A stretch of DNA of 64,000 nucleotides, from NCBI GenBank assembly GCA_944326155.1, contig CALVCV010000001.1, forward strand, positions 12,409-76,408, read 5' to 3'. The stretch is from an uncultured Bacilli bacterium. GTDB lineage: Bacteria > Bacillota_I > Bacilli_A > ML615J-28 > CAG-313. Below, piece after piece: positions 1-64,000 of this stretch. The notes beneath the pieces were generated by a model, which did not search any database, was not told the origin of the DNA, and worked only from the letters and a program-made list of their open reading frames with translations. Numbering within the stretch: position 1 is the stretch's first letter; the number at the start of each line of letters is the position of its first letter. The position numbers and the translations under genes are program-made.

Positions 1-9748: not shown

Positions 9749-10730
9749 TGGTATTGCAACTATTATTTTTCTTATAATAGGTAGTGTTTATGGAATTACC
9801 TTATTCAAAGTAATGATACCCCTTTTAACAAAATTTAAATTGGGTCAATCTATTCGTAGTGAAGGTCCTAAAAGTCATTATACTAAAAGTGGAACACCTA
9901 CAATGGGGGGACTCGGTATAATTTTTGTAACAATTTTTTTGTATACTACACTTATTCTCTTTAATTATCATCATTTAGACCTCAATATTCATCAAATCTT
10001 ATTACTACTAATTCCTCTTATAAGCTTTGCCGCAATTGGTTTTATAGATGATTATTTGATTATAGTTAAAAAAAATAATATTGGTTTAAAACCATCTTAT
10101 AAATTTATCATTCAACTTTTAGTTAGTGCAATTGCGTATTATTTGACAATTCAAATAAGAAATACAAGTTCAATTAATTTTTTTGGTGAGACGCTTGATT
10201 TAAAATTTTTCTATGGCATTTTTATTATAATCGCTTTTACCGGATTTTCGAATGCTACAAATTTAACTGACGGCATTGATGGGTTACTTGGTGGAAGTAG
10301 TGCCATTATTATAATAGGTATTATATTACTTGCTAATCTAAAAGGAAATGATGAAGTCGTTATGTTTGGTATTAGTTTGTTAGTGGGAATTATCGCTTTT
10401 TTAGCTTTTAATCTGCCAAAAGCTCAAATCTTTATGGGAGATACGGGATCTTTAGCAATTGGAGCATCATTATTTTCAATGTTATTATGCTTAGATATGG
10501 ATATTTTGATTTTTATTTTTGGTTTGGTTTATGTTTTAGAAACTTTGTCTGTAATGCTACAAGTATGGTTTTTTAAAAGGACGAAAGGAGATAGACTTTT
10601 TAAAATGACGCCAATTCATCATCATTTAGAATTATGTGGATTAAAAGATTTTCAAATCGATGTTATTTTTTGGATTGTTACAGCTTTATTTACAATCTGG
10701 GCATGTATAATTGGGGTGACAGTATTTTGA
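9741..10730 (+). CDS. mraY: Phospho-N-acetylmuramoyl-pentapeptide transferase
   Basis: Polytopic membrane protein with conserved MGDTGSLAIGA and PIHHH motifs. 8-nt overlap with murE. Confidence 0.9.
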   Translation: MASGIATIIFLIIGSVYGITLFKVMIPLLTKFKLGQSIRSEGPKSHYTKSGTPTMGGLGIIFVTIFLYTTLILFNYHHLDLNIHQILLLLIPLISFAAIGFIDDYLIIVKKNNIGLKPSYKFIIQLLVSAIAYYLTIQIRNTSSINFFGETLDLKFFYGIFIIIAFTGFSNATNLTDGIDGLLGGSSAIIIIGIILLANLKGNDEVVMFGISLLVGIIAFLAFNLPKAQIFMGDTGSLAIGASLFSMLLCLDMDILIFIFGLVYVLETLSVMLQVWFFKRTKGDRLFKMTPIHHHLELCGLKDFQIDVIFWIVTALFTIWACIIGVTVF

Positions 10731-12016
10731 CAATACGATATTTACTTTATGGCTACGGGATAACTAATAAAGCAATAAGAAAATTTTTTGATACTAACCA
10801 TATTGATTATCTTATATATGTGGATAAAAAAGAAGATAAAGCGCCACCTAATGCTTTATTTCACCACTTTGATTGTGTAGTTAAATGTCCTGGTATTCAT
10901 TTTGATACGCCATTTTTAAAAAAATGTGAAGAATTACACATCTTAGTTATTAGTGATTTAGAATTACTTTATAATTTTTATCCTAAAAATGATTATGTAC
11001 TAGTGACTGGTAGCAATGGTAAAACTACGACAAGTTATTTAATATATGAGATGTTAAAAAAAAATAGCTTTTTTAAGGATGGTCTAGGAGGTAATATTGG
11101 TAAAGCGCTATTTTCACTATGTGATAGAAATCGTCACTCAAGAGGTATTGTGATAGAGGCATCAAGTTTCATGTTACATCATACTTATACCTTTAAGCCT
11201 AAAGTCTATGTTCTAACGAACTTAGTTTCTCATCATCTTGATTATCACCATGATACTGAAAGTTATTTTTATGATAAAACAAAACTCATTGCCAATCTGC
11301 AAGCTAGTGATTATTTGATTTACAATTTAGATGATGAAAATATCACAACACTAATAACCAAATATCACAAGCCAATTTGCTTTAACTATTCTTTAAATAA
11401 TCAAAAAGCTACATGTAGTATTCGCAATCAGATGATATACTATTTAGACAAACCTTTTTTAAAACTAGATGCGTTACAACAAACTACGCCAACTATTTTA
11501 TATGACATGATGGCTGCAATTTTGGTTGCAAAAATATATCATATTCCAACTGAAGATATTTTAACAACTTTAAAAATGTTTTGTGGGCTACCTTTTCGTT
11601 TTCAAGTCATTTTTAATAATCAAAAACTCGTTATTATTAATGATTCAAAAGCAACATCACCTAAAGCAACTTATTATGCCTTAAAAAATATCAATACTGA
11701 GTTTCAAGATTATTACAAGACAGTTATTTTAGGTGGTAGAATGGTAGATGAAAACTATGAAGAAATAAACGCTGAACTAAATCTTATAGATGAGGTATAT
11801 TTATTTGGTGAATCGCGTTTTGATTTACAAAAGCGTATTTTACATCGTAAAATATTTTATTATCAGTATTTAGAGGAAGTCATTGAATATTTAAAATTGA
11901 GAGAAAAGCATATAATTTTATTTTCACCGAGTTGTGTAAGTTATGATCAATTTACTTCATATATCAAAAGAGGGGAAAAATTTAATCATTTAATTAATCA
12001 AAAAATAAATTATTAA
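10703..12016 (+). CDS. murD: UDP-N-acetylmuramoylalanine--D-glutamate ligase
   Basis: P-loop VTGSNGKTTT; dcw order after mraY. Start is uncertain: ATG 10703, or TTG 10727 with a GGGGTGA RBS. The ORF-track ATG 10634 would overlap mraY by 97 nt. Confidence 0.8.
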   Translation: MYNWGDSILTIRYLLYGYGITNKAIRKFFDTNHIDYLIYVDKKEDKAPPNALFHHFDCVVKCPGIHFDTPFLKKCEELHILVISDLELLYNFYPKNDYVLVTGSNGKTTTSYLIYEMLKKNSFFKDGLGGNIGKALFSLCDRNRHSRGIVIEASSFMLHHTYTFKPKVYVLTNLVSHHLDYHHDTESYFYDKTKLIANLQASDYLIYNLDDENITTLITKYHKPICFNYSLNNQKATCSIRNQMIYYLDKPFLKLDALQQTTPTILYDMMAAILVAKIYHIPTEDILTTLKMFCGLPFRFQVIFNNQKLVIINDSKATSPKATYYALKNINTEFQDYYKTVILGGRMVDENYEEINAELNLIDEVYLFGESRFDLQKRILHRKIFYYQYLEEVIEYLKLREKHIILFSPSCVSYDQFTSYIKRGEKFNHLINQKINY

Positions 12017-12020
12017 AAAA

Positions 12021-12048
12021 AAACTATACAAAAATGTATAGTTTTTTA
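12021..12048 (+). terminator. Rho-independent terminator after murD
   Basis: Stem aaactataca / tgtatagttt, loop aaaa, then T6. Confidence 0.6.
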
Positions 12049-12139
12049 TAAATTATTGCAAAATACTATAAAAATAATTACATTTTATTATATAATAAAT
12101 ATAAACATTAAAAAATAAATAAAAAATGAGAGTATTGAT

Positions 12140-13372
12140 ATGATGAATTTTGATGAAATTAAAAAAATAGCACAAAATTGTTTAAATTGTAATCAACCTT
12201 TATGTGTTGAACATTGTCCTCTACATAACCCGATTCCTGAAGTGTTATCATTGATTAAAGAGGATCAAATACAACAGGCAGCTGATTTGTTATTTAATAA
12301 CACAAATGCAAGTCCTATTTGTTCAAACTTATGCGATTTTAATCGCCAATGTTATGGTAATTGTGTATTAAATCATAAACAAAAAGCTATTAAATTTTAT
12401 GAGGTAGAGAAATATCTATCACAGTATTACAAAATGTTTGGTAAAAAAATGGATTTAAGAACAGAAAAAGTTGCGGTGATAGGTGCAGGAATTAGCGGTC
12501 TATCCGTTGCAATTGATCTTGCCATAAAAGGCTACAATGTTACTATTTTTGAAAAAAATTCACAAATAGGTGGCGTTTTAACTGATACCATTCCTCCTTT
12601 TCGTTTTGATGAAGAAATAATTGAAGTTTATCAAAAGTTACTAGGAAAATTAGAAATTGTTGTTCACTATCAACAGGAATTTGGTCAAAATTTACTTTTA
12701 GATGATTTGTCAATATTTAAATATGTAATTATGGCTATGGGTACGCAAAGTTCTAAAAAAACTTTAGAGAATAGCCCATATCATCTAGATTGTTTAGAAA
12801 TTTTAAGAAGAGGTAAAAAACATCAGTTACAATTATCTAATAAAACTATTTTAGTTATTGGTGGTGGAAATGTAGCAATGGATGTAGCAAGAACTTTAAA
12901 ACGCGCAGGCAATATCATCCATATTGTATATCGTCGTGATATTTTGAATGCCCCTGCAAACCAAAACGAAATTAAAGATGCCTTAAAAGAAGGTATTATT
13001 TTTGATGAATGCCTTGCGCCAATCAGATGTATCTATGAAGATGATGTATTAAAAGCATTAGAAGTTGAAAAGATGATGTTAGTTGATGATCCCAGTAGTA
13101 AACGTAAAACTTTTCAAAAAACAGGTGAATTTTTAACCATTTCGTGCGAATATATTGTTGAAGCAATTGGTTTAAATGCACAATATGATTACTTAAAATC
13201 CAAGTTACCAACTTTTTTTAATGAAAAGGGTTGGATTATTGATGAAGGATATGTAAAATATCATAATCAATATATTTTAGCAACAGGCGATTTTTTTAGT
13301 GGGGCATCAAACTTTGCCAAAGCAGCAGCAGAGGCTAAAAAAACTATTCAAAAAATGGAGAAATTAAAATGA
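12140..13372 (+). CDS. GltD-family NAD(P)H-dependent FAD/Fe-S oxidoreductase (glutamate synthase small-subunit-like)
   Basis: N-terminal Cys cluster CLNCNQPLCVEHCP; dinucleotide fold VAVIGAGISGLSVAIDLA and a second GGGNVAMD. No adjacent large GltB subunit. ATGA overlap with the downstream gene. Confidence 0.7.
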   Translation: MMNFDEIKKIAQNCLNCNQPLCVEHCPLHNPIPEVLSLIKEDQIQQAADLLFNNTNASPICSNLCDFNRQCYGNCVLNHKQKAIKFYEVEKYLSQYYKMFGKKMDLRTEKVAVIGAGISGLSVAIDLAIKGYNVTIFEKNSQIGGVLTDTIPPFRFDEEIIEVYQKLLGKLEIVVHYQQEFGQNLLLDDLSIFKYVIMAMGTQSSKKTLENSPYHLDCLEILRRGKKHQLQLSNKTILVIGGGNVAMDVARTLKRAGNIIHIVYRRDILNAPANQNEIKDALKEGIIFDECLAPIRCIYEDDVLKALEVEKMMLVDDPSSKRKTFQKTGEFLTISCEYIVEAIGLNAQYDYLKSKLPTFFNEKGWIIDEGYVKYHNQYILATGDFFSGASNFAKAAAEAKKTIQKMEKLK

Positions 13373-15768
13373 AAGTAGTATTTGGCGGTAGTTTTAATCC
13401 ACCAACAATAGCCCATGAAAAAATAATTGAAACTTTAGCACAACGTTTTGATGAGGTAATCATCGTACCTAATGGTGAAAAATATCGGAGAAAAGAATTA
13501 TTTTCTAATAACGATCGCATTAATATGTTACAAATTATTGCTAATCAATATTCAAATGTTACCATTTCCACGATTGAGTTAACGCGTGAATTTGAAGGTA
13601 CTTACAAGACCTTACGAGAATTACATCATCCGGTATTTGCTTGCGGAGACGACTGCTTATATGATTTTAAAACTTGGTTGCATGCTAGTGAATTACTAGC
13701 TGAAAACAAATTTCTAGTTTTTACAAGAAACAATCATATTGAACAAATCAAGAAGAAAATTGCAGAGGATGCTTTTTTGGCTGCTTATCAAGATAAAATA
13801 GAATTAGTACATATTGATTATCCAGATATTTCTTCTAAACAATATCGTAATACGCTTGATGATAAATACATATCAAAAAAAATTTTAACTTATATTGAAA
13901 AAAATAACTTATACAAGGAGAAAAATATGTTTGCCCATAATTATTTAAAAGTTGCCTTAGCAACTCCTAAAGTATATCTAGGCGATCCTGAAAAAAATGC
14001 CAAAGAAATTTTAAAAATTGCAAATGACAATCCAAGTGCAGCTATTATTGCTTTTCCTGAATTATCTTTAACGGGTTATTCACTTGGTGACTGGTTATTT
14101 AATGCGGAACTTCTAAAACAAGCAAAAGATGCGTTATATTTAGTAAAAGAACACACAGGTCAACAAATTATAATTATTGGTTTACCTTTTGAATACTGCG
14201 GAGCCATTTATAATGTTGCAGCAGTGCTCCAGAATAAGAAAATTTTAGGAATTATTCCCAAAGTAAACTTACCACGTACAGGTGAATTTTATGAAACACG
14301 TTTTTTTACAAGTGGTAAAAAAATTGTCCAAAATCCTGTTCAATTAGATTTATTTCATGAAATAGTTGATTTTGGCAGTTTACTTTTTAAAAATGAAGAA
14401 CACAATGTTTGTTTCGGTGTTGAAATATGTGGTGATATGTGGGGACAAATTAATCCTCATCAAGTTTTATTTCAAAGAGGAGCAGATATTATTTTTAATA
14501 TTAGTGCATCGACTTATAATTTTGAAAAAAAAGATGTTAAAAAAGCGTTAATAAAAAATGCTAGCAGTAAATTTGAAGGTGCATATTTATACGTTTCAAA
14601 TGGTCCAAGTGATTCAAGTAGTGATGTTACATATGCAGGTGATCAAATCGTCGCAATCTGTGGGGATTTTGTTTTAGAAAAACGAACTTTATCACTTGAT
14701 ACAGTTGTAAATTTAGTAGATATTGATATGGAAAAGATTCGTTTTATGCGTTATTCAGACGGATATTGCCGCGATAGTTTAGAAGTAGAAAATAATTTTA
14801 TTCGTTTTACACTTAATCAAACAAAGAATTATACACTTGAAACTCTTCCTAATTTACTACCTTTTGTCCCAAATTCTGCTGATGAAATGAATGAAATCAT
14901 CGATGTTACTGCAACGTCGTTAATGCACCGTTTGGATTATATTCATACTTCTAAAGTGATTATAGGAATCAGTGGTGGTCTTGATTCCACTCTTGCTTTA
15001 CTATTTGCTTATTACACATACTTAAAATATGGATTAAATATCAAAAATATTATTGCGGTAACAATGCCTGGACTTGGAACCGGTAGTAAATCAAAAAATA
15101 TTGCTATTCATTTAATGCAAAAATTAGATGTAACAATGATGGAAGTTTCAATCAAAAAAGCTGCTCAAAATCATTTAAAGATGTTAGAGCATGATTTACA
15201 AAACAAAGATGTTACTTATGAAAATGTTCAAGCTAGAATTAGAACGATGTACTTAATGAATTTAGCAAACAAAGAAAAAGGAATTGTTCTTGGTACAGGT
15301 GATATGAGTGAAATTGCCCTTGGTTGGTCTACATTTAATGGTGATCATATGTCAATGTATAGCCTAAATTCGGGTCTACCTAAAACTACGATAAAAGCAT
15401 TAGTGAAACATTTTGCCACTCTTTATCCGCAAATTAAAAATGAATTAAACAAAGTATATAATGCAATTATTAGTCCTGAATTAACCGGTTTTGATCAAGC
15501 AACTGAAGAAAAAATAGGTAAATATCAAATTAATGATTTTATTTTATATCATCTTTTTATAAATGGCGCATCAAAGGATCGATTAATTTTTTTGCTCAAC
15601 GTTTGTTTTAATTTAAATCTTGAAGAATGTCAAAAATATTATGATAATTTTCTTTCACGTTTTAATCACAATCAATATAAACGTCTAACTGGTGCAGAAG
15701 GTATCAAGATATTTAAATTAACTTTAAGTCCAAGAGGGGACTTTAGATATCCTGGTGATATGGAGTAG
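13369..15768 (+). CDS. Fusion protein: nicotinate-nucleotide adenylyltransferase (NadD-like) + glutamine-dependent NAD+ synthetase (CN-hydrolase domain + NadE PP-loop domain)
   Basis: aa 1-185 NadD-like (GGSFNPPTIAHEKI cytidylyltransferase motif). From aa 187 (internal ATG 13927 with AAGGAG RBS), a CN-hydrolase with the E/K/C triad (FPELSL, IPKVN, EICGD). C-terminal NAD synthetase PP-loop GISGGLDSTLAL. Confidence 0.8.
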   Translation: MKVVFGGSFNPPTIAHEKIIETLAQRFDEVIIVPNGEKYRRKELFSNNDRINMLQIIANQYSNVTISTIELTREFEGTYKTLRELHHPVFACGDDCLYDFKTWLHASELLAENKFLVFTRNNHIEQIKKKIAEDAFLAAYQDKIELVHIDYPDISSKQYRNTLDDKYISKKILTYIEKNNLYKEKNMFAHNYLKVALATPKVYLGDPEKNAKEILKIANDNPSAAIIAFPELSLTGYSLGDWLFNAELLKQAKDALYLVKEHTGQQIIIIGLPFEYCGAIYNVAAVLQNKKILGIIPKVNLPRTGEFYETRFFTSGKKIVQNPVQLDLFHEIVDFGSLLFKNEEHNVCFGVEICGDMWGQINPHQVLFQRGADIIFNISASTYNFEKKDVKKALIKNASSKFEGAYLYVSNGPSDSSSDVTYAGDQIVAICGDFVLEKRTLSLDTVVNLVDIDMEKIRFMRYSDGYCRDSLEVENNFIRFTLNQTKNYTLETLPNLLPFVPNSADEMNEIIDVTATSLMHRLDYIHTSKVIIGISGGLDSTLALLFAYYTYLKYGLNIKNIIAVTMPGLGTGSKSKNIAIHLMQKLDVTMMEVSIKKAAQNHLKMLEHDLQNKDVTYENVQARIRTMYLMNLANKEKGIVLGTGDMSEIALGWSTFNGDHMSMYSLNSGLPKTTIKALVKHFATLYPQIKNELNKVYNAIISPELTGFDQATEEKIGKYQINDFILYHLFINGASKDRLIFLLNVCFNLNLEECQKYYDNFLSRFNHNQYKRLTGAEGIKIFKLTLSPRGDFRYPGDME

Positions 15769-16103
15769 TCACTTAAAACTAACAATAGATGTAGTGCAAA
15801 CTTATTTAAGAGGGTATCTTTAAAAGTGAGTAGGTCATACCGATTAATTATATAACGAGAGTTGATAAAAGAAAGTAAAATAAGGGTTGGTAGAAAGTTG
15901 AAGTATAGGTTTCAAAGATATACTGGAAAATATCAAAAATTTAGTCAATGAAAAGGTCTATTTATTTGAATAATTATATGTGTAGCAATCAAAGGTATAC
16001 AATGTATTTTGATAAAGAAATTCATATTGATAAAATTTATAAAAGACATGGTGATTATATTGCATGATTCAAAATAAATAAAGTAGATTTATATACTAAA
16101 ATT

Positions 16104-16132
16104 TTGACTAAAGTTTAATTTAATGGTATAAT
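16104..16132 (+). promoter_or_regulatory. sigma-A type promoter for the valS T-box leader
   Basis: TTGACT (16104-16109), 17-nt spacer, TATAAT (16127-16132). Confidence 0.6.
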
Positions 16133-16139
16133 AAGATGA

Positions 16140-16390
16140 TTTGATTTATTTAATAAAATCTTTGATGAGGAAGAGTAAAAAACAAGTATTTTTAGAGATA
16201 AGTTGTTTGGTGAAAAACTTAATTATTTGTTTTTGAAGGTAGCCTTTGAGATGCTTAAGTGAGAAAGTTTCATTAACTTAAGCCGTAACTTTGCGTTAAA
16301 ATGATGAGAGAATAAAAATTATTTATTAACAAAGGTGGTACCGCGGATTACGTTTCGTCCTTTAAAAAAGGATGAAACTTTTTTTATTTG
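16140..16390 (+). promoter_or_regulatory. T-box riboswitch leader (tRNA-sensing antitermination) upstream of valS
   Basis: Conserved T-box sequence AAAGGTGGTACCGCGG at 16331-16346. Immediately followed by a terminator hairpin GUUUCGUCCUUU/AAAGGAUGAAAC (16352-16378, one G.U) and U-run. Upstream GA/K-turn-like tgatgag and AGAGA box (16193). Candidate Val specifier GUA at 16239-16241. Confidence 0.75.
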
Positions 16391-16409
16391 AAAATAATAA
16401 GGAGGAATT

Positions 16410-19040
16410 ATGTTTAAACTAAAGACAAAAGACATGGCACCGAAATATGTATTTAAAGATGTAGAGGAAGGAAAGTATAATTATTGGGTTAAGAATGGCT
16501 TTTTTACAAGTGGCGATCAAAGTAAAATACCATACACGATTGTTATTCCCCCACCAAATGTAACTGGTAAATTGCATATTGGGCACGCATGGGACACAAC
16601 GCTTCAAGATATTATCATTCGTCGTAAAAGAATGCAAGGTTATGATGCTTTATGGATTCCTGGTATGGACCATGCAGGAATTGCTACACAAGCTAAAGTC
16701 GACGCAAAATTGAAAACACAAGGCGTTAGTCGATATGATTTAGGGAGAGAAAAATTTTTAGAAGTCGTTTGGGATTGGAAGCATGAATATGCTGAATTTA
16801 TTAGAAAACAATGGGCTGTACTTGGATTATCACTTGATTATACAAAAGAACGATTTACTTTGGATGAAGGTTTACAAGAAGCTGTTAAAACGGTCTTTGT
16901 TCGTTTATATAATGAAGGATTAATTTATCGTGGCGAACGTATTATTAACTGGGATGTTGAAGCTAAAACGGCGCTTTCTAATATTGAGGTCGAATATAAG
17001 GAAATAGAGGGTGCTTTCTATCATATTCTATATCCTTTTGTAGATGAAGATGGTGGCTTGGAAATTGCAACTACAAGACCTGAAACGATGTTTGGTGATG
17101 TTGCGTTGATGGTCAATCCTAATGATGAACGTTACCAAAAATATATTGGTAAAAATGTCTATATTCCAGGTACCAATCGTATTATTCCTATTATTAGTGA
17201 TGAATATGTTGATATGGAATTTGGCACAGGTGTAGTTAAGGTAACGCCTGCCCATGATCCAAATGACTTTGAAGTAGGAACACGTCATCATTTAGATTGT
17301 ATTATTTGTATGAATGAAGATGGTACAATGAACGAATATGCAGGCAAATATCAAGGTATGGATCGTTTCAAATGTCGCGATGAAGTTGTAAATTATTTGC
17401 AACAACATGGTCTATGCACCAAAATTGAAAAATTGGTTCATTCTGTTGGTCACTCAGAAAGAACAGGTGTTATAGTTGAACCAAGACTTTCAAAGCAATG
17501 GTTTGTAAAAATGGAACCACTTGCTAAAGATGTACTTGATATGCAAGCAAGTTGCGATGCTATTGAATTTATCCCACCTCGCTTTAGTAAAACCCTTGAA
17601 ATATGGCTAGATTTAAATAATATTCAAGATTGGTGCATTTCTCGACAACTTTGGTGGGGACATCGCATTCCTGCTTGGTATAAGGGAGAACAGGTTTATG
17701 TTGGTATGTCAGAACCCATTGGCGATGGTTGGGTTCAAGATGAAGATGTTTTGGATACTTGGTTTTCGAGTGCTCTTTGGCCTTTTTCAACCCTTGGCTG
17801 GCCAAAAAAGACAAGTGATTTACAAAGATACTTTCCACTTGATTGTCTAGTTACTGGTTATGATATTATTTTTTTCTGGGTTGCTAGAATGGCTATTGAC
17901 GCAAAGCATTTTATGAAACAAAGACCATTTAAGAAATGTTTAATACATGGCTTGATTCGTGATGATCAAGGTCGTAAGATGAGTAAATCTTTAGGTAATG
18001 TCGTTGATCCATTTGATATTGTTGATCAATATGGTTGTGATGCTTTGCGTTATTTCTTAACAACCAATTCAACTCCAGGTCAAGATTTACGATTTTCTGA
18101 TGAAAAAATGGCCTCATCTTGGAACTATATTAACAAAATTTGGAATATTTCTCGTTTTGTCAAGATGAATTTAATCAACAATAATTATCAAGGTGAACAA
18201 ATTGATTTTCTAAACTTAACAGCTTTGGATAGTTGGATTTTAAGTAAAATGAATGCATTAATTACTTATGTAGATAGTAAATATGAGAGTTTTGAATTTG
18301 GTGAAGTTGCAAGAGCCATTTATAATTTTACATGGGACGACTTTGCTTCATGGTATTTAGAAATGACCAAAGTTGATTTTATAAAAACAGAACAAGAACG
18401 TAAGATAAATACTTGTGCAGTGTTAACTAAAGTTTTAATTACAATTGTTAAGCTACTTCATCCGTTTATGCCATTTGTGACTGAAGAAATTTTTCAAAAT
18501 TTCTATGACTCATCAATTACTATAAGTGAGTGGCCAAAAGTGGTAGATTGTTCTTTTAATCAAACAATTATCAATGAAACAAGTAAATTATTTGAAATTA
18601 TTACTACTGTTCGTAATATTCGTAGTGAAATGAATGTTCCAATGAGTAAAACTATTAATATCTCACTTGAAACAAATGATGACGCTTTAAAGAAATTTTT
18701 ACTTGCTCATCAAGAATATTTAAAAAAATTTACGAATTTTGATCAATTAGTAATTGCGAAAACTATAGATAAGACTGATGCGATTGTTAAAGTAATCGAA
18801 AATATTAATGTTGTTATTTTGTTAAAAGAATTGATTGATATTGATGAAGAAATTGCAAAACTAAAATTAAAATACGAAAAATTAGAAAAAGAAGTGGCAA
18901 GATCTGAGAATATGTTAAATAACCAAAACTTTATTTTAAAAGCACCTACTTCTAAAATTACGGAGGAAAAAAATAAATTAGCTAGTTATCAAGAGCAATT
19001 AAAAGAAGTTAAAGAACTTCTTTTAGAGTTGGAAAAATAA
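16410..19040 (+). CDS. valS: Valyl-tRNA synthetase
   Basis: HIGH motif PPPNVTGKLHIGHAW and KMSKS motif. 876 aa with C-terminal coiled-coil. Confidence 0.95.
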   Translation: MFKLKTKDMAPKYVFKDVEEGKYNYWVKNGFFTSGDQSKIPYTIVIPPPNVTGKLHIGHAWDTTLQDIIIRRKRMQGYDALWIPGMDHAGIATQAKVDAKLKTQGVSRYDLGREKFLEVVWDWKHEYAEFIRKQWAVLGLSLDYTKERFTLDEGLQEAVKTVFVRLYNEGLIYRGERIINWDVEAKTALSNIEVEYKEIEGAFYHILYPFVDEDGGLEIATTRPETMFGDVALMVNPNDERYQKYIGKNVYIPGTNRIIPIISDEYVDMEFGTGVVKVTPAHDPNDFEVGTRHHLDCIICMNEDGTMNEYAGKYQGMDRFKCRDEVVNYLQQHGLCTKIEKLVHSVGHSERTGVIVEPRLSKQWFVKMEPLAKDVLDMQASCDAIEFIPPRFSKTLEIWLDLNNIQDWCISRQLWWGHRIPAWYKGEQVYVGMSEPIGDGWVQDEDVLDTWFSSALWPFSTLGWPKKTSDLQRYFPLDCLVTGYDIIFFWVARMAIDAKHFMKQRPFKKCLIHGLIRDDQGRKMSKSLGNVVDPFDIVDQYGCDALRYFLTTNSTPGQDLRFSDEKMASSWNYINKIWNISRFVKMNLINNNYQGEQIDFLNLTALDSWILSKMNALITYVDSKYESFEFGEVARAIYNFTWDDFASWYLEMTKVDFIKTEQERKINTCAVLTKVLITIVKLLHPFMPFVTEEIFQNFYDSSITISEWPKVVDCSFNQTIINETSKLFEIITTVRNIRSEMNVPMSKTINISLETNDDALKKFLLAHQEYLKKFTNFDQLVIAKTIDKTDAIVKVIENINVVILLKELIDIDEEIAKLKLKYEKLEKEVARSENMLNNQNFILKAPTSKITEEKNKLASYQEQLKEVKELLLELEK

Positions 19041-19041
19041 T

Positions 19042-20337
19042 ATGAAATTTATTGATGTTCAAGAATTTATTAGTTGGGTTCAAGTTCAAAAACGTTTTTC
19101 GAAAAAAGTTAGTCTAGACAAAATGAAATATTACTGTAACTTATTTAATAATCCACAGGATAAATTCAAATCGATTCATGTAACAGGTACCAATGGCAAA
19201 GGAAGCACAGTTGCCATGTTAAAAAATATATTGATAAAAAAAGGCTTACACATTGCAACTTATACCTCTCCCTATATTACTTGTTTTAATGAACGAATAA
19301 CTTATGACAATCAATATATTAGCGATGATGAATTGTTAAAATACGCTAATTTAATTTTAAGTAAGTATAGACAAATTGAAAAAGATGGTTATGAATTACC
19401 TACTTTTTTTGAATTTATTACACTTGTTGCTTTTTTGTACTTTTCAAATTTAGATGATTTAGATTTAGCAATTGTCGAAGTAGGAATGGGTGGTAGGTTA
19501 GATGCTACTAATGTTATTACACCTCTTTTATCGATTATTACAAATGTTGCTTTCGACCATATGCAAGTACTAGGGAATACTTTAGAAGAAATTCTTGGTG
19601 AAAAACTGGGCATTGTTAAAGAAAAAATTCCCTTTATTTGTGGTATTGATACAACTGATTTACAAAATATATGTCTAGATGTTGCAAAGCACAAAGATGC
19701 TATTGTGATTTTTCCAGCTTTTGACAAAGTTAAAGTTCAGAAAGTTGCAATTGATTATTCTTTATTTTCATATGAGAATTTTAAAGATATTCGTTTAAAT
19801 CTCGCAGGTTTTCATCAAATACACAATGCATTAGTTGTTATCGAAGCTTTTAAACTTTTAAAAGATATTTTAAAAAACTATGATATTACTTTAATTGATG
19901 ATGACCTATATATTGGTCTAAGTGATGTAACATGGGTAGGACGTCTTGAAATGATATCAAAAAACCCTTTAATCTTGCTTGATGGTGGTCATAATATTGA
20001 TGGAGTAAATAGTATTTGTCGATTTGTAAAAAGCCTTCCCTATTCTAAAAAAAGAGCTATTGTTGCTATTTCGCATGATAAAGAATTGACGAATATGATT
20101 CATTTAATTGATCAAACCTTTACTGAAATTATTTTTGTTCAATACACTTATGCACGTAGCGCAAAAGCAAGTGAGTTATATCAAATTTCAAAGGCAAAAA
20201 ATAAAAAGTATGAAGAAAGTTTAGAAAGAGCCATTGAAGAAGTATATCAAAAACCTGTTGATTTTACTATATTTTTTGGTAGTTTATATCTTGTAAGTGA
20301 AATCCGTAATTTATTAAAGAGAAAAAGTGATATGTAG
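19042..20337 (+). CDS. folC: Folylpolyglutamate synthase / dihydrofolate synthase
   Basis: Mur-ligase family P-loop VTGTNGKGST. valS-folC adjacency as in B. subtilis. Confidence 0.85.
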   Translation: MKFIDVQEFISWVQVQKRFSKKVSLDKMKYYCNLFNNPQDKFKSIHVTGTNGKGSTVAMLKNILIKKGLHIATYTSPYITCFNERITYDNQYISDDELLKYANLILSKYRQIEKDGYELPTFFEFITLVAFLYFSNLDDLDLAIVEVGMGGRLDATNVITPLLSIITNVAFDHMQVLGNTLEEILGEKLGIVKEKIPFICGIDTTDLQNICLDVAKHKDAIVIFPAFDKVKVQKVAIDYSLFSYENFKDIRLNLAGFHQIHNALVVIEAFKLLKDILKNYDITLIDDDLYIGLSDVTWVGRLEMISKNPLILLDGGHNIDGVNSICRFVKSLPYSKKRAIVAISHDKELTNMIHLIDQTFTEIIFVQYTYARSAKASELYQISKAKNKKYEESLERAIEEVYQKPVDFTIFFGSLYLVSEIRNLLKRKSDM

Positions 20338-20354
20338 TTCATATCACTTTTTTA
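20326..20354 (+). terminator. Rho-independent terminator after folC
   Basis: Stem agtgatatg / catatcact overlapping the folC stop, followed by T6. Confidence 0.6.
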
Positions 20355-20404
20355 ACGAATTTTTTATACTGAAACCGTATTTATTTATATAGTAGGAGGC
20401 GAAA

Positions 20405-21088
20405 ATGTTAAAAGAAATTCCTAATTATGACCGACCAAGAGAAAAAGCTATTAAATATGGTATTCACAGTTTAAGCAATATAGAATTACTTGCAATTATT
20501 TTAAGAACAGGTTCAAAAAGTGAAAATGTTATTGAGGTTGCTAAAAATTTACTATATAGTTATAAAAATCTTGCAGATATCAACGAAGCAACCTTAGAAG
20601 AACTTACGCAGATTAAGGGGATTGGTAAGATAAAAGCCATAACTTTACTTGCTTCAATTGAGTTAGGACTTCGAGTATTAGATACGAAAACTGAAATCAT
20701 TATCTATAATAACCCTAAACAAGTATTTGATGCATATTATCCTAAATTAAATCTATTAAAAAAAGAATATTTATACGCAATTTTTTTAAATACCAAAGGT
20801 GTATTGATTCAAGATAAATTAATTACACAAGGAACTATTTCAATGAGCCTCTTAGATGGAAAGGATATTTTTAAGTGGGCATTAAAATTATCTTCATCTG
20901 CTATCATTCTTGTACATAATCATCCAAGTGGTGATCCAAGTCCTAGTATTGCAGACTTAAAAGCTACATCAGTCTTTGTTCAACAGGCCAAGCTATTAGA
21001 AATACTGGTAATTGACCATATTATTATTGGAAACACCTATTATAGTATGAAAGAAAATTCTAAAATATTTAAAGTATTTAGCACATAA
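20405..21088 (+). CDS. radC: RadC-family JAB/MPN domain protein
   Basis: C-terminal JAMM motif HNHPSGDPSPSIADL; N-terminal helix-hairpin-helix region. Confidence 0.85.
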   Translation: MLKEIPNYDRPREKAIKYGIHSLSNIELLAIILRTGSKSENVIEVAKNLLYSYKNLADINEATLEELTQIKGIGKIKAITLLASIELGLRVLDTKTEIIIYNNPKQVFDAYYPKLNLLKKEYLYAIFLNTKGVLIQDKLITQGTISMSLLDGKDIFKWALKLSSSAIILVHNHPSGDPSPSIADLKATSVFVQQAKLLEILVIDHIIIGNTYYSMKENSKIFKVFST

Positions 21089-21125
21089 ATAAGGAATAAA
21101 ATTCATAAAATAAATTGGTGAGATA

Positions 21126-21755
21126 ATGAAAAAAGATAGCCTTATTTATAAATATCATAAAATAGTGAAATCAGATAAAAAATTATCGGATAGCAGTAAG
21201 AAAAAAATTCGCAATAACTTTGTCACTAAACTTTTTCTTAGAATTTTTTTAAGTACATTTATTTTACTCTGCCTTGTAATAATTGATAAAGTCTCAATAT
21301 CTGTTCAAAATGTAAAACTTAGTGAAAATACCATTCGTAAAAATTTAAACTTTTTAAAAATGGTGACCCTTTTTAATGGTATGTTTGGTGAGTTTATCAT
21401 TATTGATGACGATTTAAATGTAGATAGTAGTAATTTATATGATCAAGTTAGGTATCAAAATAACATCAATTATGTTGTAAATGATAATTTTTCTGGCGTT
21501 GTCTCAAGTGCAAGTGGAGTAGTTACCAAAATTATAAAACATAATGATGATACTTATGCGATAACTCTTGAAGCATCAGATGGTTTTGAATATACCTATG
21601 ATGGTCTCATATCAATTGATTTTTCAATATATAATTATATTGGTAAAGGTACAATTATTGGTCTTGCTAAAACTCAAGATGAAAAGTATACATTTGAATT
21701 AATTATAAAAAAGGATGGGAAGTATTATGATTTTTATCAAATGGTTGAAGGTTAA
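21126..21755 (+). CDS. Membrane-anchored protein with degenerate LytM/M23 domain (SpoIVFA-like)
   Basis: One TM helix (aa ~35-55). The C-terminal region follows the M23 fold pattern but lacks the catalytic His residues (YTFELIIKKDGKYYDF in place of HLHFE...). Lies directly upstream of an M50 protease, like the B. subtilis spoIVFA-spoIVFB operon. Confidence 0.45.
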   Translation: MKKDSLIYKYHKIVKSDKKLSDSSKKKIRNNFVTKLFLRIFLSTFILLCLVIIDKVSISVQNVKLSENTIRKNLNFLKMVTLFNGMFGEFIIIDDDLNVDSSNLYDQVRYQNNINYVVNDNFSGVVSSASGVVTKIIKHNDDTYAITLEASDGFEYTYDGLISIDFSIYNYIGKGTIIGLAKTQDEKYTFELIIKKDGKYYDFYQMVEG

Positions 21756-22369
21756 AATTAGTTATGCAATGCTAATATTTATATTCATTTGTGTATTTTC
21801 AGGTTTTTTAAAACAATGCTTACTTTGCTATTTAATGATTTTATTACATGAGATAGGACATTTAAGTTTTGTAAAAATTTTTGGTGGGGAAGTATATTGT
21901 CTTAATATGAATTTATTCGGAGGTAGGTTCGATGTTAATTTAGAAAAAGTAAAATATAAATGGCAAAAACTTATCATTGATATGGGTAGGCATTGCTATA
22001 AATATCTTACTCATTCTATTTTTACTATTTGTTATAAAGGTTAATTTAACAAATTTTTTGGTTCGTTTTAATATCTTGATGATAACCATTAATCTGCTGC
22101 CTTTATTTCCACTTGATGGATATCGCTTTATTAATGATTTATTTTTGGTGGATAAAAAAATTCTAATAAGCGAAGTTTTTATCTTAATTGGGCTTTTATG
22201 TATATTATGTATTATAATTGTAAGTTTTATTATGCGTTACTATGGTATTATTTTAATTTGCCTTTATTTAATGTATTTAAATATTAAAAAATTAGAATCT
22301 AAAAGAAGAAGTCGAATATCATCTTACTATCAGATGTTATATGAAATTAAGCGTTATAGTTTAAAATAA
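21715..22369 (+). pseudogene. M50-family site-2 protease (SpoIVFB-like), interrupted by a +1 frameshift near 21985-21990
   Basis: ORF 21715-22044 carries the HExxH motif (LLHEIGHL). ORF 21977-22369 (+1 frame) carries the M50 NLLPLFPLDG motif. Together they form one membrane metalloprotease of about 215 aa with no CBS domain. Confidence 0.55.
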
Positions 22370-22417
22370 TTGAAAAACTAAATATAATTCGGTATAATTA
22401 ATTTAAGGTGAATTGAT

Positions 22418-23401
22418 ATGAAAAAAACAAACTTTATAATAATTATCTGTGTTTTAGTTCTTGTTGTAGGTACCCTTACGACCATCTTAATTTTGAGAGG
22501 TAGTATTTGGCAAAAAGAAAAAATTAGTGATGAACTTCGTAATGCGCAAAATACGTTTGATATTAGATTAAATGATAAGGGCAGTGAATATTATATTTAT
22601 CGTCTTGACGATGCTGCAAATAATGATGGAGCTACTATTACAATTCCAGATAGCGTCGATGGCATTCCCGTCACAAAACTTATTGATACTAGTCTTGGTT
22701 TTTCAAGCTATAATCATATTGATAAAATTATTATTGGTAAAAATATTACCTATATAGGTAAAAATCCTCTTAATGCGGATGAATCTGATATTGGCGATGA
22801 CTTTTTTTCGCTTGCAACTTCACTACTTTCAATTGAAGTGGTTGAAGAAAATGCCGTATTTTCTAGTATCAATGGTATACTTTATACTAAAGATCAGGCT
22901 ACACTACTTAGATACCCTGCTGGTAGAGGCATTTCTGAAGGTCAAGCAGCGCATCGCTTTGTAATTCCTAATGGAGTAAAGAAAATTTATGATGGAGCCT
23001 TTAGTTTAAATCAAACACTTGAGATGGTGACTTTTGGCACAATGGTTGAAGAAATTGGTGCAGAAGCATTTAGCAATTGTAGCAATCTTACAGTAGTAAA
23101 TTTTAACGTAAATATCAAAACAATTGGGGCGCGTGCTTTTGAACGCTGTCGTAATTTAGGATCAGTCATTCTTCCTATCGCTTTGGAAGTCCTAGGTAGT
23201 AATGCTTTTGCCAATTGTACAGATTTAACAAGTGTTAGCTTTGCAAACCAAATTACCGAAATTGGTCGTAACTGTTTTTCGGGCTGTAGCAATTTAGTGT
23301 CAATTTTTACATCTAGTGAATTTGTAAATAGTTTAAAAGATATTTTAAATGTGAATAACCCTACACAAGTTTCGAAAGTCAAAGTGAACAACGCAAATTA
23401 A
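22418..23401 (+). CDS. BspA-type leucine-rich repeat (LRR_5) surface protein with N-terminal membrane anchor
   Basis: Repeats of the form IGxxAFxxCxNLxxVxF (IGAEAFSNCSNLTVVNF, IGARAFERCRNLGSVIL, LGSNAFANCTDLTSVSF, IGRNCFSGCSNLVSIF). N-terminal TM helix. Confidence 0.7.
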   Translation: MKKTNFIIIICVLVLVVGTLTTILILRGSIWQKEKISDELRNAQNTFDIRLNDKGSEYYIYRLDDAANNDGATITIPDSVDGIPVTKLIDTSLGFSSYNHIDKIIIGKNITYIGKNPLNADESDIGDDFFSLATSLLSIEVVEENAVFSSINGILYTKDQATLLRYPAGRGISEGQAAHRFVIPNGVKKIYDGAFSLNQTLEMVTFGTMVEEIGAEAFSNCSNLTVVNFNVNIKTIGARAFERCRNLGSVILPIALEVLGSNAFANCTDLTSVSFANQITEIGRNCFSGCSNLVSIFTSSEFVNSLKDILNVNNPTQVSKVKVNNAN

Positions 23402-23407
23402 AAAATT

Positions 23408-23451
23408 AAAACACATTATCAATTAAATACTATTTGGTAATGTGTTTTTTG
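23408..23451 (+). terminator. Probable terminator after the LRR gene
   Basis: Stem aaacacatta / taatgtgttt with a ~20-nt loop, then T6. Confidence 0.45.
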
Positions 23452-23480
23452 ATTTAGTTGATTGAATAGGTATATTTTAT

Positions 23481-23509
23481 TTGCAAAAAAGTTAAGTTTA
23501 TGATATAAT
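23481..23509 (+). promoter_or_regulatory. sigma-A promoter for ppdK
   Basis: TTGCAA (23481-86), 17-nt spacer, extended -10 tgaTATAAT (23504-09). Confidence 0.55.
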
Positions 23510-23543
23510 ATGCAAGTAAGTTTATAGAAAAAGGAGAAAAATA

Positions 23544-26168
23544 ATGAGTAAATTTGTTTATTTATTCAAAGAAGGTAATGCAACAATGCGTAACCTTCTA
23601 GGTGGTAAAGGTGCAAATCTTGCCGAAATGACTTCTATTGGTCTACCAGTTCCGCATGGTTTTACAGTTACCACTGAAGCTTGTGCTAAGTATTATGAAG
23701 ATGGCAAAGTTCTTGCTCCTGAAGTAGTAGAACAAATTTTTGCTGCCTTAAAAACAGTAGAAGCACAACAAAACAAAAAATTTGGTGATAATGCCAACCC
23801 TTTACTTGTATCAGTTCGTAGTGGTGCTCGTGCATCTATGCCTGGAATGATGGATACTATCCTAAATTTAGGCTTAACAGATGAATCGGTTGAAGGTCTT
23901 GCAAAACTTACTAATAATCCTCGTTTTGCATATGATTCATATAGAAGATTCATCCAAATGTTTGCTGATGTTGTAATGGAAATCAAAAAAGAAAATTTCG
24001 AAGCTTTAATGGACACTATGAAAGAAGATAAAGGTGTAACCTTAGATACTGAATTAGATGCCGCTGACTTAAAAAAATTAGTTGATGAATTTAAAGTTAA
24101 ATATGCTGAATTAAAAGGTGAACCTTTTCCTCAAGATCCAAATGTTCAATTATTAGAAGCCGTTAAAGCTGTATTTAGATCATGGGATAATCCAAGAGCA
24201 AATGTTTATCGTCGTTTAAATAATATTCCTTATTCATGGGGTACTGCTGTTAATGTACAATCTATGGTATTCGGTAATATGGGAGATGATTCAGGTACAG
24301 GTGTTGCTTTTTCAAGAAATCCTGCAACAGGCGAAAATGTTCTTTATGGTGAATATTTGTTTAATGCGCAAGGCGAAGATGTTGTAGCTGGTATTAGAAC
24401 TCCGTTCCCAATTGCTCATTTACAAGAAGATAATCCAGCCTTATATGAAGAATTTAAAAATGTTGCTAAAACTCTTGAACAACATTATCATGATATGCAA
24501 GACATGGAGTTTACAATTGAAAAAGGTAAATTATTTATGTTACAAACAAGAAATGGTAAAAGAACCGCTCAAGCAGCTTTAAAAATAGCAATTGACATGG
24601 TAAAAGAAGGCTTAATTACTGAACAACAAGCTGTATTAATGGTTGAGCCTAAATCTCTTGATGCTTTACTTCACAAAGGTTTTGACCAAAAAGCCTTAAA
24701 GGCTGCAACTCCAATTACAAAGGGTCTTCCAGCTTCTCCAGGTGCTGCTTGTGGTCAAGTTGTATTTAATGCTGAACGTGCAAAAGAACTAAAGGCTGAA
24801 GGTATGAAAGTTGTTTTAGTAAGATTAGAAACTTCTCCAGAGGATATTGAAGGTATGATTGCGTCTCAAGGTATTCTAACAGGTCGTGGCGGTATGACTA
24901 GTCATGCTGCTGTAGTCGCTCGTGGTATGGGTACTTGTTGCGTTGCCGGTGCTGGTGAAATTAGAGTAAATGAAGAAGAAAAATACTTTGAAGTTGGTGA
25001 CAAACGTTATAATGAACTTGACTGGATTTCAATTGATGGCAATACAGGATATGTTTATGGTGAAGCAATTGCGACTGTAGATGCTACAGTATCAGGTGAT
25101 TTTGCTACATTAATGGAATGGGCAGACAAATATCGTGCTTTAAAGATTAGAACAAACGCTGATAATCCTCGTGATGCTAAAGTTGCATTTGATTTTGGTG
25201 CTGAGGGTGTTGGTCTTTGCCGTACAGAACATATGTTCTTTGAAGCAGATCGTATTATGGCAGTTCGTGAAATGATTGTAGCTGATAATGAAGCGGATCG
25301 TCGTAAAGCTTTAGCTAAATTATTACCAATGCAAAGAAATGATTTTATTGGAATTTATAAAGCTATGAAAGGTAAAGCTGTTACTGTTCGTTATTTAGAT
25401 CCACCTCTACATGAATTCTTACCTCATACTGATGAAGAAATTGCTGAACTTTCAAAAGAAATGAATATACCTTTTGAAAAACTAAAAGCTACAGTTGAAA
25501 GTTTACATGAATTTAACCCAATGCTAGGTCATCGTGGATGCCGTTTATCTATTACATATCCTGAAATTGCTGAAATGCAAACAAGAGCTGTAATTGAGGC
25601 TGCAATTGCTGTTAACAAAGAAGGATATAACGTAACTCCTGAAATTATGATACCACTTGTTGGTGACGTTAAGGAATTAAAATACGTTCATGAAGTTGTT
25701 GAAAAGACGATTAAAGAAGTTCTTGCTGAAAACAACACTACTCTAGAATATAAATTCGGTACCATGATTGAAGTTCCACGCGGTGCTTTAACAGCAGGAG
25801 AAATTGCTGAAGTTGCAGAATTTTTTAGTTTTGGCACAAATGATTTAACACAAATGACATTCGGATTTAGCCGTGATGATGCGGGTAAATTCTTAGAAGA
25901 ATATTACAATCGTAAGATTTTTGAAAACGATCCATTTGCTCATATTGATCAAACTGGTGTTGGTCGACTAATGAAGATTGCTGTGGAAGATGGTCGTGCT
26001 ACAAGAGCAAATATTAAACTTGGTATTTGTGGTGAACATGGTGGTGATCCAGATTCAATCGAATTCTGTCATAAACTAGGTTTAGATTATGTATCTTGCT
26101 CGCCATATCGTGTTCCAATTGCAAGACTTGCAGCAGCACATGCAAATATTAAATTTCCAAGAAAATAA
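23544..26168 (+). CDS. ppdK: Pyruvate, phosphate dikinase
   Basis: 874 aa. PEP-utilizing enzyme phosphohistidine motif GGMTSHAAVVARGMG and C-terminal PEP-binding TIM barrel motifs. Noticeably higher GC and codon bias than its neighbours. Confidence 0.9.
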   Translation: MSKFVYLFKEGNATMRNLLGGKGANLAEMTSIGLPVPHGFTVTTEACAKYYEDGKVLAPEVVEQIFAALKTVEAQQNKKFGDNANPLLVSVRSGARASMPGMMDTILNLGLTDESVEGLAKLTNNPRFAYDSYRRFIQMFADVVMEIKKENFEALMDTMKEDKGVTLDTELDAADLKKLVDEFKVKYAELKGEPFPQDPNVQLLEAVKAVFRSWDNPRANVYRRLNNIPYSWGTAVNVQSMVFGNMGDDSGTGVAFSRNPATGENVLYGEYLFNAQGEDVVAGIRTPFPIAHLQEDNPALYEEFKNVAKTLEQHYHDMQDMEFTIEKGKLFMLQTRNGKRTAQAALKIAIDMVKEGLITEQQAVLMVEPKSLDALLHKGFDQKALKAATPITKGLPASPGAACGQVVFNAERAKELKAEGMKVVLVRLETSPEDIEGMIASQGILTGRGGMTSHAAVVARGMGTCCVAGAGEIRVNEEEKYFEVGDKRYNELDWISIDGNTGYVYGEAIATVDATVSGDFATLMEWADKYRALKIRTNADNPRDAKVAFDFGAEGVGLCRTEHMFFEADRIMAVREMIVADNEADRRKALAKLLPMQRNDFIGIYKAMKGKAVTVRYLDPPLHEFLPHTDEEIAELSKEMNIPFEKLKATVESLHEFNPMLGHRGCRLSITYPEIAEMQTRAVIEAAIAVNKEGYNVTPEIMIPLVGDVKELKYVHEVVEKTIKEVLAENNTTLEYKFGTMIEVPRGALTAGEIAEVAEFFSFGTNDLTQMTFGFSRDDAGKFLEEYYNRKIFENDPFAHIDQTGVGRLMKIAVEDGRATRANIKLGICGEHGGDPDSIEFCHKLGLDYVSCSPYRVPIARLAAAHANIKFPRK

Positions 26169-26197
26169 TTTTAATAATAAGAACTTAATAAAAAAAT

Positions 26198-26228
26198 AAA
26201 GTTACTATATATAGTAACTTTATTTTTT
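26198..26228. terminator. Bidirectional terminator between ppdK (+) and the XRE regulator (-)
   Basis: Perfect palindrome aaagttactata / tatagtaacttt (26198-26221) flanked by A-run and T-run. Confidence 0.7.
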
Positions 26229-26900
26229 CTTCTTTTTTAGAATTATAAAGAATATAAAAGCCATAATTTGTAGAGGTATTGGTAAAATATATAATAAATA
26301 AATTTGTTCAATATTCAGTAGGCTCAAATGTATAGCAAGAATAATTGACCAAAGCAAAATTGATGTCATTAAAAATTGATAAATATGATTTCCCCAAATA
26401 CATGAAAAAACAAGTAATAAAATAGCAGTAATCGGTATAGCATAAATAAAAGGAATCCAAGATTTAATGGTACTTTCATCAAAATTGATTGGTAATAATT
26501 TTAAAATAACAAACGCAATTGTGGCAATAAACCAAACGATACCAGCTGATAATAAACTAATTGAGATAATACTCCTTTTAGATAGTTTTCTCCTTTCTTG
26601 CTTGGGAACATACTCAATAACAATATTTTCAGAACTGATTAAAGTATCAACACTAACATTAAAAATATTGGCCAATTGCTTTAAAGTAATGATATCAGGT
26701 AAGGTTTCAGCACGTTCCCACTTAGATAAAGTCTTATCAGAATAGTTAATTTTTTCCGCAAGTTCTAATTGGGTAAGGCCTAATTTTTTACGATATTTTA
26801 TAATATTTTGTGAGACAACAATTTTTTCATCATTTTCATTAACATTTAATTCATTATTTTCCATATATACTATTCTAGCATAGGTATTTTTTTTTATCAA
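26220..26900 (-). CDS. XRE-family HTH transcriptional regulator with C-terminal multi-pass membrane domain
   Basis: HTH_XRE motif LGLTQLELAEKINYSDKTLSKWERAETLP...LKQLANIFNVSVDTLI, followed by 3-4 predicted TM helices. Divergent from the GT8 operon. Confidence 0.75.
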   Translation of the reverse strand: MIKKNTYARIVYMENNELNVNENDEKIVVSQNIIKYRKKLGLTQLELAEKINYSDKTLSKWERAETLPDIITLKQLANIFNVSVDTLISSENIVIEYVPKQERRKLSKRSIISISLLSAGIVWFIATIAFVILKLLPINFDESTIKSWIPFIYAIPITAILLLVFSCIWGNHIYQFLMTSILLWSIILAIHLSLLNIEQIYLLYILPIPLQIMAFIFFIILKKKKK

Positions 26901-27087
26901 CTAAAAAGCCACTATTTTAACATTTCTCTTATTTAGAGAGTTAAATTCTCTTTACTCTACTTATAGTGTAGTAAATAAGATAGTGTTTTATATAAATATG
27001 AGGTGGCTTTTTTTATAAAAATTTAGTATATTTATATTAGTAAAAATTATATTAGATATAGAAAAATTTAAGAAAGGAAATATACAA

Positions 27088-28029
27088 ATGAATAAAATTA
27101 TTAGCAAACCAATTATACCTATCTTTTTTGCCATAGATAACAATTATGCGCCTTTTTTTAGTGTTGCGCTTGAATCAATTAAAGCAAATAGTTCAAAGAA
27201 CTATCAGTATGAAATTCATATTTTAAATAATGATTTATGTGAAGATTATAAAAAAATACTATCGCAATATCAAGATGAACATTATCATATTTCTTTTGTA
27301 AATTTAAAAGAACGTCTTAATCAATTAAACTTTGTTCTTCATACACGCGACTATTATTCAGAAGCCATTTATTATAGATTATTTATTGCAGAATTATTTC
27401 CTGAATATGATAAAGCACTTTATCTTGATTCGGACATTGTTGTTGTCGATGATATAGCTAATTTGTATAATCATGATTTAGAAACATATTATTTAGGAGT
27501 TATTAAAGATGATGTTGTCAATTCCTATGCAGAATTTCGACAATATTCAAAAGATGCTTTAGGCATCCCTGCAGTTAAATATTTTAATTCAGGTATCTTG
27601 GTTATGAACTTGAAAAAATTTAGAGAAGAAAAGGTTTATGATCAATTTATCAATTTAATGTCTAAAGTTAAATTTATTATAGCTCCAGATCAAGATTATT
27701 TAAACGTTATTTGTCGAAAAAAAGTTTTATATTTAGATGAGACTTGGAATAAAGCGCCTTTACCACATGTAAAAAAAGATGAAAAAATTAAATTAATTCA
27801 TTTTAAATTAACCGCAAAACCATGGCATTATGATGATATTCTTTATGGTGAATATTTTTGGCAATATGCTTCAAAATCTCCATTTTATGATAAAATTACC
27901 CATATCCTAAAAAATTATTCACAAACTGAAATGGAAAAGGATAAAATGATTGAAGTAGCACTAAAGAAAAAAGCTCTCGATGAAACAGTGAGACTTCGCA
28001 ATTACTTAAAACTTTATGGTAGCTACTAG
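27088..28029 (+). CDS. Glycosyltransferase family 8 (LPS alpha-1,3-galactosyl/glucosyltransferase-like, GspA-like)
   Basis: GT8 motifs: N-terminal IPIFFAIDNNY, DxD region YLDSDIVVVDD, and YFNSGILVMNL. Confidence 0.75.
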   Translation: MNKIISKPIIPIFFAIDNNYAPFFSVALESIKANSSKNYQYEIHILNNDLCEDYKKILSQYQDEHYHISFVNLKERLNQLNFVLHTRDYYSEAIYYRLFIAELFPEYDKALYLDSDIVVVDDIANLYNHDLETYYLGVIKDDVVNSYAEFRQYSKDALGIPAVKYFNSGILVMNLKKFREEKVYDQFINLMSKVKFIIAPDQDYLNVICRKKVLYLDETWNKAPLPHVKKDEKIKLIHFKLTAKPWHYDDILYGEYFWQYASKSPFYDKITHILKNYSQTEMEKDKMIEVALKKKALDETVRLRNYLKLYGSY

Positions 28030-28038
28030 AGGCATAGT

Positions 28039-28872
28039 ATGAAAGATCCAAAAAGATTAGAAGTATTAGAAAAAATAAAAAGATATGAAAAAGAAGGACG
28101 TTTTAATGTAGAAGTAGAAGAAAATCCGCCTTATAAATCCTTAAAGCCAGAAGACGTGGACTATTTAAATAAAAAATGGTTTCATAGAATTAATACTGCA
28201 ATCGCTAATAAGATTGCTAAACAATATATTGAAAAATTAATTAAAAAACAAAAACTGATAATTAAACAAGTTACAGGTATTGAAAAATTAGATTCAATTC
28301 AAACTGGTTTTATTCTTACATGTAATCATTTTAATCCGTATGATAATTTTGCTTTACATATTACGCTTGCTTCTTACTTACATCGAAATAAGAAACGATT
28401 TTATAAAGTAATTAGAGAAGGTAATTACAGCTTTAAAGGCCTTTATGGTTATTTTTTTCGTAACTGTAATACACTACCGCTTAGTTCTAATATGAGTACG
28501 ATGATTGAGTTTACTAAGGCTATTGAAACCATTTTAAAACGTAATGATGTTATCTTGATTTATCCTGAACAAGCGATGTGGTGGAATTATCCTAAACCAA
28601 GACCATTAAAAACTGGAGCTTTTAAATATGCATATAAGAATAATGTGCCTGTTGTTCCTTGTTTTATCACCATGAAAGATACCAATTATATAGGAGAAGA
28701 TGGCTTTTATATCAAAGAATATAGTCTTCATTTTTTAGATCCCATTTATCCAAATCTTACACTAAATCAAAAAGATGGGATTAAAAGTCTTTGTGAAAAA
28801 AACGAAATGGCTTGGAAAAAAGTATATGAAGAAGTTTACCAAAAACCATTGGCATATGATGAGGTAGATTAA
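28039..28872 (+). CDS. Lysophospholipid acyltransferase (PlsC/LPLAT family)
   Basis: HX4D acyltransferase motif CNHFNPYD and a downstream PEQ-like block (YPEQAMW). Confidence 0.65.
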   Translation: MKDPKRLEVLEKIKRYEKEGRFNVEVEENPPYKSLKPEDVDYLNKKWFHRINTAIANKIAKQYIEKLIKKQKLIIKQVTGIEKLDSIQTGFILTCNHFNPYDNFALHITLASYLHRNKKRFYKVIREGNYSFKGLYGYFFRNCNTLPLSSNMSTMIEFTKAIETILKRNDVILIYPEQAMWWNYPKPRPLKTGAFKYAYKNNVPVVPCFITMKDTNYIGEDGFYIKEYSLHFLDPIYPNLTLNQKDGIKSLCEKNEMAWKKVYEEVYQKPLAYDEVD

Positions 28873-28873
28873 A

Positions 28874-29452
28874 ATGATAATTTATTTTATTATTATCAGT
28901 ATCACTTTGGTGTACATTGCTTTATTCAATGGCTTAATAGGCATTAATTTATACACATATGATTGGTTTTTTGTCATAAAAATTACACTACTGAATATTC
29001 TAGTTATTTTTTTAATAGATGCTTTTTTAGCATTTGTGATACATAAACTTCCTTTAAGATGGTTTGACCATCGAAAAAAATGTTTTCACATTTTCAAATG
29101 GGAAAGAAAGTTTTATGAAAAGATAAAAATAAAAAAATGGAAAGATCATATTCCAGAACTTGGAACCCTTGCAAATTTTCGTAAAAACAAAGTGTTAGAA
29201 CCTAACAATAACATTTATGTTCAAAAATTTTTGACTGAATGTTGCTATGGAGAAATGATTCATTTTTTATCCATTATCTTTGGTATTCTTATTATTTTTA
29301 TTGCTCCAAAATATTTTTTACTATTAGGGTTTCCAGTAGTAGTAGCTAATGCGTTAATTAATTATCTATCTTTTGCTATATTACGCTATACAAGACCTAA
29401 ATTGTTGCAATTATATAAACGTAATTGTCGAAAGGAGAAAACTAATTTATAA
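28874..29452 (+). CDS. Hypothetical polytopic membrane protein (co-operonic with the GT8 and acyltransferase genes)
   Basis: 192 aa with 4 predicted TM helices. 1-nt gap to the upstream gene. Confidence 0.5.
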   Translation: MIIYFIIISITLVYIALFNGLIGINLYTYDWFFVIKITLLNILVIFLIDAFLAFVIHKLPLRWFDHRKKCFHIFKWERKFYEKIKIKKWKDHIPELGTLANFRKNKVLEPNNNIYVQKFLTECCYGEMIHFLSIIFGILIIFIAPKYFLLLGFPVVVANALINYLSFAILRYTRPKLLQLYKRNCRKEKTNL

Positions 29453-29697
29453 TAAAAAGCAATAGAATTGTTTTGATGGTTAGCAAATGATATAATAGTG
29501 ATGTACAGATATAGGAGGAGACACTCATCACTAAAAACGATGTACAAAATCAATCTAAATAAAGTATGTTTGTCATTTTTAATTTAGATTAATGTATTAC
29601 GCTTGAAAAATAGATGCTAAAAATTAAAATAATATTTTTAAGACGTTCATCGTATAAAAATTTAAGGAATAACCTATTCTTTATGAGGAGTTATATG

Positions 29698-30459
29698 AAC
29701 AAAATTATTCAAGTAATCGATGAAAAAGGTAATACATATTCATCCACTTATGTTAAACGTGCAAAAGGCTTAATTAAAAAAAATCGAGCATTTTGGGTGG
29801 ATGAAGATACCATCTGCCTAAAAATGCCTCAAGAAAAATTGGAGGTAAATATGAACATTAATGATCTTGATAAAATGCTTGCATTATTACAAGCGAACAA
29901 TTCTGCCATTCGTAGTACAAACAGACCCAATTCGTATGCTTCAGCAATTATACTTGTTGATACCTATAATGAAATAGTTTTGAGTTTAAAAAATTTTGCT
30001 TTTGACCTTCCTAAAAATTTAGAATCTATTGATACAAAAAAATATATTGGTCAACCTACAAGTGAAATTCAAGAGATGGTTCAAATAGTTTTTAATAAAG
30101 GGACCCTTCTTTACTCATTATTAAAATTTGAACGTGAAAAAATGAATCCTTTTCCTAAAATGGAAGAAAAAACAGAAAACTTTGATAAAAATAGTTTTGT
30201 TAAAGATATTCAAGACTTTGCAAATAAAGCAGTTAATTTTGGTATGAATGTAAGTAATGAAGTAATGAAAAATTTAGACTTTGATAAATTAAATGAGGAA
30301 ATTGAAGAGAAGTTAAAAAATAAAAATTTTCGAATTAATCCAAATGATATTGTAAACAATCTTAATAAAGATGATGAAGATTTTGATGTATCAATTGACG
30401 ATGAAGAAAAAGATAATTTAGATGAAGAAGTGAAAGAAAATAATTTATCAAATAATTAA
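29698..30459 (+). CDS. Hypothetical acidic protein (Asp/Glu/Lys-rich C-terminus)
   Basis: ATG 29698 with GAGGAG RBS; the ORF-track start 29614 lacks an RBS. No recognisable domain. Confidence 0.5.
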   Translation, partial: NKIIQVIDEKGNTYSSTYVKRAKGLIKKNRAFWVDEDTICLKMPQEKLEVNMNINDLDKMLALLQANNSAIRSTNRPNSYASAIILVDTYNEIVLSLKNFAFDLPKNLESIDTKKYIGQPTSEIQEMVQIVFNKGTLLYSLLKFEREKMNPFPKMEEKTENFDKNSFVKDIQDFANKAVNFGMNVSNEVMKNLDFDKLNEEIEEKLKNKNFRINPNDIVNNLNKDDEDFDVSIDDEEKDNLDEEVKENNLSNN

Positions 30460-30464
30460 GAAAA

Positions 30465-30506
30465 AACGCACTATGGGAATACTATAGTGCGTTAGTGCGT
30501 TTTTTA
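30465..30506 (+). terminator. Rho-independent terminator
   Basis: Stem cgcactat / atagtgcg (30467-30491), then T6. Confidence 0.7.
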
Positions 30507-30545
30507 ATAAGTTATAAAAAATAATTTCAATTTATTTGCAATATT

Positions 30546-30574
30546 TACATAAATATAGTATAATATATTTGTTG
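30546..30574 (+). promoter_or_regulatory. sigma-A promoter for the rplU operon
   Basis: TTGCAA (30546-51), 17-nt spacer, TATAAT (30569-74). Confidence 0.6.
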
Positions 30575-30579
30575 TTATG

Positions 30580-30664
30580 TCTAGCAACCGCTCAAAAAGG
30601 GTTTACAAGTGATTAATCCACCCTACTGGCGTGTCTTAAAAATATTTATGAGGAGGTAATTTAG
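30580..30664 (+). promoter_or_regulatory. rplU 5' leader (L21-leader-like cis-regulatory RNA)
   Basis: About 90-nt structured leader (gcaaccgctcaaaaagggtttacaagtgattaatccaccctactggcgtgtc...) between the promoter and the rplU RBS. Position and length match the Firmicute L21 leader element. Assignment is from context, not from a covariance model. Confidence 0.35.
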
Positions 30665-30964
30665 ATGTACGCAATTTTTGTTACTGGCGGTAAACAATAC
30701 CGTGCAGCAGAAGGTGACACTATTTATGTTGAAAAACTAGATGGTGAAGCAGGTCAAGAAGTCGTTTTTGATCAAGTTTTACTTGTAGGCGATAAAGTAG
30801 GTACACCCCTTGTTAAAGGTGCCAAAGTAACTGGAACCATTGAAAAACAAGGTCGTGGCAAAAAAATTATTGTTTTCAAATACAAGTCTAAAAAGAATTA
30901 TCATAAAAAACAAGGTCATCGTCAAGCATATACAAAAGTTTTGATTAATACTATTTCTGAATAA
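30665..30964 (+). CDS. rplU: 50S ribosomal protein L21
   Basis: [25 protein letters not shown] is canonical L21. Confidence 0.95.
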
Positions 30965-30971
30965 TTTTCAA

Positions 30972-31313
30972 ATGATACAAGTTTTTTTAGTTAAAGATGA
31001 TAATTTATGGACAAAGTTGGAAGTGACTGGTCATGCAGACTATGCCGATTATGGCAAAGATATAGTGTGCGCAGGTATTTCAACTGCTGTATTGATGAGT
31101 ATAAATCTACTTGAAAGAATTATACCTAATTGTTTTGATTTGATTCAAAATGAAAAAAAAGGATATATCAGCTTGACTCATTTACAATATAATAATCTAG
31201 AAAAGGAAACTATTTCTTTTGTAAATACTATTTTTGAAAATTTGAAAGATACACTTTTAGACTTTCAAGCGAGTTATCCTAATAATTTACTTATAAAAAT
31301 TGAAAATAAATAA
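30972..31313 (+). CDS. prp: Ribosomal-processing cysteine protease Prp (YsxB/DUF464)
   Basis: Prp family with catalytic His/Cys context ([21 protein letters not shown]); lies between rplU and rpmA. Confidence 0.85.
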
Positions 31314-31326
31314 TAGGAGGTTCATC

Positions 31327-31608
31327 ATGATAAGACTGAATTTACAATTTTTTGCATCTAAAAAAGGTGTTAGTTCTACTAAAAATGGTCGTGACTCTGA
31401 GTCTAAACGTTTAGGTGCTAAATTATCTGATGGTCAATTTGCCACTGCTGGTTCTATTATCTATCGTCAAAGAGGTACAAAAGTTCATCCAGGTAAGAAT
31501 GTTGGTCTCGGAAAAGATGATACATTGTTTTGTATGATTGATGGTATTGTTAAATATGAACGCAAAGGTAAAGATAAAAAACAAGTTTCTGTATACCCAG
31601 TGGAATAA
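31327..31608 (+). CDS. rpmA: 50S ribosomal protein L27, with Prp-cleavable N-terminal extension
   Basis: [30 protein letters not shown]... N-terminal propeptide ends in FF before ASKKG, as in S. aureus and B. subtilis. RBS aggagg. Start 31327 rather than the ORF-track 31300. Confidence 0.9.
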
Positions 31609-31624
31609 TTTTGACAATTCATAC

Positions 31625-31655
31625 GCACTTGTGATTTTACAAGTGCTTTTATTTT
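31625..31655 (+). terminator. Rho-independent terminator after rpmA
   Basis: Stem gcacttgt / acaagtgc, loop gatttt, then TTTTATTTT. Confidence 0.65.
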
Positions 31656-31675
31656 ATTAGAAAAGAGGTGAAGAT

Positions 31676-32953
31676 ATGTTTGTTGATAGCGTAAAAATAC
31701 ATGTTAAAGCAGGTGATGGTGGAAATGGCGGATCATTTTTTCTTCATGAAAAATATGTAGCGATGGGTGGCCCATCAGGCGGAAATGGTGGTCGTGGCGG
31801 TAGCATTATTTTTGTTGGCGATGAAGGACTTTCAACTTTATTAGATTTTCGATATACTAGAATTATCAAAGCAGAACGTGGACAAAACGGAATGGATAAA
31901 AATATGTTTGGTAAAGCAGGTAAGGATGTATACGTAAAAGTACCAATAGGTACAACCATCCTTGATGCCAATACAAATGTTGTTATTGGTGATGTAACCA
32001 AACATGCACAAGAAGTTGTTGTTGCCGAAGGAGGCAGAGGAGGTAAAGGAAATGCTGCTTTTGCAACATCAAGAAATCCTGCTCCTGAATATGCAGAAAA
32101 AGGCGTGCCAGGTGTTGAACGTGACTTACAGTTAGAATTAAAAGTACTTGCAGATGTAGGACTCGTAGGATTTCCATCTGTTGGTAAATCAACACTCATA
32201 TCCGTTGTATCACAAGCCAAACCTAAAATTGCATCGTATCATTTTACAACTCTACATCCTAATCTTGGTGTAGTTGGTGTTGGAGATGGTAGAAGTTTTG
32301 TAATTGCTGACTTACCAGGATTAATCGAAGGTGCTTCAATGGGTGCTGGCCTTGGCATTAAGTTTTTGAAACATATTGAAAGAACCCGAGTAATTGTCCA
32401 TGTCATTGATATGAGTGGTATGGAAGGCAGAAATCCTGTTGAAGATTATCAAAAGATTCGCAATGAATTATTACAATACGATGAAAATTTAGGTAGTAGA
32501 CCTGAAATTGTCGTTGCCAATAAAATGGATTTACCTTCATCTAATGAAAATTTATCAAAATTTATAGCAAAAACTGGTATTCAAGATGTAGTTCCAATTT
32601 CTGCTTATACAAAAACTAATTTAAAACAATTGGTTTACAAAATTGCAAATACTCTTGATGAAGTAAAAAAATTAAAGCCACTCGAAGAAAATTTACAAGA
32701 AGTAGTAGAATATAATTTTATTCCCAAAAAACCTGATTTTGAAATATACCGTTCAGATGACGGATATTATCACGTTGTAGGTGAAGGTGTGAAAAAAATT
32801 TTTGAGCGCACGAATTTTGAGAATGAAGCAAGTGTACGATTTTTTGCAAAAAAATTACGGGATATGGGTGTTGATAAAAAACTAAAAGAATTAGGCGTTA
32901 AAAATAATGATACTGTTTATATTTTTGATTACATATTTGAATTTATTGATTAA
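31676..32953 (+). CDS. obg: GTPase Obg/CgtA
   Basis: N-terminal Gly-rich Obg fold (GDGGNGG), G-domain motifs GFPSVGKST, DLPG, NKMD, and C-terminal OCT domain. Confidence 0.95.
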   Translation: MFVDSVKIHVKAGDGGNGGSFFLHEKYVAMGGPSGGNGGRGGSIIFVGDEGLSTLLDFRYTRIIKAERGQNGMDKNMFGKAGKDVYVKVPIGTTILDANTNVVIGDVTKHAQEVVVAEGGRGGKGNAAFATSRNPAPEYAEKGVPGVERDLQLELKVLADVGLVGFPSVGKSTLISVVSQAKPKIASYHFTTLHPNLGVVGVGDGRSFVIADLPGLIEGASMGAGLGIKFLKHIERTRVIVHVIDMSGMEGRNPVEDYQKIRNELLQYDENLGSRPEIVVANKMDLPSSNENLSKFIAKTGIQDVVPISAYTKTNLKQLVYKIANTLDEVKKLKPLEENLQEVVEYNFIPKKPDFEIYRSDDGYYHVVGEGVKKIFERTNFENEASVRFFAKKLRDMGVDKKLKELGVKNNDTVYIFDYIFEFID

Positions 32954-32987
32954 TTAAAAAAAGCATATACTTAATAGGAGGTAAGAT

Positions 32988-33581
32988 ATGACTAAACACG
33001 AAAGAATTCAAAAAATTTCTTTAACTGCAATTTTAGCATCGCTAGTTGTTGTAGTGGCATTTATACCAATTAAAACATTAGGTTTGGAAATTACTCTTAC
33101 AATTATCCCGATAGCGATTGGTGCTATAATTGGTGGACCATATGTAGGATTAATTTTAGGGACAATTTTTGGCTTTGTTAGTTTTTTTCAATGCCTTGGC
33201 TATAGCCCTTTTGGGGAAGTCCTTTTTTCAATTAACCCTTTTTTGACTTTTCTTGTCTGCGTTCCTACTAGAATGCTTGCAGGATGGCTACCTGGGCTAC
33301 TTTATAAGTTGATTGCAAAAAGTGGGAATAAGACATTAGCTAGTGCAATCGCTTGTTTTCTGATGCCCTTTTTAAATACCATCCTTTTCATGACTATGCT
33401 AGTCATTTGTTTTTACCAAACAGACTATATTCAAGAATTGGCAAATATGCTTAAAGCAGCGAATCCACTGACCTTTGTTATTCTATTTGTGGGTATAAAT
33501 GGACTCATTGAAATGCTATGTGGCATGTTAATTTCTTTTCCAGTAACGAAAGCCTTAGACTATGTTATCAATCAAAAATAA
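32988..33581 (+). CDS. ECF-transporter S-component-like small membrane protein
   Basis: 197 aa with 5-6 TM helices and a Gly-rich TM1 (IGAIIGGPYVGLILGTIFG), typical of ECF substrate-capture components. Substrate unknown; no riboswitch upstream. Confidence 0.45.
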   Translation: MTKHERIQKISLTAILASLVVVVAFIPIKTLGLEITLTIIPIAIGAIIGGPYVGLILGTIFGFVSFFQCLGYSPFGEVLFSINPFLTFLVCVPTRMLAGWLPGLLYKLIAKSGNKTLASAIACFLMPFLNTILFMTMLVICFYQTDYIQELANMLKAANPLTFVILFVGINGLIEMLCGMLISFPVTKALDYVINQK

Positions 33582-33592
33582 TTATATAAAAA

Positions 33593-33627
33593 AAAGATAA
33601 ATTATGCCTAATTTATCTTTTTTTATA
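33593..33627 (+). terminator. Rho-independent terminator
   Basis: Stem aaagataaatt / aatttatcttt, loop atgcct, then T7. Confidence 0.7.
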
Positions 33628-33669
33628 GGAAAAATTGAATAAGTAAAGCATAAAAAAATTATCCAAAAA

Positions 33670-33698
33670 GTGACAAAATTTTAAAACTATGCTATAAT
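33670..33698 (+). promoter_or_regulatory. sigma-A promoter for mutS-mutL-miaA
   Basis: gTGACA (33670-75), 17-nt spacer, extended -10 tgcTATAAT (33693-98). Confidence 0.5.
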
Positions 33699-33724
33699 TA
33701 TTTTAAAATTACGAGGAAAACTAT

Positions 33725-36307
33725 ATGTACGAAAAAATAGATAAAAACAAATATACGCCAATGATGAGACAATACCTAGAAATTAAAGAAAATTATCCGG
33801 ATACTTTAGTCTTTTTTAGACTTGGTGACTTCTATGAAATGTTTTTTAATGATGCTATTGTCGCTAGTAGAGAATTAGAAATCGTTCTTACAGGAAGAGA
33901 TGCAGGTGTAAATAATGATCGTGTTCCGATGTGTGGTGTACCTTATCACGCGGTTAATGCTTACATTGAAAAATTGACAGATAAAGGATATAAAGTTGCC
34001 ATTGTTGAACAATTAGAAGAACCAGGGGGAAAAAAAATAGTTCAAAGAGATGTAATTAAAATTGTCACACCTGGTACAAATATAGATGAAAACTACCTAA
34101 ATGATAAGACCAACAACTATATTGGTGCTATCGAAAAAATCAATCAATGCTATTTATTAAGCTATATTGATCTATCAACCGGTGATGCTTCAGTGATTGA
34201 GTTTCCCTCTCATATAGAACTCGTCTATAATGAGATTCAAAAACTTTCAATTAAAGAAATTGTTTTAAGTAAGAACATTGATAAAAATATTCAAATAACA
34301 CTTTCAAAATTGTATGGTATTTTAGTATCCGTTTTTGAAGAAATAACTGTTGATAATTATTTAGATAGTTTATTTGCAAATGTCAAAAAGGAACACCTTA
34401 GCGGATGTAAACGATTAATTGCTTATATTATTAAAACGCAAAAACGTGTTCTTGTTCACTTACAAGAGTTTAAATATTATGAATCAAAAGATTATTTAAA
34501 ATTAGACAATAATGCAGTAAAAAACTTAGAACTAATAGAATCTCTTAAAGGGAATCGTTTTAAAAATACTTTGTTCTCAATTCTAGATAAATGTTCAACT
34601 GCTATGGGTTCACGATTTCTGAAAAAAAATTTATTATATCCTCTTGTCAACCTCAAAAAAATCACTCAACGTCAAGATTTAATTGAAACATTTATCAAGA
34701 ATTTTTTGGTTACTGAAGATGTCAAAAATGACCTCTTTGAAATCTATGATTTAGAAAGAATTGTAGGTCGTATTAGCTATGGCTCACTTAGTCCTAAAGA
34801 TTTAATTCAACTAAAAAAATCGATAAGTGTATTACCTAATATTAAAAAAAATCTTCAAAAATTGAATGTTATTGTCGCTTCACAGAAAGCGAGTGAAATA
34901 ATTACCTTCGAAAAATTATTCGACCTCTTAGATAGAGCAATTCGCGAGGATAGTGGTTATTCTTTAAAAGACGGCGGTGTAATTAAAGATGGTTTCAATG
35001 AAGAATTAGATCAAATTAAACATATTAGTTCGACAAATAAAGAATTTTTAATTAATTTAGAAAAACGTGAACGTGACAAAACTGGCATCAAGACCCTTAA
35101 AGTTGCTTACAATAAAGTGTTTGGTTATTATATCGAAATTACAAAGTCATATCTTTCTCAAGTAAAACCTGAATTTGGATATATTCGAAAACAAACAACA
35201 AGTAATTCTGAACGTTTTATTACTGAAGAATTAAAGGAAAGAGAAACATTAATTTTACGATCAGATGAAAGAACATTAGAATTAGAAAATGAAATTTTTA
35301 ATTCCATTCGCAATGAATGTAAAAATTACATTCATGAATTACAAAATGTTGCAAAAGTAATCTCTGAATTAGATATGCTCATTGCTTTAGCGAACGTAGC
35401 TAGAACAAATAAATACATAAGACCATCCTTCTCTTTATATGATGAAATGATTATCGAAAATGGTCGTCATCCTGTAATTGAAGCTGTAAATGAAAAAGAA
35501 TTTATTTCGAATGATTTAAATTTATTTAATAATGACAAAATTCTTCTTATTACAGGTCCTAATATGAGTGGTAAATCAACATATATGAGACAAAATGCTT
35601 TGATTGTTATTATGGCGCAAATTGGTTCTTTTGTTCCTGCAAATTATGCTAAACTACCAATTTTTGATCAAATATTTACAAGAATAGGTTCAAGTGATGA
35701 TATTGCAAGTGGTGAATCAACCTTCATGACAGAAATGCTTGAAGTAAATTATGCCCTCAGTAATGCTACAATGCGTAGTTTAATTATTTTAGATGAAGTG
35801 GGAAGAGGTACTGCTACTTTTGATGGCATGGCTCTTGCTCAAGCAATTATAGAATATATTCATAATGAGATTGGCGCAAAGACATTATTTTCTACCCATT
35901 ATCATGAGTTAACTGCTCTTGAAGATACTCTTTCTGGATTGAAAAATGTTCATGTAGAAGCCACTGTTGGTAGTGAATATGGCGATATTGTTTTCTTACA
36001 TAAAGTATTAGATGGTCCATCTGATCAAAGCTATGGCATTAATGTAGCATCTCTTGCTAATCTTCCTTTTGATGTTACAAATAGAGCAAGAGATATATTA
36101 AATAAATTAGAAAGAAAACAAGTTTATGATAAAAATCTTTTATCAATTCAAAACTATCAGAAACCTCTTATTCAATATGTTGAAAAAACTAACCCAGTCC
36201 ATACTAAACTTATCGATTATTTAAATAATATGGATGTTGATAATATGAAACCTATTGAAGCATTACTCGAACTTTCCAAGATAAAAGAGGAATTAAAAAA
36301 TGAATAA
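33725..36307 (+). CDS. mutS: DNA mismatch repair protein MutS
   Basis: Walker A GPNMSGKSTYMRQ and MutS domain order; 860 aa. Confidence 0.95.
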   Translation: MYEKIDKNKYTPMMRQYLEIKENYPDTLVFFRLGDFYEMFFNDAIVASRELEIVLTGRDAGVNNDRVPMCGVPYHAVNAYIEKLTDKGYKVAIVEQLEEPGGKKIVQRDVIKIVTPGTNIDENYLNDKTNNYIGAIEKINQCYLLSYIDLSTGDASVIEFPSHIELVYNEIQKLSIKEIVLSKNIDKNIQITLSKLYGILVSVFEEITVDNYLDSLFANVKKEHLSGCKRLIAYIIKTQKRVLVHLQEFKYYESKDYLKLDNNAVKNLELIESLKGNRFKNTLFSILDKCSTAMGSRFLKKNLLYPLVNLKKITQRQDLIETFIKNFLVTEDVKNDLFEIYDLERIVGRISYGSLSPKDLIQLKKSISVLPNIKKNLQKLNVIVASQKASEIITFEKLFDLLDRAIREDSGYSLKDGGVIKDGFNEELDQIKHISSTNKEFLINLEKRERDKTGIKTLKVAYNKVFGYYIEITKSYLSQVKPEFGYIRKQTTSNSERFITEELKERETLILRSDERTLELENEIFNSIRNECKNYIHELQNVAKVISELDMLIALANVARTNKYIRPSFSLYDEMIIENGRHPVIEAVNEKEFISNDLNLFNNDKILLITGPNMSGKSTYMRQNALIVIMAQIGSFVPANYAKLPIFDQIFTRIGSSDDIASGESTFMTEMLEVNYALSNATMRSLIILDEVGRGTATFDGMALAQAIIEYIHNEIGAKTLFSTHYHELTALEDTLSGLKNVHVEATVGSEYGDIVFLHKVLDGPSDQSYGINVASLANLPFDVTNRARDILNKLERKQVYDKNLLSIQNYQKPLIQYVEKTNPVHTKLIDYLNNMDVDNMKPIEALLELSKIKEELKNE

Positions 36308-38177
36308 TAGACCTAAAATTATTGAATTATCTACGGAACTAACTAATATGATTGCGGCAGGCGAAGTCATTGAACGTCCTGCAAGTATTGTAAAAGAGTT
36401 AGTTGAAAATAGTATTGATGCTGATGCAACTACTATTCGTATCGATTTGGTAAGCGCAGGCATTGATAAAATTACGATTATCGATAATGGAATTGGTATG
36501 AATGCAGAAGACATTTCACTTGCAATTAAACCTCATGCAACAAGTAAAATCAAAAGTTTTAACGACCTTTTTGCTATTAGGACTCTTGGTTTTAGAGGAG
36601 AAGCTTTACCATCAATTGCTTCCATATCGCATATCGAAATTACTTCATCAATTAATGGCTATGAAGGCTACACAAAAGTCTACGAATTTAATCGTTTGCT
36701 TGAGGAAAAATTAACAAGTTTTCCAAGAGGTACTAAGATTGAAGTAAGTAAAATATTTCATAATACTCCTGCAAGACTAAAACATTTAAGTAGTGAGCAA
36801 GTTGAACTTTCTCATACGATGCAACTTATTACCAAGTTAAGCCTTGCATACCCTCAAATTGCTTTTATACTAACTAATAATGGTAAAGTCTTTTTTGCAA
36901 CCGATGGTTCAAATGATTTTGACTTAATTATAAAAGAGATATACGGATCAGAAATCGCTAAATCAATGATTGCTTTTGAGGAAAAAAGTAGCCTTTATCA
37001 AATTAAAGGTTATACTTCAAATATTTCTGTTTTTCGTTCAAATAAAAATGCAATCAATCTCATTATCAATCATCGAATTATTAAGAATCAAAACTTGATT
37101 TATGCGATTATTGATGCTTATAAAAGTTATCTACCAATCGGTAAGTATCCAATCGTCGTTTTAGAAATTATCGCCAATCCTAGTTATGTAGATGTCAATG
37201 TACATCCAACCAAACTTGAGGTGCGTTTTACCGATGAACGAGAACTTCGTAATTTAATTACTGAAACCATCAAGAATGTTCTTAGGAATACTCAATTGAT
37301 TTATGAAGTCAATTTAGATGAAGTAGCAACTAGTATTCCTTCTATTAAAAATAATTTTAAAAAAGAAGAAGATAGACCTCTTAATAAGCCGGTTAAGACA
37401 TTGATGAACTGGGATGATTTTCCATCTAGTGTAGCTGTTGAATTGAAGACTGATATAAAGCCTGATGATAAAGTAACAATTAATGATGACGATATTTTTA
37501 CTTATCAAGAAAAAAATATCAACACGTCAGTATTTATAAAAGAGGAAATCAAACAACCAAAAATGAATTTTGAAAATGATGAAAACAACAATTTTTTTCA
37601 AAGTTTGGAGTACATTGGCCAATATGATTTAACTTATTTAATTTTTCAAAAAGATAGCAATTTATATTTGATTGATCAACATGCGGCAATGGAAAGAATT
37701 ATGTACGAAAAAATTAGTAGTAGTTTTACTACCCAAACGTCTGAGTTTTATGAATTGCTTGTACCACTTACCATAAATTTACCAATTTTTGAAATCAATT
37801 TACTTGAGAATAAAAAAATTGAACTGGCTAAGATGCATATTGAATATGAACTATTTGATAAAAATACTGTTATCATACGAAAAGTACCACTTTGGATTCC
37901 AGCAAACCATGAACGTGAATTTATCAGTGATATCTTCAATTATCTTTTACAAAATAAAAGTGTTGATAGAAGTCTTATGTATGATGAAATCGCTAAACTA
38001 TTAAGTTGTAAAAAATCCATTAAAGCGAATATGTTGATTCATATTGATGAAGTACGACAGTTATTGAATGATTTAGACCATTGTCAAAACCCTTATACTT
38101 GTCCACATGGTAGACCAACAGTTATTCATTTTTCCCAATATGAGATTGAAAAACTTTTTAAGAGGGTAGGAAATTGA
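36300..38177 (+). CDS. mutL: DNA mismatch repair protein MutL
   Basis: GHKL ATPase N-terminus MIAAGEVIERPASIVKELVENSIDA. 8-nt overlap with mutS. Confidence 0.95.
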   Translation: MNNRPKIIELSTELTNMIAAGEVIERPASIVKELVENSIDADATTIRIDLVSAGIDKITIIDNGIGMNAEDISLAIKPHATSKIKSFNDLFAIRTLGFRGEALPSIASISHIEITSSINGYEGYTKVYEFNRLLEEKLTSFPRGTKIEVSKIFHNTPARLKHLSSEQVELSHTMQLITKLSLAYPQIAFILTNNGKVFFATDGSNDFDLIIKEIYGSEIAKSMIAFEEKSSLYQIKGYTSNISVFRSNKNAINLIINHRIIKNQNLIYAIIDAYKSYLPIGKYPIVVLEIIANPSYVDVNVHPTKLEVRFTDERELRNLITETIKNVLRNTQLIYEVNLDEVATSIPSIKNNFKKEEDRPLNKPVKTLMNWDDFPSSVAVELKTDIKPDDKVTINDDDIFTYQEKNINTSVFIKEEIKQPKMNFENDENNNFFQSLEYIGQYDLTYLIFQKDSNLYLIDQHAAMERIMYEKISSSFTTQTSEFYELLVPLTINLPIFEINLLENKKIELAKMHIEYELFDKNTVIIRKVPLWIPANHEREFISDIFNYLLQNKSVDRSLMYDEIAKLLSCKKSIKANMLIHIDEVRQLLNDLDHCQNPYTCPHGRPTVIHFSQYEIEKLFKRVGN

Positions 38178-39070
38178 TGCAAAAGGTTATTGTTATTACA
38201 GGTCCTACTGCGGTTGGTAAAACTAAATTATCAATTGAAATTGCAAAACGTCTTCATACCGATATCATTAATACAGACGCTTATCAAGTTTATCGCAAAA
38301 TGGATATTGGAACTGCTAAACCCACAATGAGAGAACAAAATTTAGTAAAACATCATTTTATCGATATCATTGATCCTAAAGATGAATTTTCAGTATATGA
38401 CTTTCAAAAAAAAGTAAGAATATTAATTAATAAAATGCAAAAAGATAATAAAATTCCACTACTTGTTGGTGGTAGTGGACTTTATATTGATGCGGTGATT
38501 AAGAATTATCATTTTGATGAAGAAAAACGTATTGATGCGAAATTTGATGATATTTCTAATGAAACTTTGTATCAAATGCTAGTAGATTTAGATAAAAGTG
38601 CGGCAGAAAAGATTCATCCAAATAATCGCAAAAGGCTCATTAGAGCAATTGAACTTGCACAATCCCCCATTTCAAAAGATTCACGCTCTCAGAATAAGGA
38701 TTTTTACTATGATACACTCCTTATTTTCTTAAATGATAATCGTGATGCCCTATATGAAAGAATTAATCAGCGTGTGGATCAAATGATTTCCGATGGTCTA
38801 ATTGAAGAAGTAAAAGCTATTCAAATTAATCATTTTTCACGCACCTCAAAAGTCGCCATAGGATATAAAGAAATTATTTCATATTTAAATGGTGATTTGA
38901 CAAAAGAAGAAGCTATTGCCTTAATTAAGAAAAATTCAAGACATTATGCGAAAAGGCAGTTTACTTGGTTCAAAAATAAAACTGCCGCGACTATTGTAAA
39001 TATTGATACTGAACATTTTGATAAAACAATTGATGAGGTTGAAAACTTAATAAAGAATTTTTTAAGCTAG
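38174..39070 (+). CDS. miaA: tRNA dimethylallyltransferase
   Basis: P-loop ITGPTAVGKT; ATGA overlap with mutL. Confidence 0.9.
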   Translation: MMQKVIVITGPTAVGKTKLSIEIAKRLHTDIINTDAYQVYRKMDIGTAKPTMREQNLVKHHFIDIIDPKDEFSVYDFQKKVRILINKMQKDNKIPLLVGGSGLYIDAVIKNYHFDEEKRIDAKFDDISNETLYQMLVDLDKSAAEKIHPNNRKRLIRAIELAQSPISKDSRSQNKDFYYDTLLIFLNDNRDALYERINQRVDQMISDGLIEEVKAIQINHFSRTSKVAIGYKEIISYLNGDLTKEEAIALIKKNSRHYAKRQFTWFKNKTAATIVNIDTEHFDKTIDEVENLIKNFLS

Positions 39071-39104
39071 AAGTTATATTTTACTTCTAGCTTTTGCTTT
39101 TTTT
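39066..39104 (+). terminator. Rho-independent terminator after miaA
   Basis: Stem gctagaagt / acttctagc, followed by a T-run. Confidence 0.7.
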
Positions 39105-39126
39105 CGTATAATGTATTGGTGATAAA

Positions 39127-40182
39127 ATGAAGAAAAAGTTTTGGTTATTTTTATTTTTGATTTTACTTTGCACAATCGTTGTGATCATTTTTAAATTAGA
39201 TTTATTTAAACATGATAAAAAAGTAATCTCCACAACTAGTAGTTTATATGATAATGCCAAAAGTTCAATTGCAATGGATGTCACAACAAAACGCATTTTA
39301 TATCAAAACAATATTTATGAACGAATGCTGCCGGCATCCACCACTAAAATTTTAACTTGCATAACTGCAATTGAAACATATGCTTTAGATGATTTTGTAG
39401 TAATTGCCGATGATGCACTTCAAGCAACTGGTTCTTCAATTTATTTAGAGGTTGGTGATGTAATCAGCGTAAATGATTTATTATATGGTTTGATGCTACG
39501 TAGTGGTAATGATGCAGCAAATGCTCTTGCACTTCATTATAGTGGTAAGATGGAAGACTTTGTGTATTTAATGAATAAACTTGCTAAAAAGATTGGAATG
39601 CATGATTCCACCTTTGAAAACCCTCATGGTTTAGATGAAACTAGCAAAAATTATACAACTACATACGACATGGCACTTTTAATGAGTTATGCAATGCAAA
39701 ATGAAACATTTCGTAAAATTACAAGTACTAAAGAGTATAACCCTACTATTATTAGTCATAAGAAGATGTACTTTTTTAATAAACATCAACTTGTGATAAA
39801 TAATGAACTTGTAACAGGGGGTAAAACAGGTTATACAAAACTTGCCAAAAGAACTCTCGTCACAACATTTAAAAAAGATGATTTTGAAATTGTCGTAGTT
39901 ACTTTTAATTGCTCTGATGATTGGAATGTTCATGAAAATATTGCAAAGTATTGTTTTAATAAATATAGTCAAAAACAACTTCTTTCTAAATTTGATGTCC
40001 TTTTTGCGATTTCTGGCAAAAGCCACTACATAATTGAAAAGGAAAATTTGTTGGTACCTGTTACAAAAGAAGAAGAGCTTTCTTATAAAATTTTTGAACA
40101 AGATAATGAATTAACGATTTGTTACTACACAGAAGAAAAGATGATATGCAATGTAAAGTTTAGGAGTAGAAAAGATGAATAA
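39127..40182 (+). CDS. dacB: D-alanyl-D-alanine carboxypeptidase (PBP5*-like, sporulation-type)
   Basis: SxxK (STTK), SGN and KTG motifs; N-terminal signal/anchor. Followed by spmA-spmB as in the B. subtilis dacB operon. Confidence 0.8.
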   Translation: MKKKFWLFLFLILLCTIVVIIFKLDLFKHDKKVISTTSSLYDNAKSSIAMDVTTKRILYQNNIYERMLPASTTKILTCITAIETYALDDFVVIADDALQATGSSIYLEVGDVISVNDLLYGLMLRSGNDAANALALHYSGKMEDFVYLMNKLAKKIGMHDSTFENPHGLDETSKNYTTTYDMALLMSYAMQNETFRKITSTKEYNPTIISHKKMYFFNKHQLVINNELVTGGKTGYTKLAKRTLVTTFKKDDFEIVVVTFNCSDDWNVHENIAKYCFNKYSQKQLLSKFDVLFAISGKSHYIIEKENLLVPVTKEEELSYKIFEQDNELTICYYTEEKMICNVKFRSRKDE

Positions 40183-40759
40183 AATTTGGTCGATTTTAGT
40201 TTTAATTGGCATCTTTATTAGTATATTGACAGGATCTACGGAAGAGTTAGGAAGTATCATTATCAATTCGGCAACAGATGCATTTCAAATCTTTTTAAAA
40301 CTTGCTCTTTTGATTTTATTTTGGAATGGAATTTTTCAAATTGCTATTGCATCAGGCTTAATTAAAAATATTACGAGATTATTAAAAAAACCTCTTGCTT
40401 TCTTATTTCCTAGTATTGATAAAGATTCACTTTGTATGGAATATATTTGTTCAAATCTCGTTGCAAATATGTTAGGGCTTGGTGCTGCAGCAACACCACT
40501 TGGCCTTAAAGCTTTTCAACTGTTACAAGAAGAAAATAATAAAGAAACACCCTCTCCTGCGATGATAACTTTTGTTTTATTAAATATTAGTACACTCACC
40601 TTCTTTCCGACTACAATTATTAGTTTACGATCAATGTATCAAGGAAAAACTTCAATATCACTTATTTTTTTGATGATTTTAGTCACTTCCATTGCAACAA
40701 TTTTTACACTTACTCTTGATCGTATCCTTTATTTCATCACCCTTAGAAAGAAGAAGTAG
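40175..40759 (+). CDS. spmA: Spore maturation protein A (nucleoside-transporter/Gate domain)
   Basis: 194-aa polytopic membrane protein; 8-nt overlap with dacB; conserved dacB-spmA-spmB order. Confidence 0.7.
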   Translation: MNKIWSILVLIGIFISILTGSTEELGSIIINSATDAFQIFLKLALLILFWNGIFQIAIASGLIKNITRLLKKPLAFLFPSIDKDSLCMEYICSNLVANMLGLGAAATPLGLKAFQLLQEENNKETPSPAMITFVLLNISTLTFFPTTIISLRSMYQGKTSISLIFLMILVTSIATIFTLTLDRILYFITLRKKK

Positions 40760-40762
40760 TTT

Positions 40763-41251
40763 ATGCAAATTGTTGTTTTTTATATTTTATGTATTGTACT
40801 TTTTGCAATATGGAAAAAAGTAAATGCATATGAAGCTTTTTTAACAGGTGTAGAAAATAGTTTTAAAACCATTTTAACCATTTTTCCTAATATATTAGCT
40901 ATCATTTTTGCAATTAATGTCTTTCTTCATAGTGGTATTATGGAACTTTTATCAAACTTCTTAAGTAAAATAAATATTATACCAGAAATAATCATGCAAT
41001 GTATTTTAAAACCTATTTCTTGGTCAAGTTCTCTTTTAATGATGAGTAAAGTTTTTGAAACATATGGTGTTGATTCAAAACTCGGTGCTTTATCAACACT
41101 AATTCAAGGTGGATCTGATACTACGATTTATATTGTAGCTTTATATTTTTCTTCCATTAAAATGAAAAAAACCGGTCACACAATTTGGGTGGGAATTTTG
41201 ACCGATATAACCACTTTTATCGTTTCCTACTTATTAATTAAATTATTATAA
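40763..41251 (+). CDS. spmB: Spore maturation protein B
   Basis: 162-aa membrane protein directly after spmA. Confidence 0.7.
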   Translation: MQIVVFYILCIVLFAIWKKVNAYEAFLTGVENSFKTILTIFPNILAIIFAINVFLHSGIMELLSNFLSKINIIPEIIMQCILKPISWSSSLLMMSKVFETYGVDSKLGALSTLIQGGSDTTIYIVALYFSSIKMKKTGHTIWVGILTDITTFIVSYLLIKLL

Positions 41252-41253
41252 AA

Positions 41254-41277
41254 AACGCTAAAAATAGCGTTTTTTAG
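41254..41277 (+). terminator. Rho-independent terminator after spmB
   Basis: Stem aacgcta / tagcgtt, loop aaaa, then T5. Confidence 0.65.
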
Positions 41278-41367
41278 GCTAAAAAAATAATTATTTTATT
41301 ACTTGATTAAAAAAACCACTTTTAGTATAATATACTTAGTAAAAAAAGAAATTTAAAGGAGGAAAAA

Positions 41368-42141
41368 ATGGAAAGAATTCAAAAAAGAATTGCCGCAAGC
41401 GGAATCGCTTCAAGAAGAAAAGCTGAAGAACTAATTTTAGAAGGCCGTGTAAAAGTCAATGGTCATGTAGTTGATTCTTTAGGTACCAAAGTTGGTCCCA
41501 AAGATGAAGTAACAGTTGATGATATTGTTGTTTCTAAACTTTCCTCTTTATATTTAGTGCTCAATAAGCCTAGAGGATATATTTGTAGTGTAAGTGATGA
41601 GTTTGATAGAAAGATTATCCTTGATCTTGTACCTGATGAATTTAAAAAGTTTAAAGTTTTTCCTGTTGGTAGACTTGATTATGATACCAAAGGTGTTATT
41701 CTATTAACAAATGACGGCGAGTTTATGAATAAAATGGTAGGACCAAAAAGTGGTATTCAAAAAGAATATTTGGTAAGAGTAAGAGGTATTATGAATAATG
41801 ATGCCTTAAATCGATTACAAAATGGTGTTATGATAAATGGTAAAATGACCCTACCTGCTCTTGTATCAATTGAATCGATTGACCGCGATAACTCATCATC
41901 ACTTGTTAGAATTACGATTACTCAAGGTATGAATCACCAAATAAAAGAAATGTTTAAAGTAGTTGGTTATGAAGTAAAGCGTCTTACCAGAATTCGTTTC
42001 GGAAATATTAAAATCGATGATTTATCGGAAGGTGAAATTCGTAGACTCACTATTCATGAAGTTAAAACGCTAATAGAACTATCAAAAAAATCTAAAATTT
42101 TGTCAAATAATTCTAAACTAAAAACAATACATTATTTATAA
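41368..42141 (+). CDS. rluB: Pseudouridine synthase, RsuA/RluB family with N-terminal S4 domain
   Basis: S4 motif at the N-terminus and catalytic-Asp block VGRLDYDTKGV. Position after dacB-spmAB matches B. subtilis. Confidence 0.85.
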   Translation: MERIQKRIAASGIASRRKAEELILEGRVKVNGHVVDSLGTKVGPKDEVTVDDIVVSKLSSLYLVLNKPRGYICSVSDEFDRKIILDLVPDEFKKFKVFPVGRLDYDTKGVILLTNDGEFMNKMVGPKSGIQKEYLVRVRGIMNNDALNRLQNGVMINGKMTLPALVSIESIDRDNSSSLVRITITQGMNHQIKEMFKVVGYEVKRLTRIRFGNIKIDDLSEGEIRRLTIHEVKTLIELSKKSKILSNNSKLKTIHYL

Positions 42142-42142
42142 T

Positions 42143-43066
42143 ATGAAAACACTAGATTTTGAATGGAAAATTTTACAATGGTTTGATAGTTTTAAATGCG
42201 ACTTTTTAAATTTATTTAATCAATATGTTTCTCTTATTTTTGGTAGTATTGGTTTAATTGTAATCTTAATGGTTGTTTATTGGATTTGCAATAAGGAAAA
42301 AGGCTATATTATTGCTTATAATTTATTTTTAGCCATAATACTCAATAATATCCTCAAAACTTTTTTCATGCGCAGAAGACCGTTCGAGCATACTGGATAC
42401 GAACATCTTCGTAAGCTAGATGTTGCCAAAGATGGCGCCACAGGTTCTTCATTTCCGAGTGGTCATGCGATGAATAGTAGTTGTCTATATAGTAGCCTTA
42501 CACTTAATTTTAAAGCTAAGAGATTTCTATGGCTACAAATTGTGTGTATTGTCCTAATCATCCTTATTGCTATTTCAAGATTATATTTAGGCGTACATTT
42601 TTTTACTGATGTTGTATGTGGCGTTGTACTGGGTATTTTAATCACAATTCTTTTTACTTTTATACAAAAAGTACTTGCTGGCAAAAAAAATATCCTATAT
42701 ATTATCACAATTATCCTTTTTTTACCATGTTTATTCTTTGATATTTTCGCTAGAGACTTTTACAAAGGATATGGCTTGATGATAGGCTTTATGATTGCTA
42801 ACCTACTTGAGGCACGTTTTGTAAAATTTGATATCAATGTGACAGGCACACAAAAACTGATTCGCTTACTGATAGGCGCTATTGTTGTAGGAAGTATATA
42901 TTTGGTGTATGAAGTTGTACCTTCTTCAGTTCATAACAATTTATATTTTACCTTATTTATTCATTTTTTGCTTAGTTTTTGTGGCTTTTTCGTAGTGCCA
43001 TTAATTTTTAAATTTATAGAAAAGCCACATAAAAAAGCATATAAAAATACAACCTCAAAAAATTAG
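42143..43066 (+). CDS. PAP2-family membrane phosphatase (phosphatidylglycerophosphatase B / undecaprenyl-diphosphatase-like)
   Basis: PAP2 motifs KTFFMRRRP (KX6RP), SFPSGHA (PSGH), and SRLYLGVHFFTDV (SRX5HX3D). Confidence 0.8.
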   Translation: MKTLDFEWKILQWFDSFKCDFLNLFNQYVSLIFGSIGLIVILMVVYWICNKEKGYIIAYNLFLAIILNNILKTFFMRRRPFEHTGYEHLRKLDVAKDGATGSSFPSGHAMNSSCLYSSLTLNFKAKRFLWLQIVCIVLIILIAISRLYLGVHFFTDVVCGVVLGILITILFTFIQKVLAGKKNILYIITIILFLPCLFFDIFARDFYKGYGLMIGFMIANLLEARFVKFDINVTGTQKLIRLLIGAIVVGSIYLVYEVVPSSVHNNLYFTLFIHFLLSFCGFFVVPLIFKFIEKPHKKAYKNTTSKN

Positions 43067-43100
43067 ATTTTTTCTATTCTTTTTGAGGTTGTTCTTTTTT
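43049..43100 (+). terminator. Rho-independent terminator overlapping the PAP2 gene 3' end
   Basis: Stem acaacctcaaaa / ttttgaggttgt with a ~20-nt loop, then T6. Confidence 0.55.
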
Positions 43101-43162
43101 ACTTGAAAAAAAATAAAAAAATGATATAATTAGAATGATTCAATTAATTAGAGGTGTTTCGC

Positions 43163-44221
43163 ATGGACAATTTTGAGGTTTTAAATCATTATATTATTCC
43201 ATCTGATATCTTAATGGATATGTTAGCAACTTATAAATTACTAGGCAAAAACGAACAATATCAAGAAGCACTTCGTGATCAAAGTCCCTATTTGTACTTA
43301 GATACTTTAGAAAAAGATACTTTTTTTGCAACAAAACTTCTCAAAATGTCTATATCTGAAAATCGTTTACGACTAATAATTTTGGAAAAAGTAGCGCCCA
43401 AAAACAAAGAAGAAGAAGTTGTTTTAGGTATTAAAAAAGTCTTTATTCGTATGCATGATGCCGCAAAACAACATCTATCATTTAATAGTTCAGATATGCT
43501 TGATAATTTAAATTTAATTTTTGGCAAAAGATCAACGTCCTTTTCACCGAAAATGCTTCAAACAAATAACAAAAAGTCTAAACCTATTAGTATTCGTCTT
43601 GCTTTTAACCAAATATTAGATAATTACCATCAATATCGTGTGCAAAAAAAGTTTGAATCGATTTATTTATCAGTTATTACTTTTATGGAGATGAAAAATC
43701 TAATACCTTTTACAAAACATAATGATTGTATTAGTGTTTTTTATTTATACTATATGCTTATTTTATCGGATGTTTTAGTTTTTGAATACGTTAGTTTTAT
43801 GGAACTTTACTATGAAATTTATAACCAAATAGAAGATAGTATTGCAAAAGGAAGCCTTAATTATTATACGAACTATTTACAAACATCAGATACAACGCGT
43901 CTTATATTTAAGCTGATAAATCAAGCTTATAAGAACCTCGACATCATTGTAAAAAATATTTCTTTTAATAAACGTGCTTATAAAAGCGATGTAATAGAAG
44001 AAACTATCTATAAAAAAGTGCCTAAATATTTTACAAAAGAAGATATTCGAAAGTACCATCCTGATGCGAGTGATTCAACTATCAATCGAATTCTTTTTAA
44101 ATTACGCGACGAACAAGTGATTATGCCACTAGGTAAAGGAAGAAGTGCCAAATGGATGAAATTAATCAATGATAATGATCCACGTATTATTTTTGGAGTA
44201 AATTATGAACAAGAAAATTAG
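43163..44221 (+). CDS. Hypothetical protein with C-terminal winged-helix-like segment
   Basis: RBS AGAGGTG then ATG 43163. No catalytic motif recognised. C-terminus ...INRILFKLRDEQVIMPLGKGRSAKW resembles a wHTH. 17-nt overlap with the downstream PHP phosphatase. Confidence 0.4.
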   Translation: MDNFEVLNHYIIPSDILMDMLATYKLLGKNEQYQEALRDQSPYLYLDTLEKDTFFATKLLKMSISENRLRLIILEKVAPKNKEEEVVLGIKKVFIRMHDAAKQHLSFNSSDMLDNLNLIFGKRSTSFSPKMLQTNNKKSKPISIRLAFNQILDNYHQYRVQKKFESIYLSVITFMEMKNLIPFTKHNDCISVFYLYYMLILSDVLVFEYVSFMELYYEIYNQIEDSIAKGSLNYYTNYLQTSDTTRLIFKLINQAYKNLDIIVKNISFNKRAYKSDVIEETIYKKVPKYFTKEDIRKYHPDASDSTINRILFKLRDEQVIMPLGKGRSAKWMKLINDNDPRIIFGVNYEQEN

Positions 44222-45026
44222 TGCTAATTATCACACTCATACATTTTTATGTAAACATGCAATTGGAAATGTTGAAGATTATGTTAAAAAAGCTATTAGT
44301 ATGCAATATCATACCATTGCAATTACTGATCATGGTCCATTTCCTAAATTCTTACAAAAAAGATTGAAATCAAGAAGAATGTCCATTGAACAGTATAATG
44401 AAATCTATTTAGATGCTTTACAAAAAGCTAAAGAACTTCATAAAAATGAAATCTGTGTGCTATCAGGTATTGAAATTGAATATATGGATGAGTTACAAGA
44501 TAAATATAAAGAATTTTTGAGCCAACTTGATTTCTTGGTGTTAGGACAGCATTATATCAAAGTAGACGATATCTATAAAAGCATTTATGATGAGTTATCA
44601 GAAGATGAAATTCATGTATATGCCAAAACCGTTACTCAAGCGATGAAAAGTGGATATTTTAAGATTATTGCCCATCCTGAAATCTTTGCTTGGAACATTA
44701 ACGTTTGGAATAAATTATGTGAAGAAGTATCAAATGAAATTATTGATGTAGCGATTGAAAATAACGTCATTCTAGAAATAAATGTTAATGGAGTACGTAA
44801 CTCTTTTTATCAAAGAAAAGAATTTTATCAAAATGAAGGAATTAATTTTCCTTATCCAAGAAGGGAATTTTGGGAAATAGCAAAAGCAAAAAATGCTAAA
44901 GTAATGATTAATGATGATGCTCATTCGCCTAATAGAATGAATGATGAATACACAAAATATATTTACGATATTGCTTTAAAGATGAATTTAAATATCGTTG
45001 ATCGTATAGAAGGTATAAATGATTAA
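44205..45026 (+). CDS. PHP-domain histidinol-phosphatase family protein
   Basis: N-terminal metal-binding NYHTHTFLCKHA (HxH) and downstream DHG/His residues of the PHP/HisJ fold. Confidence 0.75.
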   Translation: MNKKISANYHTHTFLCKHAIGNVEDYVKKAISMQYHTIAITDHGPFPKFLQKRLKSRRMSIEQYNEIYLDALQKAKELHKNEICVLSGIEIEYMDELQDKYKEFLSQLDFLVLGQHYIKVDDIYKSIYDELSEDEIHVYAKTVTQAMKSGYFKIIAHPEIFAWNINVWNKLCEEVSNEIIDVAIENNVILEINVNGVRNSFYQRKEFYQNEGINFPYPRREFWEIAKAKNAKVMINDDAHSPNRMNDEYTKYIYDIALKMNLNIVDRIEGIND

Positions 45027-45043
45027 AATTTATACCTTTTTTT
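45012..45043 (+). terminator. Rho-independent terminator after the PHP gene
   Basis: Stem aggtataaat / atttatacc, then T7. Confidence 0.65.
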
Positions 45044-45081
45044 AGCGTTTAAAAATATAAATATGTTATTAAACTTTTTTC

Positions 45082-45107
45082 ACCTTCTTACAGAAGGTTT
45101 TTTATTT
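45082..45107 (+). terminator. Second terminator-like hairpin
   Basis: Stem accttct / agaaggt, loop taca, then TTTTTTATTTT. Confidence 0.45.
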
Positions 45108-45553
45108 TGAAAGAAGATGATTTTTTTTATTATTTAAGCTTTAAATTTCGCTATTTTAGCTTTTTTTGCTATTAAGTTTATAATTATTCAATTATTTACC
45201 TCAAATCAAAAAAACCTTTATTTTTGACTTATTAGTTTTTTAAATATATTCATGAGGTATTAAAATGATATAATTTAAAGTAGAATTATTAATTTATTTG
45301 TCATATATTCACTTAATATAGCACAGATGAAGTATTTAAATATAATATTCTACTAATTTATATATTTATATTTAACTTCCTATAATATATATTATGTTAA
45401 CTATAAAAAAATCAAAGTAAAATGGGAATAATTTTATATTTTTTTAATACGTTGATAACTTGCTACAAGCTTCAATAGTTTCTTTTTATAAATATAAACT
45501 ATTGAATAAACAAGAATTCAATTTATAAATAAAAAATAATTTATAAAAAAAAT

Positions 45554-45584
45554 AAAATGGTTAAAATTATTTTTTAACCATTTT
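45554..45584. terminator. Bidirectional terminator (serves the minus-strand hydrolase gene)
   Basis: Perfect 13-bp palindrome aaaatggttaaaa / ttttaaccatttt with a 5-nt loop and A/T runs on both sides. Confidence 0.6.
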
Positions 45585-45645
45585 ATAATATAATTTGAAT
45601 TAATAATTATTAGGATAAATTTATTTCGAACGCTGTGAGAGCAGA

Positions 45646-46551
45646 TTACTTTATTAAAAAATCTAAAATATCTTGATAAACTATTCTATTTTCTAATTCA
45701 TTAAGAGTTTCATGACGAAGTTCATCATATAACTTCATTTTAACTTTTAGGTTCTGTTTTAAATATTTTTTATATAATTTTTTAACAGATTTACCCATGC
45801 AACTTACATGATCTTTTGCACCTGAAAAAATTAAAATTTCAATATTTGGATAAATCATTTTAATAGACTTAGTTTTAAAACTAGTACGTAAAGTTTTTGC
45901 AATTGAATAATAGGTGGCATCGCTTACTGGTGCACCACATAAGGGATCTGCTTCATAATCTTTGACATTTTTTTGATTCTTAGAAAGCCAGTTAAAAGGA
46001 CTCTCCTCCTTAAATTTTTTGGCAAAATTACCAAAGGTAAGATTATAAATTAGTTTACTTGAAGAAAGATAGTCATGTTTTTTAACTTTGCCATATGTAA
46101 GTAATTTCAAAAAAACATATTTAAAATCACCCACATCTGTGCCAGAAAGTATAACTTTTTGAAATTCATTTGGATACCGCTGAATGTAACTTTGCGTAGC
46201 AATTGAACCCATACTATGACCAAATAGGCAAGTAATACCTTTAAAATCAGACTTAAAATATTGTCTTGTAAGATGAATACTTTGAATAACCTTATTTATA
46301 AAATCATCTTCTTCTATTTGACCATTTTTTTTAACATCCGCACATGATTCACCATGTCCAAAATGGTCACTACCTATAACAGTAAAGCCGCGATTAACTA
46401 AAAACTCAGCAAAATCATTATAACGTGTAATGTGTTCGCTAAGACCATGAGCTATTAGAATACAACCAATCATTGAAATTTCAGGATTTGACCATCTATA
46501 AGCTACTAAACGTGTATTTTCATTAAATGGTATTAAAAAACGTTCTCTCAT
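45646..46551 (-). CDS. Alpha/beta hydrolase (lysophospholipase / monoacylglycerol lipase family)
   Basis: Nucleophile elbow GHSMGS; HG oxyanion motif near the N-terminus (IAHGLSEH). Confidence 0.75.
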   Translation of the reverse strand: MRERFLIPFNENTRLVAYRWSNPEISMIGCILIAHGLSEHITRYNDFAEFLVNRGFTVIGSDHFGHGESCADVKKNGQIEEDDFINKVIQSIHLTRQYFKSDFKGITCLFGHSMGSIATQSYIQRYPNEFQKVILSGTDVGDFKYVFLKLLTYGKVKKHDYLSSSKLIYNLTFGNFAKKFKEESPFNWLSKNQKNVKDYEADPLCGAPVSDATYYSIAKTLRTSFKTKSIKMIYPNIEILIFSGAKDHVSCMGKSVKKLYKKYLKQNLKVKMKLYDELRHETLNELENRIVYQDILDFLIK

Positions 46552-47738
46552 AGTAATTCTTTTAGAATAGAGTAGCCAATTTTTGGCATCTTAACTTCAA
46601 AATTATCGCATATTGTAGCTCCGACGCAAGCAAAACTCTCTAAATCTGGCAATATTTTACCTTTAATATTCTTATGATAACAAATTAGTGGCACATATTC
46701 TCTTGTATGGTCAGTTCCATGGTGAATAGGGTCATTGCCATGATCTGCAACTACCATTATTAAGTCATCATTGTTTAATTTAGATAAAAGAGTAGCTAAA
46801 TCTTGATCAAATTCTTCTATTGCTTTTTTATAACCCTCTAAATCACGGCGATGACCATATAATGCGTCAAAATCTACAAGATTGGTAAAGCACAAACCTG
46901 TAAAGTCACCTTCTACTTTAGCTATGGTTTTTAACATACCATCGTGATTTGAAATGGTTCTTAATGCCTTTGTAATACCATATCCGTCAAAAATATCATT
47001 AATTTTACCTATAGCGATAACTTCTAAGTTTTTTTCACTTAAATAATTAAGACAAGTTTTATCAAAAGGTTTTAACGCATAATCATGACGATTAGAGGTT
47101 CTAATAAAATTATTTTTATTTGTACCAACATATGGTCGAGCAATAATTCTACCTACTTGCCATGCTTTGTTTTCAATTGTAATTTTTCTTGCATATTCAC
47201 ATATTCGATATAATTCATCAAGTGGAATCACTTCCTCGTTTGCCGCAATTTGCAAAACCGAATCAGCAGAGGTATAAACAATTAAAGCGCCAGTTTTTAA
47301 TTGTTCTTCTCCCAAATCCTTGATAATTTCAGTACCACTTGCACTAATATTGCCAATTACTTTTCGACCACTAAAATTTTCTAAAGCTTCAATCAATTCT
47401 TTTGGAAATCCTGTTTCAGTAAAAGAAGGAAAAGGATGTTCAACTTTTAACCCCATTAATTCAAAGTGACCTGTTAAAGTATCTTTGCCAACACTTTGTT
47501 CTTTCATTCTAGCAATTACGCCTAGTGGCGGCAAGGCACATAAAATTTTTTGATTTGGACATAAATTCCCTATACCTAATTTTTGAAGTGTGGGAATAGT
47601 AAATTCTTTAGAAAAGTTGGCAATATGTCCAAAAGTATTCGCTCCTATATCATTGTATTCTTCTGCATCAGGGGCTTCACCAATACCTAAGGAATCGGCT
47701 ACAATAACAAATATTCTTTTAAATTTCATTTTTTCCAT
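46548..47738 (-). CDS. deoB: Phosphopentomutase
   Basis: Metalloenzyme-superfamily N-terminus KRIFVIVADSLGIGEAPDA and C-terminal DHGNDP...GTDHTREYVP, typical of DeoB. Confidence 0.85.
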   Translation of the reverse strand: MEKMKFKRIFVIVADSLGIGEAPDAEEYNDIGANTFGHIANFSKEFTIPTLQKLGIGNLCPNQKILCALPPLGVIARMKEQSVGKDTLTGHFELMGLKVEHPFPSFTETGFPKELIEALENFSGRKVIGNISASGTEIIKDLGEEQLKTGALIVYTSADSVLQIAANEEVIPLDELYRICEYARKITIENKAWQVGRIIARPYVGTNKNNFIRTSNRHDYALKPFDKTCLNYLSEKNLEVIAIGKINDIFDGYGITKALRTISNHDGMLKTIAKVEGDFTGLCFTNLVDFDALYGHRRDLEGYKKAIEEFDQDLATLLSKLNNDDLIMVVADHGNDPIHHGTDHTREYVPLICYHKNIKGKILPDLESFACVGATICDNFEVKMPKIGYSILKELL

Positions 47739-48624
47739 GTGGATGTGCTCCTTTATATATTTCCTTTAATTTTTGATTACTTAGATGGGTATAAATTTGG
47801 GTAGTCGAAATATCTTCATGACCTAACATTTCTTGAATCAAACGTAAATCAGTTCCTGCTTCTAAAAGGTGTGTCGCAAAAGAATGACGCAAAGTATGAG
47901 GAGATATTTCTTTATTAATTCCTGCCTCTTTGGCCATTTCTTTTAAAATTATAAAGAAACTTTGTCTTGATAAGGGACCACCTAGATGATTTAAAAAGAC
48001 ATAGCCTTGTTCTTTTGAGGGCACTGCAAGTTTCGGCCTTGATTCAAGTAAATACTGTCTTAAGACTTTGATGGCATAATCATTAACAGGAACAATTCGC
48101 TCTTTATTTCCTTTACCAATAGTTTGAATCATTTTATTGGTGAGGCGCAAATCGACCAATTTCAAATTAACAAGTTCAGAGACTCTAAGACCTGTTGCAT
48201 AAACTAGTTCAATCATCGCTTTATTTCGTAAGTGATAAGGTGTATCATCTGTTAAAATATTCAGTAATTTCATCACTTCATCAACCGACAAAACAGTTGG
48301 CAATTTTTTATCTAACTTTGGTGATGCTAAATTAATAGCAGGATTTGTAGGTGTTCTTCTTTCTAAAAATAAAAATTTATGAAAACTTTTGATAGCGCTA
48401 AGTGCTCTACTACTAGATGTGGCAGAATAACCCAATTTTTTTAAATAGGCTAAATATTTTTTAATATGTTCAATGGTAATATTTTCGGGATTTGTAATTT
48501 GTAACTTATTTTCTAAGTAATACATGTAATTTTCTAAATCACTGAGATAAGATTTTACTGTATTAGTACTTTTCATCTTTTCTGAAACAAGATAATACTG
48601 ATATTCAACTAGTAAATCATTCAT
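47719..48624 (-). CDS. xerD: Tyrosine recombinase XerD
   Basis: C-terminal catalytic block LRHSFATHLLEAGTDLRLIQEMLGHEDISTTQIYTHL (R-H-R-Y). The spoIIM-xerD-deoB context is chromosomal as in B. subtilis ripX, not a mobile-element integrase. Confidence 0.85.
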   Translation of the reverse strand: MNDLLVEYQYYLVSEKMKSTNTVKSYLSDLENYMYYLENKLQITNPENITIEHIKKYLAYLKKLGYSATSSSRALSAIKSFHKFLFLERRTPTNPAINLASPKLDKKLPTVLSVDEVMKLLNILTDDTPYHLRNKAMIELVYATGLRVSELVNLKLVDLRLTNKMIQTIGKGNKERIVPVNDYAIKVLRQYLLESRPKLAVPSKEQGYVFLNHLGGPLSRQSFFIILKEMAKEAGINKEISPHTLRHSFATHLLEAGTDLRLIQEMLGHEDISTTQIYTHLSNQKLKEIYKGAHPHGKNEI

Positions 48625-48625
48625 T

Positions 48626-49159
48626 TTATTGTACCTCCAGAAAGTTCATTTTAAAGCAAGTTAAAATAGCATAGATAACAATTGCAATAGTTATAAAAAC
48701 TAAGATATTAAAATAGTTTTGACCATTTTGTTGTAAACTTTTACGACCAAATATAGAAAACGAAACACTTTTGCTTGCCAAATAGATAAGTAAAGGAATA
48801 AGAAATCCCATTTCTAAAATAGCAAAAGTTACAAAATGTAAAATGCCAAACATGGCACTACTTTTTAAACAAAGTCCAAAAGTAACGCCAATCATAAAAC
48901 TTTTAAAAAAGGTTATAAAATAGGCAAGACAAAAACCGAATGGCAGCATTCCTAAAAACCATAAAACAAAAAAATACCAATAGTTTAATGAAAAAGCATT
49001 CAAAAAAATTTGAACATAACTTTTTTGTGTATCATCTATTTCATAAATGGTTTTTGGTAAGGTATTGGTTGAAAAAACACCAATCAAAAAACCTAGTATA
49101 ATTGTAAAAATAATCGAAATAGTAGTTTTGGAAAAATAAGTTCTATATCTTTTTTTCAT
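48626..49159 (-). CDS. spoIIM: Stage II sporulation protein M-like membrane protein
   Basis: About 178-aa polytopic membrane protein immediately upstream of xerD (B. subtilis order spoIIM-fur-ripX). RBS AAGGGA before ATG 49159. Assignment rests on size, topology and context. Confidence 0.45.
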   Translation of the reverse strand: MKKRYRTYFSKTTISIIFTIILGFLIGVFSTNTLPKTIYEIDDTQKSYVQIFLNAFSLNYWYFFVLWFLGMLPFGFCLAYFITFFKSFMIGVTFGLCLKSSAMFGILHFVTFAILEMGFLIPLLIYLASKSVSFSIFGRKSLQQNGQNYFNILVFITIAIVIYAILTCFKMNFLEVQ

Positions 49160-49221
49160 TGTATCCCTTCTTATATCAATATATGAAAAGATACATTTAA
49201 TCATGAATGTTAATCTCTTAT

Positions 49222-50340
49222 CTAAAAAATCTTAACAAGAATGTGATTGGTAAGATAAAAATGTTTTTGAGGAATATATATATTATCTTCTTTTTGTTTT
49301 AACAAACCTTCATTAAGCAGCTTTTTTATATTTGGAAAAACAACAATTGGATCAAGTGAAAATTTGTTCTTAAACTTCTGAACTGAAATTCCACTAGATT
49401 TTCTTAAACCTAAAATTAGTTCTTCTTTCATTTTTTCATCGTGAGAAATAAACTCGTTTTCATCAAGAACTAGCTTTGTTGAAGCGATTCCGTCTAAATA
49501 TTTACGCATATTAGAAGTATTTTTAAATCGATAACTATTAAAGTAACTACTTGCAGAAGGACCAAGTGCAAGATATTCATCACAATTCCAATATAGAAGA
49601 TTATGCATAGACTCACATCCTTTTATTGCAAAGTTACTAATTTCATAGTGAAAAAAATGATTATTAGTAAGAATATGACACAAATGATGATACATTTTAC
49701 TTTCTTCATTATCCTTAACCAATGTTAATTTATTTTTTTGATAAAGATGATAAAAAATTGTATGTTCTTCTAATATTAAAGAATAGGCTGAAACGTGTGT
49801 AGGTTGAAGTTTTAACAATAAATTTAAATCCAAATCTAGATCTTCCATTGTCTCACCTGGTATCGCATACATTAAGTCAAGATTTATGTTATTCAATTGA
49901 TGGGAGCGAAGTAATGATAATTTTGTAGCAAGTTCATCAAAAGTAATATATCGCTTAATAACATGTTGCAATTTTGGTGAAAAAGTTTGAACACCAATGC
50001 TTACCCTATTTACATGATAGTTTTTCAGTAATAAAACTAACGCTTCGCTTATATCATCTGGATTCAGTTCAACTGTAAACTCTCTTAGTTGTTTCAAATT
50101 AATGTAACTATCTAATTGTTTAAAAATTTTTTCAAGCAAAAATAATGGTAAACACGATGGACTACCTCCTCCAATGTATAAGGTATCGAATGAATATTTA
50201 CTAAGTTTTTTAATTTTCATCTCCTCTAGGAGCGCATTGACAAAAATATTTTTCTTAGCATCACCACTTACATTTTTAAAAAAATCACAATATGGGCAAG
50301 TTTTTTTGCAAAATGGAATATGAATATATAAGCCTAACAT
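49222..50340 (-). CDS. hemW: Radical SAM heme chaperone HemW (HemN-like, oxygen-independent coproporphyrinogen oxidase family)
   Basis: CxxxCxxC motif IPFCKKTCPYCDF. Directly downstream of lepA as in B. subtilis. Start probably Met 50340. Confidence 0.8.
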   Translation of the reverse strand: MLGLYIHIPFCKKTCPYCDFFKNVSGDAKKNIFVNALLEEMKIKKLSKYSFDTLYIGGGSPSCLPLFLLEKIFKQLDSYINLKQLREFTVELNPDDISEALVLLLKNYHVNRVSIGVQTFSPKLQHVIKRYITFDELATKLSLLRSHQLNNINLDLMYAIPGETMEDLDLDLNLLLKLQPTHVSAYSLILEEHTIFYHLYQKNKLTLVKDNEESKMYHHLCHILTNNHFFHYEISNFAIKGCESMHNLLYWNCDEYLALGPSASSYFNSYRFKNTSNMRKYLDGIASTKLVLDENEFISHDEKMKEELILGLRKSSGISVQKFKNKFSLDPIVVFPNIKKLLNEGLLKQKEDNIYIPQKHFYLTNHILVKIF

Positions 50341-50423
50341 ATTATCACCCACTCTAATTATAACACATTTTACCACTTTTGCAAAATAAAAATAGTAGTT
50401 CATAGAATTAATCTCTATCACTA

Positions 50424-52259
50424 CTACTTTTCATCATCTAATTGTAATACTGCAAGAAAGGCTTCTTGAGGAATTTCAACAGAACCTACTTGCTTCATTC
50501 TTTTCTTACCTTCTTTTTGTTTTTCTAAAAGTTTTTTCTTACGAGAGATATCGCCGCCATAACATTTAGCAAGTACATCTTTGCGTAGTGCTGCAACATT
50601 TTCACGTGCAATTATCTTACTATTCACTGCAGCTTGAATAGGAATTTCAAATTGTTGACGAGGAATAAGTCCTCTTAATTTTTGTGTCAACGCTCTACCT
50701 CTACGATAAGCAAAATCCTTATGGACGATGATACTTAACGCATCAATCTTTTCACCATTCAAAAGAATATCAAGTTTGACTAAATTTGATTCTCGATAAT
50801 TAGAAAGCGTATAATCAAGCGAAGCATATCCTCTAGTAGAAGACTTTAAGCGATCAAAAAAATCATATACTATTTCCGAAAGTGGAATATCATATCGTAT
50901 AGATGCCCTTGATTCTTCAATGTAACTTATACCAACAAAACTACCCCTTTTATTTTGGCAAAGTTCCATAATTGGACCAATATATTCAGTTGGTACCATA
51001 ATTGTTGCTTCAACATAAGGTTCTAAAATTTTTTTAATAGTGGTAAAATCAGGTAGTTCACTAGGATTATCAATTTTAATTTCATTACCATTTGTGAGTA
51101 AAACATGATACTCTACACTTGGAGCAGTAGCAATTAAGTCAATCTTAAATTCTCTTTCAATTCGTTCTTGAATTACATCCATATGTAGCAAGCCCAAAAA
51201 GCCAGTTCTAAAACCAAAGCCAAGTGCTTGAGAGGTTTCTGGTTCAAAGACAAGCGAAGCATCATTTAATTTTAATTTCATCAAAGCTTCTTTTAATTCC
51301 TCATATTTATTAGGTTCTACGGGATATAGGCCACAAAATACCATAGAGTTCATTTTACGATAACCTGGTAATGGTTTTGAAGTTGGTGCATTCTCATGTG
51401 TGATAGTGTCACCAACATGAACGGTTTGGACTTCCTTGATACTACAAGCAATCCAGCCAACGTCACCAACTGTCAAAAAAAGTCGATTTTTAGGTTTTGG
51501 AGTATTAACGCCTAATTCAACTACTTCATATATGGCACCTGTTGCCATCATTTTAATTTTATCACCAATACGAATAGTACCATTTATAACTCGAACCGAA
51601 GGAACAACACCTTTGTAACTATCATAATAGGAATCAAAAATCAAAGCTTCAAGAGGTGCAGCAGGATCTCCTTTTGGTGCTGGAATAGTAGATACAATTT
51701 TTTCTAACAATTCGTCAATTCCAATTCCTTCTTTGGCACTTGCCAAAATCGCATCACTTGCGTCAAGACATATAATATCTTCAACTTCTTTTTTTACTTT
51801 CTCTGGGTCAGCAGATGGTAAGTCAATTTTATTAATTAATGTAATAATTTCCAAATTATTGTCAATGGCAAGATAAACATTAGCTAAGGTTTGTGCCTCA
51901 ATGCCTTGTGCAGCATCAACCACTAAGATTGCCCCTTCACATGCAGCCAAACTTCTTGACACTTCATAAGAAAAATCGACATGACCCGGTGTATCAATTA
52001 AATGAAAAATATAACTATGGCCATCTTTCGCAAGATATTCTAATTCTACAGCATTTAATTTGATTGTAATTCCTCTTTCTCTTTCGAGATCCATTGAATC
52101 TAAAAGTTGTTCTTTCATCTCTCTTAGTTCAACAGTTTTTGTTTTTTCCAAAATGCGATCAGCTAATGTACTTTTTCCGTGATCAATGTGAGCAATAATG
52201 GAAAAATTACGAATATATTTTTGTCTTTCTAATAATTCATTAATTTCTTTTGTATCCAT
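50424..52259 (-). CDS. lepA: Elongation factor 4 (LepA)
   Basis: G1 motif [19 protein letters not shown]-domain plus the LepA-specific C-terminal domain. RBS AAGGA before ATG 52259. Confidence 0.95.
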
Positions 52260-52356
52260 TTTTACTATCCTTCTTACAAGCAATTAAATTGATAAATACT
52301 TAATAAATTTTACTTCAATCGCTGTAATACGCAATTTTTTCTACAACAATAGTATT

Positions 52357-52385
52357 ATTATAACGTAATTTAGGACTTTTTGCAA
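52357..52385 (-). promoter_or_regulatory. sigma-A promoter for lepA-hemW (minus strand)
   Basis: Minus strand reads TTGCAA, 17 nt, TATAAT (plus-strand coordinates 52380-85 and 52357-62). Confidence 0.5.
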
Positions 52386-52407
52386 GTAGATAGTTTTTTT
52401 ATCCCTG

Positions 52408-52737
52408 TTATAAAACAAGCTCACTATCACTTAAATCAAAATATTCAGCTTTAATATGATATTTTTTAGCAATTTGTTCAATTAGAAAACCTGCCTTTTG
52501 ATTCCCATATAATATTTTTTTAACAGTCACACTCATCAATAGTTCTTCAATGGGAACTTGAGTATTTGTAAGTAAACCACTAAGTTCTACTTTGGCAAAA
52601 GGGATAATTACATCTACTGGTACCTTAATTGCTTTCACATTACACATCTTATTGATGACAAGCATTTTACTAGAAAAATGATGACTCTTAATAAATTCTT
52701 GCATTTTATAAGTCATATTCCCAATAATTAATTTCAT
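52408..52737 (-). CDS. Hypothetical protein (109 aa)
   Basis: Intact ORF with no recognisable motif; lies between the lepA promoter and nrdG. Confidence 0.4.
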   Translation of the reverse strand: MKLIIGNMTYKMQEFIKSHHFSSKMLVINKMCNVKAIKVPVDVIIPFAKVELSGLLTNTQVPIEELLMSVTVKKILYGNQKAGFLIEQIAKKYHIKAEYFDLSDSELVL

Positions 52738-52813
52738 AAAATCACCCCATAGTAGTTTATGTGAAAAAACAATAAATCGTGCAAATAGAAAAAGTCACAA
52801 AAAATTTGTGACT

Positions 52814-53323
52814 TTAAGATTCAAAATCTTTAATTATAACAGTTCCTTCTTCTAAGGTTTTTTTCATATCAATGACTCTTTGATTTAAACTACCCCGATA
52901 GATAAGTGAAATATCACGAAGCGATTCTACAAAACGACCATCAATTAAATAATCAATGAATGAAAGTATTTGATTAATTTCATTATCATTCATCTTTTCC
53001 AATTCTTCAATTGTGTATCCTGTAAAAACAACAATGTTTTTTTTAGGAAAAATATTTTTAAATGCCAAAATAAGTCGTAAAATCGCGCTTTTTTGCAAAA
53101 AAGGTTCACCCCCACTAATTGTAAGGCCTGTCATATAGGAGTAAGGTTTCATTTCATTAATTAAATCATCTATTTCTCGTAAGGTGCCACCTTTAAAATC
53201 GTGAGTTTCAGGATTATGACAACCTGGGCAATGATGAGGACAGCCTTGTGTAAAAACGACATAGCGGATGCCAGGACCATCTACTATGGATTCATTTATT
53301 GTTCCAGCGATTCTAATTTGCAT
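52814..53323 (-). CDS. nrdG: Anaerobic ribonucleoside-triphosphate reductase activating protein (radical SAM)
   Basis: GPGIRYVVFTQGCPHHCPGCHNPETH matches the NrdG Cys cluster. 11-nt overlap with nrdD. Confidence 0.9.
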   Translation of the reverse strand: MQIRIAGTINESIVDGPGIRYVVFTQGCPHHCPGCHNPETHDFKGGTLREIDDLINEMKPYSYMTGLTISGGEPFLQKSAILRLILAFKNIFPKKNIVVFTGYTIEELEKMNDNEINQILSFIDYLIDGRFVESLRDISLIYRGSLNQRVIDMKKTLEEGTVIIKDFES

Positions 53324-55649
53324 TTGTCGCCTTCATATGTTTTACGCGATCGGTGAGTTCTTCACGTTTTGCGTCATTAAAACGATCAACAGTTCCTACA
53401 AGGTAACCTGTGATACGTCTAATCCTTTCAAATGGAACAGTATCTTCAGTTCTACCACATTTTGGGCAAACGTTATCAATAATACCATTATAGCCACAAA
53501 CACTATCTCGATCTACTGGATGATTGACGGCACCATAACCAACACCTTCTTCTTTCATGCAACGAATAATTGCTTCAAAAGCATCTAAATTTTTCGCAAT
53601 GTCACCATCTACTTCAATATAAGAAATATGACCACCATTAGTTAAAGTGTGATATGGTGCCTCTTTCTTAATTTTATCAAAAACAGAAATATTGTAATAA
53701 ACGGGAATATGGAAAGAGTTTGTATAATATTTATGATTTGTGATACCTTCAATTTCACCAAAAATCTCGCGATCCATTTTAACAAAACGACCAGATAATC
53801 CTTCTGCTGGTGTAGCTATTAGTGAGAAATTAAGTTTGTGTTTCTTTGAATAGGCATCAGTTTTTGCTCTCATATGCCCAATAATATCAAGGCCTAATTT
53901 TTGAGCCTCCTCACTTTCACCATGATGTACACCTATTAAAGCTTTTAATGTTTCAGCAAGTCCGATAAAACCGATTGTAAGAGTACCATGTTTAATTACT
54001 TCAGATATCTTGTCATATGGTTTTAATTTGTCACTATCTAACCAAATCTTTTGCCCCATTAAAAATGGAAAATTATAAACAAATTTATTTTGTTGAATAT
54101 GAAAACGTTCAAGAAGTTGCGCCTCACACAAATCAAGTAAATAATCTAAATTATCAAAGAATTTTTGAATGCGTTCTTTTTTATCTTCTACATTCATTAA
54201 TTTTAAAGCAATTCGTGGTAAATTAATAGAAGTAAAACTTAAATTGCCACGGCCGGTAACAATTTCCTGTGTTGGATCATAGACATTAGCGATAACACGC
54301 GTACGGCACCCCATATAAGCAACTTCAGTTTTATAATCACCAGGTTTATAATATTGCTTATTATATGGCGCATCAATAAAAGAGAAGTTGGGAAATAAAC
54401 GTTTACCAGAACAATACATTGATTTTTTAAATAAATCATAGTTAGGATCCTCAGAGTTATAATTAATACCTTCTTTTACTTTAAAAATTTGAATAGGAAA
54501 AATTGGAGTTTCACCATTGCCAAGTCCTCTGATTGTTGCATCAAGTAAGCAGTGCATTACCATTCTACCTTCATCAGACGTGTCAGTACCATAGTTTAAT
54601 GAGCTGAATGGAACTTGTGCACCTGCACGTGAATGCATGGTATTTAAATTATGAATTAAAGCTTCCATTGCTTGATAAGTAGCATCTTTTGTCTCAGTTA
54701 TGGCAATTTTGAAAGCTTTGTCAAAATTTTTGCCACTAATTGCACCAAATTTTGCGTTTAGTGTTTTATAAATTGCTTCTTTTGATATTTCATCATTCAT
54801 TCTAATTTCTAAATGATTTTCTGCCTCAATTTGGGCAAACATCAATTTGAATTCATCATCATTTATTTCAACATCTTCAAAAGTTAACATTTGTTCAAGG
54901 GCTTTACGTAATTCTTTTTTGTAAGTCTTTCTAACACCTAAGGCCATTGCATAGTCAAAGTTAGGAATACTTTGGCCACCGTGTTGGTCATTTTGGTTTG
55001 CTTGAATAGCAATACATGCAAGCGATGCATAACTTCTAATACCATTGGGTTCTCTTAAAAAACCATCTCCTGTTGAAAAACCACCTTTAAATAAGTCAAT
55101 CAAATCAATTTGGCAACATGTCATTGTTAAAGCATAGAAGTCCAAATCATGAATGTGAATATCACCTTTAATATGGGCATTTGCAATTTCAGGTTTAATT
55201 AAATCATTAAGATAAAATTGTTTTGCAGCCTCACTACCATATTTTAACATCATTCCCATTGGAGTATCCGCATTTATATTGGCATTTTCACGTTTCATAT
55301 CTTCATCTTTAGAATCTTTAAATGTAATATCATATAAAGACTTCATTAAATTGGTTTTACGCTCTCGAACTTTTGTACGTTCTGCTCTATATTTAATAAA
55401 TGCTTTAGCAATTTCAGCTTCGCCCATCTCGATTAATACATTTTCAATGATATTTTGAACTTCTTCAACTGAAACATTTTGGTTATCAAAGTCTGTATTT
55501 ACTTTATCAACTACTTTATTAGTGATAATTTTGCATAAGTTAACATCATCATCTCCACAAGCAAGTTGAGCTTTATAAATAGCATTTTCTATTTTTTGTG
55601 AATCAAACACTCTCTTTCGTCCATCTCGTTTTATTATCTTTTTTACCAT
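53313..55649 (-). CDS. nrdD: Anaerobic ribonucleoside-triphosphate reductase (class III, glycyl radical)
   Basis: N-terminal ATP-cone (VKKIIKRDGRKRVFDSQKI), C-terminal Zn ribbon CPKCG and glycyl-radical motif RITGYLVG. RBS GAGGAGG before ATG 55649 rather than the ORF-track 55745. Confidence 0.9.
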   Translation of the reverse strand: MVKKIIKRDGRKRVFDSQKIENAIYKAQLACGDDDVNLCKIITNKVVDKVNTDFDNQNVSVEEVQNIIENVLIEMGEAEIAKAFIKYRAERTKVRERKTNLMKSLYDITFKDSKDEDMKRENANINADTPMGMMLKYGSEAAKQFYLNDLIKPEIANAHIKGDIHIHDLDFYALTMTCCQIDLIDLFKGGFSTGDGFLREPNGIRSYASLACIAIQANQNDQHGGQSIPNFDYAMALGVRKTYKKELRKALEQMLTFEDVEINDDEFKLMFAQIEAENHLEIRMNDEISKEAIYKTLNAKFGAISGKNFDKAFKIAITETKDATYQAMEALIHNLNTMHSRAGAQVPFSSLNYGTDTSDEGRMVMHCLLDATIRGLGNGETPIFPIQIFKVKEGINYNSEDPNYDLFKKSMYCSGKRLFPNFSFIDAPYNKQYYKPGDYKTEVAYMGCRTRVIANVYDPTQEIVTGRGNLSFTSINLPRIALKLMNVEDKKERIQKFFDNLDYLLDLCEAQLLERFHIQQNKFVYNFPFLMGQKIWLDSDKLKPYDKISEVIKHGTLTIGFIGLAETLKALIGVHHGESEEAQKLGLDIIGHMRAKTDAYSKKHKLNFSLIATPAEGLSGRFVKMDREIFGEIEGITNHKYYTNSFHIPVYYNISVFDKIKKEAPYHTLTNGGHISYIEVDGDIAKNLDAFEAIIRCMKEEGVGYGAVNHPVDRDSVCGYNGIIDNVCPKCGRTEDTVPFERIRRITGYLVGTVDRFNDAKREELTDRVKHMKATNAN

Positions 55650-55891
55650 AAAAGCCCTCCTCAAGTTCATTATTTTTTTATATTCAAAATTCGCTAAATT
55701 TTGCGAATGTGATACGATTATATACCAATTAAATGGTTTGCGCAAGCAATTCGTTAATAAAATTTTAATCTTTAATTTTAATCATTTTCATGAAAATTAT
55801 GATATAAAAAAGAAAAAAATTTGCAAAAAAAAAATTAATATTTTTCTTGCAAATTTTTTTAGTTTATGTTAATTTAAACTAGGGTGAAAAT

Positions 55892-56401
55892 ATGCCATAT
55901 ATTATTATTTTAATCGTTTTAGTCATTATATGTATTACCATCTTTAAATCTTTTCAGCCAATGTTAAAAGCAAAAGAACTTTATAAACAACTCTTAGGAT
56001 ACCTTGATAAAAATAATTTAAAGTATCAAGTTAAAGGGACTAAAAACGACATTTTTGACGTAAAGATTGAAATAAATAAAAAAACATATTATTTAAAATT
56101 TTTGATTATACCATCATATAGTGAAATTCAAATTAACAATAAAACAACTTGGGAATTAAAATATGGTGCCAAAGATCATCCTGGAAGAGTTCAACCCCAT
56201 AGAAGATACTTAGGAGAACTTTCATCTTTCTTAGGAGCCGTTTTCGAAGATGATGCCATCAAATTTGTTGTCGTATCACCTAAGCCTAAAAAAGTTGTTA
56301 AATATATTAATGAATCTGAAATCATTTTTGTCAATTTTGCAACTGATTTATATGGAACAAAAATTATAACAAGTGCCAACTTTAGCGTATTTAAAAAATA
56401 A
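55892..56401 (+). CDS. Hypothetical protein (169 aa), N-terminal TM/signal anchor
   Basis: Lone plus-strand gene inside a minus-strand block. No motif recognised. Confidence 0.45.
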   Translation: MPYIIILIVLVIICITIFKSFQPMLKAKELYKQLLGYLDKNNLKYQVKGTKNDIFDVKIEINKKTYYLKFLIIPSYSEIQINNKTTWELKYGAKDHPGRVQPHRRYLGELSSFLGAVFEDDAIKFVVVSPKPKKVVKYINESEIIFVNFATDLYGTKIITSANFSVFKK

Positions 56402-56440
56402 AACTTATATCTTTTTATGATATAAGTTTATTTTTTTTTT
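56401..56440. terminator. Bidirectional terminator between the 169-aa ORF (+) and proS (-)
   Basis: Stem aaacttatatc / gatataagttt, 7-nt loop, then T11; A-run on the other side. Confidence 0.7.
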
Positions 56441-58151
56441 ACAAACATTTATCAATCTCTTTTTTCACAAAATTCATAGCATCATCGTATGAGTAATTTA
56501 TGTTTTCAAGTGTACGGCGAGGTTTTACTTCACAAATTTTTTCAGAAGCTTTTCTACCTATTGTAATGATAAATGGAATGCCTATTAATTCCCAGTCTTT
56601 GAATTTATAACCAACCTTTGCATCACGATCATCTAAGATGACTTCAATTCCCTGATTTTGAAGTTGTTCATAAAGATAATCAGCACCCTCTTTAATTGAT
56701 TCATCTTCATAATTTACAGGTACAATAACAACATGATATGGTGCGACATTGATAGGCCAAATAATACCATGCTCATCATAATTTTGTTCGATAATACTTG
56801 ACATAGTTCTTGTTACTCCAATACCATAGCAACCCATAACAATTGGAATACTATTTCCCTTCTCATCTTGGTAAGTACATTTCAAAGGTTCAGAATATTT
56901 CGTACCAAGCTTAAAGATTTGACCAAGTTCAATTCCTCTTTCTTTTTTAAGTTGGTAACCACATATAGGACACAAATCGCCTTCTGTTACTTGTCTTAAA
57001 TCAAAGACTTCACCGGTATAATCACGTTGAAAATTAACATTCTTCAAATGATAATCAGATTTATTAGCTCCTACAATGATATTATGCATAGCGGCAACTT
57101 CTTCATCTACTAGAATGCGAAGATTTTGTATGCCAACTGGGCCAACAAAACCCTCTACAGAATTAAGTGATAAAATATCCTCATATGTAGCAAGTACTAG
57201 TTCATGTTCAGCAATTTTCAATGCATTGATAACTTTGATTTCATTTACTTCACGATCGCCTCTTACCATTACTAAAACTAGTTCGTTTTGAGCAAGATTA
57301 CGATAAATCATTGATTTAGCAACATCTTTTTTTGTGACGTTTAAAAAAGTACAAACCTCGTCAATAGTTTTTTGATTTGGTGTTTTAACAAGTTCTACTG
57401 TCTTTAATTCTTCATTTGTGCGATATAAATCGACTTTAGCTTTAGCTTTTTCGCCATCTGCTGCATATTTGCATTTTTCACAGTAGATAATATCACTTTC
57501 ACCAGTATCTGACAATGCCATAAATTGGTGCGAACTATCACCACCAATAGCCCCTGTGTCAGCAAGAACAATTTGATAATTAATACCTAGTCTTGTAAAA
57601 ATTTTTTCATATGTTTGATACATAATTTTATAAGATTCATCTAGTCCTTTTTCATCTAAGTCAAAAGAATATGAATCTTTCATAATAAATTCCCTACTTC
57701 TTAATAAGCCAAAACGAGGGCGTAATTCATCACGATATTTAGTTTGAATTTGATATAAATTAATAGGTAAATTTTTTCTAGATTTTATTTCATTTCGTAC
57801 TAAATCGGTAAAGATTTCCTCATGAGTTGGCCCCAAACAAAAATCACGATTGTGACGATCTTTAAATCGCATGAGTTCAGGACCATATTTTTGCCAACGA
57901 CCTGATGCCTCCCAAAGTTCTTTTGGTTGGATAGCGCTAGATAATATTTCAAGTGCTCCTGCTTTATCCATTTCATTACGGATAATATTTTCAATTTTTG
58001 TAAGAGTTCTTAAGCCTAGCGGTAAATAGTTATATACTCCTGCAACTAATTTTCTAATCATTCCTGCTCTAATCAAAAGGATATGACTAGGCACAATTGC
58101 CTCATTCGGTGCCTCTTTTAGAGTAGAAATTAACATTTTAGTAGCTTTCAT
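56439..58151 (-). CDS. proS: Prolyl-tRNA synthetase (bacterial type with INS editing domain)
   Basis: Class II aaRS motifs and the inserted editing domain; about 570 aa. RBS GGAGGT before ATG 58151. No T-box leader (76-nt upstream gap). Confidence 0.9.
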   Translation of the reverse strand: MKATKMLISTLKEAPNEAIVPSHILLIRAGMIRKLVAGVYNYLPLGLRTLTKIENIIRNEMDKAGALEILSSAIQPKELWEASGRWQKYGPELMRFKDRHNRDFCLGPTHEEIFTDLVRNEIKSRKNLPINLYQIQTKYRDELRPRFGLLRSREFIMKDSYSFDLDEKGLDESYKIMYQTYEKIFTRLGINYQIVLADTGAIGGDSSHQFMALSDTGESDIIYCEKCKYAADGEKAKAKVDLYRTNEELKTVELVKTPNQKTIDEVCTFLNVTKKDVAKSMIYRNLAQNELVLVMVRGDREVNEIKVINALKIAEHELVLATYEDILSLNSVEGFVGPVGIQNLRILVDEEVAAMHNIIVGANKSDYHLKNVNFQRDYTGEVFDLRQVTEGDLCPICGYQLKKERGIELGQIFKLGTKYSEPLKCTYQDEKGNSIPIVMGCYGIGVTRTMSSIIEQNYDEHGIIWPINVAPYHVVIVPVNYEDESIKEGADYLYEQLQNQGIEVILDDRDAKVGYKFKDWELIGIPFIITIGRKASEKICEVKPRRTLENINYSYDDAMNFVKKEIDKCL

Positions 58152-58227
58152 AAATTTTACCTCCATAAAACATCATATATTATAGCATATTATGGCACTT
58201 TTTTCAAAAAAAAGGCTGTTACAATTA

Positions 58228-58719
58228 TTAAGAATTCTCTGCTTGTTTTTTATCTATTAAATTATCCATTGCTATAACAACTGCAATCATAAATGGCATA
58301 TCTTCTTCGCTAGCTTCCAACTCAAAAGCATCGGCTAGAAAAGTAATTTTTCTCCTTATGATGCCACAGACTTGACCATTTTTAATAATTTTACTAGTTA
58401 ATCCTATGAATTTGCCTTCTATTCTAATTTCGTCTTCACAACCTTCAATAAAGTATTCACGTTTAAAATTAAACATTTTATCTTTAATAGTCGCAATTAA
58501 CTGATGGTCTTGATCATAAATGTAGGTTTTATAGCGAAAAAAATTAAAAACCCTGTTTTTAATAATATAAAGCAAATTATTATTTCTATCATATAACTTT
58601 TTCATATGTGATAGACTAAATAGTTTTCCTTCTACCACATAGATTGGCTGCAAATTCTCATCTAAAATTGCTGAATCGCCTCTTAATGATAAAAATTTAT
58701 TTTTAATATATACTTTCAT
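58228..58719 (-). CDS. LURP-one-related / tubby-C-terminal-like protein (DUF567, YxjI-like)
   Basis: 163 aa; the pattern matches the LOR/YxjI family (scramblase/tubby-like fold). Confidence 0.55.
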   Translation of the reverse strand: MKVYIKNKFLSLRGDSAILDENLQPIYVVEGKLFSLSHMKKLYDRNNNLLYIIKNRVFNFFRYKTYIYDQDHQLIATIKDKMFNFKREYFIEGCEDEIRIEGKFIGLTSKIIKNGQVCGIIRRKITFLADAFELEASEEDMPFMIAVVIAMDNLIDKKQAENS

Positions 58720-58730
58720 TTTTCCTCCTG

Positions 58731-59237
58731 TTAAAAAAATTTTGTCATAAAATAACCTACAAAAATACTAAGTAGTATCCAAACAATTAGTTTTCCTATA
58801 AGTAGAATTATTCTTCTTTTTTTGATACTGCTATTAAGATAATATTCATTTTCAATTTCTTCAAAATCTGCTTCACAAATAACTTCTAAAGCTTTTTTAG
58901 ATTGTTTAAAATTATTATAACGTAGGACAATTTTTTCATCATCTTCTATTTTAAATAATAGTTTCACATACGATGATAAATAATTTTTTGAATATGGTGG
59001 GTTAAAAATACCTAAAAAACTTATGAAATATGATAAAATTGCAAATAAATACCAATATTTACCTTCTAATTCATGACCATGAAAAATCATCATTTCAATG
59101 CTTTCATCATTTATTAAAAATGTAGTTTTATATAGTATGGAATTTACCTTTTTTACTTTTACGTTTTTGCCATTAACAATTATCCAAGGTACAATTTTAG
59201 CATTAGGAGTAGTTATTTCTAATTCAACTTTTTTCAT
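58731..59237 (-). CDS. Hypothetical membrane protein (168 aa; central and C-terminal TM helices)
   Basis: Start ATG 59237 with AGGGG RBS, forming an ATGA overlap with the upstream gene. The ORF-track start 59303 would overlap by 70 nt. Confidence 0.45.
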   Translation of the reverse strand: MKKVELEITTPNAKIVPWIIVNGKNVKVKKVNSILYKTTFLINDESIEMMIFHGHELEGKYWYLFAILSYFISFLGIFNPPYSKNYLSSYVKLLFKIEDDEKIVLRYNNFKQSKKALEVICEADFEEIENEYYLNSSIKKRRIILLIGKLIVWILLSIFVGYFMTKFF

Positions 59238-59674
59238 GAAAATACCCCTACTTTCATAATAAAGATAGCTATCAATGCCAACAAACAGACAAATACTGAA
59301 CAAATCATTCTTCCAATTTGTCTATTTTTTTTATCAAAAATAAAAATTATAAAAGAAGCAATAGCAAGGACTAGTGTTATAGTAGTGAATAGATATGTAT
59401 GATCCAAAAAAAATGTCGAAATATTGGCAGCTATTTTTATTGAAGAAGAAAAAAAATCACCAAAGTTAGGTATCATAATAAAAATGGTACCTAATGACAA
59501 AATAATCAATATTCCTGCAATAAGTATTAAAAAAGCAATAGTTAAAAAACTAAAAAATCCCATATAAGATAAAATAAGAGCAAAAATCGCTATATTAGAA
59601 AAAATAATTCCTAGTCGATTAGTAAAACGACTCAATTCAATACTTATTGGTATACTCTCTTTCATATTTTTCAT
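59234..59674 (-). CDS. Hypothetical polytopic membrane protein (146 aa, 4-5 TM)
   Basis: Hydrophobic throughout; first gene of a three-gene minus-strand operon. Confidence 0.45.
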   Translation of the reverse strand: MKNMKESIPISIELSRFTNRLGIIFSNIAIFALILSYMGFFSFLTIAFLILIAGILIILSLGTIFIMIPNFGDFFSSSIKIAANISTFFLDHTYLFTTITLVLAIASFIIFIFDKKNRQIGRMICSVFVCLLALIAIFIMKVGVFS

Positions 59675-59744
59675 AATACCTCCTTATTATTTATTATTGG
59701 TTATTTATCATTTATTATAACTTATTATATTATAAATTGCAATC

Positions 59745-59776
59745 TAAAAATAAAACACATCAAAAAAGATGTGTCT
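59745..59776 (-). terminator. Rho-independent terminator after the TldD/PmbA pair (minus strand)
   Basis: Minus-strand hairpin gacacatc / gatgtgtt followed by TTTTATTTTT. Confidence 0.55.
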
Positions 59777-59785
59777 CATCTACTG

Positions 59786-61117
59786 TTATTTGCCTGAAAT
59801 TGCAAGAGATTTAACTTTTAAAGTAGGGGATGCAACACCTATAAAACGCTTTTCAATATCATTACCTATTAATTCAATATTATTCATCATATCAAAGAAA
59901 TTACCAGAAGTAACAAATAATGTAACAGGTTTATCAATTTTACCATTTTTGATCATAAAACCTGATGATTGTACATTAAAATCACCTGAAACAGGATTTA
60001 AACCAGCATGAAGGCCATTTACTTGTGTAATGTAAATTCCTTCTTGAACACTTTCAATAATTTCATCTTTTGTTAGATTACCTTCTTTAATAAATAGGTT
60101 AGTTCCCGTAGCAGAAACAGCGCCATCGGTGGTAGGTTTAAAACCATTTCCTGTAGGATTGGTTTTAAAATAATTAGCGGTTTTTAAACTATGTAATAAA
60201 CAATTTAGTAATCCATTTTCTACAACAGCTTTAGTTTTACAAGGAACGCCTTCATCATCAAAAATAGGTTTAATAAGTGCATCTTCGTAGAATGGATCAT
60301 CCATAATCGTGATGTTATTACCAAATACTTTTTGACCTACTTTATCTGCTAAAATTGTCATTTTTTTCATTGCAGAATCTCCTGAAAATACTGATGCAAA
60401 AGCACCAAGAATTTCCGTTGCGACATCTCGATCAAAGACAACAGGATATTTACCTGTTTTAACAAAGCCAGCACCAAGTTGAGCTAATGCTGCATCAGTT
60501 GATTCTTTAACAAGTCGATCAGTTTCAATTTTATCAAAAAATGGATTAACATCGCCTGCTCTACCAACAGCAGTTTGGTCACCATCAGAAACTAGTGGGC
60601 CTACAACTGTCGTAGTAAAAGAATAAGATCGATTCAAATCTAAACCTTTAGAATTTAAAATTTGTATATTCTGTGAAGTTTCAGTATATTGGCAATATCC
60701 TAATTTAACAATTTTAGGGCTTACTGCAAGTATCTTTTTTTCTAAATCTTGTAGCATTGTAATTTTTTCATTAGTTGAATAATTTTTATAATTTGAAACG
60801 AGATTTGGTACTTGTTTATATGTTGCACCAGCATCAAACATAAATTCATTTTCATCAGAAGAGATTAATTTAACGTTTTGAACCAATTGTTTTAAAAGAG
60901 ATTCAATAGCACTATCTTCCAAAGTTTCGGTATAAACATAGGCCATCTTACCATTTAATAACCCTCTAATTGAAACACCAAAAAGTTTTTTCATATTATA
61001 GGAATCAAGTTTACCTTCATCAAGTTTTATTGAATTACTTTCTGAAGTATTTGCATAAACTTCAACTGCTTCTAAGCCAAGTTCAAGACCACGATTAATA
61101 ATTTGTTGTAAAGTCAT
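59786..61117 (-). CDS. TldD/PmbA-family metalloprotease subunit (PmbA/TldE-like)
   Basis: 443 aa, paired with a TldD homolog. 1-nt overlap between the two genes. Confidence 0.8.
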   Translation of the reverse strand: MTLQQIINRGLELGLEAVEVYANTSESNSIKLDEGKLDSYNMKKLFGVSIRGLLNGKMAYVYTETLEDSAIESLLKQLVQNVKLISSDENEFMFDAGATYKQVPNLVSNYKNYSTNEKITMLQDLEKKILAVSPKIVKLGYCQYTETSQNIQILNSKGLDLNRSYSFTTTVVGPLVSDGDQTAVGRAGDVNPFFDKIETDRLVKESTDAALAQLGAGFVKTGKYPVVFDRDVATEILGAFASVFSGDSAMKKMTILADKVGQKVFGNNITIMDDPFYEDALIKPIFDDEGVPCKTKAVVENGLLNCLLHSLKTANYFKTNPTGNGFKPTTDGAVSATGTNLFIKEGNLTKDEIIESVQEGIYITQVNGLHAGLNPVSGDFNVQSSGFMIKNGKIDKPVTLFVTSGNFFDMMNNIELIGNDIEKRFIGVASPTLKVKSLAISGK

Positions 61118-62532
61118 TAGTTGTTACCTCCTCTTCCACCAACTGTCATACTAGAAACACGAATTGTAGGTTGACCAACGATAGTAGGAACCCATCCACT
61201 CATTGATCCACACATACCATATCCAAATTCTAAGTTATCTGCTATCATATCAATTCTAAGTAAAACATCTTTACCTGAACCTACTAAAGTAGCACCTTTG
61301 ACAGGTTTTGTAATTTTACCATTTTCAATCATATAAGCAACGTTCACAGCAAAATTAAATTCACCAGTAGCAGGATTTACTGATCCACCACCCATTTGTT
61401 TAGCAAATAGACCAAACTTTGTATTTTTAATAATTTCATCAAAAGTAGATGTTCCTGGTAAGAAATACGTATTTGTCATTCTTGAAGTAGTTTGTAATTT
61501 ATATGATTCTCGTCTAGAGGAAGCCGTAATTGGATGATTCATCTTCTTAGAATTACGTTTGTCAACAAGATACGACTTTAAAATACCATTTTCAATTAAT
61601 AAATTACATTTTGTTGGAGTTCCTTCATCATCAATGTTAATTGAACCCCAAGCATTTTCATTAGTACCAACATCTACTGCATTTACAATATCACTAGCCA
61701 CTTTAGTTCCAATCTTTCCGCAAAATACAGACATACCACGTGCAACAGAGGTAGCCTCAAGTCCATGTACACATGCTTCATGTAAAATAACGCCGCCAAA
61801 AGCATTGTGAATAACAACAGGCATTTCGCCGCCTTGCATTACATCGGCATGTAGCATTTCAACAGCGTCTTTAGCAACATCCTGACCAAAAGCATACGCA
61901 TCAAAGCCATCATACATTTCCATACCTTGGTTACGACCAAAACTTGATGAACTTGGTTGAATTGATTTACCATCACTTGCAACTGCTCTAGTTGTCAAAC
62001 GATTATTGCAGCGATGATCAGTTTGCCATGTTGAATCGCTTGCAAAAACAAACATATACTGATCTTTTTTAACAACTGAAGCAACAATTTGAACAATTTC
62101 TTTACTATATTCTTTTGCACCTTTCGTTGCTTCAGTAATTAAACCTATTTCTTGATCTAGATTTTCGCCACGAACACGTTCAGGATGAACTACTAATTTT
62201 ACATCTTTTTCAACAAATGGTTGTACTTCTATACGCTTCGTACCAACAAAACTATCCGCTAAAGTTTTAGCAACTTCTAACAATTCATCCTTATCAAATT
62301 TAGTAAGTGAGCAGTTTACTTCTGTATTATCTTTAATAATACGCAAAGCGGCACCGCTTACATTTGAAATATTAATTTTTGAAATCTTACCAAATTGCAT
62401 TTCAATTGTTTCATTTTTAGTATTTTCCATAAAAACTTCCGCAAAATCACCGCCTGTAGATAATGCCGTTTCAAGAATTTGTTTAGCAATTTCTTCAGTA
62501 ATACCAAAAACTTCTTTATGTTTCACACTCAT
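61117..62532 (-). CDS. tldD: TldD-family metalloprotease
   Basis: 471 aa; conserved C-terminal block GGGSVNPATGEFNF. Confidence 0.8.
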   Translation of the reverse strand: MSVKHKEVFGITEEIAKQILETALSTGGDFAEVFMENTKNETIEMQFGKISKINISNVSGAALRIIKDNTEVNCSLTKFDKDELLEVAKTLADSFVGTKRIEVQPFVEKDVKLVVHPERVRGENLDQEIGLITEATKGAKEYSKEIVQIVASVVKKDQYMFVFASDSTWQTDHRCNNRLTTRAVASDGKSIQPSSSSFGRNQGMEMYDGFDAYAFGQDVAKDAVEMLHADVMQGGEMPVVIHNAFGGVILHEACVHGLEATSVARGMSVFCGKIGTKVASDIVNAVDVGTNENAWGSINIDDEGTPTKCNLLIENGILKSYLVDKRNSKKMNHPITASSRRESYKLQTTSRMTNTYFLPGTSTFDEIIKNTKFGLFAKQMGGGSVNPATGEFNFAVNVAYMIENGKITKPVKGATLVGSGKDVLLRIDMIADNLEFGYGMCGSMSGWVPTIVGQPTIRVSSMTVGGRGGNN

Positions 62533-62666
62533 AATGGTTACCTCCTATTTATATAGCAATATTGTAGCATAATAAATTTTTTTTAGCAAATAATCTAATC
62601 AAATATTCTGCTGAAAAGGCTTTCATTTAATTTCTATAAAAAAAAATAACCATAAGCATGTTATGG

Positions 62667-62906
62667 CTATTTAAATGTATCAAATATTTTTTCATTTATG
62701 CCACTAGTTAAGATATCTCTAACTAATTTATTTTCATCTGCTTTATCTAGGCTTTTACCTGCAATTTTTGAAACTTCCTTTATAACTTGTCTAATGCTTT
62801 CTTCATTATTCAAATCCATTTGTCTAACTTTATCGACTAAAGCAAAAACAGCATCGGGTTGAATATTATTTTCAGAAATAAAATTCATAATTTTATTAAA
62901 ATTCAC
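62667..62906 (-). CDS. Small hypothetical protein (79 aa)
   Basis: Downstream of and co-oriented with the DAHP synthase gene. Terminator-like hairpin at 62647-62669 (minus). Confidence 0.35.
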   Translation of the reverse strand: MNFNKIMNFISENNIQPDAVFALVDKVRQMDLNNEESIRQVIKEVSKIAGKSLDKADENKLVRDILTSGINEKIFDTFK

Positions 62907-62970
62907 CTTACATTTTCACCTCAGTCTATTATATGACAAAGACCCATAAAAAGTTACAATATCAATGGTA

Positions 62971-63996
62971 TTATTTTCTTAAATCTGCAATTTCGTAAAT
63001 TAATCTTTCAGTTTTTTCCCAACCAAGGCATGCATCAGTAATTGACTTACCATAAACTCCTTCACCTGATTTTTGACAACCATCCTCGATATAAGATTCT
63101 ATCATCAATCCTTTTACAAGTTTATTAATATGCTCATTGTGTCTTGTACTATGAAGAACTTCTTTTGCGATACGAACTTGTTCTAAATAATTCTTTCCTG
63201 AATTAGAGTGATTAGTATCAACAATAACAGCAGGATTTTTTAAATTACTTTGTAAGTAGGTTTCATATAAAAGATTTAAGTCTTCATAATGATAATTAGG
63301 ACTTGAATGGCCCTGCTTATCAACATATCCTCTTAAAATTGCGTGAGCGAGTGGATTACCACTGCTAGATACTTCCCAACCTCGATAAATAAAAGTGTGA
63401 GAAGATTGGGCTGCTTTTATGGCATTCATCATGACTGAAAGATCACCACCTGTTGGATTTTTCATACCAACTGGAATATCTAAACCACTTGCAGTAAGTC
63501 GATGGGATTGATCTTCAACTGATCGTGCGCCAACTGCGACATAAGACAATAAATCAGATAAATATCGATGATTTTCTGGGTATAGCATTTCATCTGCTGA
63601 TGAAAAACCTGTTTCATTTAAAACACGCATATGTAGCTTACGAATGGCAATTAATCCTTTTAACATATCAGGATTTTCATTGGGATTTGGTTGATGTAAC
63701 ATACCTTTATATCCTTCACCAGTTGTTCTTGGTTTATTCGTATACACACGCGGTACAATCATAATTTTATCCTTAACTGCTTCTTGAACTTTAGCAAGAC
63801 GTGTTACATAATCAATAACTGAATCTTCACGATCAGCTGAACATGGTCCTATTACTAAAAGAAACTTGTCGGATTGACCAGTAAAAATATTATATAGTTC
63901 TAAATCATTTTTTGCTTTTGCTTGGATTCCAACCTGCGTTACAGGATACATTTGCTTAATTTCAGCAGGTATTGGTAATTTTCTTTTAAAATCCAT
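62971..63996 (-). CDS. aroG: 3-deoxy-7-phosphoheptulonate (DAHP) synthase, class I alpha (AroG/F/H type)
   Basis: 341 aa; IGPCS motif (LVIGPCSADRED) and KPRT, typical of class Ialpha DAHP synthases. Confidence 0.85.
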   Translation of the reverse strand: MDFKRKLPIPAEIKQMYPVTQVGIQAKAKNDLELYNIFTGQSDKFLLVIGPCSADREDSVIDYVTRLAKVQEAVKDKIMIVPRVYTNKPRTTGEGYKGMLHQPNPNENPDMLKGLIAIRKLHMRVLNETGFSSADEMLYPENHRYLSDLLSYVAVGARSVEDQSHRLTASGLDIPVGMKNPTGGDLSVMMNAIKAAQSSHTFIYRGWEVSSSGNPLAHAILRGYVDKQGHSSPNYHYEDLNLLYETYLQSNLKNPAVIVDTNHSNSGKNYLEQVRIAKEVLHSTRHNEHINKLVKGLMIESYIEDGCQKSGEGVYGKSITDACLGWEKTERLIYEIADLRK

Positions 63997-64000
63997 ATTC

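Follow-up and report, generated by a model that had tools for sequence, protein, structure and literature searches.

The window, by which we mean the whole stretch of 64,000 nucleotides that was analysed, contains a single open reading frame in which nadD and nadE are joined. It is preceded by the gene of a GltD/NfnB-like flavoprotein and followed by valS (Table 1). A terminator was not found between nadE and the valS T-box, and the annotation of the rest of the 64-kb window lists no other NAD genes.

Table 1. Positions in the window of the fused gene, its functional parts and its neighbours
Feature	Position	Strand	Remarks
GltD/NfnB-like NAD(P)H-FAD-2x[4Fe-4S] oxidoreductase gene	12140..13372	+	410 aa; Pfam Fer4_20, Pyr_redox_2
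Fused nadD-nadE ORF	13369..15768	+	799 aa plus stop; ATG start
NadD (NaMN adenylyltransferase) domain	13369..13914	+	aa 1-182; C-terminal end is the invariant Leu-Tyr; PF01467 above and TIGR00482 below the cut-off
ATP-binding motif GGSFNPPTIAH	13384..13416	+	aa 6-16; T13-x-A15-H16 variant of (H/T)xGH
Second nucleotidyltransferase motif ISSKQYR	13828..13848	+	aa 154-160
Tyr182 codon TAC	13912..13914	+	conserved NadD C-terminal residue (alignment A2)
Linker Lys-Glu-Lys-Asn	13915..13926	+	four codons; the first two are AAGGAG (13915-13920)
Internal in-frame ATG, Met187	13927..13929	+	nadE start codon in split relatives
Glutaminase (CN-hydrolase) domain	13927..14772	+	about aa 187-468; triad E231, K298, C354
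Triad codons E231, K298, C354	14059-14061, 14260-14262, 14428-14430	+	CN-hydrolase domain
NAD synthetase (PP-loop ATP pyrophosphatase) domain	14866..15765	+	about aa 500-799
PP-loop SGGLDS	14971-14988	+	aa 535-540
Promoter-like site	16104-16132	+	ahead of valS
T-box leader	16153-16365	+	ahead of valS
T-box terminator	16352-16378	+	ahead of valS
valS	16410..19040	+	downstream of boundary element 16104..16378

The open reading frame that a sequence-only reading of the window had reported is present as described, and the NadD motif, the CN-hydrolase triad and the PP-loop all lie where that reading had placed them. The encoded protein of 799 aa consists of a NadD-type domain (aa 1-182), a linker of four residues and a glutamine-dependent NAD+ synthetase (aa 187-799). 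The corresponding Pfam domains are CTP_transf_like (aa 4-161), CN_hydrolase (aa 194-388) and NAD_synthase (aa 515-740). The C-terminal part passes the NCBIfam equivalog cut-off for NadE (NF002730; 559.2 bits versus 473, aa 185-798). Within an 80-sequence alignment the glutaminase residues E231, K298 and C354, which were aligned to M. tuberculosis NadE, are conserved and the PP-loop (S535-G-G-L-D-S540) is invariant. The N-terminal part passes the gathering score of PF01467 (74.2 bits versus 21), but stays under the TIGR00482 equivalog cut-off of 112.45 bits, both in the context of the full protein (98.3 bits) and as a separate domain (102.8 bits). Judged by these scores it is a divergent NadD. 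Residues S155 and S156 of its second motif are invariant (alignment A2). Taken together, the Pfam, NCBIfam and motif checks bear out that the in-frame fusion is real and that all three catalytic modules are intact.

The fused protein was modelled with AF2 as a monomer (mean pLDDT 90.7, pTM 0.76). A Foldseek search with the model retrieved M. tuberculosis NadE (3SYT, 3SEZ and 6OFC; E about 1e-49, target-normalised TM 0.85-0.86), on which its NadE part could be superposed with an rmsd of 2.1-2.6 A, and none of the solved chains in the search covered the NadD and NadE parts together. The protein thus has the same glutaminase E-K-C triad and PP-loop synthetase as the 'type F' glutamine-dependent NAD+ synthetases (NF002730/PRK02628; M. 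tuberculosis NadE, 3DLA/3SYT), but unlike M. tuberculosis NadE it has an additional NadD module of 186 residues at its N-terminus, on a four-residue linker. NadE of the M. tuberculosis type is said, from work on its structure, to be a homo-octamer with an ammonia tunnel, a point of caution for a chain with such an added domain.

The NadD domain belongs to the fold family of the bacterial NadDs (EC 2.7.7.18; TIGR00482/PF01467). Its best solved relative is the NaMNAT of Plasmodium falciparum (5LLT), with which it has the GGSFxPxT-x-A-H and ISSxxxR motifs and the C-terminal LY in common, as well as the catalytic aspartate, as D95 aligns with the Asp of the GSD sequence of PfNaMNAT. The TxAH variant had been pointed out by the sequence-only reading. 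T13, A15 and H16 are invariant across the clade, in fused and split relatives alike (alignment A2), and the motif in the Plasmodium protein is of the same variant type (GGSFDPITYAHE). PfNaMNAT is active in vitro and complements an E. coli nadD defect, whereas its D110A mutant is inactive (PMC3991606). Because an active enzyme carries the variant, it is compatible with activity.

Conservation of the fused gene

Fused proteins of 796-802 aa that share 53-100% identity were recovered in at least 15 clusters (P0001-P0014 and P0017), representing hundreds of independent contigs, with exact fused sequences present on up to 603 contigs. They include seven reference-genome loci, among which those of Staphylococcus sp. 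CAG:324, an uncultured Mollicutes genome and an Anaeroplasma bactoclasticum MAG. Members of 799 aa in the 90% cluster to which the window itself belongs come from NCBI, ENA and Logan. Within a clade of AT-rich, uncultured gut bacteria that are Bacilli/Mollicutes-like, the fusion architecture is thus conserved. The earlier suggestion of a sequencing or assembly error, by which the stop between two genes that are in reality separate would have been lost, can practically be dismissed, considering that the same architecture occurs over the above range of identities in many independent assemblies (with fused orthologues at 53-77% identity across many species), that the junction ...NNLYKEKN-MFAHNY... 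is identical in the cluster's independent assemblies from NCBI, ENA and Logan and has neither a frameshift nor any stop codon, and that the sole hint to the contrary, the 613-aa gene calls on short contigs of the same 90% cluster (P0125), is explained by contig ends.

In the less saturated comparisons (dS 0.6-1.3) the dN/dS ratio was 0.05-0.2 for the NadD as well as the NadE half, and for the NadD half it reached 0.33 in one divergent pair. On the basis of these ratios both halves are under purifying selection.

The junction and the probable internal start codon

In the split relatives nadD directly precedes nadE, and both the syntenic site and the gene order are the same, which agrees with the earlier proposal that the fusion originated from two tightly packed neighbouring genes. 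Across the junction the sequence is aac tta tac aag gag aaa aat ATG ttt gcc, and the spacer between AAGGAG and the internal ATG measures 6 nt (13921-13926), not 7 nt as had been reported. The sequence-only reading located the former stop at the TAC codon: NadD would once have ended at ...NNL, and a TAA to TAC substitution would have created the fusion. The codon indeed differs by one substitution from TAA and TAG and precedes the Shine-Dalgarno (SD) sequence and the ATG. Its closeness to a stop is without special meaning, though, because the neighbouring AAG, GAG and AAA codons are equally close. Moreover, L181 and Y182 are invariant in the fused and split NadDs of the clade (alignment A2) and correspond to the C-terminal LY of the E. 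coli (...GLYR) and Plasmodium (...NLY) enzymes. A stop at the position of Tyr182 occurs in none of the split loci L001, L002, L009, L013 and L030. In the split relatives the stop comes 4-5 codons later, with 0-1 codon between it and the nadE ATG, and is often in frame, like in L001 (AAT TAA ATG) and L002 (GTC TAA GAG ATG). An origin by substitution at codon 182 is thus highly improbable. Rather, the fusion would have arisen by loss of the nadD stop codon beside the nadE start, an event that would be easily reversed. An alternative genetic code was considered as well and ruled out, as there is no stop of any kind at the junction; code 4 changes nothing, because the upstream TGA would be followed by a TAG two codons later.

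The NadE methionine was retained in all fused proteins, despite the presence of 11 different linkers, and the NadEs of the split relatives begin at the residue equivalent to Met187. An SD core 5-10 nt upstream of this methionine was observed in 12 of the 13 fused loci (which are not phylogenetically independent), compared to 13 of the 249 other in-frame ATGs of the same fused genes and 18 of 395 in the window. Similarly, Lys-Glu is encoded by AAG-GAG at all six junctions where it occurs and only once in 78 cases elsewhere in the fused genes. Given that the linker still encodes an SD sequence and that the NadE Met is invariant, free NadE is probably made from the fused gene as a second product, by internal initiation at Met187. 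Alternatively, the SD-like linker codons could represent a translational pause and not a start signal.

The upstream flavoprotein and the identity of the NadD domain

The stop of the upstream 410-aa open reading frame overlaps the start of nadD-nadE (ATGA), as the sequence-only reading had noted. The encoded protein is GltD/NfnB-like on the basis of its Fer4_20 and Pyr_redox_2 domains. Its closest solved structures are NfnB of T. maritima (4YLF_B) and GltD of Azospirillum (2VDC_G; E about 1e-41), with which the Cys motifs and the GxGxxG/A motifs align. With the family of NfnB, GltD (the glutamate synthase small subunit) and the N-terminal part of DPD it thus shares a Fer4_20 domain with two Cys4 motifs and the FAD and NAD(P)H Rossmann motifs. 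It scores below all NCBIfam equivalog cut-offs (GltD, NfnB/GltA, PreT, AegA and others), with at best 209 bits versus 472-1103, and by that measure forms a subfamily of its own, for which 'FAD-dependent oxidoreductase' is the only annotation. A gene for an NfnA/PyrK-like, GltB or PreA partner is absent from both the 64-kb window and the related loci, and the window has no PyrD-like partner either. In this respect the protein differs from NfnB and GltD, its coupling or fusion being to NadD.

In about 40 other clusters the GltD-like flavoprotein is fused to NadD, and on one contig there is a triple fusion of GltD-like protein, NadD and NadE. In fact, all fusion states occur at one syntenic site: three separate genes, NadD fused to NadE, the flavoprotein fused to NadD with nadE separate, all three fused, and the flavoprotein fused to NadD in the absence of nadE. 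The nearest GltD-like homologue outside the clade, found in Clostridium botulinum (34% identity), is not encoded beside nadD, so the association is not general to all members of the GltD-like family. The 'NadB2' protein of Rodionov 2019 (PMC6593275) was looked into and provided no lead to the GltD-like protein.

The NadD domain differs from the bacterial NadDs in its covalent connection to NadE and in its score below the equivalog cut-off, and it belongs to a subgroup that is frequently fused or coupled to a GltD-like flavoprotein. One might ask whether the N-terminal domain is another nucleotidyltransferase, for instance an NMN-preferring NMNAT or an FMN/FAD-type adenylyltransferase that serves the neighbouring flavoprotein; besides the low equivalog score and the frequent fusion to the FAD-dependent GltD-like protein, the non-canonical TxAH motif and the GltD::NadD loci without an adjacent nadE would fit such a role. 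We consider it unlikely, as all best family and structure matches are NadD/NaMNAT and the same motif is present in an enzyme with proven NaMNAT activity (PMC3991606). In addition, the domain is fused to or adjoins NadE, whose substrate is NaAD, which argues for the production of NaAD.

The flavoprotein might genuinely work together with NadD and NadE, the three constituting one module that is split or fused at will and whose fused gene has two products (NadD-NadE and free NadE). In that case the flavoprotein could tie the final stages of NAD synthesis to the redox state of NAD(P)H or ferredoxin, for example if NadD were regulated by redox state or by NAD(P)H, or it could carry out a further and as yet undescribed redox reaction on a pyridine-nucleotide intermediate. 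We put this scenario forward tentatively, as a less probable one.

Probable switching between fused and split states

In a neighbor-joining tree of NadE the fused state appeared in at least three groups, and the split P0016, which is known from one contig only, was nested among fused sequences. Fitch parsimony on this tree required a minimum of four changes between the fused and split states. Hence, we infer that the fusion was gained or lost several times, in at least four switches, the exact number being uncertain because the tree is a neighbor-joining tree in which some deep nodes have a bootstrap of only 44-66.

The repeated switching, the retention of the SD sequence and ATG and the persistence of both arrangements among sister lineages could also be taken to mean that the fusion is a tolerated, near-neutral read-through. 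NadE function would then rest mainly on the 613-aa protein that starts internally, the full-length product would add nothing beyond translational coupling, neither channelling nor a special assembly, and the state would drift. This is the most serious of the alternatives, yet a less probable one, since in the main fused clade the fusion has persisted across dS values above 1 and protein identities as low as 59%, with one nested split member only. Furthermore, NadD can in any case only be made from the full-length message, so that all NadD activity depends on the 90-kDa product.

Based on the above, the open reading frame very probably represents a genuine and selectively maintained fusion of nadD and nadE. 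The fused protein is predicted to convert NaMN and ATP into NaAD, and subsequently NaAD, ATP and glutamine into NAD+. The fusion would supply the two activities side by side and in fixed 1:1 amounts, and NaAD may be handed over from one to the other. With internal initiation there would be little difference between being fused and being split, which would explain the repeated switching.

Other adenylyltransferases of NAD metabolism are known to be fused as well: NadR combines an NMNAT with a ribosylnicotinamide kinase, and NadM-Nudix is also a fusion. Like these, and like the NadD-YqeK protein of Mollicutes (PRK07152, 361 aa), the protein described here links such an enzyme to another of the same pathway or neighbourhood, but here the partner is NadE, the next enzyme of the main pathway. 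We found no description of a NadD-NadE or GltD-NadD fusion in the searchable literature, and neither is mentioned by De Ingeniis 2012 (PMC3376133) or Rodionov 2019 (PMC6593275).

A natural single-chain NadD-NadE confirms the functional coupling of the consecutive steps, as gene fusions do, and offers a compact enzyme for the biochemical and structural study of the hand-over of NaAD. Both enzymes are essential, occur almost universally and are pursued as antibacterial targets. As the public databases name the fused protein only "NAD(+) synthase", some caution in annotation is called for: nadD could be counted as absent when the pathways of these gut bacteria are reconstructed. The various states of the locus suggest that in small, AT-rich genomes with tightly packed genes the switch between fused and split is easy, while an internal ribosome-binding site is kept. 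Finally, that NfnB/GltD-like flavoproteins are found fused to this NadD subgroup time and again is a pointer to a redox link with NAD biosynthesis, as yet uncharacterised and directly testable.

Architecture and distribution of the NadD-NadE protein

The sequence-only reading had described an ORF that joins NadD to NadE and is coupled by ATGA to an upstream GltD-like gene, and both claims were borne out: in the window (G+C 29%) a single frame encodes three Pfam domains with complete catalytic residues, and its start overlaps the 410-aa flavoprotein ORF (see table). The residues recovered were T13-x-A15-H16, D95 and ISSKQYR (aa 154-160) for NadD, E231, K298 and C354 for the glutaminase, and the S535-GGLD-S540 motif for the synthetase. 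Against the NCBIfam equivalogs, NadE scored 559 bits (NF002730, cut-off 473) and NadD 98-103 bits (TIGR00482), slightly below the cut-off of 112.45. The parts themselves are ordinary, with a NadD that is divergent yet motif-complete and a NadE of the standard fused type; linking them is logical, as they act one after the other in the pathway. The AlphaFold2 model (80 sequences) had a mean pLDDT of 90.7 and a pTM of 0.76, with a drop in confidence (to about 74) only near the linker. Its NadE part superposed on M. tuberculosis NadE with a TM of 0.85-0.86, and among the structure matches there was no solved chain spanning both modules.

Features of the window, the fused protein and related loci (L-numbers)
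Feature	Sequence	Position	Strand	Remarks
mraY	window	9741-10730
MurD-like Mur ligase ORF	window	10634-12016		called from first ATG; overlaps mraY by 97 nt
gltD-like gene, 410 aa	window	12140..13372		NfnB/GltD-type NAD(P)H-FAD-2x[4Fe-4S] protein; ATGA overlap with fusion start
Fused nadD-nadE ORF	window	13369..15768	+	single frame, 799 codons
CTP_transf_like	fused protein	aa 4-161		Pfam
CN_hydrolase	fused protein	aa 194-388		Pfam
NAD_synthase	fused protein	aa 515-740		Pfam
TAC codon	window	13912-13914	+	junction
AAGGAG	window	13915-13920	+	6-nt spacer
Internal ATG	window	13927
Promoter-like site and T-box element	window	16104-16378		5' of valS
L21 leader	window	30576-30646		Rfam RF00559, 47 bits
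Small ORFs	window	30972-31608		3' of L21 leader
ECF-transporter S-component gene	window	32988-33581		PF12822
Split nadD	L001	1835-2398
Flavoprotein-NadD fusion	L015	4807-6543
Flavoprotein-NadD fusion	L030	1467-3266
Triple fusion	L005	5001-8636		P0011, 1211 aa, one ORF
Syntenic site, no nadE	L015	6543-6863

Among solved structures, the NaMNAT of P. falciparum (5LLT, E 8e-9) is the best PDB match of the NadD domain (window 13369-13926) and stands closest to this bacterial NadD subgroup. The T-x-A-H motif is invariant across the clade and the Plasmodium enzyme carries the same variant (GGSFDPITYAHE). As that enzyme is active (Km 36 uM for NaMN, activity lost when Asp110 is mutated) and can complement E. 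coli nadD (PMC3991606), the variant is compatible with activity. Besides this unusual motif the two have a C-terminal NLY in common, a likeness that could be relevant to the bacterial origin of the apicomplexan enzyme.

Fused homologues (P0001-P0014 and P0017) came up when 5.8 billion proteins were searched, and proteins of 796-802 aa with the same three Pfam domains were found at 100, 77, 67, 66, 64, 59, 58, 56 and 53% identity. A scan of reference genomes placed fused genes in Staphylococcus sp. CAG:324, an uncultured Mollicutes genome, several 'Bacilli bacterium' MAGs and an Anaeroplasma bactoclasticum MAG; identical fused sequences occurred on up to 603 contigs. A sequencing or assembly artefact, which had been raised as an alternative, is ruled out by this architecture recurring across assemblies and species, the 799-aa members of the window's 90% cluster having an identical junction in NCBI, ENA and Logan assemblies. 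For the less saturated pairs (dS 0.6-1.3) dN/dS was 0.05-0.2 in the NadD and NadE halves, both being under purifying selection.

Origin of the fusion and changes between fused and split states

The relatives have one gene order in common: murE-mraY-murD-like, gltD-like, nadD, nadE, T-box valS and folC. The MurD-like ORF in the window probably starts further 3' than called. Between the nadE stop (15768) and the element 5' of valS no terminator-like site was found; that element consists of a T-box leader (Rfam RF00230, 136 bits) with its terminator, preceded by a strong promoter-like site (TTGACT-17-TATAAT and an upstream TG). Further along lie a ribosomal protein L21 leader and an ECF-transporter gene.

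In split relatives a nadD of 184-187 aa lies immediately 5' of a nadE of 610-613 aa. The window junction reads AAC TTA TAC AAG GAG AAA AAT ATG TTT GCC, and its TAC had been proposed to be a former TAA stop. This is ruled out: L181 and Y182 are invariant across all fused and split NadDs in the alignment and Y182 matches the LY at the C-terminus of E. coli NadD (GLYR) and of Plasmodium NaMNAT, so that this codon was never a stop. The fusion would instead have arisen by loss of a nadD stop that abutted the nadE ATG. Split locus L001 reads TTA TAT CAG GAG GAA AAT TAA directly followed by ATG, and L002 reads TAC CAA AAG GAG GTC TAA GAG ATG, both stops being in the frame of nadE; the fused L024, which groups with L001 in both trees and is its nearest fused relative there, has TTT where L001 has TAA. 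In two other split loci the genes are out of frame, with a TAATG overlap (L009) or an 11-nt gap (L013).

In a neighbor-joining tree built on the NadE part of 44 sequences (612 columns, 100 bootstraps), fused genes fell in at least three groups. The main fused clade contains the split P0016, nested within a group of 96% support; the fused P0013/L010 group adjoins the split P0019-P0024, and the fused P0014/P0017 group adjoins the split P0025-P0033 (86% support). Fitch parsimony gave a minimum of four changes with a split root, a number that is approximate because support is low at some deep nodes and P0016 comes from one contig. On this tree the state has switched repeatedly. The L001 nadD, which alone among split nadD genes nests within fused relatives, reads ISSTKFI, with Ile replacing the Arg of ISSxxxR; this single contig could represent a recent return to the split state, a copy in decay or an error in the reads.

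The retained, probable internal start of nadE

The Met that starts NadE in split relatives (Met187 in the window) is kept in all fused proteins, despite differing linkers before it (KEKN, KEGC, KKGNF, KEDV, QEVG, NKEGI, EVKN, SERGKA, MEER, QKVEES and KEDC/S). The ribosome-binding site reported for the window was recovered together with its ATG, the spacer being 6 nt and not 7. A Shine-Dalgarno core (AAGGAG, GAGGTG, AGAGGT or GAGGAA) lies 5-10 nt 5' of the NadE ATG in 12 of 13 fused loci, against a background of 13/249 for other in-frame ATGs of the same genes and 18/395 in window ORFs. Lys-Glu at the junction is encoded by AAG-GAG in all six cases and elsewhere in 1 of 78; in window ORFs AAG accounts for 15% of Lys codons and GAG for 13% of Glu codons. 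Given that synonymous sites between the fused lineages are close to saturation, this retention implies that the core and the codon choice are maintained by selection at the nucleotide level. The simplest reading is that NadE would also be made by internal initiation within the fused gene; alternatively, the Shine-Dalgarno-like codons might act as a translational pause.

The upstream flavoprotein and its fusions to NadD

The flavoprotein retains its two Cys4 motifs as well as those for FAD and NAD(P)H. No named NCBIfam equivalog fits it, none of the usual partner subunits is encoded near it in the annotated window, and the nearest outside homologue, in C. botulinum (34% identity), is not adjacent to nadD. 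A NadD-domain search against 1.84 billion cluster representatives showed that, among the 150 best matches, at least 15 were proteins of 570-617 aa with NadD at the C-terminus, and all seven tested contained Fer4_20, Pyr_redox_2 and CTP_transf_like. A further search extended this GltD-like-NadD fusion to about 40 clusters (577-643 aa, 34-94% identity; P0174, a subset of P0187-P0264, and P0455-P0489).

Five arrangements were seen at one syntenic site: three separate genes (L001, L002, L013), a separate flavoprotein gene before nadD-nadE (the window and relatives), a flavoprotein-NadD fusion before a separate nadE (L030/L031), a triple fusion (L005), and a flavoprotein-NadD fusion directly before valS without nadE (L015-L018, L020). 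The triple fusion, a single Logan contig with P0018 as a related fragment, has no leftover nadD ATG at its first junction (TGT CAA CGT GTT GTT TTT GGG). Lineages without nadE at the site (L015, L016, L018) came from ruminant and other gut MAGs. In the NadD tree the window's clade is nested in a group rich in flavoprotein-NadD fusions. The recurrence of these fusions suggests a functional link of the flavoprotein to NadD.

The fused sequences are already public, labelled by NCBI as plain 'NAD(+) synthase', or as 'FAD-dependent oxidoreductase' or 'FAD-binding protein' in the case of GltD-like-NadD, and no description of either fusion was found in the searchable literature. What is added here is a putative flavoprotein partner, the recurrent change from one state to the other in the NadD-NadE pair, fused or split, and the conserved, probable internal start of nadE.
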